Source: a virus. From it: a stretch of DNA of 64,000 nucleotides. The notes under the pieces were generated by a model. It saw only the letters and a program-made list of their open reading frames with translations. It made no database searches and was not told the origin of the DNA. Positions 1 to 64,000 of this stretch are shown here, piece after piece; position 1 is the first letter of the stretch; each line of letters starts with the position of its first letter. The stretch is taken from IMG/VR virus record IMGVR_UViG_3300020048_000014, positions 1 through 64,000 of that record; one strand, 5' to 3'. A program made the position numbers and the translations under genes.

Positions 1-122
1 GAACGCCAAAGAGCACGCACCCCTATCAGCGGGTGCGAGCGTCGATCACGAGGTTGATGTTGAAACTACAGGCGAGCATGTAAACAGGGCGGCTGATAGG
101 GGTTGCGTGTCTCGTCTTGTTC
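1..122 (-). mobile_element. attC-like hairpin A (truncated at window edge)
   Basis: GAAC...GTTC ends; gagcacgcacccctatcagc pairs with gctgataggggttgcgtgtctc, leaving two unpaired extra bases. Confidence 0.7.
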
Positions 123-167
123 TCCCCTCTTCATTCTCTTGGTTGGCGTGGATCGCTGCGTCATGGG

Positions 168-626
168 TCATCCTAGCTCCGTTCGTAGGTGGTCAAAGCT
201 ACTTCCAGACAATGGATACCCTCCGCTCCCTGTGGGTAAATTATCCAGTGACAATGGTCCTCCAGATGGCGGCAGTGGGAATTCTGTCGGCACGCTTACT
301 AGCCACCCGTCAGGAGGTTCAGGCGACGGACTCGTCGCCTGCTCGTAAACAAGATGACCAACATCAATGAATTGCTGCATGGTGATTGACGTAGCCTCGT
401 AAAGCGAGGGGAGCGGGAACCCGAAGCCGCACAACGTGATATAGAAACCCATAAACTGACCCAAAACGCTCTTGCTCCAAACGGTAAACTTACCCTTAAT
501 TATGCCCACCAAATCAAACTTAGTTCCGCCCGATGACTTCGGCTCGGACTCGCCAAATTCTAACTCAGCGTTATCTGGCATCTTGCCACCAATAGCGGAT
601 TCGATCTCTTCACGGGATGGTTTCAT
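168..626 (-). CDS. Cassette-like hypothetical protein (152 aa)
   Basis: ATG about 19 nt after the GTTC core of hairpin B on the minus strand; stops shortly before hairpin A, as a canonical cassette gene would. Confidence 0.55.
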   Translation of the reverse strand: MKPSREEIESAIGGKMPDNAELEFGESEPKSSGGTKFDLVGIIKGKFTVWSKSVLGQFMGFYITLCGFGFPLPSLYEATSITMQQFIDVGHLVYEQATSPSPEPPDGWLVSVPTEFPLPPSGGPLSLDNLPTGSGGYPLSGSSFDHLRTELG

Positions 627-644
627 AGGTGGAAATTTCTTGGA

Positions 645-725
645 GAACGATCAAGTGGTGGCACGCCGGAAATGAAGCTCGAACTCACCACAGACGTTAT
701 CGGCGTTGCCTCGCACGCCTTGTTC
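645..725 (-). mobile_element. attC-like hairpin B
   Basis: gaacgatcaagtggtggcacgccg ... cggcgttgcctcgcacgccttgttc imperfect inverted repeat with extra bases. Confidence 0.65.
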
Positions 726-971
726 GGCTCTTCTGTTTTGATTCGGAGGGGTGGACATGCCGCACCATCGCCGGGACAATTCCGATACGTGAGGGCGACA
801 TACATCGGAGCGCGAGGCCACCAAGTATGCTGCCGACTAGAGCAGGACGACCCGGATGCGTGCGTCGGATACTGCACCAAGAAAGGTGACGTGGGATGGT
901 GGGGACGCTCTATAATGTCTTTGCCGAACGTCAAAGTGCGCTCACCGCGCAAAATAATCGTTAATGATTAG
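672..971 (+). CDS. Hypothetical protein running from the loop of hairpin B to the loop of hairpin C
   Basis: 99-aa ORF with ATG start; start and stop lie in hairpin loops. Confidence 0.5.
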   Translation: MKLELTTDVIGVASHALFGSSVLIRRGGHAAPSPGQFRYVRATYIGARGHQVCCRLEQDDPDACVGYCTKKGDVGWWGRSIMSLPNVKVRSPRKIIVND

Positions 972-1014
972 TTAAAGAAAAAGCTTATGAGCGGTTGAGC
1001 GACACGTCTTGTTC
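923..1014 (-). mobile_element. attC-like hairpin C
   Basis: gccgaacgtcaaagtgcgctcaccgc ... gcggttgagcgacacgtcttgttc. Confidence 0.7.
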
Positions 1015-1035
1015 GTTTTTCTTTTTCTTTGATTC

Positions 1036-1293
1036 GTGAGAGTAAATAGGAATATGAAGGATGACAAATCGATATCAGCGGAGAAAACCTATGAAACTTA
1101 TCACGCAATACTAGGGCTTGTGGGAGAGTGGAATGATTCAGCAGAAAGAATATCCAAGCTGGGGAAATATGTCAATCGTGGAAGATGTCATGCAGCATCG
1201 GAGGCATATCGACAATGCGCGAAAGACTTGGCTCTAATCTTCAGTATTTTCGAGGTTCTTCAATATGACAATCAGATCACGATTGATGATTGA
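1036..1293 (+). CDS. Hypothetical protein (cassette C-D)
   Basis: 85-aa ORF with protein-like composition. Confidence 0.45.
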   Translation: MRVNRNMKDDKSISAEKTYETYHAILGLVGEWNDSAERISKLGKYVNRGRCHAASEAYRQCAKDLALIFSIFEVLQYDNQITIDD

Positions 1294-1495
1294 GTTCTGT
1301 GGAATTCTTTGTCTGTCATAATCACCATAACGTAAATATCCGCTTTCTCTCAACTCGTTCAAAGAGTCAATGAAAGAATTGTTCATGTGTAATGGCGCAA
1401 CCCATTTGGAATCACTTTGAAGTTTCTCTAATACTAATGTAGCGAAAAATGATAGCATATTGACTTTCTGGATGTGTGTGTTAAATTAAAGAGGT

Positions 1496-1783
1496 ATGAA
1501 TGATAATTTAAACGAACGTAAAAGCGCACCTACGGGTGTAAATGAATCAGAAAATGAAAATAAATTGAACAGCAATGACCTGTTAGGTGACGCGGCTTGT
1601 TCGGCTTCTTCATTAGATAATGTGCTTGATGCTTTGTCACATCAGCAGGAATTACCGATTGAGAGTCTTATGAGTAAAAGTCCAAATCAAGAAGAAGTTC
1701 TGAAAGAAATGACTAAGCGGTTACTAAGCTTAAAAGGATCTATTAATTCCTACTTCGAGCAATCAAAAGCCCCATTATCTTAA
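1496..1783 (+). CDS. Hypothetical protein reading through hairpin D
   Basis: ATG preceded by GAGG; 95 aa. Confidence 0.5.
   Translation: MNDNLNERKSAPTGVNESENENKLNSNDLLGDAACSASSLDNVLDALSHQQELPIESLMSKSPNQEEVLKEMTKRLLSLKGSINSYFEQSKAPLS
1514..1605 (-). mobile_element. attC-like hairpin D
   Basis: gaacgtaaaagcgcacctacgggt ... acctgttaggtgacgcggcttgttcggc. Confidence 0.72.
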
Positions 1784-1955
1784 ACTCATCATCAAATCTT
1801 TTCAATTCTTGGTCTTGATATTTTTGGACCGTTTCTTCATCACCAAGTTTGGAAATTAATTCTTCCCGATGTTCGGATGAAAGATCTTTAACTAATTTGA
1901 GGTATTAATCTATTATTACTTGCAATTCTTGTAGTAAATCTGAAGTGGTTTTCAT
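1743..1955 (-). pseudogene. Cassette-like ORF with in-frame TAA at 1905-1907
   Basis: MKTTSDLLQELQVIID*YLKLVKDLSSEHREELISKLGDEE...RSRN*; starts about 25 nt after hairpin E on the minus strand. Confidence 0.5.
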
Positions 1956-1980
1956 ATTTCTCTTTCTTAAAATTTTCTTT

Positions 1981-2072
1981 GCCGAATGTAAAAGCGCACC
2001 TACGGGTGCAAATGAACAAGAAAATGAAATGAACAAGGAAGCTTCTGACCCGTTAGGTGGCGCGGCTTGTTC
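1981..2072 (-). mobile_element. attC-like hairpin E (close relative of D)
   Basis: gccgaatgtaaaagcgcacctacgggt ... acccgttaggtggcgcggcttgttc. Confidence 0.72.
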
Positions 2073-2133
2073 TGATTAAATAATGTTGAATAGATCAACT
2101 CTAGCTTGACCTATAATACAAAATCAAAACAAT

Positions 2134-2334
2134 ATGGACACATTTAAAAAATTTTTCAAAAAAGTTAATCCAGATATTGACTATGATCCAACTCAGCTTG
2201 AGATAGGTATTGGTGAGGAAATGGAACACACCAATAACCGGAAGGTTGCCGAGACTATTGCGAAACATCATCTAGCATCCAATCCACATTATTATTCCGA
2301 GTTAAAGAAAATGGAAAAGAAATTTGATAAATGA
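2134..2334 (+). CDS. Small conserved phage protein (DUF5661-like)
   Basis: GxxEExEHT...IAxxHL...YY pattern. Confidence 0.6.
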   Translation: MDTFKKFFKKVNPDIDYDPTQLEIGIGEEMEHTNNRKVAETIAKHHLASNPHYYSELKKMEKKFDK

Positions 2335-2478
2335 AAAAACGAATACTTGATTTTAGCTCAGATGAGCAGAGAACTATTATGTTGGACATTTGTAATCGCA
2401 TTTATATGGCTAGAAATATCACTTTATCTGAAGAAACTATTTTAGACGAGTTGAAAAAAATCGATTGCCTTTTCAGAA

Positions 2479-3144
2479 ATGGTGGGTATAATGATGAAGA
2501 TGAATGTTGAACTAATGACCTACTTCGGGTCCGACTTAATGGTAGTAAATGTGGCAAAGGTTTCCTATAATAAGGAAAGTGAAGCAATGGGGAACAAAGA
2601 AGAGAGACTTCTCAAATACTTAGCGGATCATAAACATACCACACCGTTCAGACACCCACAATTACAATTCAGAATTGAATGCCCAATTTTTGTAGAACGT
2701 CAATTATTCACTCACCAAATTGGATGGGCTAGAAATAGTATCAGCGGAAGATATGTTGATTTTTCTGACTCATACTGGTATCCAGAAAAATTTCGATATC
2801 AATCGAAAGATAGTAAACAAGGGAGTTCTGGTGAATTATCAGATAAAGATAATGAATATTTTCGAGTAAAATACGCTGTTGTTTTAGAACAATGTAAGGC
2901 ATTATATACAGAGATGGCAGAGTTTGGAATAGCGAAAGAGTTATGTCGAGCACACCTACCACTGGCTCTTGAAACTAAGTTTATCTGGACTGGTAGTTTT
3001 CACGCATTTACCCATCTATGTAATCTGAGAATTAAGCCAGAAGCTCAAAAAGAAACTAGAGATCTGGTGGCAGGAATGTTACAAGCTGTAAAAGATATAC
3101 CGGAAAATCCTTTCAAATATTCCCTAGAAGCATTTAAATTATGA
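2479..3144 (+). CDS. thyX: FAD-dependent thymidylate synthase (true start probably a later Met)
   Basis: HTTPFRH, CPIFVERQL, variant ThyX motif FTHQ...NSISGRY, ELCRAHLP. Confidence 0.9.
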   Translation: MVGIMMKMNVELMTYFGSDLMVVNVAKVSYNKESEAMGNKEERLLKYLADHKHTTPFRHPQLQFRIECPIFVERQLFTHQIGWARNSISGRYVDFSDSYWYPEKFRYQSKDSKQGSSGELSDKDNEYFRVKYAVVLEQCKALYTEMAEFGIAKELCRAHLPLALETKFIWTGSFHAFTHLCNLRIKPEAQKETRDLVAGMLQAVKDIPENPFKYSLEAFKL

Positions 3145-3557
3145 ATAAAAAATTTAGAGCATTTTATAAACCAGATTTAGATACTCCTGATGGAGCTTTG
3201 AAATTTGAACAGATGGTCATTGAAGATGAGTTATTATTTGTATATGATTCGGATATCTGGTATTCTTTTGAAATACCATTCTTAGATGATGATTGGGTAG
3301 TTCAACAGTATCTGGGATTCCAAGACGATAATGGTGTTGATGTTTATGAGGGGGATATTGTGGAATACAGAAGTTGGGATAATGAATGGGAAAAACTTTC
3401 AGCAATAAATAAAGATGTTGTCGAATTTAATAACGGAAACGTCTATCCCAAACCTTATCATAATGATTGTGATGATGGATTCTATTCTCATGGCATAGAT
3501 CAATATAAAATCATTGGAAATATATTCGAGAATCCAAAATTGCTTGACAAAAAATAA
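3141..3557 (+). CDS. YopX-family protein
   Basis: KFRAF...QQYLG..D.NG..VYEGDIV...IIGNIFENPKLL. Confidence 0.85.
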   Translation: MNKKFRAFYKPDLDTPDGALKFEQMVIEDELLFVYDSDIWYSFEIPFLDDDWVVQQYLGFQDDNGVDVYEGDIVEYRSWDNEWEKLSAINKDVVEFNNGNVYPKPYHNDCDDGFYSHGIDQYKIIGNIFENPKLLDKK

Positions 3558-3580
3558 CTATTCTACTAAATATAGATACT

Positions 3581-3787
3581 ATGATTGGTGATATTGTTCG
3601 CGTATCGGAAAACGCTGTGCGTTTATGTTGTAATAAAAAAAATTGTCCTACTGTAACAGATCTGGGAAATGGAACAGTTGAGATTGTCGATGACTATGGA
3701 AACAAAGTCATAATGAAAAAAGAAGAAGCTCTTCTTTTATCCGATGGTGTTAAAACCTTAAACGGAGAAAAATTACTTCTTGGCTAA
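3581..3787 (+). CDS. Hypothetical protein (CCxxxxCP)
   Basis: ORF after TAAATA motif. Confidence 0.7.
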   Translation: MIGDIVRVSENAVRLCCNKKNCPTVTDLGNGTVEIVDDYGNKVIMKKEEALLLSDGVKTLNGEKLLLG

Positions 3788-4070
3788 TTTATTATTACTC
3801 TCTGGTTCCATGATTGGACTGTGTTTGATTATAAAATACAGCACGATACTGAATGTTCCTAGACTTCACCTAACTAAAGTAAACTTTTTTAAAGAATTAA
3901 TATCATGCGCTCAATGTTTAGGATTTTGGATAGGACTCATATATGGTTATATATGGACAGACTCAGTTTTGGTTTCCTTGCTATTAGCATTTTACTCTTC
4001 CTTCATATGTTGGTTGGCTGACCATATTATGATGGTAATTTGGAAGTATCTGTATCCCGATGAAGAGTGA
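3780..4070 (+). CDS. Small membrane protein with CxxCxGFW motif (DUF1360-like)
   Basis: Hydrophobic segments, SCAQCLGFWIG. Confidence 0.6.
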   Translation: MANLLLLSGSMIGLCLIIKYSTILNVPRLHLTKVNFFKELISCAQCLGFWIGLIYGYIWTDSVLVSLLLAFYSSFICWLADHIMMVIWKYLYPDEE

Positions 4071-4271
4071 ATGTCATTGTGTAGCTGAAAAAGTTGCAAC
4101 TATATCAGTTGCTGAATATAATAATGATAATCAGCTCGAAGTTTCATATATATAGAGGTCTGCGAAAATTGCAAGAAATGGTATGAAAATTTAGGTTTGG
4201 GATTAACTGATGATAAAATTAAAAAATATTTCGGTTAATATTTTTTAATTAATGAATTATTAAATAACTTT

Positions 4272-6476
4272 ATGTTAAAGTTTAAAGATTTACATATGAA
4301 ATTACTTTCCGAGAAGTTTTATACTTATAAAATGCCGGATAATAAATCTCTTACTATGTATGATTTTTATGTATTGGATTATCTGAAGTCTATTCTAGAT
4401 TGGCCATCGAAAAATTTTAGAGATCTCCCAACGGATCTTGTCGATAGTGTGAACAATGCCGTTCAAAATCTTTATCCTGCACTTAGACAGGAATTACTCG
4501 ATGTTGTTTTTTATGCGGTGTGTGCTGAGATCAGGTATGCGGAGAATAGTGGTCGGAAGGATCATAATAGACGGATAGCTAAATCGAATCCTAAGTTTGA
4601 GAAACTGTATAAACTGTGGGCAAAATATCAAAACTTTCACGGAAAGAGCCTTAGCCAACGCGAGGAGTTGACAGATATTTATGATATTAGAAAACCATCA
4701 GCTAAAAAAAGAACCCCACAATCTGAAAAAAATAACAATGAGGCGAGGAACTTATCTTATAAGGGTGCTCAGTATGCTATAGAAAAATCTGGATATTCAC
4801 ATGCAGATTTCATGGAGATGTGTGAAGAGCTATATAATGAAGGATCATGGGATAGTTCTTATGGTGGAAATGCATGGGGAAATATTTGTAGAGGATGGCT
4901 AGATTTAAACTCTGCCGATAAGATAGATCCAAATGTTAAAGAGGTGAAGGAAGTCGATTACGGTGCTGGGCGTAAGGATGAGGATGGAAATGAAATAAAG
5001 TCATCTAAGAAATCAGATACTAAACCGACGAAGGCTGCTAAAAAACCGATGAGTGTGGCAATCGATCACATTTACGATTTACAACACAATACAGATACAG
5101 TTTTCAATAAACTTAAATCATATTATAAAGGCGGGTATCGGTGGATTAAAACGGCACTCGACGACAAAGCTAATGTTAAGAGTTACCACAATCTTTTAAG
5201 TAAAGCTTCTGGGACTGTAAAGGCAATGGCTTTACCTGTTCTATACAATAAGTTGGGACAAACATGGGAAAAAGAAATGAATGTTCAAAAGCCCGTGGAC
5301 ACTCATCCACAAGTGACATCTATGGAAGATGCCTTCGCCCAAGTTAGTGGTAATAGTGTTGATGATATTAAGATCGGGGATCATTTTCAAAAAAGTCACA
5401 GCACCGAAACTTATATAATAATAACCAATGTTGGAACTAGTCACCTAAACTACGATCTCTATAAAAAACGTAAATTGGTCGATGATGGTTATAATATAAC
5501 AAAAATTGAATTTGACAACGTATTAAAAAATGGTAGTTGGAAAAAAATCCCCGCTCCCAAATTGTCCGATAGCCAACCAAAAGTAAGTCATGTGGGGGCT
5601 AAGGTTGGAGATATTTTAATACCCGGTGGGACTAATAGTAGTAGTCGGGCGATTCTTACAATTAAAAAAATTACTAGTGATTCGTATATATATGATATAT
5701 TTAAAAAGGGAGAATTGGTGGAATCAGACTATGCGTATGATAAAAGCTATATTGATTCCATGATTAAAAGTGGAGATTATAAAATAAAACGTAATGAAAA
5801 ATCAAAAACGGATACATCCTTAAAGGTCGGGGATATATTCATGGATGCAAAGAGAAAATCTTCTTTAAATAATAAAGCTACTAAAGCTACTTACGTAATT
5901 ACCAAAGTTACTCCAACCACTTATATATATGATATTTTTGAAAAAGGTAAAAAAGTAGTATCCAATTTTGACGCCAGTAAACCATATATAGATATGTCTA
6001 TACAAAAAGGAGTATATCTTATTAAGAACGACACAACCCCAATAGTAAAATCTCCAAGAATTACCTCGCAAACTTATAGAGTTAACATCAATGATAGTGT
6101 TGAATGTATTGATGATAGTTTTGTTCCTCATGGTTCTAAATTAGCCATGGGTAAAGTGTATAAAGTTACAGAACACAGTAAAACAACCATTCAGGTGGTA
6201 GATGATGTTGGAAATAAAAAATGGTTTAGAAAAAATAGATTTGAGCCAGTAAAATTACCACAACCAATCGCAAAAAATTCTTCAAAATTTAAAGTTGGTG
6301 ATTGGGTAATTGTTTATGGGGCAACAGAAAATTATCCCGGACAGATTATAAAATCTGGTAAATCACATGATGACTGGGATAAAAGATTTTATTTAGTCAA
6401 ATTTCAAAATCAATCATTAGGGGAACGGGAACAATGGTTCACCTCAAATGCATTGAAACTTGATGACCAAATATGA
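4272..6476 (+). CDS. Large hypothetical protein with internal repeats, possible virion protein
   Basis: 734 aa; three K(V/I)GD...YD(I/L) repeats and two short beta-rich C-terminal domains. Confidence 0.85.
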   Translation: MLKFKDLHMKLLSEKFYTYKMPDNKSLTMYDFYVLDYLKSILDWPSKNFRDLPTDLVDSVNNAVQNLYPALRQELLDVVFYAVCAEIRYAENSGRKDHNRRIAKSNPKFEKLYKLWAKYQNFHGKSLSQREELTDIYDIRKPSAKKRTPQSEKNNNEARNLSYKGAQYAIEKSGYSHADFMEMCEELYNEGSWDSSYGGNAWGNICRGWLDLNSADKIDPNVKEVKEVDYGAGRKDEDGNEIKSSKKSDTKPTKAAKKPMSVAIDHIYDLQHNTDTVFNKLKSYYKGGYRWIKTALDDKANVKSYHNLLSKASGTVKAMALPVLYNKLGQTWEKEMNVQKPVDTHPQVTSMEDAFAQVSGNSVDDIKIGDHFQKSHSTETYIIITNVGTSHLNYDLYKKRKLVDDGYNITKIEFDNVLKNGSWKKIPAPKLSDSQPKVSHVGAKVGDILIPGGTNSSSRAILTIKKITSDSYIYDIFKKGELVESDYAYDKSYIDSMIKSGDYKIKRNEKSKTDTSLKVGDIFMDAKRKSSLNNKATKATYVITKVTPTTYIYDIFEKGKKVVSNFDASKPYIDMSIQKGVYLIKNDTTPIVKSPRITSQTYRVNINDSVECIDDSFVPHGSKLAMGKVYKVTEHSKTTIQVVDDVGNKKWFRKNRFEPVKLPQPIAKNSSKFKVGDWVIVYGATENYPGQIIKSGKSHDDWDKRFYLVKFQNQSLGEREQWFTSNALKLDDQI

Positions 6477-6517
6477 TTCAAATATATCTACGATATCGAC
6501 AAAATAATATAAATTTT

Positions 6518-7168
6518 TTAATTCTTAGCGTAATAATCAAGCCAAACTTGATCAGATAATCCAAAATCAATAAGGACTATAGTGGGAACACCATTTCGAA
6601 GAACTTCGCCATATGTATTAGCTCTAGTAAAATCTCCGGGAAATGTCATATCGAAATTTTGAATCATATCCCATAACTGTCCTACAAATTCTTGATTATT
6701 GAAATATTCAATTTGTTCCGGTGATATTTTAACATCGTATCTACTTTTCTTATGTAAGAAAGCTAAATGTTTAAAATGTAAATCTAAATCTTGAAGACTA
6801 AATCCCAGTAGTTGTTTAAACCTATTCGGATTAATTTTCTTGGCTAGTTCCATTTCAAGATAAAATGGCCCTTCATCTTTAATAGTGTCGCCAATTTTAA
6901 ATACCTTCGCTACTATATCACCATACCATTGTTGGATAGTGTAATCTTTTTCTGTGCTGTTCTGTGCCAATCCTTTAATATTTTTAGCAACTTTTAAAAC
7001 TTTTTCATCATCTATTTTAAAAATGACTCGGGATGAACCAGATGCCATCCTTTGAAGATGTTGGGTAGCATATTTGATCTTTCCTCCATACGATGGAATA
7101 GAATCAAACTCTTCAAAAGAGAATGAAACAGGATAAGCCATTTCGCATAATTTTTGGAAAGACATCAT
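6518..7168 (-). CDS. Protein-kinase-like fold protein
   Basis: GSSRVIF, VLKVAK, D...NTYG and LIDFGL resemble kinase subdomains. Confidence 0.55.
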   Translation of the reverse strand: MMSFQKLCEMAYPVSFSFEEFDSIPSYGGKIKYATQHLQRMASGSSRVIFKIDDEKVLKVAKNIKGLAQNSTEKDYTIQQWYGDIVAKVFKIGDTIKDEGPFYLEMELAKKINPNRFKQLLGFSLQDLDLHFKHLAFLHKKSRYDVKISPEQIEYFNNQEFVGQLWDMIQNFDMTFPGDFTRANTYGEVLRNGVPTIVLIDFGLSDQVWLDYYAKN

Positions 7169-7177
7169 ATAATATAT

Positions 7178-7540
7178 TTAATCAAGCTTAATACTATTAG
7201 GCTTGATAGTCTTCACATACATTTCACCATACGCTTCTAATTCACCAGTAATGAATTGAAATTGTCTCTGAGATAAAGAATCCAGATTTCGTAACTTAGC
7301 ATATGCTATTTTATACTTTTCTTTTAATAGATCATCCCTATCGTCTTTGTCAGCTATCATCAAACCTTCAGCATAAGGCTTGACCTTACCAGCAAAGTGA
7401 AAACCTGTCAAAATGGCATAACCTCCTTTTTGTTCAGCGGCACGTTGAATCTTAAGAGCACCAGCCGCCCTACTCTTGACAAACTTAATAAAGTCGTCCT
7501 TAAAACCTAAAACTTTTTCCAAAAGAGTTTGAAATTTCAT
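7178..7540 (-). CDS. Hypothetical protein, putative internal head protein
   Basis: MKFQTLLEK N-terminus; TAAATA upstream. Confidence 0.7.
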   Translation of the reverse strand: MKFQTLLEKVLGFKDDFIKFVKSRAAGALKIQRAAEQKGGYAILTGFHFAGKVKPYAEGLMIADKDDRDDLLKEKYKIAYAKLRNLDSLSQRQFQFITGELEAYGEMYVKTIKPNSIKLD

Positions 7541-7581
7541 ATATGTATTTATTTCTCAAATCGTAAAATCCAGTAATAACT

Positions 7582-7944
7582 TTACCTTTCACTATTTGCT
7601 TTCTTCACATATGCAAGAAATTCTTCTGGACTGAAAATATGTTGATCAGGAATATTATCCATAATAGAAGAACTATCAAAGTCATCTTCTGTATCATCTT
7701 CTAAATCATATCGAGTTATATCGACATTTCCCGCATCATCTTCATCATAACTCCAATTGTAATTTAAAAAATTCCAAATTACTCCTTCTATTTCATAATC
7801 ATCCGCATCATCTCCTTCACGCACTTCCCCATATTTCCTGAATATTTCTAAGGCGTCTCTTTTATAAGAGTTTCCAAAATTATGAGTAATCATATTGGTG
7901 ATTTCCATATATAACGATTCTAAAATAATTTGATCCTTATTCAT
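7582..7944 (-). CDS. Acidic hypothetical protein
   Basis: 120-aa ORF, TAAATA upstream. Confidence 0.75.
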   Translation of the reverse strand: MNKDQIILESLYMEITNMITHNFGNSYKRDALEIFRKYGEVREGDDADDYEIEGVIWNFLNYNWSYDEDDAGNVDITRYDLEDDTEDDFDSSSIMDNIPDQHIFSPEEFLAYVKKANSER

Positions 7945-7970
7945 ATTTGTATTTAATGCGACATATCTAA

Positions 7971-8444
7971 TTAATACAACTCATTCTGCATACCCAATAA
8001 ATAATCACTATCCAACTCTTGTATTATCTTGGAAGATTTTACAATTGCAGGATTGATTATAATAATAGAAAGATTATTGTTTCTAATATCCCCCTCACCA
8101 GTATTCTTATAAAAAGCAAGATCATACTGCCCCAAATCTTTAACGTAATCATAACCGTGATCAGAACCATCATCCGGTAACAAAGTAGGATAAATGTTAC
8201 CAACTTTCACAATCAATTCATATAAGTAATAGGTATCGTATTTTTCCTCATCGTTAATCATATAGTCCGCTCTAATCAAAGCTTGCTGTTTGGTGCCAGC
8301 ATGAGATCCAGATGTATAATCATTTTTATTAGGCCTAGCGGAAGATCTATAAACTTTAAGGTATTCGGAATTTTCCAAATCTTCAAAAGCAGTTGTTGGC
8401 GATAGTTCTATTATCTTATAAAAGAATTCAGAAAAATTTGGCAT
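7971..8444 (-). CDS. Hypothetical protein
   Basis: 157-aa ORF, MPNFSEFF N-terminus, TAAATA upstream. Confidence 0.75.
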   Translation of the reverse strand: MPNFSEFFYKIIELSPTTAFEDLENSEYLKVYRSSARPNKNDYTSGSHAGTKQQALIRADYMINDEEKYDTYYLYELIVKVGNIYPTLLPDDGSDHGYDYVKDLGQYDLAFYKNTGEGDIRNNNLSIIIINPAIVKSSKIIQELDSDYLLGMQNELY

Positions 8445-8538
8445 ATAAATATTTAATTACTTACTGATTATAATGTATGATACTTGTGACATTAAGACAG
8501 TTAGTGTAGTGTATATAATACATTAATTTTTTCTTGGG

Positions 8539-8664
8539 GGATTTTAAGAGATTTTTATTAAAAAAATATTTTTGATATAGGTAGGATTTTAAGGAAATTT
8601 TATTAAAAAAATATTTTTGATATAGGTAGGATTTTAAGGAAATTTTATTAAAAAAAATATTTTT
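8539..8664. repeat. AT-rich 45-bp direct repeat, about 2.8 copies
   Basis: ggattttaag recurs at 8539, 8584 and 8629. Confidence 0.9.
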
Positions 8665-8701
8665 CCATGGCGGGGGGTCTAAAAAAATCTAACAGCCCCC
8701 T

Positions 8702-8807
8702 CTAACCAATTCCTAACAGGAACCTGATAGATCCCTATCAGGAACCTATCAGCTCCCTGACAGAACCTTGTTAGGAAACTGTCAGGGATCTGTCAGTGAT
8801 CGGTTAG
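8702..8807. repeat. Ten heptamers (CTRNYAG-like) in exact 11-bp phase
   Basis: ctaacca, ctaacag, ctgatag, ctatcag, ctatcag, ctgacag, ttgttag, ctgtcag, ctgtcag, cggttag, each separated by 4 nt. Confidence 0.85.
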
Positions 8808-9001
8808 GCCGGAAGCTTTTCCGCTTTTCCGCTGGCCGCCCGGATCTCTTCCGCCGTAAACGGGGAGGTGACTAAGCTCTTGAAGATGTTCAGGAGGTCT
8901 GAAACATCCGACTCTTGAGCCGCTTGCTTGGCTTGCAAAGCCCGGAGGGACTGGCGGGTAAAGGCTCTAATAAATTTCGGATTGCTGGTCATGGTCGTCA
9001 T
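8804..9001 (-). CDS. Hypothetical protein (GC-rich)
   Basis: 65-aa ATG ORF. Confidence 0.65.
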   Translation of the reverse strand: MTTMTSNPKFIRAFTRQSLRALQAKQAAQESDVSDLLNIFKSLVTSPFTAEEIRAASGKAEKLPA

Positions 9002-9124
9002 GGTAATTTATGGTGTATTGATTGGAGTCTTTCACTCCCGGCGGCCCCTAGGATGCACCTAGGAGCCGCCGGGAACGCCGCCCCCTATCCCGGTGAAGGA
9101 ATAGGGGGCGGACCCCTCAGAAGG

Positions 9125-9580
9125 TCATGCGGTCGCTTGACCAGCCTTTGCCGCTTGGATCATGCTCATGATCGAAGATTCTGATAGATTCAGGGCTTTG
9201 CCATATTTCCGGATTTGAGTTTCGAGGCCCGCAATAGTCGGAACCTTGCTAATAGAATCCGCATAGTCGCGGAGTTTGATCGCTTCCCAAGCGTCCCCAA
9301 TTAGATCCAGAGTCTGAAACTCTGGCATTCCATCGGCGTCATAGATAGGCAAGCTATCCTCCCCGAGGACTTCGACCGTCTTGAATCGACGATCCGAAGC
9401 GACTTGGAAGAGGACTTCCAAGCATTCTTTTTCACTCATGGGAACGGCGGGCGCATTTTTCACCGCAGGCGGCCTGGTGAAATCGAGTCTGAATTCCGCC
9501 AATTGACTTTTTAGTGACTCGCTTACGCCGAAAGTGAATTGCTTTTTGGCGGCGGTGGTGGTAGTGGTAGTGGTAATCAT
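9125..9580 (-). CDS. Hypothetical protein (GC-rich, Thr-rich N-terminus)
   Basis: 151-aa ORF behind an AAACACTA motif. Confidence 0.8.
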   Translation of the reverse strand: MITTTTTTTAAKKQFTFGVSESLKSQLAEFRLDFTRPPAVKNAPAVPMSEKECLEVLFQVASDRRFKTVEVLGEDSLPIYDADGMPEFQTLDLIGDAWEAIKLRDYADSISKVPTIAGLETQIRKYGKALNLSESSIMSMIQAAKAGQATA

Positions 9581-9589
9581 AACGTCTTT

Positions 9590-9910
9590 ATTCTAATTTA
9601 GTGTTTAATCAATCTCGTTTGCTTCTTTCGAGAGCTTCCCGCATCCGTTCTGGCCGGATGAACCATTTTCTGTTCTCATTCTCTCTTAGTGTTTAATCAA
9701 TCCCCCCGCTTGCCGTATTCAGCAGCTAGGGAATCGATCAAATCAGGATCAGCGTCAATGGAGATAATAATCACGTCACCATTCTCTCTTAGTGTTTAAT
9801 CAATCCCCCCGCTTGCTGTAAGCAAGCAGATAGGGAATCAATCAAACGTGATTATCTTCATTTTTCACTGAAGATAATCACGTCACCATTCTCTCTTAGT
9901 GTTTAATCAA
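9590..9910 (-). repeat. Tandem promoter-motif units with short hairpin-containing spacers
   Basis: attctctcttagtgtttaatcaa three times, tagtgtttaatcaa four times; two units also share tccccccgcttgc. Confidence 0.85.
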
Positions 9911-10040
9911 ATTTTTCAGCCATCCATTCAAAAGCTGTTAGGCCAGCTTTCGCCAAGGTATTAAATACCTCCGGAACTGGGTTACTATCTACATAGATAG
10001 CACTAAGAATGATAGCAATAAAGAATAGATAAATCTTCAT
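9903..10040 (-). CDS. Small hydrophobic protein (45 aa, not in ORF track)
   Basis: MKIYLFFIAIILSAIYVDSNPVPEVF...; motif variant upstream. Confidence 0.6.
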   Translation of the reverse strand: MKIYLFFIAIILSAIYVDSNPVPEVFNTLAKAGLTAFEWMAEKFD

Positions 10041-10252
10041 AAAGTGATTCTAAGCTAGTGTTCAATCAATTAAAGTCTATAAATCCAATCATCTTCATCC
10101 AGAAGATAAAATAAATCTTAATTATCTTAATCATTTTTATTTTAAATGTTTTTAATTCAATTAACCATTGACATATTCTTATCTTCATGATAAGATATTT
10201 ATACCTAAGAATAATAGAGAGCAGGAGCAGGCTCACACGGGCGCGGGTAGGG

Positions 10253-10369
10253 ACAGGCTCACACAGGCTCACACAGGCTCACACAGGCTCACACAGGCTC
10301 ACACAGGCCCTCACAGGCCCTCACAGGCCCTCACAGGCCCTCACAGGCCCTCACAGGCCCTCACACAGG
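10253..10369. repeat. 10-bp tandem repeat: ACAGGCTCAC x5 then ACAGGCCCTC x6
   Basis: Read directly from sequence. Confidence 0.95.
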
Positions 10370-10417
10370 GGCATTCTCTATAAGAATTTATAATTTTATA
10401 GTATATAAAGGGAATGC

Positions 10418-10456
10418 CTATTCTCGATTGTATCACCACAAAGCAATCGAGAATAG
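10418..10456. other. Perfect 13-bp inverted repeat
   Basis: ctattctcgattg / caatcgagaatag. Confidence 0.8.
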
Positions 10457-10665
10457 GACTTTTGTTTTACCACCACAGCAAAAAGTTTATAGTATATACA
10501 AAGATATTATATTGATAAAGATATGGTGATGTGACACTTTGTCACACTTTATTATCAATGCCACGCCACTGTAAGTTATCCACCCCAGTGCAAGCTTTCT
10601 GACAAACTTAATTAAAGTTATTAAATCAATTTTTTTGTCAAATCAACTTTTTTATTATATTGAAA

Positions 10666-10905
10666 TTAGAATAGTTTCGGAGTGAAGATCTCTACAATCT
10701 TGTTGTAGAGATTACCATGCATGTACTTAACCTCATCAGTATAGGGAGGAAGAGGGATAGAGATAAAGTCAGGATTGATGATCCAATTTTTGACTTGAGA
10801 CTCAGAGATATTTCCCACGATAATACCTAGAGCTTTTAGCTCATGCTCAGTAAACTCAACAGAAAACTTACGGGTGACAGGCGGGGTTAATTCAGTAATG
10901 TTCAT
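10666..10905 (-). CDS. Hypothetical protein
   Basis: ATG 6 nt after motif -10. Confidence 0.8.
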   Translation of the reverse strand: MNITELTPPVTRKFSVEFTEHELKALGIIVGNISESQVKNWIINPDFISIPLPPYTDEVKYMHGNLYNKIVEIFTPKLF

Positions 10906-10934
10906 ATCAGTATTCTACGGTAGTGTTTTATCAG

Positions 10935-11087
10935 TTAAAGAATCCATGAAGTATATCGACCAAGACGACCTTCGTTGATATACCTAAGATCATGACAACC
11001 TTTATGAGTTCGCATGAATGCATAACATTCATCACGGGTTCCTTGGAACATAACATCTTGATGCACGTTTACAACAGCTAACTTCAT
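10935..11087 (-). CDS. Small protein (50 aa, not in ORF track)
   Basis: MKLAVVNVHQDVMFQGTRDECYAF...; full motif upstream. Confidence 0.7.
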   Translation of the reverse strand: MKLAVVNVHQDVMFQGTRDECYAFMRTHKGCHDLRYINEGRLGRYTSWIL

Positions 11088-11206
11088 ATCAGTATTCTAC
11101 GGTAGTGTTTTATCAAAAATTATGTCGTTTGTCTCTAGGAGAAAACAACTTTATATGCTTGTATATAAGCATATCGTTAAATGTCATCTAACAGAAATAG
11201 TCATGA

Positions 11207-11377
11207 TCATTCCTGATCATTGAGAGTTCTCAACTGCTCTTTAAGATCTTTAAGATCCGATTCAAGCTCATTAGTCTTATCAATACCTAATTGATCGACA
11301 GTATCGCCATAATCATCATACAAAAATTCACTCAAACTGTCAATCTGATCTACTAAGTCGAGATATTCACTGGTCAT
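11207..11377 (-). CDS. Small acidic coiled-coil protein (56 aa)
   Basis: MTSEYLDLVDQIDSLSEFLYDD...; motif upstream. Confidence 0.7.
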   Translation of the reverse strand: MTSEYLDLVDQIDSLSEFLYDDYGDTVDQLGIDKTNELESDLKDLKEQLRTLNDQE

Positions 11378-11513
11378 GGCTTAATTCTACGGTAGTGTTC
11401 TATCAATAAAAGTGTCGTTTGTCCCTAGGAGATAATCGCGCTAGCCCTTATAGAATAAGGGTTTGAAAAAGGCTGATCTAACATACGTATTGTTAGATCA
11501 GCCATTATTCACA

Positions 11514-11693
11514 TTACACTAAGATAATGTTTGAAACTTCAACCTCTTCGATACTTATAAATACACCTCCGACATTCTTACAATGTTCTTTAGCCCGCTC
11601 AAGAGCTTCATCAAATGTCAATTCAAATGATGTTAATTGACGGCGGAAGATCATTGCTTTTTTACTGTATGAGAAGATAAACTTTGTTTCCAT
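11514..11693 (-). CDS. Small protein (59 aa)
   Basis: METKFIFSYSKK...; motif upstream. Confidence 0.7.
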   Translation of the reverse strand: METKFIFSYSKKAMIFRRQLTSFELTFDEALERAKEHCKNVGGVFISIEEVEVSNIILV

Positions 11694-11747
11694 ATCAGTA
11701 TTCTAAGGTAGTGTTTGATCAATAAGAGGAACCCTCGCTGGTCTTTA

Positions 11748-12053
11748 TTATGTGATAGATGCCCACTTGAAAAGTTCTTGATATGTATCAAATTCAAAGA
11801 CATCACTCTTATTTGGGCTACTCAAGATAGTATCGATACAATTTTTCAAAGATGAATATTTAAGAGTACAAGGATTACCGACAGTTGAATCAGTAAAGAA
11901 TTTTGCTTGATAACTATTATATGCTAGCAACGCATCATCACCAACAATTTGTCCTTTCGAATTATCATACAACTTAAATCCATAATATTTATTATTACTG
12001 ACACTATTGATATCAACAACTTTATTCTCAACAACTTTCACTACTTGTTTCAT
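11748..12053 (-). CDS. Hypothetical protein
   Basis: 101-aa ATG ORF. Confidence 0.75.
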   Translation of the reverse strand: MKQVVKVVENKVVDINSVSNNKYYGFKLYDNSKGQIVGDDALLAYNSYQAKFFTDSTVGNPCTLKYSSLKNCIDTILSSPNKSDVFEFDTYQELFKWASIT

Positions 12054-12101
12054 ATTCTTTTGTATTCTTTCATATTCTTACTGGTATTTTTATATTTTTA
12101 T

Positions 12102-12144
12102 AAGGTGTGACATTATGTCGCACTGTGTCATAATGTCACACCTT
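12102..12144. other. Perfect 16-bp inverted repeat, 11-nt spacer
   Basis: aaggtgtgacattatg / cataatgtcacacctt. Confidence 0.8.
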
Positions 12145-12155
12145 AATGTTTACTA

Positions 12156-12332
12156 TTAAAGACTTGCAGTGGAATGAACCACTTGATCCTCACCCTTTTC
12201 ACACAATACAACAGTTACATCATAAGACTTTTTAGCCTTGAATTGTTTTGCTGCTTCTTGTTGTGCTTCATAAGAAGTATTAGCTTTTACTTCGATTGAC
12301 TTACCTTTGTAGAATGCTTTGTAACCGTTCAT
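12156..12332 (-). CDS. Small hypothetical protein (start revised to motif-linked ATG)
   Basis: MNGYKAFYKGKSIEV... Confidence 0.75.
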   Translation of the reverse strand: MNGYKAFYKGKSIEVKANTSYEAQQEAAKQFKAKKSYDVTVVLCEKGEDQVVHSTASL

Positions 12333-12360
12333 GTCAGTATTGTATAGTAGTGTTTTATCA

Positions 12361-12669
12361 TTAAAATCGAAACCCTTTGCATCCGATAGGATTGCCTGCT
12401 CCATCTCTTACTAATTCTCCCGGTGCCAATAGATCCATACGATTTGTATTAGCATCTAATACCATACCGGATACGATATAAAAAGTATCCATATCTTCTT
12501 CAGGGATACCAGTAGTTTCTCCGAATGTTGTCTTATAGATAGGAATATCATCGATTGTCTTAACCAATACTGATTGTGATGATACTCTTGCGACCGTCCC
12601 GGATGGGGGGAATGATCGACCAGATACAACTTCGTTGATAATATGTGGAGTGAGGTTAATGAATTTCAT
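12361..12669 (-). CDS. Conserved phage protein with NLTPH motif (start revised)
   Basis: NLTPH...FPPSGTVARV...YIVS...VRD..G. Confidence 0.75.
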   Translation of the reverse strand: MKFINLTPHIINEVVSGRSFPPSGTVARVSSQSVLVKTIDDIPIYKTTFGETTGIPEEDMDTFYIVSGMVLDANTNRMDLLAPGELVRDGAGNPIGCKGFRF

Positions 12670-13439
12670 ATGGTTATTATAGTTTAGTGTTTTATCTTTA
12701 GTAAGAGTAATCTTTGCTAAGGGTAGTGAGATCACCTTTATTACTAAAGATTGGTCTAGCCCTTGAGGATAAAGACTTCTTGATAAGAACTCCACCTTTC
12801 TTAGGCTTAGAAAATGATGCTGAAATCCAGCTTGATCGTAGAGTCTTTTGAGGTGCTTTGAATGTATTTTCCATATACGTTTATTCTATACTAGTGTTTT
12901 ATGGATGTTTCTTACTATACTCTGATTCGAGTTCTTTAATGAAGATGAGTCGTTCTTTGATATATTCTTCAAACTTATCATAAGATTCATCATCTTTGAA
13001 TAGATGTTTATTCATCAATGCACAACCTTTGAAAGTTTCTTCAGTTGCACCCAGTAGGAAAGGATAGTTCATATAATTATTTTAAGAAGAAATCTTGTTC
13101 TGATCCAGCTAAAGTCATTTCATCAATATGGGTCAGCCCGACGTAAGTATCATTGATATTACATTTAATCAACCATTGATTAAACTTTGGGTAGTGCTTG
13201 ACTTCATAAGCAGTTGATTTCCAATAAACTTCTTTACCAGATAGGACGGCTTTTTTTAATTTCAGTGATTTTCATTTGATATGATTTTCGTGGATTCTTT
13301 TACCTTCGTCCACCATAGTTTTCAAACAATTGAATGAAATATTATAATGTTCTGACATATACGTCAGAGTGATAAAGTCATTGACATACTCCAAATATAA
13401 TTTAGTGAGGAATTCTTGAGTATAATTCATAGTTTTAGT

Positions 13440-13742
13440 TTAGGCGATTTTTTTAAGTGCTTGGATGAATCTTTTTCCTGAATTGCCAGATTTATTCATC
13501 ACAAACAATCCAGACTTTAATGCAGACATTGCACCGATTCCGCCACAATCAGTTCCCCAAATACTTCCACCCTTTAAAGGGACCATTGAAAGTAAGTGAT
13601 AATATTCACCATCACATTTAACCAGTTCAGTCATATCTCCCGGCGTAAATGATTTACTGATGGAAATCACAGTATCGGATTTGATATTGATATTCCATCC
13701 ATATTTTTCACATTCTGCTTTAAATTCTTGAGGCGTGGTCAT
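13440..13742 (-). CDS. Hypothetical protein
   Basis: ATG ORF, motif upstream. Confidence 0.8.
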   Translation of the reverse strand: MTTPQEFKAECEKYGWNINIKSDTVISISKSFTPGDMTELVKCDGEYYHLLSMVPLKGGSIWGTDCGGIGAMSALKSGLFVMNKSGNSGKRFIQALKKIA

Positions 13743-13778
13743 ATCAGTATTCTAAAGTAGTGTTTTATCAATCCGACT

Positions 13779-13807
13779 CAGGGTAGTTTAATGAGATACC
13801 CTAGCTC
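13779..13807. terminator. 29-bp hairpin, duplicated exactly at 14331-14359
   Basis: cagggtagtttaatgagataccctagctc, just past minus-strand gene ends. Confidence 0.55.
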
Positions 13808-13817
13808 TTTTTGATTA

Positions 13818-14105
13818 TTAAGAGTTATCAGCTTTCATAGGAACCAGAAGAGTAATCTCTGATACATCACCATCTTCATCAGTAAGATAGAGATGAGTTC
13901 CATCAAACTTAGGATTACAATCTTCGAAGAAGACTGCCCCGAAAGAATTGAAATCATCTTCCCAGATAAATTCAACAAAGATTTCGTTAATATCATTCTG
14001 AATTTCATCAAAATGAGTGATTGGATAAGTTACCACATTATCAATGATAACTGCGGCACATGAGTAAATAAGATTCTTAGCTTCTTGTAGGGTGATGTCT
14101 TTCAT
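13818..14105 (-). CDS. Hypothetical protein
   Basis: 95-aa ATG ORF. Confidence 0.75.
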   Translation of the reverse strand: MKDITLQEAKNLIYSCAAVIIDNVVTYPITHFDEIQNDINEIFVEFIWEDDFNSFGAVFFEDCNPKFDGTHLYLTDEDGDVSEITLLVPMKADNS

Positions 14106-14133
14106 AACGTCTATATTTTAGATTAGTGTTTGA

Positions 14134-14310
14134 TCACTTATTATGGATCAGTGCTTCAATAGCTGAGAATAGATGGACAATCCATCCGATACACAATACC
14201 CATGCAATCATGGCAATGATGAAGTGGATGAATCCAACTAGGATTCTACCTTGTAAGAGTTGACCAAGGCCGGGAATAAAGAAGCTTAGAAGTGCGACGA
14301 TTAAGTTCAT
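14134..14310 (-). CDS. Small membrane protein (58 aa, FxPGLGQ motif)
   Basis: MNLIVALLSFFIPGLGQLLQGRIL...; not in ORF track. Confidence 0.7.
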   Translation of the reverse strand: MNLIVALLSFFIPGLGQLLQGRILVGFIHFIIAMIAWVLCIGWIVHLFSAIEALIHNK

Positions 14311-14368
14311 AGTATTTTATAGTTTCAAGGCAGGGTAGTTTAATGAGATACCCTAGCTCATGGTTTGA

Positions 14369-15913
14369 TCAATCTTCTTGAACAGTGGAACCCCTACGGG
14401 TTGGAATATCAGTAACTTTAACCATCTTTTTAAGGGCGCGGGTTACCGATACATACAACAAATTTTGTTCCTGTTGTTTTTGATCATCAGTGATTGCATA
14501 CTTACTAGGCACAAGTTGATCATTACCAATGAGATAAGTATTGTCAAACTCCAGCCCCTTCGACTTATGAATCGAAGAAAGAACAACTAGATCAGCATTC
14601 TTAGGATCACCATTATCAGTGAACATTGCTTCGATCAGACTCTTGAGAGATTGAACATCATTCTTACCAAGTGATTGGCAACGTTCGATAAGGATGATCA
14701 TAGTCTCAAGCTTATCTTCCAGCATCTGCATCTTAGCCTTAGAAGCTTTCTCAAACTCTTTATTAAAGAATGCACTGAGCCTTTCAGTGAACTCATTAAG
14801 ATCACTAACTTTCTTCCACTTATTACAGAGAGTGATAAGATTCTGACCAATATCACGACCTTCGATCCGGCAACCTACACCTTTACGAATAAGAGCAAAG
14901 GCAAGTGCAACATTAGGTGCATTATTACGGCAGATAATACCATCCTTAGAAGTAAGATTCATAGTCTCAATTTGATTGAGGAAATCATCATACTTAATGG
15001 ATAGGATTTCACCGTCAGGATTACCCTCAAAAGCTTCGATATGAGGTTGATACTTTTGAGCTTCTTCAACAATCTTCTTACCGCAACGATAACATACAGA
15101 TAGAGGAAGTTCGACACAATCAAACATCTGCTTGATAAGATTCATCGAATCATTCTCAGCACCAGTGAATCCATAGATTGCTTGATTCTCATCACCGATT
15201 GCAATCATACGACCAGTGTCCTTGAGAACTTTAGCAATGAAAAGCTTTCGGGATACATTAGTATCTTGAGCCTCATCAACGATAACCCAATCATATTGGA
15301 CACAATTGGTATCATAAATAAGATTAAGATAAATCATATCTGCGAAATCGATATTACGGAAATCCCGATTGGATTCTTTCAGGACTTGCTTGGCGATATC
15401 GATAACATCATAGAAGTCAACATCAGCATCAAGACTAATATCTTGAGTTTGAATGATTTCCATCCATGCTTCATTATCATCGATGGAACTTTGACCCTTA
15501 ACTCCAATTGCATATTCCTTAGCAAAGCCAACAAGATTTTGAATGAAAGGACGGGCAGCATTCAATTCTTTAGTCTGGCAATACTTTTCAACAATGAAAA
15601 AGATCTTAGAATTGTCAACCTTAACCTTACCCTTCGACTTGATAAGATTCTTCATTCCTTCACTGTGGAAAGTAGCAGCACGGGCATTAGGAAGTCCCAT
15701 GGATGCAAGTTTTCTTTCAAGATGGACTTGAATCTTCTTATTAAAAGAGAAGAAAATAACATCACCAACCATATAAGTTGCGGACTGAAGCGCGGTAGTA
15801 GATTTACCAGATCCGGCGCAAGCTTTTACAATAAGATTCCTTGCAGATACATGGAAGTTTTGTGGATTAAGAACCCAGTCGAAAATGTCAGCTTGATACT
15901 TTGAATATTCCAT
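14369..15913 (-). CDS. UvrD/Rep-like SF1 helicase
   Basis: ACAGSGKST, DEAQD, GDENQAIYGFTGA, SIHKSKGLEFD, YVSVTRA. Confidence 0.92.
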   Translation of the reverse strand: MEYSKYQADIFDWVLNPQNFHVSARNLIVKACAGSGKSTTALQSATYMVGDVIFFSFNKKIQVHLERKLASMGLPNARAATFHSEGMKNLIKSKGKVKVDNSKIFFIVEKYCQTKELNAARPFIQNLVGFAKEYAIGVKGQSSIDDNEAWMEIIQTQDISLDADVDFYDVIDIAKQVLKESNRDFRNIDFADMIYLNLIYDTNCVQYDWVIVDEAQDTNVSRKLFIAKVLKDTGRMIAIGDENQAIYGFTGAENDSMNLIKQMFDCVELPLSVCYRCGKKIVEEAQKYQPHIEAFEGNPDGEILSIKYDDFLNQIETMNLTSKDGIICRNNAPNVALAFALIRKGVGCRIEGRDIGQNLITLCNKWKKVSDLNEFTERLSAFFNKEFEKASKAKMQMLEDKLETMIILIERCQSLGKNDVQSLKSLIEAMFTDNGDPKNADLVVLSSIHKSKGLEFDNTYLIGNDQLVPSKYAITDDQKQQEQNLLYVSVTRALKKMVKVTDIPTRRGSTVQED

Positions 15914-15974
15914 ATTGTTAATTTCTTAGTTTGTTGGTTTGTTTCTCGTTACTCCTATATTCTATAGTAGTGTT

Positions 15975-18673
15975 TTATCGATTGATCTCGGCCCAAACTT
16001 CATCAGAAGTTTTCTTTGCGCCGAAGTAATCATAAAAACTGATACCACCATCTGATTGGAGATCCCTAGCTTCCCAGTAACATCCATTGATAGAAAGTTT
16101 ATAATATCCAGTAGCTGGAATAAACTTACCAAGTTTCTTGAAAAGATTGAATACAATTTGAGGCGACATGCTCTTATTCTATTATAGTGTTTTATCGTCT
16201 TACCTAGTCAGTCTTGATTGTAATACTTTTTAGCATTAACTTTCTTCTTAAATCCTCTCCATCCGCCACCAACACGAACAAAGTATTTATATTTGTAGGG
16301 ATATAATTCTTTAGGATTATCCAACATCATGATACCATTCTCAGTTGAATAATCAAGATCTTGGAAGATGTATTGTTCAATGAATTCACCAGAATCATCA
16401 GGATCAATTTGATAGTCTTTAAACATGTCCTTATTATAGATTAGTGTTTAATCCTTAACTACCCACATATGAACATCAAATCCTTGGTCCTCATACTTCT
16501 TACGTTTTTTATTGGCCCTATAAACATCACCGATGAAATGTTTAGCATGTAAGAAAGGGACATCTTTAACCCAAGACCATACCATGATTTGATATTTACC
16601 AATATGTTTCATAGACTTAACAAGGTTTTCCAGTCTTTGGGTTTTATGTAGTTTTGTGGTCATCATACTTTTATTATAGTATAGAGTTTATTAGATTAGT
16701 TCATCGACCAATCATAATATCCATCAGGAGAACAACGCTCCATGGTTTTTTCATCATCAACTTGCTTGAGTTCCTTTTCAAACTCATAGTCTTCATCGGG
16801 ATAAGTTTCCTTCTGATCCTCATCAAGTTCATATCCATTCATCTTCAACAATTGAATTGCTTCCTTTGGCAGTTCATAGACTCCATCATAATCACTTAGT
16901 TCACTATTACCATTGAACCATAATCCGATCACTGTTTCATCTTCATTAGCAGCTTTCTTACCATAGTTCCAGATGATATAACCAGAATATCCACCCGGAT
17001 GAATAACTAATTCCATACGATTAAAGTGCATACCAAGATAACTACTTTGAGGATTAAGTTCTTGTTTGAATTCGATTACGTTCTTCATACTATTATTATA
17101 GGTTAGTGTTTTATTTTTAAAATTTCAAGTCAAGACTATCAGCAATAATTTTTGAATCAATATTTCCACGACTTTTAAGATCGAGACTAATCGATTCACC
17201 ATAACAAAAAACCTCCCCATCAATAAAATTGATAAATCCAGCACTGACTACATCAGGCCCAAAATCTCCTTCCATAAGTCTTGCAGCATGATCATGTTGA
17301 ACCGTTGAAGGGAAGATCATGAATTGATTATTCTGATCGATGATATATTTTAGTTTTGTCATAATTAGATAGTGTAAAACTTATTATCATCAATGGGATT
17401 ACCATTGAGAAATGCTTGACCTTTACGAGTTGATACATTCACACCCGGAATACCATTAAGTCTTTCACGGGTAGTATTAGTATTCCATCCGCAGAGTGAT
17501 ACTTTAAGGACATCATTGACATGATCTTTCACAGCAATAAGATTACCATGAAGCCACATGCGGTTCATGAATTGATCAGATGATACTTCCATATTATCTG
17601 ATTTGAAATTTTGATTATTTTCAAATGCTTCAACCGTTTGTTTAGTGATCTTTCTCATATCAGTATTATAGTTTAGTGTTTTATCAATGTAAATGGATGA
17701 ACAAATCCAGTAAGTTTAGTAATTGAATTATACAAAGGATTGGGTTTACTTTTACCTATCATTTTCCAACATACTCTATTAAGATAATCAAATCTCCAAT
17801 GTTGGATTCTAATAGAATCACCGAGAGTCCAAGCAGGTGATGTTAATGTTAATGATAGATCATCGTTTTTGACAACGTAAAGTTTATATCCAATCCAGCA
17901 AACTGTTATCCAATCACCGGGAAGTAAATCTTTAGTTGTCATCAAGATTATTATCTCTCATGAATTCCAAGAATTCTGTAAGAACTGGACAAAAATATTC
18001 ATCATCGAAACTACAACAAGCAGTAATTGGAACCTTACACATTTTTTTCATGATGGAATACATTTCCCTCACCCTATCAGTAAGAGGGAGAATTTCTCTC
18101 TCATAACCTTGAAGATGAGCTACTGATTCAGCAACAAAGATTAGTTCTTTAATGTTCATATAAGTTCGTTAATACGTTCTACTAGTTTTCTAACTTCTTC
18201 CTTAGCCCTTTGTTCCTCTCTCACAAAGGTTTTATTAAAATGCTCCGAATAGTATTCAACATCCCCAAATACTTTATAAGCAATCACACAATACCACTCC
18301 AATCCAGTATAAAATGGTCCTGTGATTTTAAGGATACTTCCAGCAGGGATTGTAAGTTCATCGTTTAGATTGATTAGCTTTGACATATCAGTATTATAGT
18401 TTAGTGTTTAATGAATGCTTCAGGCAGGATTTTCTTCAAATCATCATTATATTGGTTATTGATTAGAGTAATATCCGATAACTTTTCAGCATATAGATAT
18501 TGCAATCTATCAATCAAAATCCGAGCAGCATCCCCTTCAACAATCTTGAATGGTTTGAACCATCCTTGATAAGAATTGATATAAACTTTATCGCCTTTAA
18601 ACTCCTCAATCTTTCCCCATAAACAATAGGGATATCGATCATAAGACCAGAATGCGTATAGTTCTTGATTCAT
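15975..18673 (-). other. Run of ten small hypothetical genes (64-130 aa)
   Basis: 15975-16169, 16208-16426, 16448-16666, 16696-17088, 17117-17362, 17365-17658, 17673-17945, 17932-18159, 18156-18386, 18401-18673; abutting or motif-led. Confidence 0.75.
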
Positions 18674-18683
18674 GTTATTAAAT

Positions 18684-18758
18684 TGGTGGGCAGTGAGAGA
18701 ATCGAACTCTCATTGGAGGAGTAGAAATCCTCAGTCCTATCCATTAAACGAACCGCCC
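18684..18758 (-). tRNA. tRNA-Arg(TCT), CCA encoded
   Basis: Full cloverleaf; anticodon arm gagga-tttctac-tcctc. Confidence 0.92.
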
Positions 18759-19125
18759 ATTATAAAATTAATCGATGAAAGTCAATTCATCATCAAATAC
18801 TGGAAATTCCTCACCATTTGATTCACATAACCACATTTGTCCGACTTCTTCTTTATCATATTCTCCTTCATCATATTCACTGATGACATTAACAATACCA
18901 TCATGATGTCTCAATCCATGGATTGTTGATTTGAATGTTGCTTGCATGTATTTATTGTATATTAGTGTTTAATGATTCCATTCTCTTTCAGATATCGAAT
19001 GATAGCATCCTGTTCTGAATGTGTGTAATATCTCTTTAGCTTTCTTCTAGTTTGAATAGTATCCAATCCCCGATAAGTCTCCACAAAAGTCTTGTGGAAT
19101 TTGAAAGACTTTATCTCTATTGTAT

Positions 19126-19407
19126 TCACTGAAGTTTAGGTTTATAGAGCAGACAAGTAGAGTCGCCGTTAATGAACCAATAAGAATCTTTATCAGTATG
19201 GTGTCTAACAAAGACACGATCTTCATAAAGTTTATTGAACATAAACTTAGAGCAGAATGGCTTAGGATTCTCTGGATCTAATGCGGGACCATATATCAGA
19301 TCTTCGATATCTATATCTATATTGATATTGAGTTCTATTTGAGTCTTCGCCACGATAGCATCCGACCAATTTTGCCAAGATAATACTTTAAATGTTATCA
19401 TATCCAT
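19126..19407 (-). CDS. Hypothetical protein (start revised)
   Basis: ATG after a motif variant. Confidence 0.65.
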   Translation of the reverse strand: MDMITFKVLSWQNWSDAIVAKTQIELNINIDIDIEDLIYGPALDPENPKPFCSKFMFNKLYEDRVFVRHHTDKDSYWFINGDSTCLLYKPKLQ

Positions 19408-19572
19408 ATCAAAATTATAGATTAGTTTTTTTATCATCATAAAGTTAGTTACTTCTAAGTTAGAAGCATCCAAGACAGACTGCGTGGAAGTCTTATGATA
19501 TTCTGTCTCTTGGGGCGGCGGGAGTTGAACTATAAATAGTGGACAATTCGAACCTATTCGCTAAATAATATC

Positions 19573-20367
19573 ATGGCAAACAATATACCATACACTAAAG
19601 AAGAAATTGTCGAAGCGGTGAAAAAATCGAAGTCTTACTCTGATGTTTATAGACAATTAGGATTACAAATCAATGGTGGGTCATATAAATGGATGAAAAA
19701 ATTGATTGAAGATAATAATTTAGATATATCACATTTTATGACCAGTGAAGAAAGGATGCGAAGGATGACCGAATTGAGCAATAAGAGCAAAGGAGAGTCT
19801 TTATATTCGACGGATAATTTATCAAACGGTGAAAGACTCAGTAGCGGGAAATTACAGGGATTTTTGAAATTCAAAGGGATTGCGTATTTATGTAATTCAT
19901 GTGGTCTTGATAGATGGCTAGATAAGCCAATTAGATTGGATATAGATCACATAGATGGTGATTGTGCAAACAATCATATAAAAAACCTTCAATACATTTG
20001 TCCAAATTGTCATAGACAGAAAACTATTGAACTAGTGGAGACAAAAAATGGACTCAAAACCAAAGCAAAAATATGTAAAGAAAAACCATCAAAAACAAAT
20101 AAATGTGTTGATTGTGAAAATTTAATCAATATTAAAGCAACTAGATGTCTTTCGTGTAGCGGATCTAAAAGAATTAAAATAAATTACCCGTCTAAGGACA
20201 TATTATTGAGATTATTATGGGAAAAGCCGACATCATTAATAGCAAAGGATATAGGATGCAGTGATAAAGCAATTGAAAAATATGCAAAAAAATTAGGTTT
20301 ATCTAAACCAGATCGAGGATATTGGCAAAAACTAAAATATATTAATGGTTCGCGTGAGGATAATTGA
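19573..20367 (+). CDS. HNH homing endonuclease-like protein
   Basis: CNSCG...LDIDHIDGDCANNHIKNLQYICPNCH; Zn-finger and HTH-like C-terminus. Confidence 0.88.
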   Translation: MANNIPYTKEEIVEAVKKSKSYSDVYRQLGLQINGGSYKWMKKLIEDNNLDISHFMTSEERMRRMTELSNKSKGESLYSTDNLSNGERLSSGKLQGFLKFKGIAYLCNSCGLDRWLDKPIRLDIDHIDGDCANNHIKNLQYICPNCHRQKTIELVETKNGLKTKAKICKEKPSKTNKCVDCENLINIKATRCLSCSGSKRIKINYPSKDILLRLLWEKPTSLIAKDIGCSDKAIEKYAKKLGLSKPDRGYWQKLKYINGSREDN

Positions 20368-20449
20368 ACTACCGTACACCTTGTAAGGGCTTTCCATTTA
20401 TAACCCAGAGATTCTGATCACTGGGTTACCGGAGATTTATATATTAAAA

Positions 20450-20559
20450 TGGTGGACCCGGTGGGTTACGATCCCACTTCCTGCCGTTTATTCTGCAATA
20501 TCTCAACTTAATGTGATACTGCTAAAGAGACGGCTGCTCGACCACTGAGCTTCAAGTCC
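20450..20559 (-). tRNA. tRNA-Lys(CTT) with 35-nt insertion in the anticodon loop (20490-20524)
   Basis: Acceptor, D and T arms intact; gccgt-CTCTT-[35 nt]-AA-acggc; CCA encoded. Confidence 0.78.
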
Positions 20560-20571
20560 TATATTATAAAG

Positions 20572-20684
20572 TGATCCGGGTGGAACTCGAATCCACAAAT
20601 TATTGATTTTCGAGGAAAGACTTATTTGATTTATAAATCTTCCCGGAGAAAGTCAATTGCCTATACCAATTCGGCTACCGGACC
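20572..20684 (-). tRNA. tRNA-Phe(GAA) or tRNA-Glu(TTC) with 39-nt insertion in the anticodon loop
   Basis: ggtccgg/ccggatc acceptor; attga-CT-[39 nt]-GAAAA-tcaat; no encoded CCA. Confidence 0.72.
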
Positions 20685-21064
20685 ATTAAATCTTACTTAG
20701 TCAACGACTTCCTCAATACCATTAGAATCAATCAACATTGATTCATATACTTGAGAATCATCATTGTAAAAGTCATAAGACATATCCTCAAACTTCTGTT
20801 GTGCTTCATCTGCCGAATTAGCATCGATGAAGACATCGATTGTCATTGTTACTTTGTATTGTGTCATGTTCGTATTCTATTATAGTGTTTTATCAATCAA
20901 AATTCCAATCTCAAGTCGCATTCTATCAAGTATATAATCAATGTCAATAGCATTATTCTCTAATGGAACATCGTCCATGTATTCTTGAATATCATCTTGA
21001 TATCCGATAATAATTTCTTCGATTTCTTTTTGGAGTTCTTGCTTGGTCATGTCCTTATTATAGA

Positions 21065-21776
21065 TTAGTGTTTAATCATTTCTTTTACATACTCCATTAG
21101 ATATAAGCGAGGAGCCAATTGAATCATAATCCAATCAAGGTTATGATAGGAAAAGGATATAAATCCACCAATCGGAAAAAGAAAAAACATGCTAAATGGT
21201 AGATCGTCTATATCTTTTTTAAGTGACCATTTTACAAACTTATATGCTGCAAACAAACTCAACAATGCCCCTACAATACCTACAATAAACTGACTTAGAC
21301 TCATCCAATAGTTATATTGGAGAAGTTCTTGAATGAATAGTGGTATTTGCTCTGCTCCAAAATCAGTAGTCGTCTTAATGGTTTGCTCTAACCAATTAAG
21401 TAGATTGATTGATTTTTGTTCTAGTTCTTCTTTCATATTATTTGTTCATTAAATCGTTCCAAACTTCTGTTACTCTATTGATCAATCGACCATCCCATCC
21501 CGGAACTCTATTGATTCTCCTAGACTTGATAACACCCTTATCGGTTTTAAGGTTGATAGCTGCCACTCTGATTGCATCAGCACCACACTTGGCAGATAGT
21601 CCACTATTCTTATTCAGCGAAGAATAAACCCTAATCTGAAGCCAAGGCTTGCTCTTAGGAATCTTACTATACACTACTTCTTTATGATATCCACTATATT
21701 CTTTCACCCAATTCTTTTCAGGTTTGAAAATAGCATCCATTTCAAGTTCTGTAATTAAGCAATAGTGAGTAGCCAT
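21065..21776 (-). other. Two hypothetical genes (21065-21436 membrane protein; 21438-21776)
   Basis: Abutting ATG ORFs. Confidence 0.75.
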
Positions 21777-21797
21777 GTCAGTATTATATAGTAGTGT

Positions 21798-22112
21798 TTA
21801 ATCAATAGAATTGTTGACCTGATCTAGCAATTTAACTGCTTCATTGTATACTCGAAACAATGACCACGTATTTTGATTATCATCATAGTGAGCAGTATCA
21901 AATCCAATCATCCAATACTCTAAATCAAAAATATTACAAGTTCTGGAGAATGTCAGACCGCCATGAATATCACAGGGAATATCATCATATTTCATACCAT
22001 ACCACGGATGACCTTTTGGAATAGCTACATATCCATTGGCAAGTCCTCGATCATATAGTTTAATAAACTCTGGATCAATTGGTGCAATAATAATTAAAGG
22101 TTGTGCTTTCAT
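21798..22112 (-). CDS. Conserved phage protein (NGYV...HGGLTF...GFDTAH)
   Basis: Pattern common in phage hypothetical proteins. Confidence 0.75.
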   Translation of the reverse strand: MKAQPLIIIAPIDPEFIKLYDRGLANGYVAIPKGHPWYGMKYDDIPCDIHGGLTFSRTCNIFDLEYWMIGFDTAHYDDNQNTWSLFRVYNEAVKLLDQVNNSID

Positions 22113-22139
22113 ATACGTTTATTATAGTTTAGTGTTTTA

Positions 22140-24746
22140 TCAATTTTCTTTAACGTCTTTCAAACCAAGGATGAAAAAGAATGCACACGCAATTCGCATT
22201 GCATACTTGGGAAATCCTTCAACATAGAAGATATCAAATACTGTCAATGATCCTGATCGAATAGACCAAGAATATCCAATAAGACCCCAGATCATTCCAA
22301 TGACATATCCTATACCATTTTTAGTATGGCCCAAGACAAGATAAGCTCCCGTCAATCCAAAGATAAATCTTATACAAGTCCCGATTCCATAAAGACTAAA
22401 ATCCAAGAATACACCAAAAGAAAGAATAAGTAATCCAATAACGATTCGAAATCCACCGAATAAATTTAATAAAGAATTCATAATAATATTATACCACGAT
22501 TCATCTGAAAAGGGATTGGACCTAATCAGATGAATCCACCCACTTGTTTATCAAACTCCAGCCACCACTAGAGTTTCGATATCTTCTTCGACATGATTAC
22601 ACTCAGCCGTAAGTTGTCGAGTAAGTTCTTCCAACTTCTTACGAAGTTTTTCTTGACGCTTACTTTCCTTAGCAGCAGCTTTATCTTCATCAGTAAGAAC
22701 AGGCTTTTCAAGCTTACTCTTCTTAGCAAGATTCAATCCATCGACAACGATAGCAAATGTATCAACTTCTTGAGCATCGCCATTATCATCAGGTAGAAGA
22801 CCCACTTGATTGTTGAATGCAACTTCAAGTAGAAGTGCAATCACACCCTTATCAGTAAGATTATAATTAGCCTTCAGAGTTTGAAGGGTTGCCTTTTGTT
22901 CTTCGCTAACATTGATAACAATTTGTTTAGCGACCGACTTTGTTACAGTTTCAGTTTCCATATACGTTTATTATAGTTTAGTGTTTTATAAATTACTTTG
23001 ACCACATTTCATAGAGAATATATCCAATCAATGCGATCAATAGAATTGCGATGACTAACCCAAAGCTAATCCAGATTGGTGATAGAACCCACCACCAAGA
23101 CCATGCAATGTATCCAGTCAATTTTAAACCAATGAATAGGACGGTCAAAAGACCCGCAAATCCGATTCCGCCAGATGATGTATTATTTGTATTACTCATA
23201 ATTTTAATATTCTAGTTCTTCTACTTCATATCGAAATGCTTTGAATATATCTGACTCATTCCAACGATGAAATTCATCCTTGAGAAGAAGACTATAAGCT
23301 GCGAATAAAGCATTCGTCAAAGACTTATGATTAGAGTATTCAACGTAATCAGTTGATGGTGGTTCCCAATAAGAACCCGAATCATGAGATTCATAACCAA
23401 CTTCAAATTCATTAAAGTCTTTATCTGTCATCACACTAACACCATCAAATTCAATACCCCATGGGGAATCCAAATCAGTAATATACTCTGGAATTTTATA
23501 AGTCAACTCGGTTCCCTTAGTTTTAAGGAACTTGATGAAGCTATCCAGAATAGTATTACAGAATTTAGTATTACGGATAATCATTCGGATTTCCGATTCA
23601 TCTTCTGTTCCATAATTAGGTTCGGCCATGTGCCAATCTTTATCATCAGTTTTGACAAAGAGAGCGGACCAAGATTTATCATCTTCTAAAAATTCTTGAT
23701 ATTCGAATTGGATCATGTCAGTATTATAGATTAGTGTTTTATTGATCTTCTTCGTATCCAATCTTCTCAAGATGTCTCCACCGATAGATTACTTCATCAT
23801 CTTTACTGACTTCTTTTACCATATGACCGTTCTCATAAGCTTCTCTTTGAGTATCACGAACGCCTTCTTGATAGATCCTAAACTCTTTAGGTAAAGCAAT
23901 CATCAGCAATACTAATGATTGAGATCCTACAACCAAACCAGACACAAATGCTGGGTATAAATATTCTTTTTTCATATATATTAATCAATATCTTCTGGGA
24001 TATCGAGAAGATTCTCCAATTTAATATTGTAGACCGGAGGAGCCTCGGAAGGTTCCATAAGTTTCTTAGCATCTGAATTCGTCAAATAAGTTGCGAAAGT
24101 TGCTTTATCGACAATCTCATTATTAGCATAATAGATACTTTTCGGACGATGCGAATCACATTGAGATGTAGTCATACGAAGATAGATTACTTCCTTATCA
24201 CTATCCTTTGGAGTATGAGTGATAAGGTATGGGAATAGACTCTTACCTGTATCTTTATCAATCATCCAGCTACCGAAAGGTAACTCTTGAACTTCACCTC
24301 TTGTTCCATCAGCAATTCCTTGCTTGATCGATGAAAGATTGGCATAATTTACACCAGCTTGAATAACAGTGCTTGTAACTTTCTCAAGTAAAATATTCTT
24401 AAACTCTGCTTTAGGTTTAGGATTGCTACGATAGCGCACTTTTACAAATTGTCCTTTGCTATTTAAAATTTTATTTTTAATAGCGTCGGCAGATAATGGA
24501 TTCACAGTCGTTGTCATGTCAGTATTGTATAGTAGTGTTTAATCAGATTGTTTGAACGAGAGATTCATCAAGTGTCTCACCATGGGTGAAGATGAACCCA
24601 TCAAAAAGATATAAAATACGGTCCCCATAGTTGGAGATCATAATATCTTCGATAGAATTTGAGCGGACGAATGTCTTTTTGGTCATGGAATGTCTATGTG
24701 AACCAGTCATCCAATCATCAACCCAGATTATCGTATATTCTTTCAT
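22140..24746 (-). other. Run of hypothetical genes
   Basis: 22140-22481, 22551-22961, 22993-23199 (membrane), 23204-23716, 23739-23975, 23981-24517, 24543-24746. Confidence 0.75.
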
Positions 24747-24748
24747 AA

Positions 24749-25075
24749 TTATTTTGTAATTTTAAGATTGCTAACATCAACACCAAACTTATCAGCAATT
24801 TGGTCCATTGTCAATACAATTTCTTTAGCGGCTAGACGAATGAACTCTTCCTGAGAAAGACGCGTACCATGCACATACCATGCTTTATATCCACCAACAT
24901 AACCAACATACATTGCTGGTCCATCAAGACGATGACGCTTGCCTTCAACATACCATTCTTTAGATCCATTAGCAAACTCCATTGCTGGACCATCAATGCG
25001 ATGAAGAATTTTCATAGCTGCATCGCTATAATAATGCTTAGTGCCATATTCGTTAATTTTAATATACTGGTTCAT
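24749..25075 (-). CDS. HRxDGPA-repeat protein, paralog 1
   Basis: LHRIDGPA, RHRLDGPA repeats. Confidence 0.85.
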   Translation of the reverse strand: MNQYIKINEYGTKHYYSDAAMKILHRIDGPAMEFANGSKEWYVEGKRHRLDGPAMYVGYVGGYKAWYVHGTRLSQEEFIRLAAKEIVLTMDQIADKFGVDVSNLKITK

Positions 25076-25077
25076 AA

Positions 25078-25555
25078 TTATTTGTATTTTGCAATTAGTG
25101 GATGTTCATTATTAAACTTATATTGTCTACCTTGCCAACCACGAATCTTAGTTCCCTGTTCATTATAGAAATGAGAGATTGATCCATTAGTGGACGCAGT
25201 AATCATATTAGTCGTTTTAATAGCGGACTCAATACTTGCATCGTAATCCTTGAGAGTGAGTTTATAGAATAGAGTGAATAGCGTCTTCATGTCAGTATTA
25301 TGTATTAGTGTTTAATAAGTAATTCGCATCAGCATCCATTACATTATCCTTTAGTAGGATAGAATATGATGCCACCATCGTAACTTCATTGAGTGGATCA
25401 GCATGTGAAATAACTCGTTCTCCAACCATACCATCAGAAACTATATGCGTCTGCATACCGATCACTAAAACTTTGCTACCTTCTTCGACAAGATAGTTAA
25501 TATCATGAAGAAATCCCATGTTATCAACTGGTTCGTAATATCTATGAATGTTCAT
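25078..25555 (-). other. Two small hypothetical genes
   Basis: 25078-25290, 25298-25555. Confidence 0.7.
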
Positions 25556-25959
25556 TAGTATTTTTCTTTTACGTAGTTTACTCCATCATAATACCAAATG
25601 GCCTTATATGAAATCTCTCTGAGAATTCTGTAACAATTGACACATGGTTTAGATATAGCAGGATCATTAAGATTATTAATCCTTACATTGTAGAAAGTTA
25701 GATGACTACAATCTTCAAGTCCCATACGAATTAATGATGCTACTTCACTATGAATACCAGCAACATAATTACCGATAGATCTAGTTGATTTATATTCTCC
25801 ATACTTGTAATGGAGATTCTGCTTATTATAAGAATTGTTAGCCAAACAAATCAACTTAGATCCATGATATACAAACGTCGTATGGAATGACTTTCCAGAT
25901 TGTTGGAGGGGTTTTAATGCTCTTGTAATATCTTCAAGACGGGAGAAATTAACAGCCAT
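25555..25959 (-). CDS. Cytidine/dCMP deaminase-like protein
   Basis: HSE and KPCVNC zinc-binding motifs. Confidence 0.75.
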   Translation of the reverse strand: MAVNFSRLEDITRALKPLQQSGKSFHTTFVYHGSKLICLANNSYNKQNLHYKYGEYKSTRSIGNYVAGIHSEVASLIRMGLEDCSHLTFYNVRINNLNDPAISKPCVNCYRILREISYKAIWYYDGVNYVKEKY

Positions 25960-25980
25960 GAATGAATTATAGATTAGTGT

Positions 25981-26673
25981 TTATACAGTCAAAGCGAATC
26001 CAGTCTTATCAATCTTAGCGTGACGCTTACCTTTAAGTGCAACAATACAACCTTTAGGATCAAGAAATCTAAGATCATGATCATCACCATTCACGGCACG
26101 TTTACCATTAAATTTCTTTGGCTGTTCACCATTAAAAACAATAGCGACATTCCCTTTACTTCCAAGAATAGCTTGGCATTTCAAATCATTATCTTCCTTC
26201 CTAGAGAAAGTGAGGTGATAATTCTTAGGCAATTTCTTGTCCAAGAACTCCACCATCCTATTAAAGTCTGGAGTGTAATCATAAAACTGCACATCATCAA
26301 ACATCTCCAAAAGAGTTACACCATTATGTTTGATCTTATGCCAAGGTAGATCACTTGTAAGATTCAAACGAAAGCATGGAGTCAATCCATTCTTTACAGA
26401 TTTCTTAATAGCTGAAGTGATTTCTTTAATAAGTTGTTCCATGAACCCACTCTTATCTGTAAAGAAGTATTTGGTTTTATTGATACGTGCCAATTGAACA
26501 GATGAATAAGCACCCATGCCAGCAGTATTTAAACAAGCTGCACGGCAACCAGCACTAGAGTTCTTACATACATTAAATCCAGAAAGTTTTTCAGGTGCAA
26601 GATGAATCCCGAACGAAGCGAAATTAAAAGCTAAAGATTTTTTCAATTTTGTATTAGTGGTGAGCAAGTTCAT
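25981..26673 (-). CDS. Cys-motif phage protein (Gp88-like)
   Basis: NVC...GCRAACL..AG.G, FRLNLTSD, FYDYT, DxRFLD. Confidence 0.7.
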   Translation of the reverse strand: MNLLTTNTKLKKSLAFNFASFGIHLAPEKLSGFNVCKNSSAGCRAACLNTAGMGAYSSVQLARINKTKYFFTDKSGFMEQLIKEITSAIKKSVKNGLTPCFRLNLTSDLPWHKIKHNGVTLLEMFDDVQFYDYTPDFNRMVEFLDKKLPKNYHLTFSRKEDNDLKCQAILGSKGNVAIVFNGEQPKKFNGKRAVNGDDHDLRFLDPKGCIVALKGKRHAKIDKTGFALTV

Positions 26674-26694
26674 GGACGTATTGTATAGTAGTGT

Positions 26695-28889
26695 TTAATT
26701 GAATCTTTTCTTGAAATAAGTAAACTGTCTTTGTGAACCTAGAGAGATAGTAATATCAAATCCTTTGATTCCTAATCTCTCAATCTCTTTATAAGAGAAC
26801 TTATAACCACGCTTCCCACAATAATATACAATGGATACTAGTTTATCTATATTTCCTAATACTTGATATCTAGCAGTAACTCCATGGGGAAACATCTTCT
26901 TAGGTTTACCAGTATAGTTTGCACCGGGAACCGAATAGGCAACTATATTAGGAAATTTACTCATGTAAAATTACAGGTTTGTTTGAAACAATCAGGCTTA
27001 TCGATTCTCTTATATTGATACTCCTCGTTCATCTTATACCAAATCTCTGCGTCATCGTCCCAACAAGTAGGATCTATACAATCAAGTTCCCTACGTTCAA
27101 TTAGAAGATATGTATAATAACACTCACAGATGCCATAGCAATCATCTTGAGATTCAATCATTTTAATCAGAGCATCAAGATCAAGGAAACTACCACGATA
27201 AGCCTTGCCCAGTGATGTTTCTGGATCAAATGATGGGGGATTCTTTACTCTCCATTCATTGGAAAAGGCTCTGCGTTCTTCTCTATTCATACCGACAGTT
27301 GCTTCATCATAAGCAACTTCTTTTACTCTAATTCTGTACCATGCATCGATATGACTCTGTGACATCGCTATCAGATTGTATACGTATTGTTGGGAGTTCA
27401 TAAGTTTATCAGATTTAAAAGTTTATCAGATTTAAAAGTTTATCAGATTTAAAAGTTTATCAAAACAATAAAGTTATTATATTATAGTGTTTTATCAAAA
27501 GTTTTCTTCAATTTGAGCAATTCTCTTTCAGGGCAATCTGATGAATTAATCCATCGAATGATTCCATCCATGGATGTTCCTGAAGTTCCGCCGCATAGAA
27601 ATGCTTCAACATTATCAACTGCGTCTTCATGAAGCTGATTGAGATCAGCATTACCTTCGACAATGGATTCGAAGATCTCATCATTTTTTTCGAATTCAGA
27701 GACAATCTCCTCGTATTCATCGTCTGATAGAATTGGAGGTATGTTGTATTGTGTAATATTACCATTCAATAAATAAGCAACGTCATACTTATCATGTGTG
27801 GATACCTCTGCCAAGTCGTGGATGGCTCTTAGAATATAATCTTTTCGATCTTGTTCCATATTAATGTTCTTTCAAAAATGCTGATAAAATATCTAACTTA
27901 TACATTCCCACCGTCATCATTGATGCATGGGAAGCGAACTCATATAAATTAGCAGACTTGAATTTTGTCCCATCGGGATAAACAAACGCAAGTATAGTAG
28001 GATGGAGTTCATTTATAAAGTCTGGTTCATAATCTGATACTCCAGCCATTTTCAGTTGTTTGTAAAGTTTCTCACAACTTTCTCTGGAAGATGGAGAATT
28101 ACCTTGGAATATAAATCCCTGCCGCTCTGAATAATTATTCTTCAGTTCTTCTAAAGATAAACTTTTATATGTCATAAATTATGATCTAATGTAATAGGTC
28201 GAGCCATCAACATTAATCTCGAAATAATCAGAAAGAGCTTCTTCGGCAGCTCCATCCCAATCCATTTCCATATGATTCCACGGCCATTTACCGGATTCAA
28301 ACTCTTTAGGCATCTCATAACAATCATCGATAATGTCTTTGATATAATCTGAGAAGTGTGTTTCATGGATAAGAGTCTCTCCATGGTTCCAATCAGGTGA
28401 GTCCTCTCCTTCAGAAATTACTTGAGTGAGAGTATCAAGTTCATCCTTATCGTATGATTGATTGAATTGATCCAATGCTTCTTGAGCTTCTCCAACTTCA
28501 TTTTCAGCATCTTGAAATTCTGCCAACGATGACTCAGAACCTTTAATATTTTCCAGTTCTAATTTAGCTTCTTCAAAAGATTCCACAAGAGCATTAAATT
28601 CATCTTGTAGTTCACCGTGACGTCCAATAATAGAACGTGAATCGATTGTATTGTCTCCCCAATTAAATGTCGTCTTCATATGGTTATTATATATTAGTGT
28701 TTAATCGTTTAAAATTTTGTTTCGCCATACCATGAACTCTAGGTATTTTTCAAATGATGCAAATTCACCATCGGATAACCATTTGTTCCATCGTTCTTGA
28801 ATCTTCTGATCTGGGTGTTGTTTTTTCTTATTCATAAAAAGGTGAGCGTGGCTCCGCGCTATTATGGATACATCTTCCCAACACCCCAT
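26695..28889 (-). other. Run of hypothetical genes
   Basis: 26695-26964, 26961-27401, 27482-27859, 27861-28175, 28179-28679, 28701-28889. Confidence 0.72.
27402..27462. repeat. 17-bp tandem repeat, about 3.6 copies
   Basis: aagtttatcagatttaa. Confidence 0.92.
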
Positions 28890-28936
28890 TAGCTAGATGG
28901 GCAGTCAGGATACGTAATATCTTCAAGCGACACTCA

Positions 28937-29710
28937 TTAAAAATTTGTTTGTTTGATATTATTTGGTGGTATATTTTTTGTAGTGAAAACCGCATTGTAA
29001 TTTTTACTTTTCGGAAACATCGGATCTCTGTATAATTCGTTAGGATGCTCAATTTCCAAAACCACCATATTCCTCGTAAAGAATTTTGAAAGATTTTTGA
29101 CTCCATTTGATTTAGCAGTCTCAATTTTAGAATTGCTTAATTGTTGCTTCAATCTATTTAAAATGGAAGCATCCTTCGTCTGAATCAGATAGATTCTACC
29201 TCCGGGATGTGAGAAAACTGTTGTAGATTCTCTAGGGGACAACCCAATCTTTTGTATTTTAGGTAAATAAAAATTATATGTTATATGATAGAAAGGTGCT
29301 ACCAACTTATCCTCATCCGATAAGAGTGTTGGATACTTTGGTTCAATCAGTAATTTATATTGATAAAAGGAATTCCTTGGAAGAGTCTGCCCTACAAAAT
29401 AACCATATGTGCTCAGTTGTTTATTCAACCTTTCGACGAATGGCTCGATACTAGAACTCTCTTCAACAAATTCTACATATATATCAATTGTTTGAAGATC
29501 ACCGATCTTAGAGAATGTTATATCGAATTCCCGACTTTTGATATTTTGTAAGAATTTTATTACATTCTCTCTAGGATAAGATGTGATTAATCCTTCGTTT
29601 ATCTCATGAGTCCAACAACTTTCACCAAACTTACCGAATATTGAATAATCTTCTGGAATATATTCAAATAAATTAAGGTAGTAATTAAATGCTTTGTCAA
29701 ATTTACTCAT
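28937..29710 (-). CDS. Protein with an ADP-ribosyltransferase/Tpt1-like C-terminal domain
   Basis: FYHIT...IQKIGLSP...GGRIYL pattern. Confidence 0.5.
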   Translation of the reverse strand: MSKFDKAFNYYLNLFEYIPEDYSIFGKFGESCWTHEINEGLITSYPRENVIKFLQNIKSREFDITFSKIGDLQTIDIYVEFVEESSSIEPFVERLNKQLSTYGYFVGQTLPRNSFYQYKLLIEPKYPTLLSDEDKLVAPFYHITYNFYLPKIQKIGLSPRESTTVFSHPGGRIYLIQTKDASILNRLKQQLSNSKIETAKSNGVKNLSKFFTRNMVVLEIEHPNELYRDPMFPKSKNYNAVFTTKNIPPNNIKQTNF

Positions 29711-29728
29711 GATAATTATTTAATCTGA

Positions 29729-29878
29729 TTAAATGGGTGGGAATCGAACCCACGATTAACAGCTATTGACCATTTCAGGAATATTGATTCAAAGGTAACG
29801 TTCCCTATGATTCAATATTTAATCCTTCCCGCATTTTTCGAATTAATGCAACCTCGTAACCACAGAGGATTCCACTCA
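29729..29878 (-). ncRNA. tRNA-like element with a very long extra arm (Ser(CGA)-like loop)
   Basis: Acceptor tgagtgg/ccattta, perfect T arm gtggg-ttcgatt-cccac, internal long hairpin aatattga...tcaatatt. Confidence 0.5.
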
Positions 29879-29885
29879 AAACTAT

Positions 29886-30218
29886 TTACAAATTCACACC
29901 TTCGAATCCCAAATGCCCAGCGAGTGCGATATCTTCATAATCGAGATCTTTAAAATATTTTACTGCTCGATTTTGAAGATTCTCAAATGCATCCAACACA
30001 ACCTGCTCACGATCTTTGACTGCTGGAAGATTATATTGATCAGACATTGCACGATTGACCGCAATGGCAGTCCCAATCTTTTTATTCCACTTATCAGCCT
30101 TTGGATTGATAAGACTGAAACCATAATTGATCTTATCATCAGTCTTGACTGCTACGGCGATGCCGCGAGGTTGTTTAGTTTCTGGATCTCTAATATATTT
30201 TTTAATGATGGTTTTCAT
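29886..30218 (-). CDS. Hypothetical protein
   Basis: 110-aa ATG ORF, motif upstream. Confidence 0.8.
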   Translation of the reverse strand: MKTIIKKYIRDPETKQPRGIAVAVKTDDKINYGFSLINPKADKWNKKIGTAIAVNRAMSDQYNLPAVKDREQVVLDAFENLQNRAVKYFKDLDYEDIALAGHLGFEGVNL

Positions 30219-30259
30219 AATGTTATTATATTTTAGTGTTGTATCAATTAAAGTGTTTG

Positions 30260-30293
30260 AAAGGGGTGGTCATATTTCAAACCACCCCTTTCA
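30260..30293. terminator. Probable intrinsic terminator after rIIB
   Basis: gaaaggggtggt / accacccctttc stem. Confidence 0.65.
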
Positions 30294-30299
30294 AATTAA

Positions 30300-31301
30300 T
30301 CAGCCTACTTCAACATAAGTCACCCCATCATTAGTCCAGAAATATACTCCTAAAGATTGAAGAGCATCCAATACTTGTTGCTTAGTAGCCCATCCCGGCG
30401 AGAAACTATTCTGAATTTGTCGAAGTGTTACTTCATCGAAACCTTCATCATTTTTATTAGATAGATAACGTTCAACACGATCAATGAACTCATTACGTTC
30501 CCTTACTTCACTAACGACAATTGAATCGGTTCCATCTTCATCGACAACAGATGCGGTGATTTCTTCTACAAAATCTGAAATAACTTCATATTTAGATACA
30601 CGACACTTTTGACAATCGTAATCACTAGGAACCGATACTACATCGGCAGGATTGACCTTGACTACTACTAACCGTGACGCGAATCCTCTAGCATATTCAA
30701 GAGAACCACAATGCAATCCCTTAGAACAATGCTTATTGCGATCATCATCAACATCACGACGACGAACCTCAATCACTGCGCCCACACTATTAAGGATATG
30801 TCCTGAACTATTCACAGTTCCTTGTAATACCTTAGTTTCAGTATTACCATGTGAAGAGAAGTAGTCCGATTGAACCCCCTTATATGCCAAGAAGCATCCA
30901 TCTTCAGTGATAGGAAGTTCCTTATAGTCCAAGAACTGTGTGAGTTCTTCAATACTCTTAGAGCTAGGATTCTTCTCTAGATTCTCCCAGAACTTCTCAA
31001 AGTGCTCCAATGGTAATCCATCAGCAATGATGGATAGAACCTTGTCAGAGAAAGCCTTGGGAAGCTTCTCACCTTTATAGAAGATCTCTTCACCTTGGAT
31101 ATCGAATCCTTCAGTTTCTTCGATAACCTTATCAACTTTAACAATAGTATTCAGAATACTTTCGACTTCTGATTCTTGTTGATCCTTTGGAAGTTGAAAG
31201 ACTTGAAGAATCTTAGGATACTTACGGTCTGTCTTCTCGACCCGGATATTCTTTCCATTAATGAAAAGAATAATTGCTTCTGTATTAATTGCGTATTTCA
31301 T
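30300..31301 (-). CDS. rIIB: rIIB-like protein
   Basis: LPITEDGCFLAYKGV, CSKGLH.GS.EYA, VKVNPADVVSVP. Confidence 0.88.
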   Translation of the reverse strand: MKYAINTEAIILFINGKNIRVEKTDRKYPKILQVFQLPKDQQESEVESILNTIVKVDKVIEETEGFDIQGEEIFYKGEKLPKAFSDKVLSIIADGLPLEHFEKFWENLEKNPSSKSIEELTQFLDYKELPITEDGCFLAYKGVQSDYFSSHGNTETKVLQGTVNSSGHILNSVGAVIEVRRRDVDDDRNKHCSKGLHCGSLEYARGFASRLVVVKVNPADVVSVPSDYDCQKCRVSKYEVISDFVEEITASVVDEDGTDSIVVSEVRERNEFIDRVERYLSNKNDEGFDEVTLRQIQNSFSPGWATKQQVLDALQSLGVYFWTNDGVTYVEVG

Positions 31302-31347
31302 ATCTGTGTTTATTATATACTAGTGTTTTATAATGTCAATTCATTTA

Positions 31348-33228
31348 TTATTGCATTTTCAGAATCTTACGAAGATCTTCTCTTGTCACCTTAGAATTAT
31401 AATTATAATTGTCCATACAATTAAGGATTCTAGCTCTGGTGCTGTTCTCTCGCAAGATAAGATTTTTAACTTTATTAAGTTTAGAGATATTATCAGGATT
31501 TTTACCAATAACTTTGATAGTCCTCAATGAGGGATTCACCATACGGAACAGTGCAACTTTGACTTGATATGCAGCATTCTGCATGTTTTCCTTGATCTTT
31601 TCTTCTGCACGGATCTCTGCAAGACGTTGAGTGTATTCAGTTGAATTTGGAGTAAACCACCCAAGTTCGATCAACTGGTCATACATTTTTTTAGAGTTAC
31701 AGATCCAAAAACGATTGGATGATCCATAATCATTAGTAAGACCAATCACCCGCATTTTAAGGAGGTCGGAGTTGGTAATCTTCTTTTCCCATCCATCGGA
31801 AATACCTTCATCATTGAAATGTTTCTCAGTGACATATTCATCAAGATCTTCTGCTGTATACGATCCATGTTTGCTCCCATTTAAAAATACAAGATACTCC
31901 GCAGTCCCTGATTGTTTAGGGAGTTTAGGGAGTCCAAGTTGTTTAACATCGACAAATGTAACATCAGATAGATCGAGAGTATCACTCGATACACAATCAT
32001 TAGACGGTTTAAGCATCCAAATGATTTGAGTATTTGGAAAAATTTGACCGATAAACTTATCTAGGCGACTGATCCAAGACTTATACGATTTAATATTAGG
32101 AATGAGGTAGATGGTATATTTACCATTCGTAATATTATGATTGTAACCAGTGTGTAGAAATTCCAGTTTTTTACGAAGATTCCAAGAATCCGGGAAAGTA
32201 TTCGAAAAAGAATATGTAAACCACTCCCCCTCATAGTTTGAGTTATGATTATAGGTGAGAACGGATGCGCCAAACTTAGGAGTCACGATCTTGGCTTTAT
32301 CCTCATCCATCAATTGATTTAGAGCTAGTTGAATCTCATCAAGAACCTTACGATTTGATGGAGTATCTTCGATGTCTTCACGGGAGATTGGCACAGTGAG
32401 TTTACCAATAGGCACATCGACCACAATCTTACTACGACAAGATTGAATCTTTAAATTAGAATTGGAACGATAGATAATTCCACCCATACGAATAGCCACA
32501 CTCGAAGTGTAGTAATCAAAATCGTTATCATACTTATTGATAGTATAGCCATTAATGACTTTAGATAGTAATGGCTTAAATGGCGTGTTCACAGCACCAT
32601 GCTGATTCGTAAAAATAATATTAGAATCAGGTAGAAAGTTGGTTACAAATTTTTGAGTGGTCGATTGGAAATCGTAATACTTATTACTAACATCCAAAGA
32701 TACTTCTAGCCCAGATTCAGTAGTTGGTTCTGGATCAGATACCTTATAAATTTCTCCAACAGAAACACCAGAATCACCAGCACCAAGGATACAAGCATAT
32801 TGTGTCTTGAACCCTTCATGATATGATGTGATATAAAATGTATCAGATACTGCAAATGGACTAAGCGCACCAATACCAAATCCACCGACTTGATTATTAT
32901 TATCACGCTTATCACTTCCACCATACATGCCGTAGATATTACGAATAGAGTCTTCACTTAGACCCTTGGCATAATCCCTAGAACTCCACACGTATTGACC
33001 ATTGATATTCTCAATCTTAACCTCTACGGCTTTAGTAATACCATATTTCACATGTTCATCTTGAGAGTTAGTGATAGTTTCACGAACGCATGCAAGAACC
33101 TTATTGGTATAAATTTTATCACGAAGATAGCTTGCGAGCATATCTCCAGCACCTTGAGCAACACCCATTTTGGATACTGCCATGTCTTCCGATGCGATAG
33201 TAGGCGAATTCTTAAATTGTAGTTTCAT
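31348..33228 (-). CDS. rIIA: rIIA-like protein (GHKL ATPase N-terminus)
   Basis: IYTNKVLACVRE...NSQD, RDYAKGL, GGFGIG..SPF; adjacent to rIIB. Confidence 0.88.
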   Translation of the reverse strand: MKLQFKNSPTIASEDMAVSKMGVAQGAGDMLASYLRDKIYTNKVLACVRETITNSQDEHVKYGITKAVEVKIENINGQYVWSSRDYAKGLSEDSIRNIYGMYGGSDKRDNNNQVGGFGIGALSPFAVSDTFYITSYHEGFKTQYACILGAGDSGVSVGEIYKVSDPEPTTESGLEVSLDVSNKYYDFQSTTQKFVTNFLPDSNIIFTNQHGAVNTPFKPLLSKVINGYTINKYDNDFDYYTSSVAIRMGGIIYRSNSNLKIQSCRSKIVVDVPIGKLTVPISREDIEDTPSNRKVLDEIQLALNQLMDEDKAKIVTPKFGASVLTYNHNSNYEGEWFTYSFSNTFPDSWNLRKKLEFLHTGYNHNITNGKYTIYLIPNIKSYKSWISRLDKFIGQIFPNTQIIWMLKPSNDCVSSDTLDLSDVTFVDVKQLGLPKLPKQSGTAEYLVFLNGSKHGSYTAEDLDEYVTEKHFNDEGISDGWEKKITNSDLLKMRVIGLTNDYGSSNRFWICNSKKMYDQLIELGWFTPNSTEYTQRLAEIRAEEKIKENMQNAAYQVKVALFRMVNPSLRTIKVIGKNPDNISKLNKVKNLILRENSTRARILNCMDNYNYNSKVTREDLRKILKMQ

Positions 33229-33254
33229 AATGTGATGTAATTATAGATTAGTGT

Positions 33255-33740
33255 TTAATTGCTTTTCTTGAGGAGAATTTGTTTTTCGTGTTGAAGCATT
33301 TTGAATTTCTGATTATATGCCCAAATAACAACCTTTAAGTTTTTATCTGTAAGTCCATTACCAGTCTCGGATGTGAGAACGCCCATTATCAATTTTTGGT
33401 TATCTTTCAAATCTTGAACAGTCTTATTCAAACTAATGAGTCGTTTTTGTTTTTCTTCCTGATTCATATAAGTATTATAGATTAGTGTTTAATCAGATTG
33501 TTTTCTGTCCAGTAATCACTCATAACAAAGTTTGTAGTTTTTAGGATTTTCTAAAACGAAAAAATCAAAATGACCATCCTCTTGTAACCCATCAATAACT
33601 CTTTGAATGTAGAATTCGGTTTCGTCAAACACCAAAGTTATTAGTTTACCAGTCACATAATTTCTATATTCAATGACAGTATTATTTTCCACAGATTCCT
33701 CGGAATAATGCTTTAAAGACTTGCCATACACCGTAGACAC
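33255..33740 (-). other. Two small hypothetical genes
   Basis: 33255-33467, 33516-33740. Confidence 0.65.
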
Positions 33741-33782
33741 AATATTTAATTGATTTCAGTTGCTTCATATTTTTATTATAGT

Positions 33783-34262
33783 TTAGTGTTTAATGGATAC
33801 AATCCAGTCTGGTTGTTCTCTATTAGTCCATTTGAAGATATGCCTTTTATCGCCATTATAATAATTGTGATATGATTGAACGGGATCACTAGTTTTATAT
33901 TGATCAGGCATAGCCAATGCAAACTCTGTCATGCCGACTTTAGGAAAAGATAGAAGATGGCGATTGTCTGCTACCCATTTGAGTAGTAGAGAACTAGCAT
34001 GGACTTTATCATATCGAATGATATTCTCTTTACTAAGAGCAAAGACATAATCGACCACGTATTGAAAATTATCCTTCGAAGCTCTAGTGAAGATACTACA
34101 TGGATGATTTACATGGGTTGATCGATAAGGAGCATCTACACCTTGATAATGGAAGGTAGTGCAAATAAGTTGCATTGCTTCTAGGATCATTTTACCCACA
34201 TGTTTATCCACATGATACTGAGCATTTTTATCGATATTGTTGTCTAAAATAAATAGGTTCAT
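33783..34262 (-). CDS. Pyrimidine-dimer glycosylase (DenV)-like protein (start revised)
   Basis: MNLFIL...DKHVGKMILE..Q, H.NHPC. Confidence 0.75.
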   Translation of the reverse strand: MNLFILDNNIDKNAQYHVDKHVGKMILEAMQLICTTFHYQGVDAPYRSTHVNHPCSIFTRASKDNFQYVVDYVFALSKENIIRYDKVHASSLLLKWVADNRHLLSFPKVGMTEFALAMPDQYKTSDPVQSYHNYYNGDKRHIFKWTNREQPDWIVSIKH

Positions 34263-34284
34263 ATTGAGATTATATATTAGTGTT

Positions 34285-35368
34285 TTATCGCTCACAAAAT
34301 CTAAGACTTTCATTGATTTCTGTATTGGGCAGTTCCCATTTAGAAATTTCCTTGGAATTGAGAGGACGGATATGGCGAGCATTAATATAATGCCTGCAAT
34401 TCTTGCCATCTTTAGGAGCCGGATAGATTACAAATGTCTCTCCTCGATGATAAGAACCATAATCTGATTCATGATTCAAAAAGAATACCCTTGATGTTCC
34501 TACTTCCGCTTTATCGACAGGTGCTTTGAAAAACAATCCATTATGCTTAAAGATAACATTATCCTCTACGAAAGTTACACGGACCTTATTATTATCTTTC
34601 TTCCACTTGGAAATTTTATTCTCACCAAGGATACCATTCAACACATAAAATCCACGAACTTCTTGAACACCACAATATCCAATAGATACAATCTCCCCAT
34701 CTTGTTCAAAGGCATGGAGATCGACCCTCCATTTGAGGTTATCATCATGGCCGATTTTATCCACCACTATAGAATAAACATCGTCCCACTTATCTCCAAT
34801 ATGTTTTCTGAGAAGACGATCAAGAGCATTGGAGGGATATTTTGACCGATAGGCCAAATTATTTGATCCCCGTGAAGCAAGCTCATCCAAAGATTCATCA
34901 TCCTTGATCTGATGAATCTTTGGATCTTTTCTGATCATATCATCATAATCACTTCGACTACTTCTAAAGTAATCTTTCTTCTTATGTTTGTCAGGCTTCA
35001 TATGAGTATTGTAATTTAGTGTTTAATCACCATTCCACGTAAACGTAACTATCAGTAATCTTTTTCTTCTTAGCAGAATCAGACACATCCCTCAGATACT
35101 TCAAGCATATATCACCACTAGGAAATCCACAAACTCCTTCGATCTTGATATCTCCGTCCATATTAACCTTACCGAAACACATCATCTCTTCAAAGTTTGT
35201 AAGAATATTAATTATTCTGAAATTACTCCAAAGCAAGTTTCTACTGATCTTGATAAGAGGAATTAGCTCTTGATATGATAATGCATCGAAAGATGCCCAA
35301 TCATCCACAAAATGGGATGGTTTTAGATTAAAGGTTTTCAGAAATTCATTCATAATAATGACGCACAC
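34285..35368 (-). other. Two hypothetical genes
   Basis: 34285-35001, 35027-35368. Confidence 0.75.
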
Positions 35369-35394
35369 CCATCAATTTTCATGATGGGTGTGCG
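35362..35394. terminator. Hairpin after the NAMPT-like gene
   Basis: cgcacacccatca / tgatgggtgtgcg. Confidence 0.6.
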
Positions 35395-35413
35395 GGTTAG
35401 CTCCATCACTTCT

Positions 35414-36919
35414 TTAGAAGTTTTTTGCGACACGTTCACGGATCTCACTTAGAGTCTGATCATGTGTCAAAATACCATCAAGAAAAACGGTTTTAAGTTC
35501 GCCTCCAGATTCCTCTTCTTCTGTGCATTGGTCCTTTAAAACATATTCACCATCTATTAGATCAACTCTTAGACGACCTTTGGCAGATTTTTTGAGTCCA
35601 TCGTCTGTGATGGGATCTTTATAAATATCATAACCAACACCATCAACCTGCGCCCATGTCGCTTTAATAGCCATTCCGAGGCAATCACGGGTCAATAGGT
35701 TTAAAGTATAAGACCCCACACCGAATACGATATTATTAGATGCAAATCCTTTTTCTTTAAGACGGGTTAAAATATCAAATGCTCTTTGTTGAGTGATGGA
35801 ATCCCCATAAATTAGGCCCACTCGTTGATTCAGCATCTTATAACCTTGTTCAGATACAGTTCCACCGAAAATTTCCCACAGACATTCGACAGAACCTTTA
35901 TATTCATTACTACCCACGGGAGCAGTTGGATCACCACAAATAATATGAACAGGATTACCACTATCAGGTCTAAACACAACTTTAGCTAACCCAAGTTCAT
36001 TAGGTTGCCGATTTAAAATATCATCTTTAAGGATAGTTGCATACTCTGTGATAACTTTAAAATAGTCATAGGTGTCGCTCACAAGACTAACAATTCCAGT
36101 AGGGTAATGTTTTGTGATAGCATCTCTAAAGAATTCTAATTCTCCCGTCAATGCAGTTCCGAGACTACTCACACTATGTTCCGATGCTGGGACAGATGCT
36201 GCAATAAGTTCTTTATCAGCGTCGGCATTGTAATAATCTTCCAGTAGATCAATAGCTGGAATCGTATCGGTCCCCATAAAGCTTAGAAGGAATGCCGCGC
36301 CATTGATAGCAGAATCATGTCTACCACTCATACCACGAAATTCGAACCCATGTCCTTGAAAACATACCCCATCAGTATTACCAACGGTTTCCATCGCAAA
36401 CTTGTTAAACATTTTACGAAATTCAAATGCAATAGTGGCATTAGTGATAGGTTTCCAAGTTTCACAAGAAATAATAGTTTCAAGATAGTTAGTCAACCAA
36501 GCAAATTTAGGGTGAGTATTGGTGATGGTGAAATAAGGAACTTTAACATTAACCCTGCTACCTTCCGGTAACGCTTTGATACGAATTGGTAGATATCCAA
36601 GATCATGCAGTTCCTCAAATCGGGTCATATCGACGTTATCTTTACCTAGATATGCATCACAACGACGTTTAAATTTCTTAATGACAGTTTCCTTTGGAAG
36701 ATTGAAAAATCCATCATTGTAATCATTAATTAAAAAGTCTATAATGAAGTGTTGCAATCCGAAAATTACAGATTTATCGTCATAAAATTCTTTAAGAACT
36801 GGTAGGTAGCTACTATCTCTGGGTGTTTGGTTGGCATAGATATACTCCGTCAATGGGTCCATGAACCCGTGATGAGATAGTTTATATGCGTCCGTCTGTG
36901 TTAAGGGATTTGTAATCAT
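35414..36919 (-). CDS. nadV: Nicotinamide phosphoribosyltransferase-like protein (possible Namat; start revised)
   Basis: TDAYKLSH, VPASEHSV, VSDTYD, RPDSG, IYGDSIT, FGVGSY, KKSAKG. Confidence 0.92.
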   Translation of the reverse strand: MITNPLTQTDAYKLSHHGFMDPLTEYIYANQTPRDSSYLPVLKEFYDDKSVIFGLQHFIIDFLINDYNDGFFNLPKETVIKKFKRRCDAYLGKDNVDMTRFEELHDLGYLPIRIKALPEGSRVNVKVPYFTITNTHPKFAWLTNYLETIISCETWKPITNATIAFEFRKMFNKFAMETVGNTDGVCFQGHGFEFRGMSGRHDSAINGAAFLLSFMGTDTIPAIDLLEDYYNADADKELIAASVPASEHSVSSLGTALTGELEFFRDAITKHYPTGIVSLVSDTYDYFKVITEYATILKDDILNRQPNELGLAKVVFRPDSGNPVHIICGDPTAPVGSNEYKGSVECLWEIFGGTVSEQGYKMLNQRVGLIYGDSITQQRAFDILTRLKEKGFASNNIVFGVGSYTLNLLTRDCLGMAIKATWAQVDGVGYDIYKDPITDDGLKKSAKGRLRVDLIDGEYVLKDQCTEEEESGGELKTVFLDGILTHDQTLSEIRERVAKNF

Positions 36920-37054
36920 GTTATTTAATTTAATCCTCGCAAAGAGAAACCTTTTTACTAAATGATAGTATGAAGGAAAGAAAATGGACACGAGAAGAAG
37001 AGCAATTTCTTATTGAAAATTATGAATATATGAAAATTATATTTTAGTGTTTTA

Positions 37055-37495
37055 TTATAAAATCTCTAGATTATCTTCGACGAATTTTTTCGTGTTTGTA
37101 TACAACTCTCCTTTAGATCCGATAGCAACATAGTCAGGATAAGCTACATTATCAATTGTTCCTTCCAGAGTATCAATCTCGAATGGTTCAACACCTTCTG
37201 GGATTTCTACTAGTGTGGTAGTAGTCTTTTTAATGTATTGTGAGCGATCTCTAAGTTGCAGTTCATGCACAATCTCATATGTATCTCGAAACACATCAGC
37301 TTTGATTGGATATTCCTTACCATCAGGTTGAATGATGATCAAGTCCTCGTCAGGATTGCTCACAAGAGGCTTGTCTGACCATGCAACCTTAAATTCTTCT
37401 ATGCCGTTGCACGCACGAATCGTTACGGTTGTCTTTTTGCGGACAGTTACACGTTTCCAATCACTTGGAATATCTTCAGTTGTTTTTAGTTTCAT
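37055..37495 (-). CDS. Hypothetical protein with internal duplication
   Basis: 146-aa ORF between the NAD genes. Confidence 0.8.
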   Translation of the reverse strand: MKLKTTEDIPSDWKRVTVRKKTTVTIRACNGIEEFKVAWSDKPLVSNPDEDLIIIQPDGKEYPIKADVFRDTYEIVHELQLRDRSQYIKKTTTTLVEIPEGVEPFEIDTLEGTIDNVAYPDYVAIGSKGELYTNTKKFVEDNLEIL

Positions 37496-38409
37496 AGTTT
37501 AATATCAAAGCAAGTTACTTTACTTGGTAAAAAGGATAGTTCGCCCCAATTACGCTTAGAGTTAGTAGTGTAAAAGTGATCAAAATAGTTTACCATTTTA
37601 TCAAGTCCTTCCATACAGTCATTGTGTGCAGTGAATAACATCAGCTTACCGCAATTCTTTTCTTTTAGTTTTTCACCAAGACCAATGAACGTTCCACCCA
37701 TAGAGGTAATGTCATCAGTAATCAAACATGGATGCCCTTCCAAGTCATCAGCATCAACAAAGAACTCTTTGATACTTCCATCTCGCACATCTCGAATCTT
37801 TTCGCACCGCACAAGATTAAATTGCTTGATCTTAAATGTATTGCTCAAATGCTGAACAATTTTGTTTACTCGTTTTCCAGCTCCTGCATCTGGACAAACA
37901 ATGTTAAAGTGGCGTTCACCTTCACAAGAAGTTATAACTTTCTCCACATATTCCAATTCATCAAGAACAGTAACATTATTAATCAATGCTGGAGTCACTT
38001 CGCTATGAGGGCATAGGATGATCACTTCATCAAATCCACAACCATTAATCATATCAGTAAAGACTTTGATAGTCAATGGTTCACCTTCATTACATACTCG
38101 GTCTTGACGAGCAGCAGGGAAGTATGGTAGAATCAACTTAATGTCCCTAAAGCCCATCCTGCGAGCAGCATCATTAGCGAGAATGATGTCGAATAGATCG
38201 CCAATCTTATTGTATCGTTGAGTAATAATAAGATTGGATTGTGCAGTAAACTCGCATACCGTTGTAATTTGAAAATGTGGTTCTCCGCCCTTGAAGTCAA
38301 ATTTCTTATGATCTAGTCCCACCCCATCCTTGTAGGGTGAGAAGTCTTTATCTAAATTTAAGATATAGGGAAATTCGGATTCAGCTTTCCAGTGAATGTG
38401 TTGACGCAT
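37492..38409 (-). CDS. prs: Ribose-phosphate pyrophosphokinase-like protein (possible Adps)
   Basis: FKGGEPH, LPYFPAARQDRV, CPDAGA, ITDDI..GGTF. Confidence 0.88.
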   Translation of the reverse strand: MRQHIHWKAESEFPYILNLDKDFSPYKDGVGLDHKKFDFKGGEPHFQITTVCEFTAQSNLIITQRYNKIGDLFDIILANDAARRMGFRDIKLILPYFPAARQDRVCNEGEPLTIKVFTDMINGCGFDEVIILCPHSEVTPALINNVTVLDELEYVEKVITSCEGERHFNIVCPDAGAGKRVNKIVQHLSNTFKIKQFNLVRCEKIRDVRDGSIKEFFVDADDLEGHPCLITDDITSMGGTFIGLGEKLKEKNCGKLMLFTAHNDCMEGLDKMVNYFDHFYTTNSKRNWGELSFLPSKVTCFDIKL

Positions 38410-38444
38410 ATTAGTAGTGTATTATAGTGTTTTATTGATAAAAG

Positions 38445-38890
38445 GGGAATCCGGTTTCGAACTTCAAATCTTCAAATGATCTAAGGTTTGAGTTTTCAAC
38501 TTTTACAACTAACAGTCTGAGTTTTGATATCTAAGTTTTCACCACTAATCGAAATTAGTGTATGTCTTATCAGTATCATTATCGGGGGTCCGTTAAAGGT
38601 TCTTCTCACCAAATGGCGAGGGAGTTGTATTCGAGTCTTATCCACTCGAAACCGGAAATAGGTTTAGATTTCACAGGTCGCTCAATAATCACTATATCGT
38701 TCCACATGATATGATCGTTGGCCAAACGATGAGCCAAGGTGGATTGAATAAAGCTGGCAGCATTAAGCCTTTTACTTTAAGTAATATTGGGTCAAATTGC
38801 CCACGTTGAAGTCTAAAAGTTATATGGGTATGTAGGTTGTCATCCTACTACTGACGAAGCAATGTGTCGTCTACATAGACTACCCAAAAG
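38445..38890 (-). ncRNA. Candidate large structured non-coding RNA (about 445 nt)
   Basis: No ORF in track; many hairpins, a 4-way junction at 38826-38885 and an 11-bp long-range pairing 38450-38460 / 38646-38656. Confidence 0.6.
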
Positions 38891-38893
38891 TAT

Positions 38894-39355
38894 TTAAATT
38901 AAAGTTTTTTGATTAAAATCATCGATTTCATCCTGAAGATTTTCAATTAGCTTTTGAGCACCATCACGTAACTCTAGAATTTCTTTAGATGTGATACATG
39001 AATATTTATTGCAAGGAACTATCACATATTTACCCTCTCGATACTCTGACTTTTCAGTTGCCTCGACAGCAGGACCAGAATTTCTAAATTGATTCCAAAA
39101 AGCCAATTCAGATTTTGCCTCTGTAAGTTTAATCAACTTATCAGCAATCCCAATATTCGCCATTGCGATTTTAGTTTTCAAATCAATGAGATATGCCCAC
39201 TCTTCTTGAAGTTGACCTAAGAGGTCAATACTTGAAAGGTCAAGAACTTTACCTTCTTCATATGTATTAAATTCCTCTACTTGTTTTTGTAGTTTGGCAA
39301 TTTTACCAGAAATACGATTTTTTTCTTTTAGTGCTCGGGAGATGTTAAATTTCAT
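38894..39355 (-). CDS. Coiled-coil hypothetical protein
   Basis: MKFNISRALKEKNRISGKIAKLQKQ...IDDFN. Confidence 0.85.
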   Translation of the reverse strand: MKFNISRALKEKNRISGKIAKLQKQVEEFNTYEEGKVLDLSSIDLLGQLQEEWAYLIDLKTKIAMANIGIADKLIKLTEAKSELAFWNQFRNSGPAVEATEKSEYREGKYVIVPCNKYSCITSKEILELRDGAQKLIENLQDEIDDFNQKTLI

Positions 39356-39515
39356 ATTGTTTTTTTTCTATTCTAAAGTTGTGATTCATTATAAGTCCGG
39401 TTTCCCAAGAGTCAAGACATTCATTCCAAATATCTTGAATCGAATCATCTGGGCATCGAATACATTCTCTGATTGCGTCGGTAATTGATTCACATATTCG
39501 CTGTTCTTGATTCAT
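39345..39515 (-). CDS. Small hypothetical protein (start revised)
   Basis: MNQEQRICES... Confidence 0.6.
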   Translation of the reverse strand: MNQEQRICESITDAIRECIRCPDDSIQDIWNECLDSWETGLIMNHNFRIEKKQYEI

Positions 39516-39676
39516 ATTATTAAAAAATGGCAAAGGTTACTGACTTTTACAGTATTATTATATCCACGACCCTCGGCATGGTATATGTTTGATCCACATC
39601 ATTGGACGGTGTTGGAGAGCATGTTGGGTAATGATTCCAACAAACTTATTATATATTAGTGTTTAATCTGTCAAAA

Positions 39677-39751
39677 TGGCACCAAGGGCTAGAATCGAAC
39701 TACATCTTGGCTGTTACAAACAGCCTGCTCTACCAATTGAGCTACCTTGGT
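39677..39751 (-). tRNA. tRNA-Thr(TGT), CCA encoded, weak T stem
   Basis: accaagg/ccttggt acceptor; ggctg-tttgtaa-cagcc. Confidence 0.82.
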
Positions 39752-39756
39752 TTTAA

Positions 39757-39981
39757 TGAAATTGATTTAAAGTTTTGCTAATACGCCAAAAGAGAATTAG
39801 ACCTTACCATTTACGGGGTGTCCTTTTACTATCCACGATGATTTTCCAAAGAATATACGAATCACAGTCAATCACGAACTCATCATATATAGTGGAACAT
39901 TTCCACTGTCTTAGGAACGCTTCGCTCTACTTATTTTAAGCGATTGCTGCTTCTAAGCCAACGCCCTTTAAATCAATTTCA
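39757..39981 (-). ncRNA. Candidate ncRNA containing a 23S rRNA H43/H44 (L11-binding) mimic
   Basis: 16-bp perfect terminal inverted repeat; GTTGGCTTAGAAGCAGC at 39962-39946; H44-like gagttcgtgattgact at 39881-39866. Confidence 0.7.
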
Positions 39982-39988
39982 AAATTTA

Positions 39989-40550
39989 TCAATATGTATG
40001 AATTGCGTTATTTCGCAGTTCTACCCCCAGATCACGTGTATCAACATTAACCCACTCGCTCACATGTTGGTTCTTCTTAACGAGAACTCGTTGATTTCCG
40101 CCTAGTAGTCGGAAGCTGCCATCAGGATTACGTTCTGCCATGATCGAAAAGATCTTACGAGTCTTTAATTGATCAGGATTACGCATCCATGCTTTGTCTT
40201 TACGTGAACTAACGGCTGTCTTGGTTTTCTTTTTCATCGTCTGTGTTTTGTTTTGTTGTGTGTTCTGTGTCTTCATAATTTTAGTATTCTGGGTCAAAGT
40301 TCTGTCCATTTCCATTTTCTAAGAAGTGTTCGACTTCTAGCATATTTTGCAGGTCATTGCTCAATTCTCTATCTAGTTTACATTCTTTCAACAATATTTC
40401 AAGTTTTTTAATATGTTCATCGGTATTTTGATAATCACTTACATCATCCAATTTTTCCCGTAAAAACTTTATTTTTTTATTCCTTTGTTCTAATCTAAGG
40501 TATAATTCTTTGATTAATTCTGTGTATTCACTATCCTCTGTTTCGTTCAT
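39989..40550 (-). other. Two hypothetical genes (39989-40315 basic; 40281-40550 coiled-coil)
   Basis: ORF track; overlapping ends. Confidence 0.7.
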
Positions 40551-40553
40551 AAA

Positions 40554-41225
40554 TTATCGTATCGTGGAATCGTGGTGATCCAGTATATTGACTGATTTGG
40601 TGGACATCACATCCTCAATGTCATCGAATGACCATATCTTACCACAGTCGATTCCAATGTCAAGTGTTTTTCCGAGTGGGAATTCTGGTAGTCTCTCAGG
40701 ATCGGATAGATGACTATGGCCGCTCAAATGAATAGTTCTTCTATTTGAGCCATTCCAAATCTTGCATGGGAAATGGTTCATAACAATCCGTTGTTTCCCA
40801 ACTTGAATTTCTACATGATTTCCAACAAATGTTAGATTAGGAATTCTTTTAAAGTTAGCGGGGTAAAGTTCGCCACAACACCCCAAACTTTTGGCAAGTT
40901 CTTCTTTATAGATGCGGTATGTATTCGACTCATGATTGCCCCAGAGTGCTCTAATGTCTTTACATTTTATACAGTGCAACCATTCTACACATTTTTCATC
41001 TGTAGCATTTAAAAACATGTCACCGAGAAAATATAAAATCGCATTCTCTGGGACAGTATCATTGATCAAATTCTGAATCTTAATCGCAGCATCTTCTGCT
41101 GAAGTATATCCACGCTGTTTCCAAATCGGAACAGCCCAAGAAGATGGATCATGGAAAATATGCCAGTCGCTACTAAAATAGAGCTTGTGTCTATCTTCGT
41201 GTTTAAATTTCTCGATTTTATACAT
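40554..41225 (-). CDS. Calcineurin-like metallophosphoesterase
   Basis: SDWH, LGD, GNHE, GHSH. Confidence 0.88.
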   Translation of the reverse strand: MYKIEKFKHEDRHKLYFSSDWHIFHDPSSWAVPIWKQRGYTSAEDAAIKIQNLINDTVPENAILYFLGDMFLNATDEKCVEWLHCIKCKDIRALWGNHESNTYRIYKEELAKSLGCCGELYPANFKRIPNLTFVGNHVEIQVGKQRIVMNHFPCKIWNGSNRRTIHLSGHSHLSDPERLPEFPLGKTLDIGIDCGKIWSFDDIEDVMSTKSVNILDHHDSTIR

Positions 41226-41461
41226 TATTCTTTCTTAAGAGCCTCAATAATTTCATCCATTCCTTGGATAATTTCCACAGTATCGCCATCTTCGACTACT
41301 AATCTTGGAACCGATCTCAGATTATGTTTGAAAAAAAATTCTCTGTCTTCTTCGATAGTGAAATCTTTTATATCTACCTCCAAATTTAGAGCTTTGATTT
41401 TATTTTTTAGGACCATACAAGGTCCGCATGTCTTAGATGTTGCAAGCGTCTTCATACTCAT
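41225..41461 (-). CDS. Glutaredoxin/NrdH-like redoxin
   Basis: CGPC and SVP motifs. Confidence 0.85.
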   Translation of the reverse strand: MSMKTLATSKTCGPCMVLKNKIKALNLEVDIKDFTIEEDREFFFKHNLRSVPRLVVEDGDTVEIIQGMDEIIEALKKE

Positions 41462-41477
41462 ATTATAGGTTAGTGTT

Positions 41478-42560
41478 TTATAAATTACTTTCGATACCAG
41501 TTTTGATTACTTTATCCTCCAATACTTTATTGTCCAAGATAGTAAAGGCGGCACCTTTTCTCCAATCAGGAAAATGTTGAACAATTTCCATGGCTTGATC
41601 CTTTCGGGTGAATGAATCTCCTCGCACATTATGCACTACTAGACGCACTTTGTCAAGTTGTTCTAAAGTTTTATTATAAGCATTGACAATTTTAAGCATG
41701 TCATCCTTTAGTCTTTCGGCAACTTCGAAATCTATTGCAACTTCGATGTATTTATAGAAATCCTCATACTTGGTGAATCGTTCAGTAGTCATGAATAGAT
41801 CAACAACTTGATTGATATTCTTGATACCAGTGCAAATTTTATGCAATTCACAATATTCACTGGCTTTTATCTTCTTCAAGGTTTGACCATCTGGCGAATA
41901 TAGAACAACGCCTTCCTTACCTCTCCAAGCAGCAACGTCATTGAGACATTCTTCGATGGAATCATACTCATACTTTTGAGGACGCTTAAAACCATATTGT
42001 CTACCTATTACATCCAAATAATTTTGGGGATAATATGAACAATCAGCATTTGAAACCGCACCCACTAAGATCAAATCAGGTTCATTAGATTCTCTCAATA
42101 CTATGATATTGTTGGGAGTGACCCACTCAAACAACCAAGTTACCCCAACTGCTTCAGAAAAATCTTTTTGTTCATTGAAAAAATATATATACTTCAATAG
42201 TAAAGTATCGATTTCATGACCATTAGCCATTTGACGAGCATCAGTAGTTCCACGGGTTCTACAAATCCATGAACCCTTATATCTTGATACAATCAATAAC
42301 GATCCATCCAACTTATGACGAGCATCGATCTTCCACGACTTATCCCAAGGTTGAAAATCGGGTTGTTCACTGAAATTAGTAAACTTTAAAAATCCTTGTG
42401 ATACCACAAAATTATCAGACTTACGGAGAATACAAGAACGGAATCTTGCATTTTCATCATTCCACTTACATCCGACATGATTCGGAGTGATAAGCCAGCA
42501 ATCATCTCCTGCGATAACGCAGTCTTTGAAAGTGAATTCTTCAGTCGTTGGTAGCTTCAT
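41478..42560 (-). CDS. T4 Rnl1-like RNA ligase
   Basis: KFTNFSE, KLDGSL (motif I), FEWV, EGVV, KIKASEY. Confidence 0.82.
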   Translation of the reverse strand: MKLPTTEEFTFKDCVIAGDDCWLITPNHVGCKWNDENARFRSCILRKSDNFVVSQGFLKFTNFSEQPDFQPWDKSWKIDARHKLDGSLLIVSRYKGSWICRTRGTTDARQMANGHEIDTLLLKYIYFFNEQKDFSEAVGVTWLFEWVTPNNIIVLRESNEPDLILVGAVSNADCSYYPQNYLDVIGRQYGFKRPQKYEYDSIEECLNDVAAWRGKEGVVLYSPDGQTLKKIKASEYCELHKICTGIKNINQVVDLFMTTERFTKYEDFYKYIEVAIDFEVAERLKDDMLKIVNAYNKTLEQLDKVRLVVHNVRGDSFTRKDQAMEIVQHFPDWRKGAAFTILDNKVLEDKVIKTGIESNL

Positions 42561-43242
42561 ACTCAGAATTATGGTTTAGTGTTTTATCAAGCAAAACCAC
42601 TGTCTTCTTATCAATTTCGTAATATACTTGAGTATTTTCATTCACGAAACGATCCCATGCATCTTGCAAATATTCTGGAATTTCTGGAACATCCGCATAC
42701 TCATCTTCATTAATCTCTCCCAATCTTTCCAAGTAATCCTTAATCATGATTTCTAGTTGACAACTTTTTAGTGTATGTTTTTTAGTTGAACCATATACAT
42801 AATCTGGGAGAGGATAATCATAATCCCAATTATCCCTCAAGTCATCGATGGCATAATAGAAAGTATCACCTTCGATGATAGGATCGCTGTAGTCGGCTTC
42901 TTCTACCTTTATAGCACTATCATAGATGCGCTTATCTCTAGCTTCACAATAAGCATGCATAGCCTTGGAATTACACATCTTAATCTCATCTTCAGTTAGA
43001 TACTTTTCGAGAACTTGTTTTTGGATGGATTCCATCATATATTCAGTGACTTTATCTTTATCTCCAACATTGAAACATTGCTCTGTTTCTGAATTCATGA
43101 TGAGAGATTTAAATGTCTTCCCGGTATCTAATACAGGATTGATCCAGTTATTCAAAACCTTGAGAATTTCTGCCCATCTTTCTTCTGTGAATAGTGGTTG
43201 AAAATATTCTAAAGGATAATTTGTTAGTTGTATATAATTCAT
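42541..43242 (-). CDS. Hypothetical protein
   Basis: 233-aa ORF between ligase and kinase. Confidence 0.8.
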   Translation of the reverse strand: MNYIQLTNYPLEYFQPLFTEERWAEILKVLNNWINPVLDTGKTFKSLIMNSETEQCFNVGDKDKVTEYMMESIQKQVLEKYLTEDEIKMCNSKAMHAYCEARDKRIYDSAIKVEEADYSDPIIEGDTFYYAIDDLRDNWDYDYPLPDYVYGSTKKHTLKSCQLEIMIKDYLERLGEINEDEYADVPEIPEYLQDAWDRFVNENTQVYYEIDKKTVVLLDKTLNHNSEYEATND

Positions 43243-43643
43243 AGTAGTTTTAAATTTTCTCTGATTGTTTTCTCCTGTCTTTGGAGAGTTTCTAATGGCA
43301 CGTTGTGTACATTTTTCCCATCATGTCTGTTCTCTAACACGATAAATGTTACAATGAATCCGACAGCCTTTGCTGTATCGACATACCTCTTCCAGTCTTG
43401 CTCTTTGGCATTAACATTAGCAATGATGATATCTCTATCGGTGAGTGTCAACGCATCTACAAACTTGTTCCAACAATAGCCATGAGCCTTACTCAAACCT
43501 GCTGAATACCAATTATAATTACCATCCTTGTCAGTAAAGTAATCATCGGCGCAGCATACTGCCGCATCTGGAAATAGATTACAAAATGTGGATTTTCCAG
43601 ATCCAGAGCAACCTTTTAATATCAAGAGATGACGTTGTTTCAT
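43239..43643 (-). CDS. P-loop polynucleotide-kinase-like protein (AAA_33 type)
   Basis: GCSGSGKST, ADDYF, HNVP. Confidence 0.8.
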   Translation of the reverse strand: MKQRHLLILKGCSGSGKSTFCNLFPDAAVCCADDYFTDKDGNYNWYSAGLSKAHGYCWNKFVDALTLTDRDIIIANVNAKEQDWKRYVDTAKAVGFIVTFIVLENRHDGKNVHNVPLETLQRQEKTIRENLKLL

Positions 43644-43644
43644 A

Positions 43645-44079
43645 TTATCGAATTTCTATAGTTTTTGGCCAGCTTGCATATACAGAGTTAAATTTTCCGT
43701 TACATATTGTCAAATGAAGACCCCTATAGTAAGGACCATCAACGATTCCGACCTTCTTTTTGATTTGATCTATTTGATCAGAATATACCCGAATATAATA
43801 CATCAAAAATCCCTTGGTGTAACCACCTTCAACAATGTTTTCATCATATTCAAATTCTACAACTTTCTTATCGTTGTAGACTGCTTTATCCCAATTAATC
43901 TTCTTGTTATGGTTAGCTGAATATATGGTAACATGTGCGCCATGAAGGGGAGTGTTCATTCTGATCCAATACTTTTGACAAATAAAATGATAATAAAGTT
44001 TGATCAGATCATCAGAGACATCAAGAACCATCCTACCTTTATGGGGTTGAACGCTTATAATACCAGTCGCACGGAGCAT
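43645..44079 (-). CDS. 2H phosphoesterase (cyclic phosphodiesterase-like; start revised)
   Basis: Two HxT motifs (HVT, HLT) about 70 aa apart. Confidence 0.7.
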   Translation of the reverse strand: MLRATGIISVQPHKGRMVLDVSDDLIKLYYHFICQKYWIRMNTPLHGAHVTIYSANHNKKINWDKAVYNDKKVVEFEYDENIVEGGYTKGFLMYYIRVYSDQIDQIKKKVGIVDGPYYRGLHLTICNGKFNSVYASWPKTIEIR

Positions 44080-44104
44080 ATGGTTATTATATACTAGTGT
44101 TTTA

Positions 44105-44662
44105 TCAAGTCCAGAGATATTGTCTATTCTTAATAATCCCAATCATTGCTTCAGTGTCCTTATCCTCGATCAGTTTCTCTAACCGATGAACTTCTCTGTA
44201 TGCTTCTTCGTAAGACATACCATAGATTTCTTCTACAGATTTCATCCTATAAGATTTTACCGTTTTACCATCTTCTTCCACAATAGGATCGCAGAGATCA
44301 AGAATATCGCCACCATTGATAGATGTAGGATATGATTCGTCCAGTTCTTCTTGGAGTAAGGATCTATCAGTTTTGATGTATTCATAAATTTCTTCTAATT
44401 CTTTTCTGACTGGCTCTCTTGTTGCTCGATAAAGTTCAGAATAAGATTCATTTGTATAACGTTCACCCCAAATGGATTCAAGACCTTCTTCTTTTTCGAC
44501 AAAATGTTTTAGAATTTCAAAAAGACATAAAGGAACCAATTCAACAGAATCGCACCACGTATTAGGAATCTTCCTAATTAGCCATTTTTGACGCGGATTG
44601 AACCATGCTCTCAAGTCATACCATTTCATTTTCCACCAAAATTTATTTGTTATTGTATTCAT
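44105..44662 (-). CDS. Hypothetical protein
   Basis: 185-aa ATG ORF. Confidence 0.8.
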   Translation of the reverse strand: MNTITNKFWWKMKWYDLRAWFNPRQKWLIRKIPNTWCDSVELVPLCLFEILKHFVEKEEGLESIWGERYTNESYSELYRATREPVRKELEEIYEYIKTDRSLLQEELDESYPTSINGGDILDLCDPIVEEDGKTVKSYRMKSVEEIYGMSYEEAYREVHRLEKLIEDKDTEAMIGIIKNRQYLWT

Positions 44663-44676
44663 AAAGTTATTATATA

Positions 44677-45336
44677 TTAGTGTTTAATGTATCTCTCTGA
44701 AACTGTTAGTGGTGTCAATGAAGAAAGTTCACCATCGTCAATCAAAAAAACTTCTCCATTTCTAGGAGTTTTCCATTTTTCAAATTCTTCAACAGTCCAA
44801 CCAAGGAGATACATCAGGTATAGTTTATTAAACTCCCCATGCGCTACTATGATATTATGTTCATATTTACTAGTAGATTTGAGCCACATATCAAATAGAA
44901 CTACTCTCTGATACGCATCAGCAAAACTTTCACCATTCAAGGGTCGATAAAAGAAATTAAAATGTCCCTCATTTTTTTTACCAGATTCAACAATATCTCT
45001 TAACGATCCCCAAGCTCTCTCGACCAAAAGTGGTGATTCTTTAAATTTATTAATTTTATACCCCTCAAAGGAAGATAGTCTGCCACGTATTAAATTTGCA
45101 GATTGCGTAGTCCTTTTATATGGACTATAAAACATATTACAGTGAATTGAATCAACTGATGGATATTCTTTCAAAGTATTCGGATAATCCAATAAATCCA
45201 TCAATCTATCACCTGTTTGGATGGATTGATGTATCCCATTCTGACTCAATTTAATTTCACTATCAAGTTTTCGGAAGTATTCCGATGGATCTATGTTACC
45301 CATCGATTCAAAATGTCTAACTAAATAAATTTTCAT
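44677..45336 (-). CDS. Histidine phosphatase (phosphoglycerate mutase family)
   Basis: LVRHFES.GN, SPY.RT, GES, VAHG. Confidence 0.9.
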   Translation of the reverse strand: MKIYLVRHFESMGNIDPSEYFRKLDSEIKLSQNGIHQSIQTGDRLMDLLDYPNTLKEYPSVDSIHCNMFYSPYKRTTQSANLIRGRLSSFEGYKINKFKESPLLVERAWGSLRDIVESGKKNEGHFNFFYRPLNGESFADAYQRVVLFDMWLKSTSKYEHNIIVAHGEFNKLYLMYLLGWTVEEFEKWKTPRNGEVFLIDDGELSSLTPLTVSERYIKH

Positions 45337-45377
45337 TCGTATACAGTTTTTCGCCCCTATTCTGGTGGGGCGTTTTA

Positions 45378-45770
45378 TTATTTTGTAATTTTAAGATTGC
45401 TAACATCGATGCCAAACTTAGCAGCAATTTCGTCAAATGTCAATACATTTTCTTTAGCAGTTAGACGATTGAAGTCTTCCTCAGAAAAATACATGCCATC
45501 AACACACCACAATTTAGATCCATCAGCACGCTCAACTGCTGGGCCATCAAGGCGATGAAGCTTGTCATCTACATACCACCCTTTAGTTCCATTAGCATAC
45601 TCAACCGCTGGGCCATCAAGACGATGAAGCTTACCGTCAACATACCACTCTCTATTGCCAGTAGCATACTCAATGGCTGGTCCATCAGTGCGATGCAAAA
45701 TCTTCATAGCTGCATCGCTATAATAAAACTTCTCTCCGTGTTTGGTAATTTTAATATATTGTTCGTTCAT
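45378..45770 (-). CDS. HRxDGPA-repeat protein, paralog 2
   Basis: Three HRxDGPA repeats. Confidence 0.85.
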   Translation of the reverse strand: MNEQYIKITKHGEKFYYSDAAMKILHRTDGPAIEYATGNREWYVDGKLHRLDGPAVEYANGTKGWYVDDKLHRLDGPAVERADGSKLWCVDGMYFSEEDFNRLTAKENVLTFDEIAAKFGIDVSNLKITK

Positions 45771-45772
45771 AA

Positions 45773-46165
45773 TTATTTTGTAATCTTAAGTTGCTCGACG
45801 CTGATGCCAAACTTAGCAGCAATTTGCTCCATTGTCAAGACAATCTCTTTAGCAGTTAGACGAATGAACTCTTTTTCAGAAAGATACTTGCCATCAATAT
45901 ACCATAAGTTATTCCCATCAGTATACTCAATTGCTGGGCCATCAAGTCGATGAATCTTACCATCAACCCACCACTCTTTATATCCACTACTATGCTCAAT
46001 GGCTGGGCCATCAAGACGATGAAGCTTGTCATTTACATGCCATGCTTTATACCCATCAGCAAACTCAATTGCTGGACCATCAATGCGATGAAGAATTTTC
46101 ATAGCTGCATCGCTATAGTAATACTTATTACCATATTCGTCAATTTTAATATATTGTGTTTTCAT
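45773..46165 (-). CDS. HRxDGPA-repeat protein, paralog 3
   Basis: Three HRxDGPA repeats. Confidence 0.85.
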   Translation of the reverse strand: MKTQYIKIDEYGNKYYYSDAAMKILHRIDGPAIEFADGYKAWHVNDKLHRLDGPAIEHSSGYKEWWVDGKIHRLDGPAIEYTDGNNLWYIDGKYLSEKEFIRLTAKEIVLTMEQIAAKFGISVEQLKITK

Positions 46166-46602
46166 AGTAATGTTAGTTTATCTGTCAACCCTTCAAACAT
46201 ATTATCATAGGCTGGACCGATTGCAATAGCTGTTTTTGTCTTTACTCCATTAAATTCGGTTGCGCCATTATCTTCAACAAGATGAGACAACAATCCTTTG
46301 GCCAACGCTGCTTCATGTAGGTCTATAAGCTCTTGCTCTGACTCTACATAACATACAATCTTACGGAAGGAATGGTTAAGCCAATGATCAATTTCCTCAT
46401 AATGTTTTTCCATATCTGAATGTTTGTTGATAAAACTATACTCATGATAGTCACAGGCCCCATATTCTATGTCATGGTTCATGCGTCCACTTTTAGTTAG
46501 GAAAGCCATGCTAGCGTGTGAAGCCTGTGACATTTCTTTTCCTCGTCGCATCTTAAGGTCTTTACGAATAACTATAACTTGTTTTGTATTTTCTTTATTC
46601 AT
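46162..46602 (-). CDS. pth2: Peptidyl-tRNA hydrolase type 2 (start revised)
   Basis: KQVIVIRKDLKM..GK..SQASHAS, KIVC, D.G.TEF, TAIAIGP. Confidence 0.88.
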   Translation of the reverse strand: MNKENTKQVIVIRKDLKMRRGKEMSQASHASMAFLTKSGRMNHDIEYGACDYHEYSFINKHSDMEKHYEEIDHWLNHSFRKIVCYVESEQELIDLHEAALAKGLLSHLVEDNGATEFNGVKTKTAIAIGPAYDNMFEGLTDKLTLL

Positions 46603-46622
46603 ATTATTATATCCGTGTTCTT

Positions 46623-46868
46623 TTATCGTTTCCATGAATAAATTGTCACCCATGCTGCAATGCACAACCAATGAAAATTAATATCTGTATTTAGATGCGG
46701 TTGGAATCCTCCTCCATTTGTTGTAAGAGTGGGTTTCCAATACCACCAATTACGACCAAATCGTGGTCTGGTTGGTGCATCAAGCTCCCATTGTTCAAAT
46801 ACCTCGTTTGTAGTTTTACCTGCAAGAGTCGTGCCAAAGAAAATATTCCGTGTAATCTCTTTTATCAT
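46623..46868 (-). CDS. Small Trp-rich protein
   Basis: 81-aa ATG ORF. Confidence 0.6.
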   Translation of the reverse strand: MIKEITRNIFFGTTLAGKTTNEVFEQWELDAPTRPRFGRNWWYWKPTLTTNGGGFQPHLNTDINFHWLCIAAWVTIYSWKR

Positions 46869-46905
46869 ATTAGTTTATATTTTACAATTAGTCTTAGTTA
46901 TAAAA

Positions 46906-48297
46906 TTAACTTTCTTCTTCCATGTCAGATTCTCCAGCATCCCTAGCTTTACATTCTGCTAAATTGAATTTCGGACTCTTAAATTTAAGAACTGGCTTAG
47001 TTTCCTTAGAATTGATTTTCAAAACAATACCTTCGTTGACGACACCCGTTTTGCAGAGTTCGCATGTTTTATCAAGATACTTTTCATGTAACTTGTGAAG
47101 AAAGTTCTCTCCAAATGAACTATCTAGGGGAATTTCAGGGAATAAATCCGTTACCTTTCCTTTGTAGTATACCGGGACATGTTTTAAACCATGATCTTCA
47201 CAGAATCCTTCAATTTCATTCCAAGAAAATTCAGTCACTTTTCCTTCTTCATTGGTGTGTGTGACTCTATAAACCCAAAATTCTGATTCGCCTTGAGTTA
47301 TCCCATAATCATAATTCTTCTGGATATTCCTATTAGGGGAGGCCCACCCTAAAATTTCTCCATATACTGAAATTCCTTTAGGGATATTACCATCCAATTC
47401 TTTAGCGTGTTTACCCCAAACGTCTTCACTATATGTCCCATCACGTTTATTTTTGATGATCGAACGACTGGAATATACAAAGAGATAATCAATCGCTGGA
47501 ATGTCAAACCCAATCATTTTTTTAAACATTGAAAATAATGACAACGATTTCTTGCACAGCAGATTAGCAAAAATTGCCGATGTTCCATGAATTTTGTTAG
47601 AGATTGTGATATTATCATTTGGATCGACGATAAAAATATTACGACCAAGTTGTTCAGTTTTCCCGTGGAAATACCACTGACCGTCAACAATTTGAGATTT
47701 GATACCCTCAGATTTAATAGCACCGTAATACCATTTGACGACAGGATAGATAGCCAATCTAATTGGTCTAGGAAGGCTACCAATGCTCTTGGATACCCAT
47801 TTAGGGATCTTGGGTTGTTTGCTATTCGGATCACCTTGAACTTTTGTATCTGGTCGGATATACTTCGTTACAAGAAGGTCATCACCAACTGTATCAAAAT
47901 TTTCCCCGACATGGAAGATATCATCCTTTAAGTCATAATATCTAATAAGTTCTGAAACTTTAAATAAAAATCCCTGAGACGGAACACCACGTAAATTAAT
48001 TGCCTTAACTCTTCGTCCTTTAGAAGAGAAGTAAGATTTTGTTACACCATCAGCATTCAACACGGGATCATTAAAAAGATTTGCCCATGACAAGAATTTG
48101 GCGGATAAACAAGACTCAATAGGGAAATACGCCAACTTATCATTTTGGGAATATACTCCTTTCCCGACAATAATACTATTTCCAAAAATTTCAACGATTT
48201 CTAATCTGTCAGCAGATGGATGAGTTTTAATTTCTGGACACTTGATTACGACTGCTGCGTAATTTGGGTCACAATTTTCACTTATGCTCAATTTCAT
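46906..48297 (-). CDS. Second RNA ligase-like protein (Rnl2/DRB0094 type, N-terminal OB-like domain)
   Basis: HPSADRLE, KIHGTS, GEILG, EGIV, KFKS. Confidence 0.78.
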   Translation of the reverse strand: MKLSISENCDPNYAAVVIKCPEIKTHPSADRLEIVEIFGNSIIVGKGVYSQNDKLAYFPIESCLSAKFLSWANLFNDPVLNADGVTKSYFSSKGRRVKAINLRGVPSQGFLFKVSELIRYYDLKDDIFHVGENFDTVGDDLLVTKYIRPDTKVQGDPNSKQPKIPKWVSKSIGSLPRPIRLAIYPVVKWYYGAIKSEGIKSQIVDGQWYFHGKTEQLGRNIFIVDPNDNITISNKIHGTSAIFANLLCKKSLSLFSMFKKMIGFDIPAIDYLFVYSSRSIIKNKRDGTYSEDVWGKHAKELDGNIPKGISVYGEILGWASPNRNIQKNYDYGITQGESEFWVYRVTHTNEEGKVTEFSWNEIEGFCEDHGLKHVPVYYKGKVTDLFPEIPLDSSFGENFLHKLHEKYLDKTCELCKTGVVNEGIVLKINSKETKPVLKFKSPKFNLAECKARDAGESDMEEES

Positions 48298-48311
48298 ATC
48301 AGTATTATATA

Positions 48312-48590
48312 TTAGTGTTTAATCTTTAAATATTCCCCATTGCCATCTCCGTCATTTTTAATTTCAAAAGAGTGACCATTAATCATAAGGTGTGATATAA
48401 TACTACATCCCAAGTTAATCATTTGAGTAGGTGTAATATTTCCGATGGAAAACTCTTCATCTTTTCCAAATGATTGAATCCCGTAATAATTAAATCCTCC
48501 CATATCTGGATCTGAACTTTCTCCCCCAAACGTATAGAAGGTTTCGTCACCATCTAGCCCAATGTAAATATCATTCGATTCAATTCTCAT
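48312..48590 (-). CDS. Hypothetical protein
   Basis: 92-aa ATG ORF. Confidence 0.7.
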   Translation of the reverse strand: MRIESNDIYIGLDGDETFYTFGGESSDPDMGGFNYYGIQSFGKDEEFSIGNITPTQMINLGCSIISHLMINGHSFEIKNDGDGNGEYLKIKH

Positions 48591-49105
48591 AATGGTTGTG
48601 TTGACTGTGCTATTTTTTCATCGCCGTATTGATAAACTACAAATTCAATTGGGAACCTTTCTTCCAAATCTTGCAACATACCATTCACAACGATCCACGA
48701 TCCTCCCGCCCTACAACATCCAGTATTCTTAGCTATACCGATAAGGATTACGTTATCGTCATCCCCCATTAATTTACACATATCTTCACACGCTAAAAAC
48801 ATCGCATTGTATAGGTGATCATATTGGCAATTTCTACCCAATACCGATCCATCATTCCCAACACCTACTTGGCCATATAAATTATAAACCCATCTGCCAT
48901 TAGGAATTACTGCTTTTGAAAATGATCCTAATTTACTTTCAGGAAAATCAAAATTATGATAGTAATCATAGTCTGCTTGATATACTTCTGGCCATTTCTT
49001 ACTAAGAAAGTAAGCAATTCCTGATCCGTGTGTTTTATATAAGTTTGCACAATGGAATGCACAATCCCATTCTCCTTCTAACAAATCCCCGTAAATATTA
49101 TTCAT
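48587..49105 (-). CDS. Macro-domain-like protein
   Basis: GDLL...HCAN...GSGIA, NLYGQ, GC.RAGG.W. Confidence 0.75.
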   Translation of the reverse strand: MNNIYGDLLEGEWDCAFHCANLYKTHGSGIAYFLSKKWPEVYQADYDYYHNFDFPESKLGSFSKAVIPNGRWVYNLYGQVGVGNDGSVLGRNCQYDHLYNAMFLACEDMCKLMGDDDNVILIGIAKNTGCCRAGGSWIVVNGMLQDLEERFPIEFVVYQYGDEKIAQSTQPL

Positions 49106-49512
49106 TTAAATAGTTCTTTCTTGATATATGACTCCACATCATGTTCATCAATAATCTTATACATATGCCCAACCATTGGATAATGGATTTCAATATATTG
49201 TTTTAAATCTTCTTCATTTTCGGCGCAGACAAAATACCTATCTTCACAATCCGCCCCTAAATTGACTTCATACATTTTATGCACGATGGTATCAAAATAT
49301 ACATACTTATATACTCGCCCATATGCTACTCGCAATACGTAATCAAAAACCACCAATATAGTGCTACCAAATAAAATTATTTTAACTGGCCATGTCATGG
49401 TGGTATCTCGAATAAGTAGAAACATGACGCCGCAACCAATTAATGACATTATCCATCCATACCAATCGACTGGTCGAAATTCTCTTCCCGTTAGTTTAGG
49501 CAAATTACTCAT
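49102..49512 (-). CDS. Membrane protein
   Basis: Two hydrophobic segments. Confidence 0.7.
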   Translation of the reverse strand: MSNLPKLTGREFRPVDWYGWIMSLIGCGVMFLLIRDTTMTWPVKIILFGSTILVVFDYVLRVAYGRVYKYVYFDTIVHKMYEVNLGADCEDRYFVCAENEEDLKQYIEIHYPMVGHMYKIIDEHDVESYIKKELFK

Positions 49513-50002
49513 TTTGTTTTAATAGTTCAGAGTTCTCAAAAATGTTGCCGATTACCTCACATCGGTTGGCAACTTCAGCCCAATAATATTCAGTATCTTT
49601 ATTTTCAAACGAATACATACCTCCATATGTACCCCAGACACAATATGTACCCCAGACACAAGTTAAAATTTCATCTCTAGCCTCCTTTGGATAAGAGGCT
49701 CCGTCAAATACATGGTGAATAATATCTCCTTCATAAATCTCGACACCATTCTTATCTTTCAGCCCAGTGTATCGTTGAATATCAAATGGAGATTGTTTGA
49801 TGCAATTAATACCATCAAAGTAATGATTTGGTTCTTCGGATGGAGAGTACTCGCCATTGCAGTTTACATAGTCTATAATTTTTCCAGTGAAAATATCAAG
49901 CATCCAGTTGCTACACCAATGTGTGCCGCTGTCATTGGCGGTTAACCATTGTTTATATTTTTTATTCCAGACTCGGAATTTAATTGTTTCTCGGTTTGTC
50001 AT
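49505..50002 (-). CDS. YopX-family protein
   Basis: IKFRVW...YTGLKDKNG.EIYEGDI...IGNIFEN. Confidence 0.85.
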   Translation of the reverse strand: MTNRETIKFRVWNKKYKQWLTANDSGTHWCSNWMLDIFTGKIIDYVNCNGEYSPSEEPNHYFDGINCIKQSPFDIQRYTGLKDKNGVEIYEGDIIHHVFDGASYPKEARDEILTCVWGTYCVWGTYGGMYSFENKDTEYYWAEVANRCEVIGNIFENSELLKQNE

Positions 50003-50352
50003 AATAGTTCACTGTTTTCAAAAATGTTACCAATCACTTCGATATCTCCTAACATACTTTTATAAAAGCCACTCTTATCTCCAATAAACCATAATCCAAA
50101 AGATGGAGCATCTACTAATGGCATGTCAGTAATATAAATTACTTTGGCCAGTCCGCTTATTGGTTTTACGGCAATTTCTTTGTCATCAAATTTGACAATA
50201 TCACCTTCATAAATGTCAACTCCATTCTTATCTCGTAGTCCAGTATATTGTTGAACAGGATAAGAATACTGATTCAATAGCCGCCAGCTCTGACTGAAAT
50301 ATTCGAACTTGGTTTGTTGGTTATCCCATACTCTAAATTTAATTTCTCTCAT
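49999..50352 (-). CDS. YopX-family protein
   Basis: Same motifs. Confidence 0.85.
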   Translation of the reverse strand: MREIKFRVWDNQQTKFEYFSQSWRLLNQYSYPVQQYTGLRDKNGVDIYEGDIVKFDDKEIAVKPISGLAKVIYITDMPLVDAPSFGLWFIGDKSGFYKSMLGDIEVIGNIFENSELL

Positions 50353-50567
50353 TAGTTTACCTTTATTGTTTGTTTCGACATTGATGCTACCACATCACCA
50401 TTACATAGCAAGCGATATTCGTAAGCATGGTTGTAATGAGATTTTAACATTGCCCATGCTCCTTCGGCAAATGATTTTCTCATACATGAAAAGCTGATTT
50501 GCTTACTCCATTTATCAATTGGAGCTGGCATGTAAAATTCAATATCGTAATATTTTTGATTGTGCAT
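50352..50567 (-). CDS. Hypothetical protein
   Basis: 71-aa ATG ORF. Confidence 0.65.
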   Translation of the reverse strand: MHNQKYYDIEFYMPAPIDKWSKQISFSCMRKSFAEGAWAMLKSHYNHAYEYRLLCNGDVVASMSKQTIKVN

Positions 50568-50638
50568 GCTTCTAATAGTTCACTGTTTTCAAAAATGTTG
50601 CTAATATTAGCAACATTAATACATCTTTACATCATGAG

Positions 50639-51106
50639 TTATTCACCAGCAGGCACATCTAGCGACTTCAGGCCTAACTCACGTGCCTTTTCAATTTCAG
50701 CGAGCTGCACGGCAGTACTATTATTTGATAATAGTTTGGTGGTACCTGCCTGTGTTGCCGCGCTATGTGTAGTTACACGGGCACTGGTTGTTGCACCGTG
50801 GCGGGTTGTAGCTGCTGCAATTCCCGCACGATCAGTCATGCCAGACTGAGCGTAAGCTGTCTTAGCAACCGATCCAATAACATGTGCGCCATACGCCATA
50901 CCTGCAACCGTGGTGGCTCGTTGGAATGATTCTGAGTTGTTATTATTGGCAAGTGTAGAGCCAGTCGGACTGACTGTGACTCCTTCGGAATTTCCACCGA
51001 GAGATGCATATGTTGCATGTCCATTGGTTGGTGAGTTGGTGTGAACTAACGTGCATGACGTGAGTAACGCGATAAGCGCGATAAGTGCTACTGTGTTTGT
51101 TTTCAT
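50639..51106 (-). CDS. Predicted lipoprotein
   Basis: Signal peptide ending LLTSC. Confidence 0.7.
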   Translation of the reverse strand: MKTNTVALIALIALLTSCTLVHTNSPTNGHATYASLGGNSEGVTVSPTGSTLANNNNSESFQRATTVAGMAYGAHVIGSVAKTAYAQSGMTDRAGIAAATTRHGATTSARVTTHSAATQAGTTKLLSNNSTAVQLAEIEKARELGLKSLDVPAGE

Positions 51107-51135
51107 ATTATTATTATTTATAGAATTTGAAGATG

Positions 51136-51633
51136 TTATTTTAACATCACATTGTTTTCGAAACTGTTGCTCATTACAACACAGATATTAAACTGTGAAA
51201 TAGGTTGCGGAGGAGGCAGTTTGTATTGATAAATCGGTTCGTCATCTTGGCCATGTCCTATAATTTCTGCTATGTGAGAAAATGCAAAATTACCACCACC
51301 GATACCAAATCCTTGGGGAGCTGATAATTTAATAGGATTCAATTGAAAAGCTCCACGATAGAAAATTACTTCAAACTGATTATGATCTTTTTCATCAACT
51401 CTTCTACCAAAATAATCCAACCATACTATGTCACCTTCATAAATGTCAACGCCATTCTTATCAGTAACACCAGTCCATTGTTGAACGATGTATTCCTTGC
51501 CACCAGATCCATTTTGAAGATTGTGAAATTCACCGTTCAAAGAAAGAATATAATGCCCTTGGTATCCTTCATCACATTTGATGAATCGTTCATCAAGTTT
51601 ATCCCATACTCTAAATTTAATTTCTCTACTCAT
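51136..51633 (-). CDS. YopX-family protein
   Basis: Same motifs. Confidence 0.85.
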   Translation of the reverse strand: MSREIKFRVWDKLDERFIKCDEGYQGHYILSLNGEFHNLQNGSGGKEYIVQQWTGVTDKNGVDIYEGDIVWLDYFGRRVDEKDHNQFEVIFYRGAFQLNPIKLSAPQGFGIGGGNFAFSHIAEIIGHGQDDEPIYQYKLPPPQPISQFNICVVMSNSFENNVMLK

Positions 51634-51692
51634 GCTTCTAATAGTTCACTGTTTTCAGTTATCATATTTATTATAGTTATTATATTTCAATT

Positions 51693-51980
51693 TTAATCAA
51701 CAATCTCTTCTAAATCATCAGGAGATAAACTGGAGGTTCTTGTTATAGCATGTGAAATATCCCCAAATTTATAAGGGCATTTATACTTTTTCAATTCTTC
51801 TTTAATTTCGCTACTAATATCACAAGATCCCATAATAATATATTCTGGACACTCTTCTGTTACAAATGGTCGGTCTGATGCTATTACCATAGCCACAAGT
51901 GCCAGATATTTAGTTGTTCCATTGAGCGTAGCTGTTCCCCTATTGTACACCACTCCTTTAATAATATCTTTAGATCTCAT
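51693..51980 (-). CDS. Hypothetical protein
   Basis: 95-aa ATG ORF. Confidence 0.65.
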   Translation of the reverse strand: MRSKDIIKGVVYNRGTATLNGTTKYLALVAMVIASDRPFVTEECPEYIIMGSCDISSEIKEELKKYKCPYKFGDISHAITRTSSLSPDDLEEIVD

Positions 51981-52425
51981 TTATTTTGATTATTTCGTTT
52001 TCAGTTTTTAGCAATATTTTTTTAGCCACTTCCAACATATTCAATGCGAACGGGTCTGGTTGCTTTTCAAGTAAATCTTTATTTTCAAAAATGTTGCCGA
52101 TTACCTCGCATTCACCTCCTTGTAGGAAAGTGTCTATTAATTTCCATCCATTATAATCGTATCCATCATTTTCACTTCTCCATTCAACTACTACTTTGTC
52201 ATACTTTGGAGATTGATATGAGCCATCTTGATATTGAATGATATCTCCTTCGTAAATCTCTGTTTCATTTTTGTCTTTGATACCAGTGTATTGTTGAATT
52301 GTCAGTGTTTCTGGAATTTTAGGATCTCTAAATCTATCAAACCAATTCCAAGAATCATATTCTGAAACATCTGAAAATTCGTTTTCAGCTTTATCCCAGA
52401 CTCTAAATTTAAGTTCTCTGCTCAT
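51970..52425 (-). CDS. YopX-family protein
   Basis: Same motifs. Confidence 0.85.
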   Translation of the reverse strand: MSRELKFRVWDKAENEFSDVSEYDSWNWFDRFRDPKIPETLTIQQYTGIKDKNETEIYEGDIIQYQDGSYQSPKYDKVVVEWRSENDGYDYNGWKLIDTFLQGGECEVIGNIFENKDLLEKQPDPFALNMLEVAKKILLKTENEIIKINEI

Positions 52426-52779
52426 GCTTTTAATAGTTCTTCCTTTCTGGTGTTAATACTCTTCTCAAGATCATCTAATTTCTTAGTGATTTCTTTAGTC
52501 TTACCCATATCTTCCTGCTTTGCTAATTTGAAATATCGTTCTTTCAACGCGGAAAGAGTTTCATCATTTGCTATGATAGCTTCTTCTTGTTCAGTCATAA
52601 AATTCCATATCCTGCTTTTTTCCGTATAGTGATTTATGCCTCGATAGCATCGATGCGTCTGTATATCCCTGATCATAACAAGATTTTCCTAAATCTTGCA
52701 TTTTTTCTCGAATATCATCTATCTCTTCGGTTGAATATCCCCAAGTTTCGTATAACTGTTTAAGTAATTGTATCAACAT
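52422..52779 (-). other. Two small hypothetical genes
   Basis: 52422-52676 (true start probably later), 52591-52779. Confidence 0.6.
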
Positions 52780-52814
52780 GTTTTTATTATAGTGTAGTGT
52801 TTAATAAATTAAAT

Positions 52815-53366
52815 TTATTCTTCTTCATGTTCAAATGCTATTTCTATTTTTTTAATTAATTCTTCTAGTGTGATATCAAGACCTTCTTGAAAATATCGCA
52901 CATCAAAATTATTAACTTGGACTAGTTTCTCTGGGGCCAATCCATACAAAAAATTAACTTTATTATTAATTCCAGATCTATGAAATGAATAGTTTTCATT
53001 ATCGACTAATACACAATTCTTGTCTCTAAATCTTGGAACGGTATAGTTTATATCCTCGCGTGTAAATGTATTACTTGGAGGAATTCCTATATTGAGTAAA
53101 TTCGCAGATCTTAAAACGTAATCACATGATCCCCATGATAAAATACACACATTATCCAGTCCAAGAGTCATCTGGAAATATTTGATTAGTTCTTTCGACC
53201 AAGATCTAATAAATGACACATACCAACTGTCATTGGGTAATTGAAATTTTACACCGTGCCAATACTCGCCATATCTATCTATGAGTTCATCTGCATGTTT
53301 TTCGTTGGTCGCATATAAAGATGAACATAAAGTTTCATCATAATCTAATACTAGTATGTTGCTCAT
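52815..53366 (-). CDS. HAD-superfamily (NIF/FCP1-like) phosphatase
   Basis: LVLDYDETL, LVDNE. Confidence 0.72.
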   Translation of the reverse strand: MSNILVLDYDETLCSSLYATNEKHADELIDRYGEYWHGVKFQLPNDSWYVSFIRSWSKELIKYFQMTLGLDNVCILSWGSCDYVLRSANLLNIGIPPSNTFTREDINYTVPRFRDKNCVLVDNENYSFHRSGINNKVNFLYGLAPEKLVQVNNFDVRYFQEGLDITLEELIKKIEIAFEHEEE

Positions 53367-54091
53367 AATTTATATTCAATGTTTGCGTCAAATTCAAATA
53401 GCTCATTGATATCCAAACATCTATAATAGATATTATTTTCTTCTTGTCGAATTGCATTGTGATAGTGACCGCTGAAAATTGTTTTGACCCCTGAATCCTT
53501 TACGATATTGCTCATATTAATTCTTTGAGAATTGCAATCTTCTATCAGAAGTGGGTCTTTTTCGATAGCCCATTGAAATCTTTCTCCGAGAGAATTTGTC
53601 GAATGATTAAAATATTCAGGACAATCATGTGAAAACATAATATCACATTTCTCTAAATGTTGTAAAGTGGGTGTCGGTTCCTCGACCCAATAATCTACAC
53701 CATTTGTTCGCATACACCTATCAACACTTATACCACCCCCGACAAATAAAACTTTTTTATTGTTTGGAAAAATTCCAATATCACCAGACTGAATCAAAAA
53801 CACATTCGAATAACTTTGGGGAAGTCTCCAAACATCTGGATTATCGTGGTTTCCCGGTGCCAGATAACAGTTAATATTATTTTTTTTACATAGATTATTG
53901 ATACGAGAGAGCCAAGATTTGGCGTTGTCTATGGAATATGATGGATTACCAAATCCCCACCCACCGTCCCCGATTTGATAATAATCATTTCCTTCAGGAA
54001 TTTTTTCATTCAAGGTATGATATATTACAGAGATATCGTGAGTGTCTCCTTGAAGTATTATTGTGTTTTTTCTAAAATTATATTTTCTCAT
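53363..54091 (-). CDS. Calcineurin-like metallophosphoesterase (start revised)
   Basis: GDTH, GD, GNHDN, SHDCP, GHYH. Confidence 0.85.
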   Translation of the reverse strand: MRKYNFRKNTIILQGDTHDISVIYHTLNEKIPEGNDYYQIGDGGWGFGNPSYSIDNAKSWLSRINNLCKKNNINCYLAPGNHDNPDVWRLPQSYSNVFLIQSGDIGIFPNNKKVLFVGGGISVDRCMRTNGVDYWVEEPTPTLQHLEKCDIMFSHDCPEYFNHSTNSLGERFQWAIEKDPLLIEDCNSQRINMSNIVKDSGVKTIFSGHYHNAIRQEENNIYYRCLDINELFEFDANIEYKL

Positions 54092-54131
54092 ATATGAATT
54101 GTATTTCGTGGTCTTCACGATAAATAATACC

Positions 54132-54959
54132 ATGAATATAGATATAAATCAAGCTGATAGTTGTTATTTATTGGGATATTTTTGGGCTGATTGCTTTTTC
54201 GGTGCAACCAATATAGAAAAGGATTATTATAATTTTTCATTTGAAATAAAAACTTCAGATTTTATTCAAATATGGCCTATGTTACAACATATGGGATTTG
54301 AAAAATACAGCACCCGTAAAAGAAAAAATTCTAAAAATTCTCAATCGTGTGTTCGTCTCTACCAGAGAGAACAATTATCTTTTTTTAAAACTTATAATTT
54401 TCACAAAAAATACGATGAATGTACATTATATTTTTCTTTAACCGATGAAATGAAAATTTATTTTGTTAAGGGATTTCTGGACGGGGATGGTAGTATTTCC
54501 ATAGATAAAAATGGTTTATTTAGAATAGGTTTCAATGGTCCTTATCATCAAAACTGGAACTTTCTTGAACATTTTTGTAATACATATAACATAAAATATG
54601 TGATATATAGAAAGGAGAGAGTTTCACGCCACGAAACCCATGTTAAAAATATTCATAAATATTCAGTATTCGAATTTACCAATAGAGAAAATAGATTAAA
54701 TTTTTGTGAAATATTTAAAGATATAAATATTGGATTAACTAGAAAATTTAAAGTTTTTGAGAATTATAAAAACTGGCTAAGTTCTAATCAAAAACCATCT
54801 AGAATAATTTCCACTGGGATTTCTATAAATCCAAAATATAATACTTTTATAGTGTATTCAATCACATCGCCGCAAACTCCTAGAACGTATATAGGCACAT
54901 TCAAAACTCTAGAGGAGGCTATTACTGCTCAGAATAATTTCAATATTCAATTTCCATAG
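54132..54959 (+). CDS. Double-motif LAGLIDADG homing endonuclease-like protein (start revised)
   Basis: YLLGYFWADC and FVKGFLDGDGSI; TAAATA upstream. Confidence 0.8.
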   Translation: MNIDINQADSCYLLGYFWADCFFGATNIEKDYYNFSFEIKTSDFIQIWPMLQHMGFEKYSTRKRKNSKNSQSCVRLYQREQLSFFKTYNFHKKYDECTLYFSLTDEMKIYFVKGFLDGDGSISIDKNGLFRIGFNGPYHQNWNFLEHFCNTYNIKYVIYRKERVSRHETHVKNIHKYSVFEFTNRENRLNFCEIFKDINIGLTRKFKVFENYKNWLSSNQKPSRIISTGISINPKYNTFIVYSITSPQTPRTYIGTFKTLEEAITAQNNFNIQFP

Positions 54960-55133
54960 AGTCCAAAATATCTCTAGCCATCGTTATTTGACCATCTTCG
55001 AATCCCATATAATATGCATCATCTACATTACCACCACTATAGTCGTAAACACAAAAATCTTCATCATCCCCCGATATTTTTCGTTTAGCGGTTAAAATAC
55101 ACCATCTGCTAAAATTCATGACTGAATTATGTC

Positions 55134-55739
55134 TTAGTGTTTAATCAATGGTCGAGCACTCTCGAATATCCCCTTAATTATGGGTCTAGCGATCCCATTT
55201 GCACTATGAACGTAATACGTGGGTAGAGGGTGCTGAAACTCCTTACAACGCTCACATAACCATGCTGCACAATGCGCCCCAGTTTTGATTGAAGAGTTTT
55301 CCCAATCAATCATCTGAAACATTTTTCGGACATCTTCTTCTGGGACGTTACTACATTCTGGAATCCACAAATCATTATCGAATGATACTACTTGTGGAAT
55401 TCCATGAGTTTCGACATAAGTCACGAATTCATCATACGATCTTACTATATCCCATTTAAAATTAGCGATGCCAGAAACTTGTTGAAGAGTTTTATTTTCA
55501 TCCCAAATGAAAGCATGTTGCGGGATTCGGTCATCATCAAGGAAGAGAGATCGTTGAGGTTTATGATTATCCGCCTCTACATTTTCGATTACCGATGAAA
55601 AATCATTTGAAAATTTTGTATATGAATCATACTTTTTATTTTTCATATTATCCCATAATGGGCTATTTCTATACGCTGAATGATCAGATATTCGGCAATC
55701 CGATCCTTTGCCCCCGTGCCATTGTTTAGGTTTCGCCAT
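55134..55739 (-). CDS. Receiver-like (cyclic-phosphate processing) domain protein
   Basis: LFLDDDR.P, SFDNDL, TG...A.WL, VHSAN. Confidence 0.7.
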   Translation of the reverse strand: MAKPKQWHGGKGSDCRISDHSAYRNSPLWDNMKNKKYDSYTKFSNDFSSVIENVEADNHKPQRSLFLDDDRIPQHAFIWDENKTLQQVSGIANFKWDIVRSYDEFVTYVETHGIPQVVSFDNDLWIPECSNVPEEDVRKMFQMIDWENSSIKTGAHCAAWLCERCKEFQHPLPTYYVHSANGIARPIIKGIFESARPLIKH

Positions 55740-56669
55740 CTGATTTATCTAAATCCTCCTGTTCGATCTTTTCTAATTCCTTTCGAATTTCTTCTCTTAC
55801 AAATTTTTCACCTTCTTCCAATGATTCAATCGGAAAATAATCTTCCATCGATCCATATTCGCTATGTTTTAAATCCCATACTATTCTATTATCATAGAGC
55901 ATAGGATGTAATTGGTATTGGAAGCGGGAATTTTTGTTCCCGTAATATGACCTATGACATAATATATCGTTACCATTATCATCATCGATAACTTCCCAAA
56001 AATCTTTTTTCAAAGATTTGACTTTGCTAATATCAATTTCCATAATATTTTCATCTTCATCATTTTTAGAAAATTTTATAATGTCTCGGTCCACTAACGA
56101 TTGACCAGTTTCAACCATAATCTCATTTCCTGACCAATATGACTGTGAATCAATATCCATATTTTTTAATGAATATAACACGAAAATCGCTCCTATATCT
56201 TCCAGTGATAATTCACATTCTGCTAATTCTTTAGGTAAAATTATATCATTCATGATAAATATCGGATAGTTTTTTTCCGTAACCTTCTAAATATTCTTCA
56301 AATGAATTTTGCTCAGTAGTATGATTAAAAATATAATCAAATAACCAATCTTCACCATCTTCCAATAAGTCCAGATTATCTAAAAGAATATCAAAGTATT
56401 GGGTTTGAATCTTTGACATTTCCCTGACAAGATATTTTATATTATTCAGTAGTATTATTTGTTCTTCTTTCATATAGTTATTATTGACAATTCTTCATCC
56501 ACCAAAAACTTATTTCAGCGTCGAAATCTTTTTTAGATTTTATCGTTCCCGGATTTACAAAAATATAAGTCTCTGGTCGTTCCAGATCATTCCCCCAAAC
56601 TTCAATCACATCTACATCATTCATAATGAAACTATAATTACCCACAACCCCTTCGTATTTCTCACTCAT
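55726..56669 (-). other. Three hypothetical genes
   Basis: 55726-56253, 56246-56473, 56481-56669. Confidence 0.72.
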
Positions 56670-56693
56670 TGTTTTTTATCATTTTATATTTAT

Positions 56694-57605
56694 TCATAAT
56701 CTAGTCAACACATTTTTTACTAAAGTTTTAAACCTATAGGTAGCAGCATTATTTGGTAATTTTTTACTAGAGTCATCACTCAGCCAATACTCAATAATAA
56801 CTGCAAAAAACTCATCAAAATTAATCAATCCATATTGTGGAAACCCTAGTTTTTCTGATATTTTTTTTCTTAATATATCAGCTTCCCTAACACTCACAGT
56901 ATTTCGAATATCACTCGGCTCAAGTGATGTCTTCTTCTTTTTAGATTTTTTCCAGTAAATGTCAAGTAAATCTTTGTAAGATTTTTCTAAAAGTTGATTT
57001 GTTTGTGTCGGAATTAATCCGACCACGAAGTGTGCGAATTCGTGAATCCACAAATCGATATTATCGATTTGATTTTGATCGATAAAAATTAATCTATCAA
57101 AATAAATGCCCGGTGGATTTTTTGAATACAATCCTTTAAATTTAGGGTTTTTATATGAATTGGTTATAACTATTTTCGGTTTTCGATTCGGCATTATTCC
57201 TCTAGTCTTCAATAAAAGTTTACTGATCATTTTTGGAAGTATATACATTTTATATTCATCATTCTTAAAATTCTCGTCTACATATTTATCGAGAAATATT
57301 TGAATGCCTTGCACTTCTAATATTTTTTCATATTCCGAAGTTTTCGCTCGTTGGTATGAATTTTGATATTCATCAGCTAATTGATTCAACCATGAATCCG
57401 CCCTTTGGGGGAAGGTTTTCCGCAATTCTAAATAGTCTGTCTTAATTTTAAGGTTTTTTGAGTCGTTGGATAAATCTCCATTGAGAATATAATTTTTCCA
57501 CTCGCTTGCTTTATCAGTGCCGTCGCCTCTCGTAGGACTTATTCCGATGAGGGATTTCTTCCTCAGTGGATTTTTTATTTTTTCAAGAAGACTATAGAAA
57601 TTCAT
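56694..57605 (-). CDS. Zinc-metallopeptidase-motif protein
   Basis: HEFAH (HExxH) and downstream EFFA; TAAATA upstream. Confidence 0.65.
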   Translation of the reverse strand: MNFYSLLEKIKNPLRKKSLIGISPTRGDGTDKASEWKNYILNGDLSNDSKNLKIKTDYLELRKTFPQRADSWLNQLADEYQNSYQRAKTSEYEKILEVQGIQIFLDKYVDENFKNDEYKMYILPKMISKLLLKTRGIMPNRKPKIVITNSYKNPKFKGLYSKNPPGIYFDRLIFIDQNQIDNIDLWIHEFAHFVVGLIPTQTNQLLEKSYKDLLDIYWKKSKKKKTSLEPSDIRNTVSVREADILRKKISEKLGFPQYGLINFDEFFAVIIEYWLSDDSSKKLPNNAATYRFKTLVKNVLTRL

Positions 57606-57622
57606 GTAAAATATTTAATCTA

Positions 57623-58604
57623 TTAACAATAAGCTCGAATAGCTTCTAGCTTATTTTCAGCTTCTGCTGCCATTTGAATAGCGGCATCCCATTTATTTTC
57701 CCATCCAATTATATCAGTCTCCAGCACCATATTTTTATCGTGGAGTTTATCCACAATATCTAGTGCTCTTTCCCATCCAACAGAAGCAATGTGGAGTTGA
57801 GATTCCAAAAAATTGATTTTATTTGTTAGATCGAAAACATCATTCGCAAAATTTGCATTAGCTTCTCTTAAGACTTCTAAATCTTTAGGTAGACATGGTA
57901 GTCTGCTAAATTCGACAAGGTGATCTGTATATGCCCGAAGGTGTTCGACTTCTTCTAACAAAGATTCCTCAACTGTGGAACCGTCATTGTAATCTTCAAG
58001 CTGTTTATCGATATATTCTTCAATCGCATTCCTCAACATATTGCCAAATTCATTGGCGGTAGGAATATCTTTTTCAGAATCAACATTGAATCCACCAATC
58101 TTATAATAATCCATCATCTCGGTGAGTAAATTTTGGAATTCGTGTAGTGTATCAGTATTTTCCACTAGATCGAGATATTGATCTCGCATTAATGTAATGG
58201 GGATATTTGGTCGAGTAGAGATCATATTAGTAGAGGTCATAAAGACATTATACATGAGCAATTGATGATGTCAATTCTAAAATTGATTCATCTTCCACTT
58301 CTTCCAATTTGTAAACGCTATTCATTGTTTCAAATCCATCTTCAGTGATTGAAGTGATTTTAGATGTAGAGAATCTACCCCTTGAGAGGGTGCCATTCCT
58401 GATCCAACGATCCATTACTAGAAAACTTCCAATTTCTGGCTTCTGCGTAATTTCCCCCAACACCCAGTATTCCACATTTGGTGAAAGATGATTATCATCG
58501 ATTCCGTGTAGGCCAGATACAACGGATTCACGATACTCGTCGTGATTACTTGCTGTTTTAACTTGGGGATTTTCTACCGCTTTTATCTTGGTTAGCTTGT
58601 GCAT
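57623..58604 (-). other. Two hypothetical genes
   Basis: 57623-58261 (coiled-coil), 58248-58604. Confidence 0.72.
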
Positions 58605-58639
58605 GGACTCGATTATGGACTAGTGTTTAATCAATAATA

Positions 58640-59698
58640 TCAAGCCTTGATTGTTCGACCAAGGGTGGAAATATTTGCAACACCATTGTTGATGTAAACT
58701 TGTTCGACTCCAAAAGTTTCTTCAGAAAGTGAAACAATATTAAATCCTTGTTGCCAGTTACAAGCGGTTCCATATAATGCATTTAAATCACATAAGCACC
58801 CACTCTCAATTCCTATCAATTGTCTCTCTCCTCGTCCAGCAATATCTGGAATTCTCTTACAACTGGAACCAATTCTATGGGTATGGCCATGCATAATGCT
58901 CGCACCCCATTTATTAATCTCTCCCAAACATGATGCCCCACCATTACCACGAACAGTTTCACCATGGGTAACAATAAGACCATTGAGGTTTACATAATCC
59001 ACATGTTCGATCTTGTGTTGATAATCTCCCATGAAAACATTTTCATATGAGAGAATTTCTGCAATATTCGAAAGACTAGAAAGTTCACCAATCCGATCAG
59101 ATAAATAACGTCTCCATCTGCCACCAATACTTTGACCGCTATGATTGCTGACAGTTTCATATATTTTTGCACCATCTGCGACTCCAATGAGTTCATCTAA
59201 AAATGCGTGATAATCTTCTCTTTCGGATTGCAGTGACCAACTTTTCTTCAAGTCTTTTGGATATTTAGAAATAGCCAAGAAGTCCATTGTGTCCCCATTA
59301 AGAATGATTGTTTTTGGTTTTAATTGAAAAATAGTCTCCAAGAAAATATCAATAGCCTTTTGATCATGGCAACCAAAGTGAAAATCTGATCCAACTACTG
59401 CATAGTCATTTAGGGTCGCAGTCGATTCATTATCGTATCGAGGAGATACTTTTATCGGTGCTAATTGAGCAAGGAATTCTAAAACTTCATCTTCCGTCTT
59501 TTTGAATCGTGTTGGCTTATCCCTCTGTAAATTATCATTACTATACCCAACGATAGTTGGCTCGACATTTAGTTCATCTAAATAACGGTTATACCATCCT
59601 TGAGCGGTTGACTTAGCTACTCCAAAATCTTCATAAATTTGGGAATAAGTCATACCATTTAATCTGCTGTTTACTACTTGTTCTTTAACACTACTCAT
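58640..59698 (-). CDS. Metallophosphoesterase with N-terminal HTH
   Basis: GSDFH, NGD, SNH, THG, GHTH. Confidence 0.82.
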   Translation of the reverse strand: MSSVKEQVVNSRLNGMTYSQIYEDFGVAKSTAQGWYNRYLDELNVEPTIVGYSNDNLQRDKPTRFKKTEDEVLEFLAQLAPIKVSPRYDNESTATLNDYAVVGSDFHFGCHDQKAIDIFLETIFQLKPKTIILNGDTMDFLAISKYPKDLKKSWSLQSEREDYHAFLDELIGVADGAKIYETVSNHSGQSIGGRWRRYLSDRIGELSSLSNIAEILSYENVFMGDYQHKIEHVDYVNLNGLIVTHGETVRGNGGASCLGEINKWGASIMHGHTHRIGSSCKRIPDIAGRGERQLIGIESGCLCDLNALYGTACNWQQGFNIVSLSEETFGVEQVYINNGVANISTLGRTIKA

Positions 59699-59706
59699 AA
59701 TATATT

Positions 59707-59937
59707 TTATTTTATTGAATCCATTGAAAATCTCAAATCGTTAAGAAATTTCATTGTATCTGCTTGTGATGGTTTGCTGTAAAGACTGTCCAATTCATCC
59801 TTTGCTTCCTCAAAGGTATCATGCGAGGAGTGAATGTCAACATGTTTATTGTTCATGTTTTTTTGAAGGATAACATAAGACCCATCTCGTTGAGGTTGAA
59901 TTTTATATTTCACATGTTCCTTAAACTTCGCAGTCAT
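59707..59937 (-). CDS. Hypothetical protein
   Basis: 76-aa ATG ORF. Confidence 0.7.
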   Translation of the reverse strand: MTAKFKEHVKYKIQPQRDGSYVILQKNMNNKHVDIHSSHDTFEEAKDELDSLYSKPSQADTMKFLNDLRFSMDSIK

Positions 59938-59947
59938 TTTATATTAT

Positions 59948-60949
59948 TTAGCTATAATGCTGAATAGTTTCACGCAATCCTTTGAAATAAGGAGTCAATT
60001 CAAACTCTCTATTATAGAGATTGCTATGTAACGCATATCTAAAGTCGTGTCCTTTTCTGTCATCGACAAATTCTATATAATCATTCAAAGATTTATCGTC
60101 TGAAACTTTTAAAATGCCTAGGATATCTTGAATTAATTGTAAATTAGTTTTTTCTACCCCAGATCCAATGTTGTATGATTCTCCAGATTTTCCCATTTCG
60201 CATATTTCAAGAATAGATTTATTATGATCGTCTACATGAATCCATTCTCTGATATTCGAACCATTGCCATATACAGGAATCTTTTTTCCTTCATTAATAG
60301 AACGAATAACTGTTGGGATAAATTTCTCTGAATGTTGCCAAGGACCGTAGTTATTACAACATCTGGTTGTAATAATATCTAAATTATACGTCGAGTGATA
60401 TGCCTTAGCTATCAAATCCGCTGAAGCTTTGGATGCTGAATATGGACTTCTCGGTTCAATTGGTGATTCTTCAGTAAATGGTGGATCATTTAAATTCAAA
60501 TGTCCAAATACTTCGTCAGTTGAGATATTAATTATTCTCGCTTGTGATTGATGTAGCCTGACATATTCTAATAATGAAGACATTCCAATTACATTATTAG
60601 ATATAAATTCTAGAGGTGAATTAATAGACCTGTCAACATGTGACTCCGCTGCGAAATGAAATACATAGTCATAAGGACCATAGTAATTTGCGGATGTTAA
60701 TATGGGCATGTGCCACAACTCTCGTAAATCCGATTTTAATTCATTATACTGAATATTGTTATTTTTTGGTTTAGAAATGTCCCGACTACCAATTCCTCGC
60801 TTATCTATGTTAAAGATTTTAACATCCGAGTAATTTTCTAAAACATAGTCGATAAAATTACTACCAATGAATCCATTCCCCCCTGTGCATAAAACCGTTT
60901 TTCCTGAAAGATCTACCATATGTTCTAATTTACCATTGATTTTCGACAA
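59948..60949 (-). CDS. rmlB: dTDP-glucose 4,6-dehydratase
   Basis: TGGNGFIG, HFAAESHVDRSI, STDEVFG, YSASK, NNYGPWQH.EKFIP, DRKGHDFRY. Confidence 0.93.
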   Translation of the reverse strand: MSKINGKLEHMVDLSGKTVLCTGGNGFIGSNFIDYVLENYSDVKIFNIDKRGIGSRDISKPKNNNIQYNELKSDLRELWHMPILTSANYYGPYDYVFHFAAESHVDRSINSPLEFISNNVIGMSSLLEYVRLHQSQARIINISTDEVFGHLNLNDPPFTEESPIEPRSPYSASKASADLIAKAYHSTYNLDIITTRCCNNYGPWQHSEKFIPTVIRSINEGKKIPVYGNGSNIREWIHVDDHNKSILEICEMGKSGESYNIGSGVEKTNLQLIQDILGILKVSDDKSLNDYIEFVDDRKGHDFRYALHSNLYNREFELTPYFKGLRETIQHYS

Positions 60950-60967
60950 GTCAAGTTAAATATCATT

Positions 60968-61447
60968 ATGAATGAAGATGATCAGATTGATAAAAACGTA
61001 GATTCTATAATCAATCAATTGAAAAATCAAAGTCGATCATTAAAAGATGTTCAAAAAAATCCACCACAACAATTAAAAAAGGAGGATATGGAGCAATTCA
61101 TTATAGACAAAGCTTCTGAGATTGTCAATGGGTGTGTTGAAGTTATTGGGGTGATTCAGGATGAGATTAAGTGCGCTCCTGACCCCAAGTTGATCGAATC
61201 AGGTGCCACCTTCATCAATGCATTTACGTCGGCTCTGGATGCCCTTGGAAAGCTTGAAATAAGCCAGCAGAGAATAAAAGCTCAGAAGGATATTGCACAA
61301 TTTAATGCTGCTGCCCGATTAGCCACTAATGATGATACCGAGTCTAAAAAAGGAGTTTATATTTCTCGGGAAGAACTAATAAAAGGTCTTCTAGAGTATA
61401 AAAAAGAAGAGGTAAAGGAAACTGTCGATGATCCAATCGATGTGTAA
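60968..61447 (+). CDS. Helical hypothetical protein (terminase small subunit-like is possible)
   Basis: Size and helical pattern only. Confidence 0.55.
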   Translation: MNEDDQIDKNVDSIINQLKNQSRSLKDVQKNPPQQLKKEDMEQFIIDKASEIVNGCVEVIGVIQDEIKCAPDPKLIESGATFINAFTSALDALGKLEISQQRIKAQKDIAQFNAAARLATNDDTESKKGVYISREELIKGLLEYKKEEVKETVDDPIDV

Positions 61448-61448
61448 A

Positions 61449-62372
61449 TTACGACCCTAACTGTCCTTTATTTGTATGTAATTTATATTCGATATCTTTT
61501 TCATCGTTAGAAATTTTTAATACACTCGAACGACTTTGTTCTGAATCAAATACATCACCAAATAAATCTGTCTCAATATCTAATATATTATCACCTTGCT
61601 TTAGTGTTTTAACTATTTTATTTATAATACCTTCAGAAGTATTTTTGTCAGAATTGAATGCATTATACTGTTTTTTTTCTTTATATATTCTAAAATTTTC
61701 ATCTCCTAGTTGAGTTTTGATCTCATCAAAAATGCTTTCAGATATTTCATCAATAATCCAGTAGTATTGAGAATCTTTAACCATATAGCTGCCATTGGCT
61801 TTATTAACCCATTCTCCAGTAGGTTCTTCAGAATATCTCAATTGAGGGTTTTTATCCATAATAGGTAAAGTATTATCGATCACAGTGCTGCTACGTATAC
61901 TATCTCTAAAAATACTTTCAGTTTGTTTTATAGCACTATCCAAATTTGTTTGCATAAATGGAGGCAATTTATTATAAATATCAACAGAGCATCCTAACTG
62001 ATATGGTAGGTCTGGATATAGAGTATTATTAGCTGTAGTATAAGATTTATTACCCAATAATCCCATTGAGTCCGGGGTTAATTTGAAATAATTTTTATCT
62101 TTCGAGAATTTTTTAACATATGAACCTAATGGGCCATTATTTAATATATCCACATAATAGATTATTGAATATTCATCTAGATCTTTCCCTTCCTCGTCTA
62201 GCTTTTTAATAAATTTTTCTAATTGCCCAAGACCTAATTCATAAATCTTTTTGAATTCAACCATGAAATCAATTTCTAATTCTGTAAACGAATCTCCTAA
62301 ATTAGAAATATTCAACATTTCTTCTTTAGTGAAACAAATCGCTCTCAGGATTTCTACTTTGTTATTTTGCAT
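61449..62372 (-). CDS. Hypothetical protein, possible structural protein
   Basis: 307-aa ORF in the lysozyme block. Confidence 0.75.
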   Translation of the reverse strand: MQNNKVEILRAICFTKEEMLNISNLGDSFTELEIDFMVEFKKIYELGLGQLEKFIKKLDEEGKDLDEYSIIYYVDILNNGPLGSYVKKFSKDKNYFKLTPDSMGLLGNKSYTTANNTLYPDLPYQLGCSVDIYNKLPPFMQTNLDSAIKQTESIFRDSIRSSTVIDNTLPIMDKNPQLRYSEEPTGEWVNKANGSYMVKDSQYYWIIDEISESIFDEIKTQLGDENFRIYKEKKQYNAFNSDKNTSEGIINKIVKTLKQGDNILDIETDLFGDVFDSEQSRSSVLKISNDEKDIEYKLHTNKGQLGS

Positions 62373-62373
62373 G

Positions 62374-63168
62374 TTATAAAATATTATTAGGTGAAGCTGA
62401 TTGTTTTGAGATTATGTTTGCATTTCTATTCATTCTTGTAACCACGCCATCAGATTTTTTAATACTTCTTTGTAGATATTCTTTATGATTCAGATATTCT
62501 TTTGCTGCTTGTTTAAATTTATTATTTTTTATAGACAACACAAAATCGAAATCTTTTTTTGATTTTGGATCAAACAAATCACCTCTATAACATATATCAA
62601 CTAAAACTTTTTTTAAGTCTGGTGAAAACGTTTCCCATTGGGTTGGAAATTTAGATTTGGCGAGGTTTAAATGTTTCAATAAATCTTTATTAAACATAGA
62701 TTTTACTTGATTGATATTAAGTTCATTTCCATATTTAGATACAAATAAATTTTTATCTCGATTCGAACCATTACCTATTAGGTGTCCTATTCCTATAGTC
62801 CATAATCCCTTATCATCTTTGTAAGGAGAGAAGAATTTTTTATTCTGAGGTGATGCTAAATTACTTCCAATTATCTCACTAGGAATAATGTATTCTGCGA
62901 TATCGTTGATATCGATATTCGTATCTTTTTTTGGGGTTTCTTCAGTTTTATACAACTCCATTAATTTGGCATATGCTTGATCAAATGATAAATTAGGTTT
63001 GACTTTTTTAGCCTGTGACAATGCCTCTATTTTTTGTTGAATAGGTTCTGGTCTTTTTTCTAATTGTTTCATGACATAATCAGCCTCGTATGCCATTGCG
63101 CCTAAAGAAAATAATGACATCATTATTTCCTTAACTCCTTCATCAAAAATTAATAAATCTTCTTTCAT
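62374..63168 (-). CDS. Lysozyme-domain protein (GH24-like)
   Basis: Y.DDKGLWTIGIGHL catalytic-loop pattern. Confidence 0.75.
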   Translation of the reverse strand: MKEDLLIFDEGVKEIMMSLFSLGAMAYEADYVMKQLEKRPEPIQQKIEALSQAKKVKPNLSFDQAYAKLMELYKTEETPKKDTNIDINDIAEYIIPSEIIGSNLASPQNKKFFSPYKDDKGLWTIGIGHLIGNGSNRDKNLFVSKYGNELNINQVKSMFNKDLLKHLNLAKSKFPTQWETFSPDLKKVLVDICYRGDLFDPKSKKDFDFVLSIKNNKFKQAAKEYLNHKEYLQRSIKKSDGVVTRMNRNANIISKQSASPNNIL

Positions 63169-63947
63169 TCGCTGTCCTCCTTCAGATTGGCGTTAGGTCC
63201 AATATAAGTCTTAGTGCATAGTATTTGATTCGTATATAAATCAGCAAAGAATATATGTCTTATTTCTGTCACATACCATCTACCTAATATTTTTTGATCG
63301 CTCTTCAATTCGTCTTCATTTTTAGTTGTGAATATATCGACAAATTTACCAGATCTTCTGGAAGTACTGCCAATGTTAGAGAACGATGCCTGAAGATTGT
63401 AGAAAGTTAAAGAATTGTGTATTTCTGCTTCAACCATTTTGATACCATCTTCCACCGGATATGGGAATTTATATCTTTTGAATTTCTCTAATGTCGATTT
63501 ATTTATTACTGCAAATGGTTTTGGTTTTCCCGAATTTGATTTGAACACATCAACAAATTTAGTTTGCCATTTTTTCTTAATATCGTCAAACTTAATTTTT
63601 CTTATTTTCTGAATACCTAAAATCTTATCGTATCCAAATACAAGGCTATTAATAAAATAATCAGTATTCCACCCGTAGAATGGAGTAGAATATCCAAGAT
63701 TTTTAATTTGGCCTATATATTCTCCGACAGGTGCTTTTGATATTGGATTGTTTGGATTGGATGTTTCGATTTTAGTTGTCAAGTCTCCAAGACCAAATGC
63801 TTCGATTGTATTTTTCTCATTGTCTTCAAATATTTTAGATAATAAATCTAATCGAAACTTTGATGTTTCGGTATCCCAAGAAATAAATCCTTTAACATAT
63901 ATTTCACCATCTTTGGCATAATATATACGCATGAGATGATGTATCAA
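63165..63947 (-). CDS. Probable tail/baseplate protein (N-terminus may lie beyond the window)
   Basis: R.SG.FVDI...GRWYVTEIRH.F pattern as in baseplate hub-like proteins. Confidence 0.5.
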   Translation of the reverse strand: MIHHLMRIYYAKDGEIYVKGFISWDTETSKFRLDLLSKIFEDNEKNTIEAFGLGDLTTKIETSNPNNPISKAPVGEYIGQIKNLGYSTPFYGWNTDYFINSLVFGYDKILGIQKIRKIKFDDIKKKWQTKFVDVFKSNSGKPKPFAVINKSTLEKFKRYKFPYPVEDGIKMVEAEIHNSLTFYNLQASFSNIGSTSRRSGKFVDIFTTKNEDELKSDQKILGRWYVTEIRHIFFADLYTNQILCTKTYIGPNANLKEDSE

Positions 63948-64000
63948 ATCAACGTATCGATAAGTTGCAGGGGGATAATAATCTAATTGAAAATCACCAT

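Follow-up and report, generated by a model that had tools for sequence, protein, structure and literature searches.

Integrons are the classic gene-capture device of bacteria, and their sedentary chromosomal forms, such as the superintegron of Vibrio cholerae, carry homogeneous attC sites, as is typical of cassettes generated within one lineage. A CALIN is reportedly defined, following Cury et al. in 2016, as at least two attC sites lying close together with no integron integrase nearby. For T4-type phages, Arbiol et al. are said to have described in 2010 the so-called PeSL cassettes of stem-loop and promoter, which occupy hyperplastic regions of the genome and whose shuffling was ascribed to homologous recombination between repeats. 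The phage attC clusters reported so far amount to a handful, each from a single genome. Phage CALINs have already been published, and IntI1 recombined the attC sites of virulent phages (Qi et al., 2023, PMC9892861); the phages presented there measure about 49 kb and carry 2-3 sites, and each case was described from one genome.

The locus described here lies at the left end of the window, i.e., the whole stretch of 64,000 nucleotides analysed, which forms the first part of IMG/VR record IMGVR_UViG_3300020048_000014. As originally predicted, the genome is that of a lytic phage, namely a T4-like virulent phage of 197 kb with a gp23 match (E 7e-87) and with rIIA and rIIB. At a probability of roughly 80%, we regard bases 1-2075 as an attC CALIN of this phage, located upstream of DUF5661-thyX and turned over by what is probably a host IntI. 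The array is a new, unusually dynamic example of a phage CALIN. Like the phages of Qi et al. (2023), it shows canonical co-oriented attC sites separating small ORFs in a lytic phage without intI, but it differs from them in the T4-like genome of 197 kb, in the number of sites (at least five here, nine in a variant), in its turnover between near-identical phages, in a resident site conserved beside the backbone, in phage-type promoters inside the cassettes, and in an anti-defence cassette in one variant. The features of the array and of the adjoining backbone are as follows.

1-125, bottom strand on the plus strand: attC site 1, belonging to cassette I, with a perfect inner stem of 11 bp
168-626, minus strand: gene of cassette I, 152 amino acids, GC 52%, in canonical orientation on the attC top strand
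642-728, bottom strand on the plus strand: attC site 2, belonging to cassette J
648-928, minus strand: cassette J, 281 nt including its own attC, GC 58%, with no convincing ORF
923-1017, bottom strand on the plus strand: attC site 3, belonging to cassette B
929-1516, no strand assigned: cassette B, 588 nt, GC 38%, with convergent small ORFs
1054-1293, plus strand: first ORF of cassette B, 79 amino acids, preceded by TAAATA-N5-ATG at 1043-1056
1234-1458, minus strand: second ORF of cassette B, 74 amino acids
1460-1516, directed rightwards across the junction: promoter-like module of cassette B (TTGACT-16 nt-TAAATT at 1460-1487, SD, ATG)
1511-1605, bottom strand on the plus strand: attC site 4, belonging to cassette C
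1517-1986, minus strand: cassette C, 470 nt, GC 34%, corresponding to cassette D of related phages but truncated at the right end
1981-2075, bottom strand on the plus strand: attC site 5 ('A*'), the resident site
2076-3144, plus strand: backbone right of the array, a 58-nt leader followed by three genes
2134-2334, plus strand: DUF5661 gene (Pfam match)
2331-2510, plus strand: gene of 59 amino acids
2479-3144, plus strand: ThyX (Pfam match)

All five inverted repeats noted in the original prediction are present, and their coordinates have been extended here to include the full R boxes. The five sites are co-oriented, lie 290-645 bp apart within 2,075 bp, and measure 84-125 nt; their structure is conserved, while sequence and loop length vary. 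On the plus strand, the arm entering each site consists of a 5' box ending in AAC, an unpaired spacer of 6 nt, a 3-bp helix and a 6-bp helix, the top of the hairpin is in all five sites a stem of at least 4 bp with a variable loop of 30-70 nt, and on the return arm the stem is followed by an extra T, the 6-bp helix, a second extra base, the 3-bp helix, a GNCTT spacer of 5 nt and finally GTTC. Two extrahelical bases thus stand at fixed spacing on the plus (bottom) strand in five of five sites, in the same register as in class 1 sites. The proposed attC architecture read on the minus strand therefore holds in full for every site, with the window's minus strand as attC top strand. The array also runs off the left edge, as had been suspected: the contig start falls inside the R' box of site 1 and cuts this 5' box, and three other assemblies likewise break inside site 1. 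Sites 1-4 have the triplets AAC...GTT (consensus RYYYAAC / GTTRRRY), as do 29 of the 30 family members; in this record site 5 has a degenerate R' box (GCCGAAT) with AAT instead of AAC. The array sites form one sequence family with the consensus AACG...GTTG...CGNCTTGTTC. At sites 4 and 5 and at those of cassettes H and F, a plus-strand frame is open through the hairpin. ORF read-through as a general feature of the hairpins was rejected, since site 3, among others, is closed by stops in each of the three frames.

The hand-set structure is well borne out by covariation: 97.6% of the cells pair, compared with 79% in shuffles, and none of 500 shuffles reaches the observed value. Compensatory changes occur in nine of the 13 inner stem pairs, and sliding the 3' partners by 1-3 columns lets the pairing fall to 29-46%. 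Two covariance models were built, R1 from the five phage sites only, and R2 from ten class 1 attC sites only, taken from three resistance plasmids (aadA1, aadA2, catB8, cmlA1, qacL, blaOXA-10 type and estX cassettes); the training alignment of R2 was made with R1, so that its register leans towards that of R1. The top 10 matches of R1 were all 10 attC sites of the three class 1 integrons, each on the correct strand and immediately behind a cassette gene. Conversely, the proposed check by an attC covariance model, run with R2 as a substitute, returned the five phage sites as its top five matches in 64 kb on both strands, with 22.6-36.5 bits and the next match at 14 bits. From site 1 to site 5, the scores are 76, 70.7, 96, 97 and 95 bits with R1 and 22.6, 32.0, 36.5, 32.1 and 24.9 bits with R2, site 3 being the best R2 match in the window. 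R1 detected no site beyond the five in the 196,721-bp genome, and a scan of the window at the Rfam gathering cut-offs returned two tRNAs only and no attC family. Since the strict family pattern gave 0 matches in 1.1 Mb of bacterial DNA, the five-site family is far beyond chance. The five hairpins are genuine integron attC-type sites.

In comparison with the class 1 sites, the spacing of the R boxes, the unpaired spacer, the 3-bp and 6-bp helices and the two extrahelical bottom-strand bases are identical, and the TTGTT motif at the junction of 3' spacer and R'' is conserved. However, the phage sites are longer (84-125 versus 57-70 nt) and have large loops, which are AT-rich in sites 3-5, their R box is mostly GTTC rather than GTTA or GTTG, and no intI1, attI1 or Pc was recognised. 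The array resembles sedentary chromosomal integrons in its single attC family and its cargo of mostly small genes of unknown function, but is virus-borne, mixed in GC (34-58%), and has several genes on the bottom strand. With the PeSL cassettes it shares its setting in a plastic early region of a T4-like genome, where small accessory genes are flanked by stem-loops and promoters and differ between relatives; here, in contrast, the stem-loops are attC sites with integron crossover footprints.

The idea that the GTTC core points to a donor lineage has to be given up. In many sites the four variable R-box positions do not conform to RRRY (GTTCGGC, GTTCTCC), the same family also contains GTTGTGC and GTTAGGC, and the fourth base covaries with the start of each cassette; as this base lies in the variable portion of the R box, GTTC is not a fixed lineage mark. 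Over 23 distinct cassettes with four positions each, the variable positions of R'' match the start of their own cassette in 83 of 92 cases, compared with 47 of 92 for the adjacent box. This own-start match is the footprint left by circular cassettes.

On the minus strand, each cassette begins with the TT of a G|TT crossover and ends with the G of its own attC, and the hairpins indeed separate gene-sized inserts, as the original prediction had stated. The same applies to the GC-rich left end, which has 53% GC in bases 1-1000 versus about 34% in the genome. The cassette genes of the window gave no match with Pfam and PHROG. Six homologues of the protein of cassette I were found (45-100% identity, 31 invariant columns); a second phage (L017) and a bacterial-type array (L018) contribute one each, both flanked by attC sites of the same family. 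The AlphaFold model of the 152-amino-acid protein is poor, with a mean pLDDT of 63, and Foldseek against PDB and BFVD returned no match below E 0.1. Cassette B occurs in nine contigs at 97% identity or more, and variation among these nine copies is too small to decide between its two overlapping ORFs as the one under selection. Its promoter-like module recurs in cassettes K, O, F, E, G and H, and promoters of this type occur elsewhere in the genome; the T4 late-promoter motif TATAAATA shows no enrichment in the window. The top-strand ORF of cassette C (approximately 1955 to 1746) is broken by a TAA at 1905-1907, where the related contigs L015 and L023 read CAA.

Evidence for cassette turnover comes from related phage contigs. 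In 13 contigs from other samples, arrays are bordered by an identical DUF5661 protein, and behind the shared DUF5661-ThyX flank there are five cassette orders and approximately 15 distinct cassettes in contigs from at least 12 samples. On both sides, one of these contigs, L015, matches the window at 99.7-100% identity, but it carries cassettes K and L in place of J. The divergence starts and ends at the G|TT of R' boxes, one junction lying exactly at the R' box of site 2. Site 2 and the L015 site are unrelated attC sites, exchanged with only 2-3 shared bases at G|TT. The comparison of related phages for gain, loss or reordering of cassettes thus reveals whole-cassette differences cut at the attC crossover. 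The order J-B-C is also present in L026, L028 and L031, and J-B-C-A* recurs in four contigs. Site 5 is kept beside the backbone in every variant (10 contigs at 93% identity or more), whereas four different cassettes (C, H, E and Q) abut it. As near-identical phages carry different cassettes, this lytic phage swaps genes in the way in which bacteria trade resistance genes. In addition, cassette N corresponds to cassette I with an internal deletion of 210 bp, cassettes E, H and B share a near-identical end of 61 nt, and the array attC sites are 83-97% alike over about 90 nt; the deletion in N, the truncation of C and the shared 61-nt ends indicate that phage homologous recombination also reshapes the array. 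The sequences compared are metagenome assemblies only, in which repeated attC sites could in principle cause mis-joins; even so, the main orders recur in four to five independent assemblies.

One of the exchanged cassettes can be assigned a predicted function. Cassette L of L015 (positions 1025-1219 of that contig, minus strand) codes for 64 amino acids, within the Sequestin length of about 60-65, which match PF21825 (Sequestin) over the whole profile with 70.6 bits (E 1e-19, cut-off 24.8), and homologues are present in 71 phage records. The essential pocket residues of SequestinB are R7, E11, Q45 and R59 (preprint 10.1101/2025.07.12.664507), and R7, E11, Q46 and R60 of the cassette L protein occupy their places, as read by eye without an alignment. 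Cassette L is accordingly a Sequestin gene by its profile match, with a predicted function as an anti-Thoeris sponge binding 3'cADPR.

In the distantly related phage L017, a homologous cassette gene is flanked by the same attC family; this second phage lineage carries an independent array at a different locus. In L018 and L032, the same family separates bacterial-type cassettes (Imm22, DMP19-like, BamE domain) with a GC content of about 60%; the L018 run appears in a catalogue paper on biogas-plant metagenomes (PMC7842101). The DNA of bases 1-2100 and 2100-10000 had no match among 50,697 phage records, an exact-pattern scan with the arm of sites 4 and 5 found nothing in viral and genome contig sets, and a 16-mer scan of IMG/VR returned 19 contigs, all by chance and none with an R1 match. 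A search for relatives by a 734-amino-acid neighbour protein yielded one weak partial locus. Scanned with R1, 24 chromosomal IntI1-like integron loci from Betaproteobacteria contained no member of the family, the single match of 30 bits being an ordinary attC, and in 401 evenly drawn genomes of the GTDB class Gammaproteobacteria the family pattern matched about as often as a reversed-pattern control, with no array-like clusters.

The absence of an integrase from the window has been extended to the whole record: PF00589, TIGR02249 and PF00239 gave no match at E<=1 in 196.7 kb, representing a 96%-complete genome, and tblastn with IntI1 was negative for the record and for 15 related contigs; the left flank of the complete L023 array likewise gave no IntI-like match. 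The original suggestion to look for integrase and attI upstream, on the left, was misdirected: because the attC top strand is the minus strand, both are expected on the right, on the DUF5661 side, where ordinary phage backbone follows. There the array ends with the conserved site 5, then 58 nt and the DUF5661 gene, and no attI-like element was recognised at this integrase-proximal end. Five co-oriented sites with no integrase in the record, and with no intI that would make a complete integron, define a CALIN; since no tyrosine or serine recombinase was found, it is probably served by a host IntI. Of the proposal that the phage captures or shuffles cassettes with a host IntI or its own recombinase, the turnover has been borne out, while the enzyme is inferred, since the searches turned up neither an integrase nor an attI or Pc.

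The following course of events would account for these observations. One resident attC, site 5, would first have stood in the leader of the DUF5661-thyX operon, and circular cassettes would then have been inserted and excised at this site and at later attC sites by site-specific attC x attC recombination. The enzyme would most probably be an IntI of the infected host, its substrates being attC hairpins formed by single-stranded phage DNA, with the plus strand as recombinogenic bottom strand. The rapid shutdown of the host by T4-like phages counts against this step, as a host integrase would have little time to act. Also to be set against the proposed history are the AAT triplet of site 5 and the absence of the attC family from the 24 betaproteobacterial loci and 401 gammaproteobacterial genomes sampled. 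The array turns over within the phage population; the GC-rich cassettes I and J look like recent imports from a bacterial cassette pool, whereas the AT-rich cassettes B and C are probably phage-adapted, with a phage-type promoter that would drive the neighbouring cassette after integration. The cargo would presumably serve infection, for example as anti-defence functions.

Several other explanations have to be weighed against this one. The hairpins might be regulatory stem-loops of the PeSL type, with cassette differences arising through phage homologous recombination alone and without any integron integrase, and the promoter-like module adjoining the hairpin in the AT-rich cassettes, together with the similarity of the array sites, the shared 61-nt ends and the deletion derivatives, would fit such an origin. 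We consider it unlikely, however, because the geometry is exactly that of class 1 attC sites, R1 and R2 find each other's sites, unrelated attC sites were swapped with hardly any shared sequence, R'' is complementary to its own cassette start, and the same sites occur in GC-rich bacterial-type arrays. It appears no more probable, and indeed rather improbable, that these sites are served by an unrecognised enzyme of the phage itself or of a relative, encoded in the 4% of the genome that is lacking or too divergent to be caught by the profiles. In its favour, the record lacks sequence precisely at the array locus, but the recombinase profiles remained silent, no IntI-like match was obtained in the related contigs with the L023 left flank among them, and the sites have the geometry of canonical IntI substrates.

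An inert relic, i.e., a bacterial integron block acquired once by illegitimate recombination and now decaying, would explain the missing integrase, the degenerate site 5, the stop in the gene of cassette C and the deletion derivative N. It is nevertheless very unlikely in view of at least five orders and about 15 cassettes behind the same flank, four cassettes abutting the resident site, precise junctions, phage-type promoters inside cassettes and the independent same-family array at another locus in the second phage lineage. Least of all would we expect a chimeric assembly, in which bacterial integron DNA was misjoined to the phage contig. This hardly credible case could invoke the GC-rich part at the contig end and the fall in GC from 53% to 34% within the array; yet the AT-rich part of the array, with sites 4 and 5 and cassettes B and C, runs on without a break into the backbone, and the attC-DUF5661-ThyX junction recurs across independent samples and assemblers, in 13 contigs overall, four of which have J-B-C-A*.

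The host-served CALIN therefore remains the preferred reading, and its value lies in the possibility of comparing the same locus across more than 12 natural samples, which reveals gain, loss and replacement of whole cassettes in a strictly lytic T4-like phage, one exchanged cassette encoding a known type of inhibitor of Thoeris immunity. The action of a host integrase on a virulent phage genome during infection now becomes testable, as do the use of cassette arrays as interchangeable anti-defence toolkits and the phage-borne transfer of cassettes between bacterial integrons, and the small cassette genes are ready candidates for anti-defence screens. More tentatively, and with somewhat less confidence than an even chance, it may be envisaged that T4-like virulent phages maintain a dedicated attC 'landing pad' in an early operon's leader and use the host's integrase to sample, stockpile and reshuffle small genes, including anti-defence genes such as Sequestin and cassettes made by the phage itself with an outward-facing phage promoter of their own, with cassettes passing both ways between the cassette pools of phage and host. 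If this is true, the landing-pad array would be the phage-side counterpart of the bacterial 'integrons as defence biobanks'.

The five inverted repeats which the original prediction had described at the left end of the window are all present, and share one structure on the strand as given. Each 5' arm opens with a box that has AAC at its end, continues with six unpaired bases and runs through helices of 3 bp and then 6 bp. Another stem (4-11 bp), a variable-length loop and the return stem follow, and the 3' arm comprises an unpaired T, 6 bp, one unpaired base, 3 bp, an unpaired GNCTT and GTTC. On this shared structure, 97.6% of the cells are paired and changes on both sides occur in 9 of the 13 inner pairs; these pairing and covariation values were reached by none of 500 shuffles, and pairing was destroyed by sliding the partners out of register.

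1-125, plus strand: attC hairpin, site 1
626-168, minus strand: gene of a 152-aa protein, oriented as in canonical cassettes and lying between site 2 and site 1
642-728, plus strand: attC hairpin, site 2
923-1017, plus strand: attC hairpin, site 3
1511-1605, plus strand: attC hairpin, site 4
1981-2075, plus strand: attC hairpin, site 5 (A*)

The hairpins are laid out as the bottom strand of integron attC sites, with an extra T, another extra base six pairs further on, a 3-bp remainder of the L box and an unpaired central spacer of 6/5 nt. A covariance model trained on the phage sites only (R1) was run on three class 1 integrons from resistance plasmids, which carry ten attC sites in total. Its ten best matches were all ten of these sites, on the predicted strand (10/10), in full-length register and directly downstream of the cassette genes (aadA1, aadA2, catB8, cmlA1, qacL, blaOXA-101, aac(6')-Ib, estX and a HAD-hydrolase cassette). 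Conversely, a model trained only on those ten sites (R2) was applied to the 64-kb window, where its five best matches were exactly the phage sites, at 22.6-36.5 bits (E 2.5e-8 to 4e-4), the next best match scoring 14 bits. The attC model check proposed originally was thus passed, using this home-built model rather than that of IntegronFinder. As judged from sequence and fold, the five hairpins are integron attC sites, with the plus strand as bottom strand; an R1 search of the genome yielded no site besides these five.

Because the plus strand is the bottom strand, the cassettes read from right to left. In every window cassette, the four variable R'' bases complement the start of their own cassette and not the adjacent array box, and over the 23 distinct cassettes of all arrays found, 83/92 bases match the own start versus 47/92 for the adjacent box. 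Such complementarity is known to arise when cassettes leave an array as circles and are inserted again at G|TT. The record itself begins inside the R' box of site 1 (position 1). Four assemblies break within this site, namely the present one and three others that end 70-77 nt into it (see the ends of the related contigs L015 and L016), probably reflecting assemblers confused by near-duplicate attC copies.

The IMG/VR virus record, of which the window is the first 64 kb, is linear, 196,721 bp long, 34% in GC and 96% complete according to CheckV. Among its genes are rIIA/rIIB and one for a major capsid protein of T4 type (PF07068, E 7e-87). The lack of an integrase, originally noted for the window, holds for the entire 96%-complete record, since six-frame profile searches for tyrosine and serine recombinases and for integron integrases gave no match at E<=1. 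From the capsid protein, rIIA/rIIB and the lack of a detected recombinase, the record is therefore a T4-like virulent phage of an uncultured community. The GC-richer left end was likewise confirmed, with a step from 53% to 34% GC.

A second GC-rich island of the window (8700-9600, 52-57% GC) contains two minus-strand ORFs, one of 65 aa and one of 151 aa; the protein of the longer ORF has 22 homologues in metagenomes and no Pfam family, and no attC site lies near the island, which is flanked by two repeats.

8539-8673: 45-nt tandem repeat
9589-9927: 41-nt direct repeat, four copies about 100 nt apart

At 10223-10382, a 10-nt unit is repeated in tandem in about 16 copies within AT-rich surroundings, changing from ACAGGCTCAC to ACAGGCCCTC. 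Beyond the window, another GC-rich island (genome 175250-176750, up to 55% GC) is without R1 match.

The original prediction had raised cassette gain, loss or reordering between relatives, and this is indeed observed. An identical copy of the 152-aa protein occurs on short contigs from other samples, and the DUF5661 protein encoded at the array flank is found identically on 13 more contigs. Mapping attC sites on these contigs and clustering the cassettes revealed five orders.

Cassette orders beside DUF5661 (plus strand, left to right)
Order 1: I-J-B-C-A* (window and four other assemblies)
Order 2: I-K-L-B-C-A*
Order 3: flank-N-O-F-B-D-E-G-H-A* (contig L023; contig L024 has O-F-B-D-E-G-H-A* in common)
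Order 4: B-P-D-E-A*
Order 5: Q-A*

Site A* stays constantly beside the backbone, adjoined by four different cassettes. L023 holds a complete array of nine attC sites and eight cassettes with AT-rich phage DNA at its left border, and n cassettes with n+1 sites is the pattern expected from insertion into a single resident attC. In L015, which is 99.7-100% identical to the window on both sides, J is replaced by K and L (951 bp). Identity ends just past the R' box of site 3 (GTTCGGC) and resumes at the site 2 crossover; the two attC sites compared there are unrelated and have only CG in common before G|TT. Cassette N equals cassette I minus 210 bp (an internal deletion), C is a truncated D, and E, H and B have a 61-nt end in common; homologous recombination therefore contributes as well, and some of the changes are not site-specific. 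An in-frame TAA at 1905-1907 (minus strand) breaks the 71-aa top-strand ORF of cassette C; this codon reads CAA (Gln) in L015 and L023, so the gene is broken in the present record only.

Seven AT-rich cassettes (B, K, O, F, E, G and H) end with a promoter-like module (window 1460-1516; cassette ends of L023, L015 and contig L027), consisting of TTGACT, 16-17 nt, TAAAT(T/A), an SD-like stretch and an ATG lying 21-24 nt ahead of the crossover. Promoters of this type also precede phage genes at genome positions ~60954(-), 97204(-), 128815(-) and 149105(+). The module is directed outwards, over the attC junction: in a circular cassette it would lie just upstream of its own attC and gene, and in an integrated one it would face the neighbouring cassette. 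It is missing from the GC-rich cassettes I, J, L, N and P, and we infer that the AT-rich cassettes may be phage-adapted or phage-made and the GC-rich ones recent imports. Plus-strand ORFs begin in the module and run through the next attC hairpin (window 1496-1783 and 1945-2079; L023 2411-2713, 3559-3846 and 5263-5625). The frame is open through some attC sites; site 3 and several others are stopped in all frames, so read-through of the hairpins is not general.

The window cassette genes gave no family or structural match. Ahead of cassette B's plus-strand ORF (79 aa), TAAATA-N5-ATG is seen at 1043-1056. The variant cassette L (54% GC) carries a 64-aa member of PF21825 (70.6 bits) on the bottom strand, co-directional with the genes of the phage backbone. 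This family, named Sequestin, is a 3'cADPR sponge blocking type I Thoeris and includes T4 Y16O (preprint 10.1101/2025.07.12.664507).

The attC family, with the consensus AACG...GTTG...CGNCTTGTTC, extends beyond this phage. In a distant T4-like relative, represented by the 140-kb scaffold L017 (rIIB 48% identical, 41% GC), sites of the family flank a homologue of the 152-aa gene (64% identical), at a locus differing from that of the window.

L017 9864-11285: array of four attC sites of this family, beside rIIB
L017 18295-18419: solitary attC, about 7 kb from the array

A DUF551-like bottom-strand ORF lies in one L017 cassette. Sites of this family also separate co-oriented Imm22-like, DMP19-like and BamE-domain cassettes on GC-rich contigs (~60%; L018 1-3764, L032 1-1736), which from their sequences look like bacterial integron arrays and have one 150-aa cassette in common, with different neighbours. 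A gene catalogue paper on full-scale biogas plants lists the run accession of L018 (SRR8925747). A search for the bacterial lineage of the family gave none that could be named. GTTC had been considered a pointer to the donor lineage, but the family also has GTTG and GTTA boxes, and GTTC is therefore not diagnostic.

These observations are best explained by a CALIN, a cluster of attC sites without integrase, which a lytic phage maintains and whose cassettes are reshuffled through recombination of the integron type. Expression of intI is commonly under SOS control, and T4-type replication yields single-stranded DNA in abundance, two features that would help attC sites to fold during infection. 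The recombining enzyme is most likely a host IntI, because the sites are canonical IntI substrates, IntI1 recombines attC sites of virulent phages (PMC9892861) and the phage is without a recombinase. The kind is already known, since a 2023 paper described CALINs in virulent phages (PMC9892861). What the present case adds is a T4-like host genome with a large, demonstrably dynamic array, together with a conserved resident site, promoter-bearing cassettes and, in a variant, a predicted anti-defence cassette.

Follow-up and report, generated by a model that had tools for sequence, protein, structure and literature searches.

Two adjacent tRNA genes in the first 64 kb (the stretch analysed, here called the window) of a 196,721-bp IMG/VR record from an aquatic, uncultured phage (96% complete, 35% G+C) are interrupted in the anticodon loop by hairpins of 39 and 35 nt. 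The two inserts are members of one family of ORF-less hairpin mini-introns, and comparison with uninterrupted orthologues puts them between anticodon nucleotides 34 and 35. We put the probability at about 55% that these inserts are introns removed by proteins, in that a nuclease would cut the precursor and phage ligases would reseal the exons. Protein-spliced introns had already been considered in the original prediction, and this idea is still the best reading, but the cut sites and tRNA identities first proposed with it had to be given up.

Both genes (gene A, also tRNA-A or W_A, and gene B, also tRNA-B or W_B) reside on the minus strand at 20684-20572 and 20559-20450, respectively, and are arranged in tandem, head to tail, with a gap of 12 nt. 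The tandem is preceded by a small ORF and by a sigma-70-like promoter match, the number of such matches in this region being no higher than in shuffled sequences. A BLAST search of the locus against GenBank phages gave no match. The locus comprises the following features:

20650-20684, minus strand: 5' exon of tRNA-A, 35 nt, ending with ...CUU (nt 34), as defined by orthologue comparison
20611-20649, minus strand: insert of tRNA-A, 39 nt, located between nt 34 and 35 and forming a hairpin of 12 bp with a 7-nt loop (hairpin from the predicted fold, site from the orthologue loops CTTAAAA)
20572-20610, minus strand: 3' exon of tRNA-A, 39 nt, starting with AAAA and ending with the discriminator A, CCA not encoded
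20527-20559, minus strand: 5' exon of tRNA-B, 33 nt, ending with ...CUC (nt 34)
20492-20526, minus strand: insert of tRNA-B, 35 nt, composed of 3 bp, a 1x1 mismatch, 8 bp, an A.A mismatch, 2 bp and a loop, with an invariant apical motif
20450-20491, minus strand: 3' exon of tRNA-B, 42 nt, starting with AUAA, CCA encoded (intron-less L160 and L161 have the loop CTCATAA)
18684-18758, minus strand: uninterrupted tRNA-Arg(UCU), a member of the same small tRNA cluster
19573-20367, plus strand: free-standing HNH homing endonuclease gene (phrog_10822, E 4.6e-41), convergent with the tRNAs and 83 bp from tRNA-B
20920-20947, minus strand: sigma-70-like promoter match (11/12, with TG extension, consensus match only), about 235 nt upstream of tRNA-A

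Over the whole window (1-64000), Pfam matches to Kyano_Gp96, rIIA/rIIB, ThyX, five YopX genes and a PRPP-synthetase/NAPRTase pair were also noted. Relatives of the phage were found in lake and ocean metagenomes, while cultured phages exhibited less than 40% identity in the helicase.

The existence of two neighbouring tRNA genes with anticodon-loop hairpins of 35 and 39 nt was borne out by their scores against the Rfam tRNA family RF00005 and by RNAfold. Gene A was matched at 20684-20572 with 50.4 bits and gene B at 20559-20453 with 39.0 bits (threshold 29), with 42 nt and 39 nt, respectively, looped out of the anticodon loop. RNAfold predicted for each gene a cloverleaf whose anticodon arm is lengthened by the hairpin (z = -5.1 for gene A and -4.3 for gene B), and none of 200 shuffles folded as well. 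The UUUC/GAAA pairing noted at the outset for the gene A precursor was present in the predicted fold. ARAGORN called gene A in its intron mode only, with a 39-nt intron, and missed gene B, so that the intron-mode check proposed at the outset succeeded for just one of the two genes. Both genes were accepted by the program once the insert had been deleted in silico.

By sequence alone, the anticodons of both genes are ambiguous. Depending on the cut site, gene A may yield GAA, UAA, UUA or UUC; for gene B, the options are AAU, CAU and CUU. Relatives were gathered via the nearby UvrD-type helicase gene, the unusual D arm of tRNA-Arg(UCU) and the D arms of genes A and B. Among 81 matches to the D-arm pattern of type-I tRNA(UAA), 63 had an uninterrupted anticodon arm, and those examined were tRNA(UAA). 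The joined exons of gene A were 80-86% identical to the intron-less tRNA(UAA) genes of L047, L059, L060 and L074, with which they have the D arm and the 5-nt variable loop in common; the orthologue loop reads CTTAAAA. For gene B, the comparison involved two groups of insert-bearing genes. The insert-bearing tRNA of G002, whose 35-nt insert is 71% identical to that of gene B and whose exons differ, showed 81% identity to the uninterrupted gene L033:4404-4477 (loop CTCATAA), and the two are positional orthologues residing at an equal distance from the helicase gene. The insert-bearing genes of L051, L056 and L066, which have the odd A8-A9 and the D loop in common with gene B, were 86% identical to uninterrupted genes in L160 and L161, again with the loop CTCATAA.

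Only excision between nucleotides 34 and 35 recreates these orthologue loops. Thus, on the evidence of the orthologues, gene A is CUU, 39 nt, AAAA, i.e., tRNA(UAA), nominally Leu, and gene B is CUC, 35 nt, AUAA, i.e., tRNA(CAU) for Met, or for Ile2 after lysidine formation. Cuts after nt 33 (GAA or AAU), after nt 35 (UUA or CUU) and after nt 36 (UUC or CUU) disagree with the orthologue loops and were rejected. The intron-less orthologues therefore contradict the assignments of gene B to tRNA-Lys(CTT) and of gene A to Phe(GAA) or Glu(TTC) made in the original prediction. As neither gene is a tRNA-Lys, the specific connection to PrrC, which targets tRNA-Lys, falls away as well. In the phage, UUA makes up 39% of the Leu codons and is the most used of them, AUA accounts for 32% of Ile and AGA for 51% of Arg. 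With the anticodons deduced here, genes A and B and tRNA-Arg(UCU) would read the abundant UUA, AUA or AUG, and AGA codons.

Some further tRNA-related observations were made on the same contigs. A 210-aa ORF with an SGGVDS PP-loop motif (TilS/QueC-like) lies between tRNA genes at L018:7813-8445 on the plus strand (G001 127813-128445) and has a homologue at L034:2907-3536; its motif hints at a phage-encoded lysidine-type modifier of tRNA(CAU). A tRNA with a long variable arm (type II, Leu-like) and a CAU anticodon is located at L034:1965-2056. Amber-suppressor tRNA(CUA) genes were detected at G000:193136-193210 (outside the window), in G002 (15673-15745), in G003 (2757-2830) and in L158 and L159; in the last two, the suppressor shares its unusual body, with A8-A9 and the D arm, with the CAU tRNAs to which gene B belongs. 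TAG is the stop codon of only 21 of the 273 long ORFs in the phage genome.

To find further inserts, a scanner was applied that deletes any stretch of 12-90 nt enclosed by a 5-bp stem and hands the remainder to ARAGORN. It was run on about 1.7 Mb of related DNA and recovered both window genes; its extra matches were mostly chimeras of neighbouring tRNAs and were discarded. Altogether, there are eight insert-bearing genes, two in the window and six elsewhere, in related and more distant aquatic phage contigs. Their inserts measure 33-44 nt and occupy four different tRNA bodies. The UAA type comprises W_A, the type-II tRNA-Leu(UAA) genes of G001 (38 nt) and G003 (44 nt) and the type-I tRNA(UAA) of L090 (35 nt). 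To the CAU type belong W_B, G002 (35 nt), L051 and L056, the latter being identical to L066 (33 nt in all three). Every insert of the family starts with U-Y-U. Of the 81 matches obtained with the D-arm pattern of type-I tRNA(UAA), only one contained an insert, as did three of five CAU-anticodon matches of a smaller scan for the D arm of gene B. An exact-pattern scan for the CAU-type hairpin disclosed G002 only.

Other irregular elements turned up in these contigs. In L046 (about 2646-2775, minus strand), a probable tRNA-Thr(UGU) is interrupted at the same position of the loop by 46 nt of AU-rich sequence that form a weak hairpin; an intron-less orthologue of this candidate was not found. A conserved tRNA-like element with a Leu-like D arm, in which a 39-49-nt insert replaces the anticodon arm, is situated just upstream of the helicase gene (L009:9609-9731 in G001 and L037:3894-4015), and ARAGORN anticodon calls for it disagree. 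The conserved tRNA-like gene at L049:4293-4398, also found in L063, L073 and L079, has a 7-bp anticodon stem and a 23-nt loop and is not of the hairpin-intron type. In L124 (minus strand, near 1274), the 5' half of a type-I tRNA(UAA) directly runs into an ORF start and is a truncated tRNA fragment.

The CAU-type arms follow one plan, consisting of a 5-bp stem, a 3x3 loop, 3 bp, a 1x1 mismatch, 8 bp, an A.A mismatch, 2 bp and a loop. In the four distinct sequences all 18 pairs are 100% paired, and nine of the 18 have changed on both sides. This covariation score was reached by none of 500 shuffles, and slid controls gave values near zero. The apical part UCAC.../...UGAGA is invariant. Since the hairpin of L090, which resides in a UAA tRNA, exhibits the same order of 8 bp, A.A and 2 bp, the UAA and CAU groups are linked. 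The survey of relatives for insert presence and covariation that had been recommended at the start thus revealed eight genes with a patchy distribution among orthologues and a strongly covarying hairpin.

The patchiness, together with the use of the same site in non-orthologous tRNA genes, could also be explained by an unspliced selfish or protective DNA insert, either a small palindromic element or one destroying the target of a homing endonuclease within the conserved DNA of the anticodon loop, in tRNA genes that are dead or dying. Homing endonuclease genes do lie beside several insert-bearing genes, i.e., the HNH gene in the window and GIY-YIG genes in L051, L056 and L066. Sense and antisense folds of the inserts are about equally stable, so that fold energies do not distinguish selection on the RNA from selection on a DNA hairpin. 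Yet the exons of the insert-bearing genes are still perfect cloverleaves above the Rfam threshold, across lineages whose helicases are only 50-87% identical, and neutral decay would keep neither the compensatory changes nor the invariant apical motif. Target-site duplications were not present in the sequences at the insert boundaries, and the tRNA(UAA) gene would serve the phage's top Leu codon. Moreover, the same GIY-YIG family adjoins uninterrupted tRNAs too; a specific partnership of HNH or GIY-YIG enzymes with the inserts was therefore rejected and no such link is claimed. Taken together, we regard a DNA insert of this kind as unlikely.

A functional RNA that is never spliced and, with its masked arm, either lures away host nucleases directed against tRNAs (a decoy or sponge) or carries aminoacyl groups independently of the anticodon seems rather improbable to us. 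In the predicted fold, nt 33-37 are indeed buried in a helix by the hairpin, the phage invests heavily in countermeasures against RNA damage, and LeuRS does not read the anticodon (textbook knowledge). The charging of CAU tRNAs, by contrast, depends on the anticodon (likewise textbook knowledge), and most orthologues do without the insert. In every case, deletion of the insert restores an exact 7-nt loop with U33, A37 and the anticodon of the orthologue, none of which a decoy needs. Masking and decoy ideas also fit poorly with exons forming perfect cloverleaves and with anticodons matching the most-used rare-type codons of the phage. The intact exons, the exact restoration of the canonical loop and the covarying hairpin with its invariant tip argue for selection on a processed, working tRNA, and a protein-dependent intron is therefore the best explanation.

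On the protein-dependent reading, genes A and B would give precursor transcripts in which the hairpin lengthens the anticodon arm. This arm comprises approximately 15-17 stacked layers from the splice-site pair to the conserved apical motif. A protein endonuclease, probably phage-encoded, would make two cuts, one at Y34|U, on the 5' side of the first intron base, and the other on the 5' side of A35. Because the first intron base pairs with A35 in the predicted fold, both cuts would be placed 5' of the two bases of one pair. RNA-repair enzymes of the phage (kinase, phosphoesterases and an Rnl1-like ligase) would then heal and seal the exons, giving tRNA(UAA) and tRNA(CAU). A more far-reaching version, which we hold only tentatively and at somewhat less than even odds, is that the hairpins belong, as introns, to a hitherto undescribed tRNA-splicing pathway of the bacterial world, in which a dedicated phage or host nuclease recognizes the arm, cuts 5' of both bases of the pair formed by the first intron base and A35, and leaves resealing to an Rnl1-type enzyme, the introns having spread among unrelated tRNA genes at 34|35.

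Established modes of excision did not account for the inserts. With 35 and 39 nt, they offer no room for a group I core (about 200 nt or more), and at E<=0.1 no Rfam family besides tRNA was found; the view that they are far too short for group I or group II introns was thereby upheld. The classical group I intron Leu.3Ug of bacterial and plastid tRNA-Leu(UAA) is inserted at CUU/.../AAAA (bioRxiv 10.1101/2020.01.27.920355), and the UAA-type inserts occupy the same phosphodiester of the same tRNA as this cyanobacterial intron, which would be consistent with a relic hairpin left after deletion of the ribozyme core. W_A and G001 even have U at -1 and a final intron G. However, these two features are not combined in G003 and L090, which end in C or A, or in any CAU-type member, the latter having C at -1 and a site 3 that is not a classical fMet or Ile2 site. 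The 33-44 nt of the family are too few for a group I core, no Rfam group I match was obtained, and a dead relic would not show covariation. Such an origin is hardly to be expected.

A bulge-helix-bulge intron was defined by two 3-nt bulges with a 4-bp helix between them and splice sites in the bulges. The folds of genes A and B have a different geometry, with a 1x1 or 3x3 internal loop, 3-4 bp and a second internal loop, and the cut sites deduced from the orthologues are located on the 5' side of each partner of a single base pair, so that this intron class was discarded, in agreement with the earlier remark that no clear bulge-helix-bulge was seen. In the phage genome (96% complete), no match was found to EndA (PF01974) at E<=1, to RtcB or to Tpt1 (Pfam PF01885), and two Pfam batch scans covering 85 window ORFs revealed no RNase families. 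Cleavage by RNase III leaves a 2-nt 3' overhang. The cuts proposed here would give a 1-nt 5' stagger, and excision by RNase III was rejected.

Finally, tRNA end-processing was considered, in which the hairpin would resemble the upper half of a tRNA and be excised by RNase P and RNase Z before ligation of the exons. The W_A hairpin (12 bp and a 7-nt loop) is sized like an acceptor/T minihelix, and in the CAU type there are 12 stacked layers from the first intron base, where a cut by RNase P would produce the 5' boundary. Nevertheless, the 12-bp helix of W_A leaves out 5 nt of the insert on the 5' side and 3 nt on the 3' side, RNase Z-type cleavage of W_B would take away the first two bases of the 3' exon, and the inserts have neither a T-loop consensus nor a CCA tail. 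The boundaries defined by the orthologues do not coincide with the helix ends, and we consider excision by these two enzymes very unlikely.

The protein-dependent reading calls for end-healing and sealing activities, for which the window contains a number of candidates:

41478-42560, minus strand: T4 RnlA (Rnl1)-like RNA ligase, the candidate sealing enzyme (phrog_562, E 2.3e-36; TIGR02308, E 8e-12)
43239-43643, minus strand: small P-loop kinase, 134 aa (AAA_33, E 4e-5; weak match to the kinase part of Pnkp)
46906-48297, minus strand: second ATP-dependent RNA ligase (PF09414 and OB domain)
28937-29710, minus strand: distant Tpt1/KptA-like protein (RNA 2'-phosphotransferase fold), 257 aa (AF2 model, Foldseek, profile search)
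55134-55739, minus strand: protein with cREC (cyclic-phosphate processing receiver) domain (PF20274, E 1.4e-16)
53363-54133, minus strand: calcineurin-like phosphoesterase (Metallophos; PF00149, E 3e-11)

The Rnl1-like ligase is a distant member, as its TIGR02308 match lies below the curated cut-off. Genes for a histidine phosphatase and PTH2 also belong to the repair set of the window, which is unusually complete. Of the Pnkp-type activities, the kinase exists only as the 134-aa P-loop protein, and the histidine phosphatase, Metallophos and cREC proteins are encoded by separate genes. The AF2 model of the Tpt1/KptA-like protein had a pLDDT of 78.7, and its top Foldseek PDB matches were all KptA/Tpt1 (E 2e-4, TM about 0.36). 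The protein gave no Pfam match, and a profile search against PDB sequences returned only Tpt1, weakly (E 0.019). The motif YH(I/G)T...GL.P is conserved and aligns, while the Arg-His-Arg-Arg tetrad was not evident among the invariant columns. Directly upstream of this gene (29711-29890, minus strand) we noticed a tRNA-like element with a perfect T arm (GTGGG TTCGATT CCCAC) and a long insert, which was called by neither ARAGORN nor Rfam. An ORF of 233 aa at 42541-43242 had no family match.

Conserved counterparts of the two ligases, the kinase and the histidine phosphatase occur in G001 and G003, both of which possess an interrupted tRNA-Leu. Searches for ligases and RtcB in the five other insert-bearing contigs gave no match and are uninformative, these contigs being at most 48% complete. 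In G001, which is the closest relative, the Rnl1-like ligase gene itself is split by about 1.35 kb between residues 86/87 (101556-101813 and 103164-103988, L017), which may be due to an intron, an intein or an endonuclease insertion. It should be borne in mind that T4-like phages carry RNA-repair kits against host anticodon nucleases. Since the kits also serve this purpose, their presence is no proof of splicing.

Apart from self-splicing ones, tRNA introns are not known from bacteria or their viruses, and the splicing of tRNAs by enzymes is generally taken to be characteristic of archaea and eukaryotes. Conserved, covarying and non-catalytic tRNA introns in phages would imply a novel bacterial or phage splicing endonuclease working with the well-known phage RNA ligases, and if the ligases serve splicing, the so-called repair enzymes would have a housekeeping role. 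Alternatively, they would show selfish DNA persisting within essential genes in a novel manner. Annotation is affected too, because standard bacterial tRNA finders miss such genes and a wrong cut site leads to a wrong amino acid.

A functional parallel is provided by T4, where the host enzyme PrrC cuts a tRNA in the anticodon loop and Pnkp and Rnl1 of the phage reseal it. By analogy, the Rnl1-like ligase and the end-healing enzymes of our phage could rejoin a broken loop; unlike T4 repair, which deals with one nick in a host tRNA, two cuts freeing an intron from phage tRNAs would be needed here. The EndA/TSEN introns of archaea and eukaryotes are likewise short and non-catalytic and extend the anticodon stem, and genes for Trl1-, Rnl1- and Tpt1-like enzymes of end healing and sealing lie near our tRNA genes as well. 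In contrast to those introns, the family described here lacks a bulge-helix-bulge, its site is 34|35 instead of 37|38 and the phage has no EndA homologue; we know of no EndA homologue in bacteria. Free-standing HNH and GIY-YIG endonuclease genes beside interrupted tRNA genes recall SegB of T4 and 'collaborative homing', except that the same endonuclease family here also flanks uninterrupted tRNAs. With the Leu.3Ug group I intron, the UAA-type inserts have the host tRNA loop and the insertion point in common, whereas the family described here has no catalytic core, cannot self-splice and also occupies CUC|AUAA of CAU tRNAs.

The only published phage case of short non-catalytic tRNA inserts that we found are the 'enigmatic' tRNA introns of Lak megaphages, and this kind of insert is barely described in print. 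The Lak introns, 79-114 nt in length, are predicted to adjoin nt 37 and include a tRNA-like arm whose T loop is of the GGTTCGAATCC type (Devoto et al. 2019, PMC6784885, Table S6). Like the window inserts, they are ORF-less, reside in anticodon loops of phage tRNAs, are patchily distributed among close relatives and have no Rfam match. The present family differs from them in that it consists of plain hairpins of 33-44 nt, located at 34|35, and occurs in aquatic phages sized about 140-200 kb. The Lak-type layout of a tRNA top half (12 bp and T loop, CCA end, boundaries at the helix ends) is not seen in W_A, and that of W_B is different. What is new here is thus a plain-hairpin variant with boundaries fixed by orthologues, covariation within the hairpin and boundaries that do not match its helix ends.

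Follow-up and report, generated by a model that had tools for sequence, protein, structure and literature searches.

What a copy of part of the 23S rRNA does in a phage genome, directly beside a tRNA gene, is the question raised by this locus. The stretch of DNA that we analysed, called the window below, is 64,000 nt long and covers positions 1 to 64,000 of the IMG/VR record IMGVR_UViG_3300020048_000014. The genome belongs to a large freshwater T4-like phage (196.7 kb, 34% GC) that carries rIIA/rIIB and ten tRNA genes and is distant from cultured phages. A first-pass annotation of the window had proposed that the locus encodes an RNA imitating the GTPase-associated centre (GAC) of the ribosome, with helices H43 and H44.

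Anatomy of the element and comparison with 23S rRNA

The element is a 225-nt candidate non-coding RNA on the minus strand (39981-39757), directly 5′ of a tRNA gene. The stop codon of the upstream ORF lies 7 nt before the closing stem of the element. On the other side, tRNA-Thr(UGU), detected by ARAGORN at 39751-39677 on the minus strand (51.9 bits with the Rfam tRNA model), follows after the 5-nt gap that the first-pass annotation had given, and it is the probable processing partner of the element. When promoters and terminators were looked for near the element, nothing exceeded the shuffle background. From 5′ to 3′, the element consists of UGAAAUUGAUUUAAAG (16 nt), G, GC, GUUGGCUUAGAAGCAGC, AAUC, GC, UUAAA, AUAAGU, and a long insert, followed by UUUG, GCGUAUUAGC, AAAA, and the complementary 16-nt strand.

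Direct comparison with the 23S rRNA of Salmonella showed that the 17-mer GTTGGCTTAGAAGCAGC (39962-39946, minus strand) is identical to positions 1059-1075 (G1059-C1075), as the first-pass annotation had stated. It occurs only once in the 196.7-kb genome, and its chance expectation is about 7.5e-6 in 128 kb of two-strand sequence. G1056 and the H43 look-alike (G1057-C1081) together occupy 39965-39940; the 1059-1075 sequence and the 9-nt loop are present, and C1076 is A here. In the pairs that flank the 17-mer, G-C stands for A1057-U1081 and C-G for U1058-A1080, and the comparison with Salmonella bore out these previously noted compensatory exchanges. UUAAA (39939-39935) corresponds to U1082-A1086, the junction triloop and partner of G1056 in a tertiary triple; the triple 1056/1082/1086 is G/U/A in the window. 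According to both the 23S and the family comparison, AUAAGU (39934-39929) is a divergent form of G1087-A-G-U1090, with two extra bases and G1087 lost. The closing stem, which stands in for H42, is indeed the perfect 16-bp helix described before; it is A/U-rich and pairs 39981-39966 with 39772-39757.

The 3′ half had to be reinterpreted. The first-pass annotation had placed H44 at GAGTTCGTGATTGACT (39881-39866), behind a 53-nt insert and with U-A replacing G1091-C1100. However, that place falls in an unconserved variable arm and showed no conservation across the aligned relatives (alignment A1, see below). The true H44 look-alike is GCGTATTAGC at 39786-39777, directly 5′ of the 3′ strand of the closing stem. 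It has nine of the ten bases of 1091-1100, with U for A1096, and a 6-nt loop; G1091-C1100 and C1092-G1099 are both kept, and the U-A change does not exist. AAAA (39776-39773) replaces A1101-C1102-A1103 of the family, C1102 being lost and one base being added.

The actual insert lies between 1090 and 1091 and is 138 nt in length (39928-39791). It is composed of a 4-bp helix AGAG/CUCU (39928-39925 with 39794-39791), supported by covariation and pairing, a variable arm (39924-39823), and a conserved domain (39822-39800). The variable arm starts with a GCGAAGC motif common to part of the subfamily; it has no column conservation in alignment A1, and its fold is a prediction only. The conserved domain is the hairpin GA-CACCCC-G-UAAA-U-GGUAAGG-UC, which has a GNRA/UAAM-type tetraloop and a short helix on its flanks. 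The linker UUUG (39790-39787), which leads to H44, is family-specific and absent from rRNA, and each of its positions is kept in 75-80 of 86 members.

The Rfam bacterial LSU model, which had been suggested as a check, gave a weak local match on H43 (model positions 1096-1145; 11.3 bits, E = 0.31), below the gathering score. Apart from tRNA, no Rfam 15 family was matched at the gathering score. The unconstrained minimum free energy fold mispairs H43 with the insert at −55.9 kcal/mol, compared with −47.3 kcal/mol for the covariation-supported model. Thermodynamic prediction alone is therefore misleading here.

A family of phage RNAs with a split architecture

A search of phage genomes for the motif outside rRNA operons and a test of covariation had been recommended in the first-pass annotation. 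Both were carried out, and they revealed a large non-rRNA family with conserved pairing. A scan of viral contigs for the exact 17-mer gave at least 118 loci, nearly all of them non-rRNA. Nearly all of the matches listed have a GCGUAAYAGC block 60-350 nt downstream of the 17-mer, and in these matches ACAC comes next, and then a strand that can pair with the sequence immediately 5′ of the GG preceding H43. In E. coli numbering, the 5′ half of the family architecture comprises the closing helix in place of H42, G1055, R1056, H43, UUAAA (1082-1086), and GAGU (1087-1090), and the 3′ half comprises the insert, UUUG, H44 (1091-1100), ACAC (1101-1104), and the closing helix. More than 130 non-redundant phage loci with this split architecture were found, and their inserts, 60-350 nt in length, are very different in sequence between members.

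For the pairing counts, 50-86 non-redundant members were used, with the conserved blocks as anchors; this first sample had been chosen by the exact 17-mer. A second sample, independent of the 17-mer, was drawn with the 3′ signature UUUGGCGUAAYAGCACAC, which is absent from rRNA. An H43 look-alike was present upstream in 99 of its 104 non-redundant loci, and only 41 loci had the exact 17-mer. Furthermore, 22 other members supplied the phage-specific 3′ portion (insert hairpin domain, UUUG, H44, and ACAC) for a covariance model (R1) that contained neither the 17-mer nor the window. In this leave-one-out comparison, R1 matched the window at 39848-39773 with 75.2 bits (E ~1e-23). There was also a weak second match of 21 bits at 63088-63145 (minus strand), containing UUUAGGCGCAAUGGCAUAC; it coincides with a gene start, has no H43 partner upstream, and is probably due to chance.

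Of 89 members, 26 have the insert hairpin domain, among them Pseudomonas phage pf16 and Aeromonas phage 4_4572, and we infer a role in tertiary docking for it. A 27th regex match, in L101, proved not to be a true match. Two viral contigs with 27-28% GC, L105 (1739-1842, plus strand) and L048, carry a compact, insert-less, free-standing H42-H44 arm of 104 nt. This type keeps the UUAGACAAC region of H42 and has no tRNA in its locus. On the bacterial LSU model, L105 scored 72 bits (E = 2e-21) over H42-H44, which ties the family to this rRNA domain by homology; the compact type may be the ancestral form. A minority class of members, for example L023, L057, L088, L115, and L111, has UAAU or AUAAU at the junction (A1086 changed to U) and an H43 3′ strand shorter by one base, which suggests an alternative junction geometry.

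Several cultured phages carry the element, unannotated at the site in each case: Cronobacter phage GAP32, Pectobacterium phage CBB, Serratia phage BF, Yersinia phage fHe-Yen9-04, several Erwinia pEa_SNUABM phages, Xanthomonas phages XacN1, XbC2, and XaC1, Pseudomonas phages pf16, Milchi, Astolliot, and UNO-G1W1, and Aeromonas phage 4_4572. In a collection of about 185,000 prokaryote species genomes, only 44 contigs contain the 3′ signature, and 28 of them have both halves. These contigs are mostly from metagenome-assembled genomes or gut Clostridia isolates and are taken to be prophages or mis-binned phage. Neither Rfam 15 nor the freely accessible full-text literature that was searched contained a description of this RNA family; we found it in no database or paper.

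Selection on the GAC fold

Pairing was maintained in the family through changes of both bases. Positions 1057 and 1081 are paired in 49 of 50 members (AU 42, CG 6, GC 1) and positions 1058 and 1080 in all 50 (UA 24, GC 16, AU 8, CG 2), compared with 8-30 of 50 in shifted registers. The first five pairs of the closing helix are formed in 71-80 of 86 members and include all four Watson-Crick types, with shifted registers giving mostly 22-40 of 86. At the base of the insert helix, 44-49 of 50 members are paired family-wide by several pair types; all four pairs are 100% paired in the subfamily of the window, with changes on both sides. The triple 1056/1082/1086 is G/U/A in 24 of 50 members and A/C/G in 17. 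Because this triple covaries, selection acts on the tertiary fold and not on the helices alone.

Alignment A1 consisted of 15 members sharing the insert domain of the window. Unaided, RNAalifold predicted the closing helix, H43, H44, and an insert hairpin from this alignment. With an explicit GAC-numbered structure, 94.5% of the cells in A1 were paired, whereas sliding the register always gave at most 53%. In fourteen pairs both partners change, and none of 500 shuffles reached the observed covariation score; in the closing helix, six of seven pairs change on both sides. The stem pair beside the loop of the insert hairpin also covaries (GU/GC/AU/UA).

Conservation of single bases was examined in the sample drawn without the 17-mer. 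G1059, U1060, G1063, U1066, G1071, and C1072 were invariant (97/97), whereas U1061 (74/97), A1067 (82/97, 85%), G1068 (79/97), and A1070 (82/97) varied. In addition, A1095 is kept in 84 of 86 members, and the position of U1101 is A in 80 of 86. Binding of uL11 requires the tertiary fold of the GAC, which is an autonomous folding unit, and rRNAs likewise show no conservation at position 1061 (PMC6239185). The invariance of the fold-forming bases together with the variability at 1061, 1067, 1068, and 1070 suggests that selection acts on the fold and the uL11 surface, and the base counts point to weaker selection on A1067, the adenine contacted by factors and thiostrepton. Taken together, these findings show that the element reproduces the GAC fold as a structured RNA under selection outside rRNA, and that it belongs to a large phage RNA family. 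The earlier proposal of a selected structure rather than a stray scrap of rRNA is accordingly upheld by the strong covariation, the lack of rRNA in the genome, and the size of the phage family.

Divergence of the window copy

The copy in the window is the most divergent at the junction (C1076A, two additional bases with G1087 lost, C1102 lost, one additional A, and A1096U). The change of C1076 to A creates a G-A opposition that is common to about a tenth of the members. In contrast, the forms AUAAGU for GAGU and AAAAC for ACAC, together with U for A1096, set the window apart: in the family, GAGU is present in 49 of 50 members, A1088 in 49 of 50, and G1087-C1102 as G-C in 46 of 50, so that the window is an outlier. 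G1087-C1102 is not kept as such, and one alignment of AUAAGU with AAAA could give a U-A replacement. Exact-pattern scans found no relatives with the odd junction of the window. Since the divergent junction is unmatched in relatives, the affinity of this particular RNA for uL11 could be reduced.

Genomic context

A tRNA on the same strand lies within 200 nt of 60 of the 133 non-redundant family elements, and all 275 tRNAs within 1 kb of family elements are co-oriented with the element. About 40% of the members have no tRNA within 1 kb. Most abutting tRNAs begin 9-22 nt downstream of C1104 or stop 5-16 nt upstream of G1055, which is about the length of the closing strand, and the pf16 element is located between tRNA-Asn and tRNA-Pro. 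The element thus behaves like an extra unit of the tRNA array, and this speaks for joint transcription and for release through tRNA processing. The first-pass annotation had suggested such a release for the window, and the tight, co-oriented abutment seen family-wide strengthens this suggestion.

In L251 (2720-2860), a phage that is syntenic here and encodes a homologue of the upstream ORF with 62% identity, both the RNA and tRNA-Thr are missing. Therefore, the unit is accessory, dispensable in that lineage, and patchily distributed. In the main tRNA cluster of the present genome, the gap between tRNA-Asn and tRNA-Pro (193958-194407, outside the window), in which pf16 has the RNA, holds an ORF for an HNH endonuclease instead of a second RNA copy. 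No genes for uL11, L7/L12, or RelA/SpoT, which could have hinted at a partner of the RNA, were found in the phage genome.

Two RNA ligases, one of them Rnl1-type, and two phosphoesterases are encoded in the window within about 20 kb (41478-42560, 46906-48297, 40554-41225, and 58640-59698, all on the minus strand). They adjoin PRPP synthetase and NAMPT genes (35414-38409) and form an RNA-repair and NAD-salvage neighbourhood. Outside the window, a tRNA with the anticodon CUA, an amber suppressor, is present at 193136-193210. Of 219 long ORFs, only 14 have TAG as their stop codon, and reading through TAG does not lengthen ORFs unusually, which gives no sign of genome-wide recoding. A link to amber suppression via uL11 and RF1 was considered and rejected, because there is no TAG recoding here and only 7 of 134 family loci, a count that has no baseline, contain suppressor tRNAs.

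Possible functions of the RNA

We propose that the RNA would be transcribed with its neighbours and freed by the tRNA-processing machinery, RNase P cutting at tRNA-Thr, 5 nt downstream. Its two ends join to give a self-closed copy of the GAC, consisting of the 16-bp stem in place of H42, H43, the 1082-1086 loop, and H44. The 138-nt insert projects between 1090 and 1091 with its conserved tetraloop hairpin domain and its variable arm. Such an RNA probably imitates this ribosomal site away from the ribosome. As for its partner, we lean slightly towards host uL11: the released, stable RNA may bind uL11 off the ribosome and would then be a decoy or sink for that site. Lower occupancy of uL11 on ribosomes and weakened RelA activation or RF1 termination would be possible results. 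In an alternative role, the RNA might be a false target for whatever recognises the folded centre. The wider proposal, in which large phages of many hosts use a trans-acting copy of the GAC to titrate uL11 or another recogniser during infection and thereby shut down host responses that depend on uL11, for instance stringent control through RelA, or shield ribosomes against an attack on the GAC, is put forward only tentatively. By comparison, uL10 is an unlikely partner, since the free-sequence helix replaces H42: in the window it is a perfect 16-bp stem without the internal loops of H42 (the UUAGACAAC region), a feature of the uL10 site that only the compact L105 type has kept.

Besides uL11 binding, contact with translation factors was considered. 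The free RNA, alone or with uL11, might bind EF-G, the EF-Tu ternary complex, IF2, RF3, or release factors via the A1067 and A1095 loops and so tune translation. Both loops are largely kept, and the counts for A1095 (84/86) and A1067 (85%) are also compatible with a factor-contact role. EF-G was reportedly found to bind isolated GAC and sarcin-ricin loop (SRL) oligonucleotides by Munishkin and Wool in 1997. Moreover, 2 of 89 members have an SRL-like hairpin, AGUACG(A/G)GAGGAA, in the insert; it fits the SRL consensus and would supply the second half of the factor site. However, such hairpins are rare, chance would give 1.4 matches when equally many mismatches are allowed, and none is present in the window; SRL mimicry (AGUA-C-GNRA-G-GAA) was accordingly rejected as a family trait. 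In addition, A1067, G1068, and A1070 vary in 15-19% of the members while the fold-forming bases are invariant, which weakens a pure factor-contact role, and we regard binding of factors as an unlikely function. In the two members with SRL-like hairpins, L101 and L029, the two halves of the ribosomal GTPase-binding site may be united; L101 lies in an array of 27 tRNA genes.

Less probable still is that the RNA soaks up an agent, from the host or from a competitor, attacking the GAC, such as a defence nuclease, a modifying enzyme, or thiopeptides that bind in the uL11-RNA cleft, and in this way protects the ribosomes. In favour of such a false target, the RNA reproduces the whole recognisable surface, with the fold and both loops. 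Genes for RNA repair also adjoin the element in places: an Rnl1-type RNA ligase and a phosphoesterase lie 1.5 kb away in the window, and a 2′-5′ RNA ligase lies next to the element of XacN1. Nevertheless, homologues of the ligases and phosphoesterases of the window were found near only 0-1 of 133 members, and a linkage of the family to RNA repair was rejected on this ground. We know of no anti-phage toxin directed at the GAC, and none was found in the literature that was searched.

The great variation of the inserts in length (60-350 nt) and sequence would agree with a scaffold, in which the GAC fold is a tough handle protected by uL11 and the variable arm does the work, for example as a phage-specific antisense or protein-binding element. 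The existence of the module without an insert was also counted in favour of this arrangement. On the other hand, it is the core and not the arm that is conserved across hosts and habitats, and the insert-less members show that the core suffices; hence, we consider a scaffold improbable. Even less credible is a processing or insulator unit of the tRNA operon, which would aid RNase P, E, or Z or block exonucleases and would have no role in trans. The tight, co-oriented abutment of tRNAs fits this explanation, but it leaves the conserved tertiary triple of the GAC and the invariant fold bases unexplained, about 40% of the members have no tRNA within 1 kb, and the compact members have none in the locus. 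Finally, a neutral scrap of host rRNA or a chimeric assembly, the objection foreseen in the first-pass annotation, is refuted despite the identity of the 17-mer to 23S rRNA and the few matches in the viral collection that are real rRNA (L109, L120, and Paenibacillus phage Pd_22F), because there is no rRNA match anywhere in the 196.7-kb genome, the flanks are non-rRNA, a 138-nt insert splits the domain within a 16-bp closing stem, and the extensively covarying architecture recurs in more than 130 loci.

Sequestration of uL11 remains the preferred reading. If the RNA binds uL11 or translation factors, phages would have a new means of disturbing the control of translation, the stringent response, or defences aimed at the ribosome. 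Mimics of tRNA or promoter DNA are already known among viral and bacterial RNAs, and some mRNA leaders imitate ribosomal-protein sites in cis. To our knowledge, no virus is known to encode a functional centre of rRNA as a free-standing copy, and a viral decoy of such a site, if true, would be a mechanism not described before. The family is testable in cultured phages with tractable hosts (pf16, GAP32, XacN1, 4_4572, and Serratia phage BF), and its natural variants of the GAC fold, with the insertion points that they tolerate, are of use in studies of RNA folding and engineering.

Comparison with known systems

Stable non-tRNA RNAs located in a tRNA cluster are known from phage T4 as species 1 and 2 RNAs (rnaC/rnaD). 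Like these RNAs and like ROOL and GOLLD, the present element is phage-encoded and co-oriented beside tRNA genes, and release by tRNA processing is presumed. However, it shares no sequence or structural likeness with them; ROOL and GOLLD are in Rfam and do not match the element, and T4 is not among the phage matches.

The rplJ/L10 leader (Rfam L10_leader) resembles the element in being a non-ribosomal RNA that imitates the site of a ribosomal protein on rRNA. Such leaders mimic the site of uL10 and act on their downstream mRNA in cis, whereas the phage element precedes a tRNA, has tRNAs as neighbours across the family, follows the uL11 domain in nearly every base, and has no match among the Rfam leaders.

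The element can also be compared with the GAC of 23S rRNA itself (top of H42, H43, and H44; E. coli 1051-1108), known as the 58-60-nt uL11/thiostrepton domain and among the best-characterised RNA-protein systems. The phage RNA differs from it in lying outside any rRNA gene, in having a free-sequence helix for H42, and in the insert of 60-350 nt with UUUG between 1090 and 1091. Further differences are A for U1101 in 80 of 86 members, the conservation of A1067 at 85%, and, in the window copy, the lack of G1087-C1102 as such. In common with the ribosomal domain, it has an identical 1059-1075 segment of H43 flanked by compensated pairs, the UUAAA junction loop with a covarying triple, and an H44 hairpin with GC/GC pairs and a G-U-A-N-N-A loop.

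Follow-up and report, generated by a model that had tools for sequence, protein, structure and literature searches.

A mini-2H phosphoesterase beside a stand-alone kinase and an Rnl1-type ligase: a probable RNA break-repair island in a T4-like freshwater phage

The window analyzed here, a stretch of 64,000 nucleotides, comes from an uncultured T4-like freshwater phage with a genome of 196,721 bp. Between positions 41478 and 44079 the minus strand carries four tightly packed open reading frames, at the positions noted earlier, and two of them overlap a neighbor (Table 1). A single base lies between the stop codon of the 2H phosphoesterase gene and the ATG of the kinase gene, the kinase gene overlaps the gene for the 233-aa protein (unk233) by the sequence ATGA, and the overlap between unk233 and the ligase gene is 20 nt. 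The preliminary description of the locus, as a co-oriented 2H enzyme, P-loop kinase and Rnl1-like ligase with one gene between kinase and ligase, is borne out by these coordinates as well as by the motifs, profiles and predicted 2H fold presented below. In megablast the region matched no GenBank phage, and a scan of the region for promoters and terminators stayed at chance level. The cluster genes are conserved across dozens of related phage contigs, and we therefore regard the open reading frames as real genes and not as chance ones.

Table 1. Coordinates of the cluster, its neighbors and other loci discussed in the text.
Feature	Position	Strand	Basis or remark
Split tRNA-Leu(UAA), with a 39-nt hairpin insert after U34; possible substrate	20571..20684	-	aragorn -i
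ART-like protein (earlier "Tpt1-like candidate")	28937..29710	-	weak resemblance to Tpt1 NAD lobe
Calcineurin-type metallophosphoesterase (MPE), 223 aa	40554..41225	-	phrog_547
Small thioredoxin/glutaredoxin-like protein (Grx)	41225..41461	-	TCGPC read in sequence (CGPC motif)
Rnl1-family ATP-dependent RNA ligase, 360 aa	41478..42560	-	phrog_562, T4 Rnl1 profile match
Acidic 233-aa protein (unk233), no family match	42541..43242	-	variably present between the kinase and ligase genes
5'-OH polynucleotide kinase, 134 aa, stand-alone	43239..43643	-	P-loop, Pnk profile matches
Mini 2H phosphoesterase, 144 aa	43645..44079	-	HxT/S motifs, predicted 2H fold
185-aa protein, no family match	44105..44662	-	just upstream of 2H gene
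Histidine phosphatase (branch 1), 219 aa	44677..45336	-	PF00300 at 1e-15
Peptidyl-tRNA hydrolase PTH2	46162..46671	-	PF01981 at 3e-27
Second RNA ligase, DRB0094/Rnl2 kind, N-terminal OB domain	46906..48297	-	PF09414, PF21189, phrog_968, TIGR02306

Each of the six complete or near-complete related genomes that were compared has genes for the MPE, the Rnl1-family ligase, the kinase, the 2H enzyme and the histidine phosphatase, and the order Rnl1-Grx-MPE is kept at many related loci. At two of these loci (L008 and L009) the genes for the 2H enzyme, the kinase and the ligase follow one another at distances of 70-220 bp, the gaps being too short for another gene; in distant relatives the kinase gene is found 10-30 kb away from the 2H gene. 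The linkage should be interpreted with some caution since T4-like genomes are syntenic anyway, and it is thus weaker evidence than it appears. Adjacent genes for the kinase (phrog_2071), Rnl1 (phrog_562) and the MPE (phrog_547) also occur in phage inoa and Vibrio phage 184E37-3b, which are unrelated cultured phages. Phage inoa belongs to the genus Vequintavirus, in the rV5 group. The 185-aa protein matched no family in Pfam, PHROG or NCBIfam; copies of its gene with 58-63% identity adjoin the 2H gene only in L002-L004 and L011, and G001 and G002 contain less similar matches (28% and 40%) at other places. The second RNA ligase matched PF09414 at 5e-13, PF21189 at 6e-6, phrog_968 at 7e-56 and TIGR02306 at 4e-13.

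Profile matches place the kinase in the T4/Clostridium Pnk type, minus the HAD phosphatase. Its P-loop reads GCSGSGKS (GxSGxGK[ST]), and an invariant aspartate, D33 in the sequence ADDY, aligns with the RDDY of T4. Over its full length the family profile found in the PDB the kinase domain of Clostridium thermocellum Pnkp (CthPnkp; 4gp7, 1e-4), which is the best solved match, and T4 Pnk (1ly1, 1.2e-4); hhalign aligned the kinase with residues 2-149 of T4 Pnkp at an E of 3.8e-10, and the PHROG families matched were phrog_2071 (6.5e-30) and phrog_505 (5e-5). The protein ends at residue 134 and is consequently devoid of the C-terminal HAD (DxDxT) 3'-phosphatase domain. The genome has no second PNK-like gene, and nowhere in it did we find an HAD phosphatase of the T4 Pnkp kind (PF08645/PNK3P), in agreement with the earlier remark that the kinase is unlike the kinase-HAD Pnkp of T4. 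A search of the genome for RtcB was also negative.

By motif and profile, the ligase groups with T4 Rnl1 and not with Trl1-LIG/Rnl6. It matched phrog_562 at 2.3e-36 (residues 33-354) and TIGR02308 at 8e-12, and its family profile matched T4 Rnl1 both in the PDB (2c5u, 1.6e-15) and in hhalign (1.6e-12). The invariant residues K83-x-D85-G86, E145, E216-G217, K230-x-K232, K59 and F60 represent motifs I, III, IV and V together with the Rnl1 N-terminal sub-module. In the C-terminal region the phrog_562 alignment reaches residue 354, and direct hhalign and PDB alignments to T4 Rnl1 end near residue 250. Single-sequence PDB searches with the ligase, the 2H enzyme and the kinase gave nothing useful, and family profiles were needed; at E<=1 the ligase profile matched no Trl1-LIG chain in the PDB. 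Motif I is of the form KxDG, with Asp85 invariant, and a Val stands 9 positions after motif III (manual count). In Trl1-LIG the 2'-PO4 pocket comprises Asn150 of motif I, His227 after motif III, and Arg334 and Arg337 in the C-domain, and the Asn of motif I contacts the 2'-PO4 mimic (PMC6379707). Trl1-LIG represents the Rnl6 clade, with a C-terminal domain of its own in addition to this pocket, whereas in the phage ligase the Asn is replaced by Asp, and T4 Rnl1 is its sole match of the two.

The 2H gene starts with the ATG at 44079, and the resulting length of 144 aa is shared by the database entry and most homologues. The protein displays two HxT/S motifs, H49-V-T51 and H122-L-T124; in a family alignment of 46 sequences with 30% mean identity, no columns other than those of H49 and H122 are invariant, and at least 90% of the sequences keep T124. 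Its AF2 model (pLDDT 79) gave weak rows only in Foldseek, and a wide search with VIA was clearer: 17 of the 20 best chains were 2H enzymes, with 89-116 residues aligned at Z scores of 3.6-5.6 that are individually modest. Among the scores were those for CNPase (5.6), Acb1 (5.4), drCPDase (5.3), the phosphodiesterase of phage BCSR5 (5.2), ThpR (5.0) and 1fsi (4.1). No solved relative was found by sequence in PDB profile or single-sequence searches. The protein matched phrog_12204 at 5e-12 and had no Pfam match of its own; the Pfam entry 2H-SAK (PF22547) was matched by 8 of 27 and by 12 of 46 of its relatives (best E 3e-6), and the jumbo-phage member CBB_185 scored 35.1 bits against a cut-off of 27. 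2H-SAK is the 2H domain of an RNA-repair protein. To judge from its sequence, the family of the enzyme consists of small stand-alone phage proteins and appears nearest to 2H-SAK, and not to the CPD domain of Trl1. This mini-2H family amounts to about 480 clusters at 50% identity, all of them small stand-alone proteins, and in the literature we found no report of any member having been characterized. We predict that the enzyme is a 2',3'-cyclic phosphodiesterase acting in 3'-end healing.

Acb1, the product of T4 gene 57B, is an anti-CBASS 2H phosphodiesterase that degrades signaling nucleotides. It could be hypothesized that the phage 2H enzyme likewise works outside RNA repair, as an Acb1-like counter-defense enzyme that destroys cyclic (oligo)nucleotide or 2'-5' signals of the host, and that it merely lies beside the kinase and ligase genes. 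Acb1 scores as well against the 2H model as true CPDases do, both Acb1 and the BCSR5 phosphodiesterase (on which no paper was found in the literature) are among the best structural matches and of similar size, the T4-like genome contains no recognizable homologue of T4 57B/Acb1, and in distant relatives the 2H gene does not adjoin the kinase gene. We nevertheless consider this explanation unlikely. Acb1, too, is small, stands alone in phages and resembles the 2H model in fold, but its genomic context differs and no sequence relation was detectable: in hhalign against Acb1 (T4 57B/FBB1) the probabilities were 0.9% and 8%, and the PDB profile reached Acb1 at an E of 1.7 only. Its structural Z of 5.4 does not stand out among those of the 2H enzymes. 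The 2H gene as an orthologue of T4 Acb1 was accordingly rejected at the sequence level. Moreover, 2H-SAK, an RNA-repair domain, is the sole Pfam link of the 2H relatives, the 2H and kinase genes are a single base apart, and in unrelated jumbo phages the mini-2H gene adjoins a TROVE/Ro60-like gene (RsoM2USA) or lies near an RNA ligase (CBB).

It would be very improbable, in our estimation, that the enzyme acts on small NAD-derived cyclic phosphates, for example ADP-ribose 1''-2'' cyclic phosphate, and not on RNA ends. Plant and yeast CPDases do so (PMC9503650), and 1fsi is among the structural matches, but at Z 4.1 it fits no better than other 2H enzymes, and no Tpt1 or relative of the Sir2-like proteins of phage inoa was found that would make such a product. 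For the two Sir2-like proteins this result refers to tblastn against six genomes, which a divergent sirtuin could escape.

The two neighboring phosphatases point to how 3' ends could be healed in RNA repair. The MPE matched phrog_547 at 4e-26, its best solved relative is aq_1665 (2e-8), and two of its relatives pass the Pfam Metallophos_2 cut-off; in an alignment of 10 sequences its motifs D20xH22, G68D69, G96N97H98, H151 and G169H170xH172 are all invariant. We regard the MPE as a candidate for removal of the 2',3'-phosphate, and the histidine phosphatase as a second candidate phosphomonoesterase. Since both accompany the trio of 2H, kinase and ligase in six out of six genomes, a 2'/3'-phosphate would be removable before ligation. 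Furthermore, as a Pnk-type kinase is present and HAD PNK3P, RtcB and Tpt1 were not found, 3'-end healing must come from other enzymes.

From these data we infer which substrates are repaired, in what order the steps follow and what kind of end the 2H enzyme leaves. The mini-2H enzyme would convert the cyclic phosphate to a monoester, from which the MPE and/or the histidine phosphatase would take off the phosphate to leave a 2'-OH,3'-OH end; the stand-alone kinase would phosphorylate the 5'-OH, and the Rnl1-type ligase would seal the break with a normal 3'-5' bond that carries no 2'-phosphate. The phosphatase domain of CthPnkp performs both the opening of cyclic phosphates and the removal of the phosphate. 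The MPE alone may, in the same way, do both, and if it heals cyclic ends on its own the 2H enzyme becomes redundant, which counts against the proposed scheme. Wild-type CthPnkp makes 2'-OH ends that feed T4 Rnl1, and 2'-PO4 ends feed the yeast ligase (PMC1920235). We conclude that the cluster probably serves a T4-like phage as an island for the repair of broken RNA, chiefly tRNA, and that it is probably a disaggregated relative of T4 Pnkp-Rnl1 directed against host anticodon nucleases. On the best reading, the island would yield ordinary 2'-OH junctions and looks more like T4 tRNA repair than like yeast tRNA splicing.

This conclusion departs from the Trl1-like 2'-phosphate route proposed in the preliminary description. 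On such a route the 2H enzyme would produce 3'-OH,2'-PO4 ends, the ligase would seal them and a Tpt1-like enzyme, either the phage ART-like protein or the KptA of the host, would remove the 2'-PO4, the main task being the splicing of hairpin-interrupted tRNAs. The idea has some appeal insofar as 2H CPDases generally leave a 2'-phosphate, 2H together with KptA is a predicted phage route (PMC9503650), and the split tRNAs in the genome need a ligase. In addition, the only PDB matches of the ART-like family profile at E<0.5 were Tpt1 NAD lobes (E 0.019-0.37). These matches span ~38 residues of weak resemblance, and the ART-like protein, which had no Pfam or PHROG match, could not be upheld as a partner of the module: its gene occurs in one of the six module-bearing genomes and is missing from G006, a genome with the intron as well as the module. 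The catalytic set of Tpt1/KptA is Arg-His-Arg-Arg and spans both lobes, and no invariant Arg or His was seen in the N-terminal half of the ART-like family. Tpt1 itself (PF01885) had no match at E<=1 in the whole 196,721-bp genome. With these results, a ligase that has KxDG against the KxNG of Trl1 and no profile match to Trl1-LIG (PMC6379707), two phosphatases as conserved partners, and module-bearing genomes in which tRNA-Leu(UAA) is intact, we find the Trl1-like route rather improbable.

The distribution of the interrupted tRNA deserves separate mention. The preliminary description had proposed the co-occurrence of the module with interrupted tRNAs as a check, and the module proved to have a much wider distribution than the intron: the split form of tRNA-Leu(UAA) was seen in G000 and G006 and the intact form in G001, G002, G007 and G008, and the module is present in every one of these genomes. 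The hairpin-split gene is confined to one subclade. Searched by BLAST with the split-tRNA locus, ten related genomes gave a blank, but true copies were later found by a pattern scan combined with aragorn (50 of the 53 pattern matches were not intron-bearing tRNA-Leu genes), and the BLAST blank was therefore not used as evidence. In the intron subclade, the repair kit may also join the exons of the split tRNA-Leu(UAA).

The unk233 gene shares its distribution with the intron, adjoining the kinase and ligase genes in exactly the intron-bearing contigs (G000, G006, G009 and the L003 contig). These are close relatives, and the association thus counts as a single event in evolution. The homologues found make up no more than about 20 clusters, and the gene is missing from L006-L010 and L024, where the gap between kinase and ligase measures 70-1700 bp. 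Searches of Pfam, PHROG and NCBIfam gave no match to the protein, neither Foldseek (E>0.2) nor VIA (Z<4) matched its AF2 model (pLDDT 81) to a fold, and the ESM Atlas provided no lead either. Of the earlier suggestion that unk233 is a positional candidate for the endonuclease, the shared distribution stands, but as no nuclease-like fold or motif was found we have dropped the assignment beyond a guess based on position. That 2H-kinase-unk233-Rnl1 constitutes, in the intron subclade, a dedicated protein-only tRNA splicing kit, with unk233 as endonuclease or hairpin-recognition factor, seems to us quite improbable.

T4 Pnkp (pseT) and Rnl1 (rnlA) are the textbook example of a virus repairing tRNAs cut by its host, in this case by the PrrC anticodon nuclease. 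The present phage resembles this system in its T4-like genome, in an Rnl1-family ligase with all catalytic motifs, in a kinase homologous to the kinase domain of T4 Pnkp, and in the same presumed logic by which both ends are healed and then sealed. It differs in that the HAD 3'-phosphatase is missing and 3' healing is, as we propose, left to the 2H enzyme, the MPE and the histidine phosphatase; moreover, identity is ~25-30% in local hhalign alignments, and single-sequence structure searches missed the T4 proteins. With Trl1/AtRNL (LIG-KIN-CPD) the phage shares an ATP-dependent ligase with an Rnl1-like adenylyltransferase core, a P-loop 5' kinase and a 2H phosphodiesterase, and the Mucorales have stand-alone LIG and KIN (PMC11571804), just as the phage enzymes are separate proteins. 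In contrast to Trl1, the phage 2H enzyme is 2H-SAK-like and not Trl1-CPD-like, there is no Tpt1, and the gene order is 2H-kinase-x-ligase. CthPnkp of the Pnkp/Hen1 system combines kinase, calcineurin-type phosphatase and ligase; its kinase domain is the best solved match of the phage kinase profile, and the phage kinase likewise has an MPE and a ligase alongside, but the phage parts are separate genes, the MPE is nearest to aq_1665 and not to the CthPnkp phosphatase, and the ligase is of the Rnl1 and not the Rnl4 type.

Repair by a 2H enzyme, PNK and ATP-grasp RNA ligase in phages is reportedly also among the predictions of Burroughs and Aravind in 2016. Comparative genomic surveys of the Aravind group anticipated such systems (Iyer et al. 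2021, PMC7824862; Iyer et al. 2022, PMC9503650), and the island agrees exactly with them in its combination of genes and in the proposed role, in which the 2H enzyme would clear cyclic ends for ligases and PNK and linear phosphatases, calcineurin-like ones among them, would take part. Jumbo phages and KptA/sirtuin partners are the focus of those surveys, whereas here a 197-kb T4-like phage has a tight 2H-kinase operon with no KptA or sirtuin detected.

Taken alone, the finding annotates a repair system that had been foreseen in comparative genomic work. For the hairpin mini-introns in the tRNAs of this phage, no ligation machinery other than the cluster is obvious. In conclusion, the presented data suggest that T4-like freshwater phages of a whole group have retained the kinase and the ligase, with the HAD phosphatase replaced by a small 2H enzyme together with metal-dependent and histidine phosphatases. 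The mini-2H family bears on whether a phage 2H enzyme feeds Rnl1-type ligases, on which end it makes, and on the need for a further phosphatase.

The interpretation of the 2H phosphoesterase, P-loop 5'-OH kinase and Rnl1-family ligase genes as a heal-and-seal cluster is well supported by our results. The four open reading frames named in the preliminary description were found in the window where it had placed them (see table). The window covers 64 kb from the start of an IMG/VR virus record of 196,721 bp, rated 96% complete, and nearly all genes from about 40.5 to 48.3 kb are located on the minus strand. With the ATG at 44079 the 2H protein is 144 aa long, as are its database entry and most homologues. 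A tandem pair of 130-aa paralogues with MORN-like repeats lies at 45378-46165, between the histidine phosphatase and PTH2 genes; among five complete or near-complete related genomes MORNa has a full-length match in G002 only, and partial MORN-like copies adjoin the 2H gene at five loci of related phages (L014-L017, L045).

Positions of the cluster genes and other features discussed
Feature	Position	Strand	Remarks
2H gene	43645-44079	-	144 aa, ATG at 44079
Kinase	43239-43643	-	ATG one base past 2H stop
233-aa gene	42541-43242	-	ATGA overlap with kinase
Ligase	41478-42560	-	20-nt overlap with 233-aa gene
Metallophosphoesterase (MPE)	40554-41225	-	two genes downstream of ligase; phrog_547
Tpt1-like candidate	28937-29710	-	257 aa
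Upstream of 2H gene			185-aa gene (44105-44662), histidine phosphatase, two MORN-repeat genes, PTH2, second ligase (DRB0094/Rnl2-type)

The 2H protein of the window has no sequence match in Pfam, NCBIfam or PDB, and its sole family match is phrog_12204, a PHROG of unknown function. Two lines of evidence, taken together, place it in the 2H superfamily. First, its homologues keep the motifs PLHGAH(I/V)(T/S) and GLH(L/I)T, the two histidines of which are the sole invariant residues in a 46-member alignment with 30% mean identity. Secondly, when its AlphaFold model (pLDDT 79) was aligned with 48,161 chains, 2H enzymes made up 17 of the 20 best structural matches, among them CNPase (Z 5.6), Acb1 (5.4), Deinococcus CPDase (5.3), the phosphodiesterase of phage BCSR5 (5.2) and ThpR of E. 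coli (5.0), with LigT, AKAP18, VP3, Usb1 and plant CPDase after these. The Z scores themselves are modest, and superfamily membership rests on the enrichment combined with the motifs. The only Pfam family matched by any relative is 2H-SAK, which represents the 2H domain found in the RNA-repair protein called 'Swiss Army Knife'; it was matched by 8/27 close and 12/46 distant members, and the relative CBB_185 exceeds its cut-off. A search of 1.84 billion representatives with the 2H profile matched 479 clusters, and the 150 listed were all 68-195 aa long, with none fused to another domain.

The kinase family conserves the P-loop and the ADDY aspartate, and its profile matches end to end the kinase domain of Clostridium thermocellum Pnkp (CthPnkp; 1e-4) and T4 Pnk (1.2e-4), with an hhalign E value of 3.8e-10 against T4 Pnkp residues 2-149. 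It is found in more than 600 GenBank phages. The genome studied here has no PNK-like gene other than this kinase, and searches of the whole genome revealed no HAD PNK3P domain, RtcB or Tpt1.

The preliminary description suggested a Trl1-like route in which the cluster would splice or repair tRNA through a junction 2'-phosphate. This reading is not supported and is considered unlikely, as no Tpt1 was found in the genome and the ligase matches T4 Rnl1 rather than the ligase domain of Trl1 (Trl1-LIG). Residues 33-354 match phrog_562, the T4 gp63 family annotated 'RNA ligase and tail fiber attachment catalyst', at 2.3e-36, and the protein matches TIGR02308 at 8e-12; the family profile matches T4 Rnl1 structures at 1.6e-15, whereas its matches at E<=1 included no chain of Trl1-LIG. 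The family shows no variation in motifs I, III, IV and V or in the N-terminal Lys/Phe. Trl1-LIG has been classed as a separate clade, Rnl6, and its 2'-PO4 requirement has been ascribed to Asn150 (motif I), His227, Arg334 and Arg337, reportedly unique to Rnl6 (PMC6379707). Unlike Trl1-LIG, and like T4 Rnl1, the phage family displays an aspartate at the motif I Asn position, where it is invariant. In vitro, T4 Rnl1 joined ends that CthPnkp had healed to a 2'-OH, and the yeast ligase joined 2'-PO4 ends (PMC1920235).

In one close relative (L002:9510-11954, IMGVR_UViG_3300032312_000788) the Rnl1 gene is broken exactly at motif I. The first open reading frame runs to KLDG and continues into an intein-like start (C-CDENTILF), the third carries an intein-like end (NNILVHN) followed by S-LLIVSKYKG, and a separate 314-aa open reading frame between the fragments is taken to be a putative free-standing homing-type endonuclease. 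The arrangement looks like that of a split intein whose halves flank another gene; Rfam revealed no intron at the break. Such 'fractured gene' layouts occur in metagenomes.

The 2H protein is encoded at 47 IMG/VR loci. Close relatives retain the order 2H-kinase-(233-aa gene)-Rnl1, the 233-aa gene being missing from L006-L010 and L024; at L008 and L009 the three enzyme genes are consecutive, with gaps of 70-220 bp that leave no space for a further gene. In the closest relatives (L002-L004) the 2H gene and the kinase are set apart by an additional 1.5-1.8 kb, compared with one base in the window. In distant relatives the order is Rnl1-Grx-MPE-...-2H, Grx being a small thioredoxin/glutaredoxin-like gene, with the kinase 10-30 kb away. 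MPE, Rnl1, kinase, 2H and histidine phosphatase genes are each present in 6/6 complete or near-complete genomes, and MPE, a phrog_547 match, has every metal-binding motif invariant. In Escherichia phage inoa (genus Vequintavirus, rV5 group) and Vibrio phage 184E37-3b the kinase adjoins Rnl1 and a phrog_547 phosphoesterase, and no annotated 2H gene was seen in the ~7-kb regions inspected. These layouts imply that the widespread core consists of kinase, Rnl1 and MPE, to which this phage group adds the 2H gene. In its set of enzymes this core resembles a bacterial Pnkp divided into separate proteins more closely than it resembles Trl1. In inoa (L052, 615-2103) two Sir2-like genes adjoin the trio, in keeping with the RNA repair centred on sirtuins that has been proposed in the literature; in the genome of the window and the five related genomes, tblastn detected no relatives of the two proteins.

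A Tpt1-like candidate had been proposed as a partner of the module. Its protein matched nothing in Pfam and PHROG searches. Tpt1 provided the only solved matches to its family profile at E<0.5 (E 0.019-0.37), and the weak similarity is confined to ~38 residues at the start of the NAD lobe, YH(G/I)T...GL.P, present as YHIT...GLSP in the C-terminal half with RIYL downstream. The N-terminal half is unlike Tpt1, and no invariant Arg or His was found there in the family. The product is probably an ADP-ribosyltransferase-fold protein. Since the gene occurs in 1/6 genomes, this one, and is missing even from G006, it is no conserved partner of the module.

The module is distributed far more widely than the tRNA intron. 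With introns allowed, aragorn detected an insert after U34 of tRNA-Leu(UAA), 39 nt long in this genome and 38 nt long in G006, but the gene is uninterrupted in four others that carry the module (G001, G002, G007, G008). An IMG/VR pattern scan detected the split gene only in the contigs of L002, L003 and L004, where the 233-aa and 185-aa genes adjoin the module; L011 also has both genes, on a 25-kb contig too short to judge the split tRNA. As the carrier contigs are close relatives, the association counts as one event and not as a statistic. The 233-aa gene is missing from the four complete relatives with intact tRNA-Leu(UAA), and the 185-aa gene has weak matches only, elsewhere in two of them. 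The model of the 233-aa protein (pLDDT 81) yielded no structural matches.

An amber-suppressor-type tRNA with anticodon CUA (labelled tRNA-Pyl) was called by aragorn in this genome outside the window (193136-193210), in G007, in G008 and in L148, the last with a 49-nt insert. Genes for tRNA(CAU) of 92-94 nt, a length and variable region unusual for a Met/Ile-type tRNA, lie within ~700 nt of tRNA-Leu(UAA) in G008 (166640-166733), G007 (55502-55593) and G002 (141536-141628); aragorn draws the variable region as a 5-bp stem-loop in G007 and G008, and as no more than a long unpaired loop in G002.

Independent gene contexts favor a predicted role of the small 2H (mini-2H) family at RNA ends. In Ralstonia jumbo phage RsoM2USA the mini-2H gene comes immediately after a TROVE/Ro60-vWA gene, and in Pectobacterium phage CBB it adjoins a DUF2828-annotated gene and is 3.5 kb away from an RNA ligase. 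The RaK2 and 121Q copies are located ~2-3 kb upstream of a gene annotated as CCA-adding enzyme (RaK2) or 'phosphatase' (121Q), after which come Nudix and glutaredoxin genes. Previous comparative-genomic surveys assign to phage 2H enzymes the probable task of removing cyclic ends so that ATP-grasp RNA ligases can act, in company with polynucleotide kinases and with phosphatases of the HAD, calcineurin-like or HD type, and they report that some phages have KptA in addition (PMC7824862, PMC9503650). The cluster described here belongs to this already predicted kind of phage RNA-repair system, of which it is a new member.
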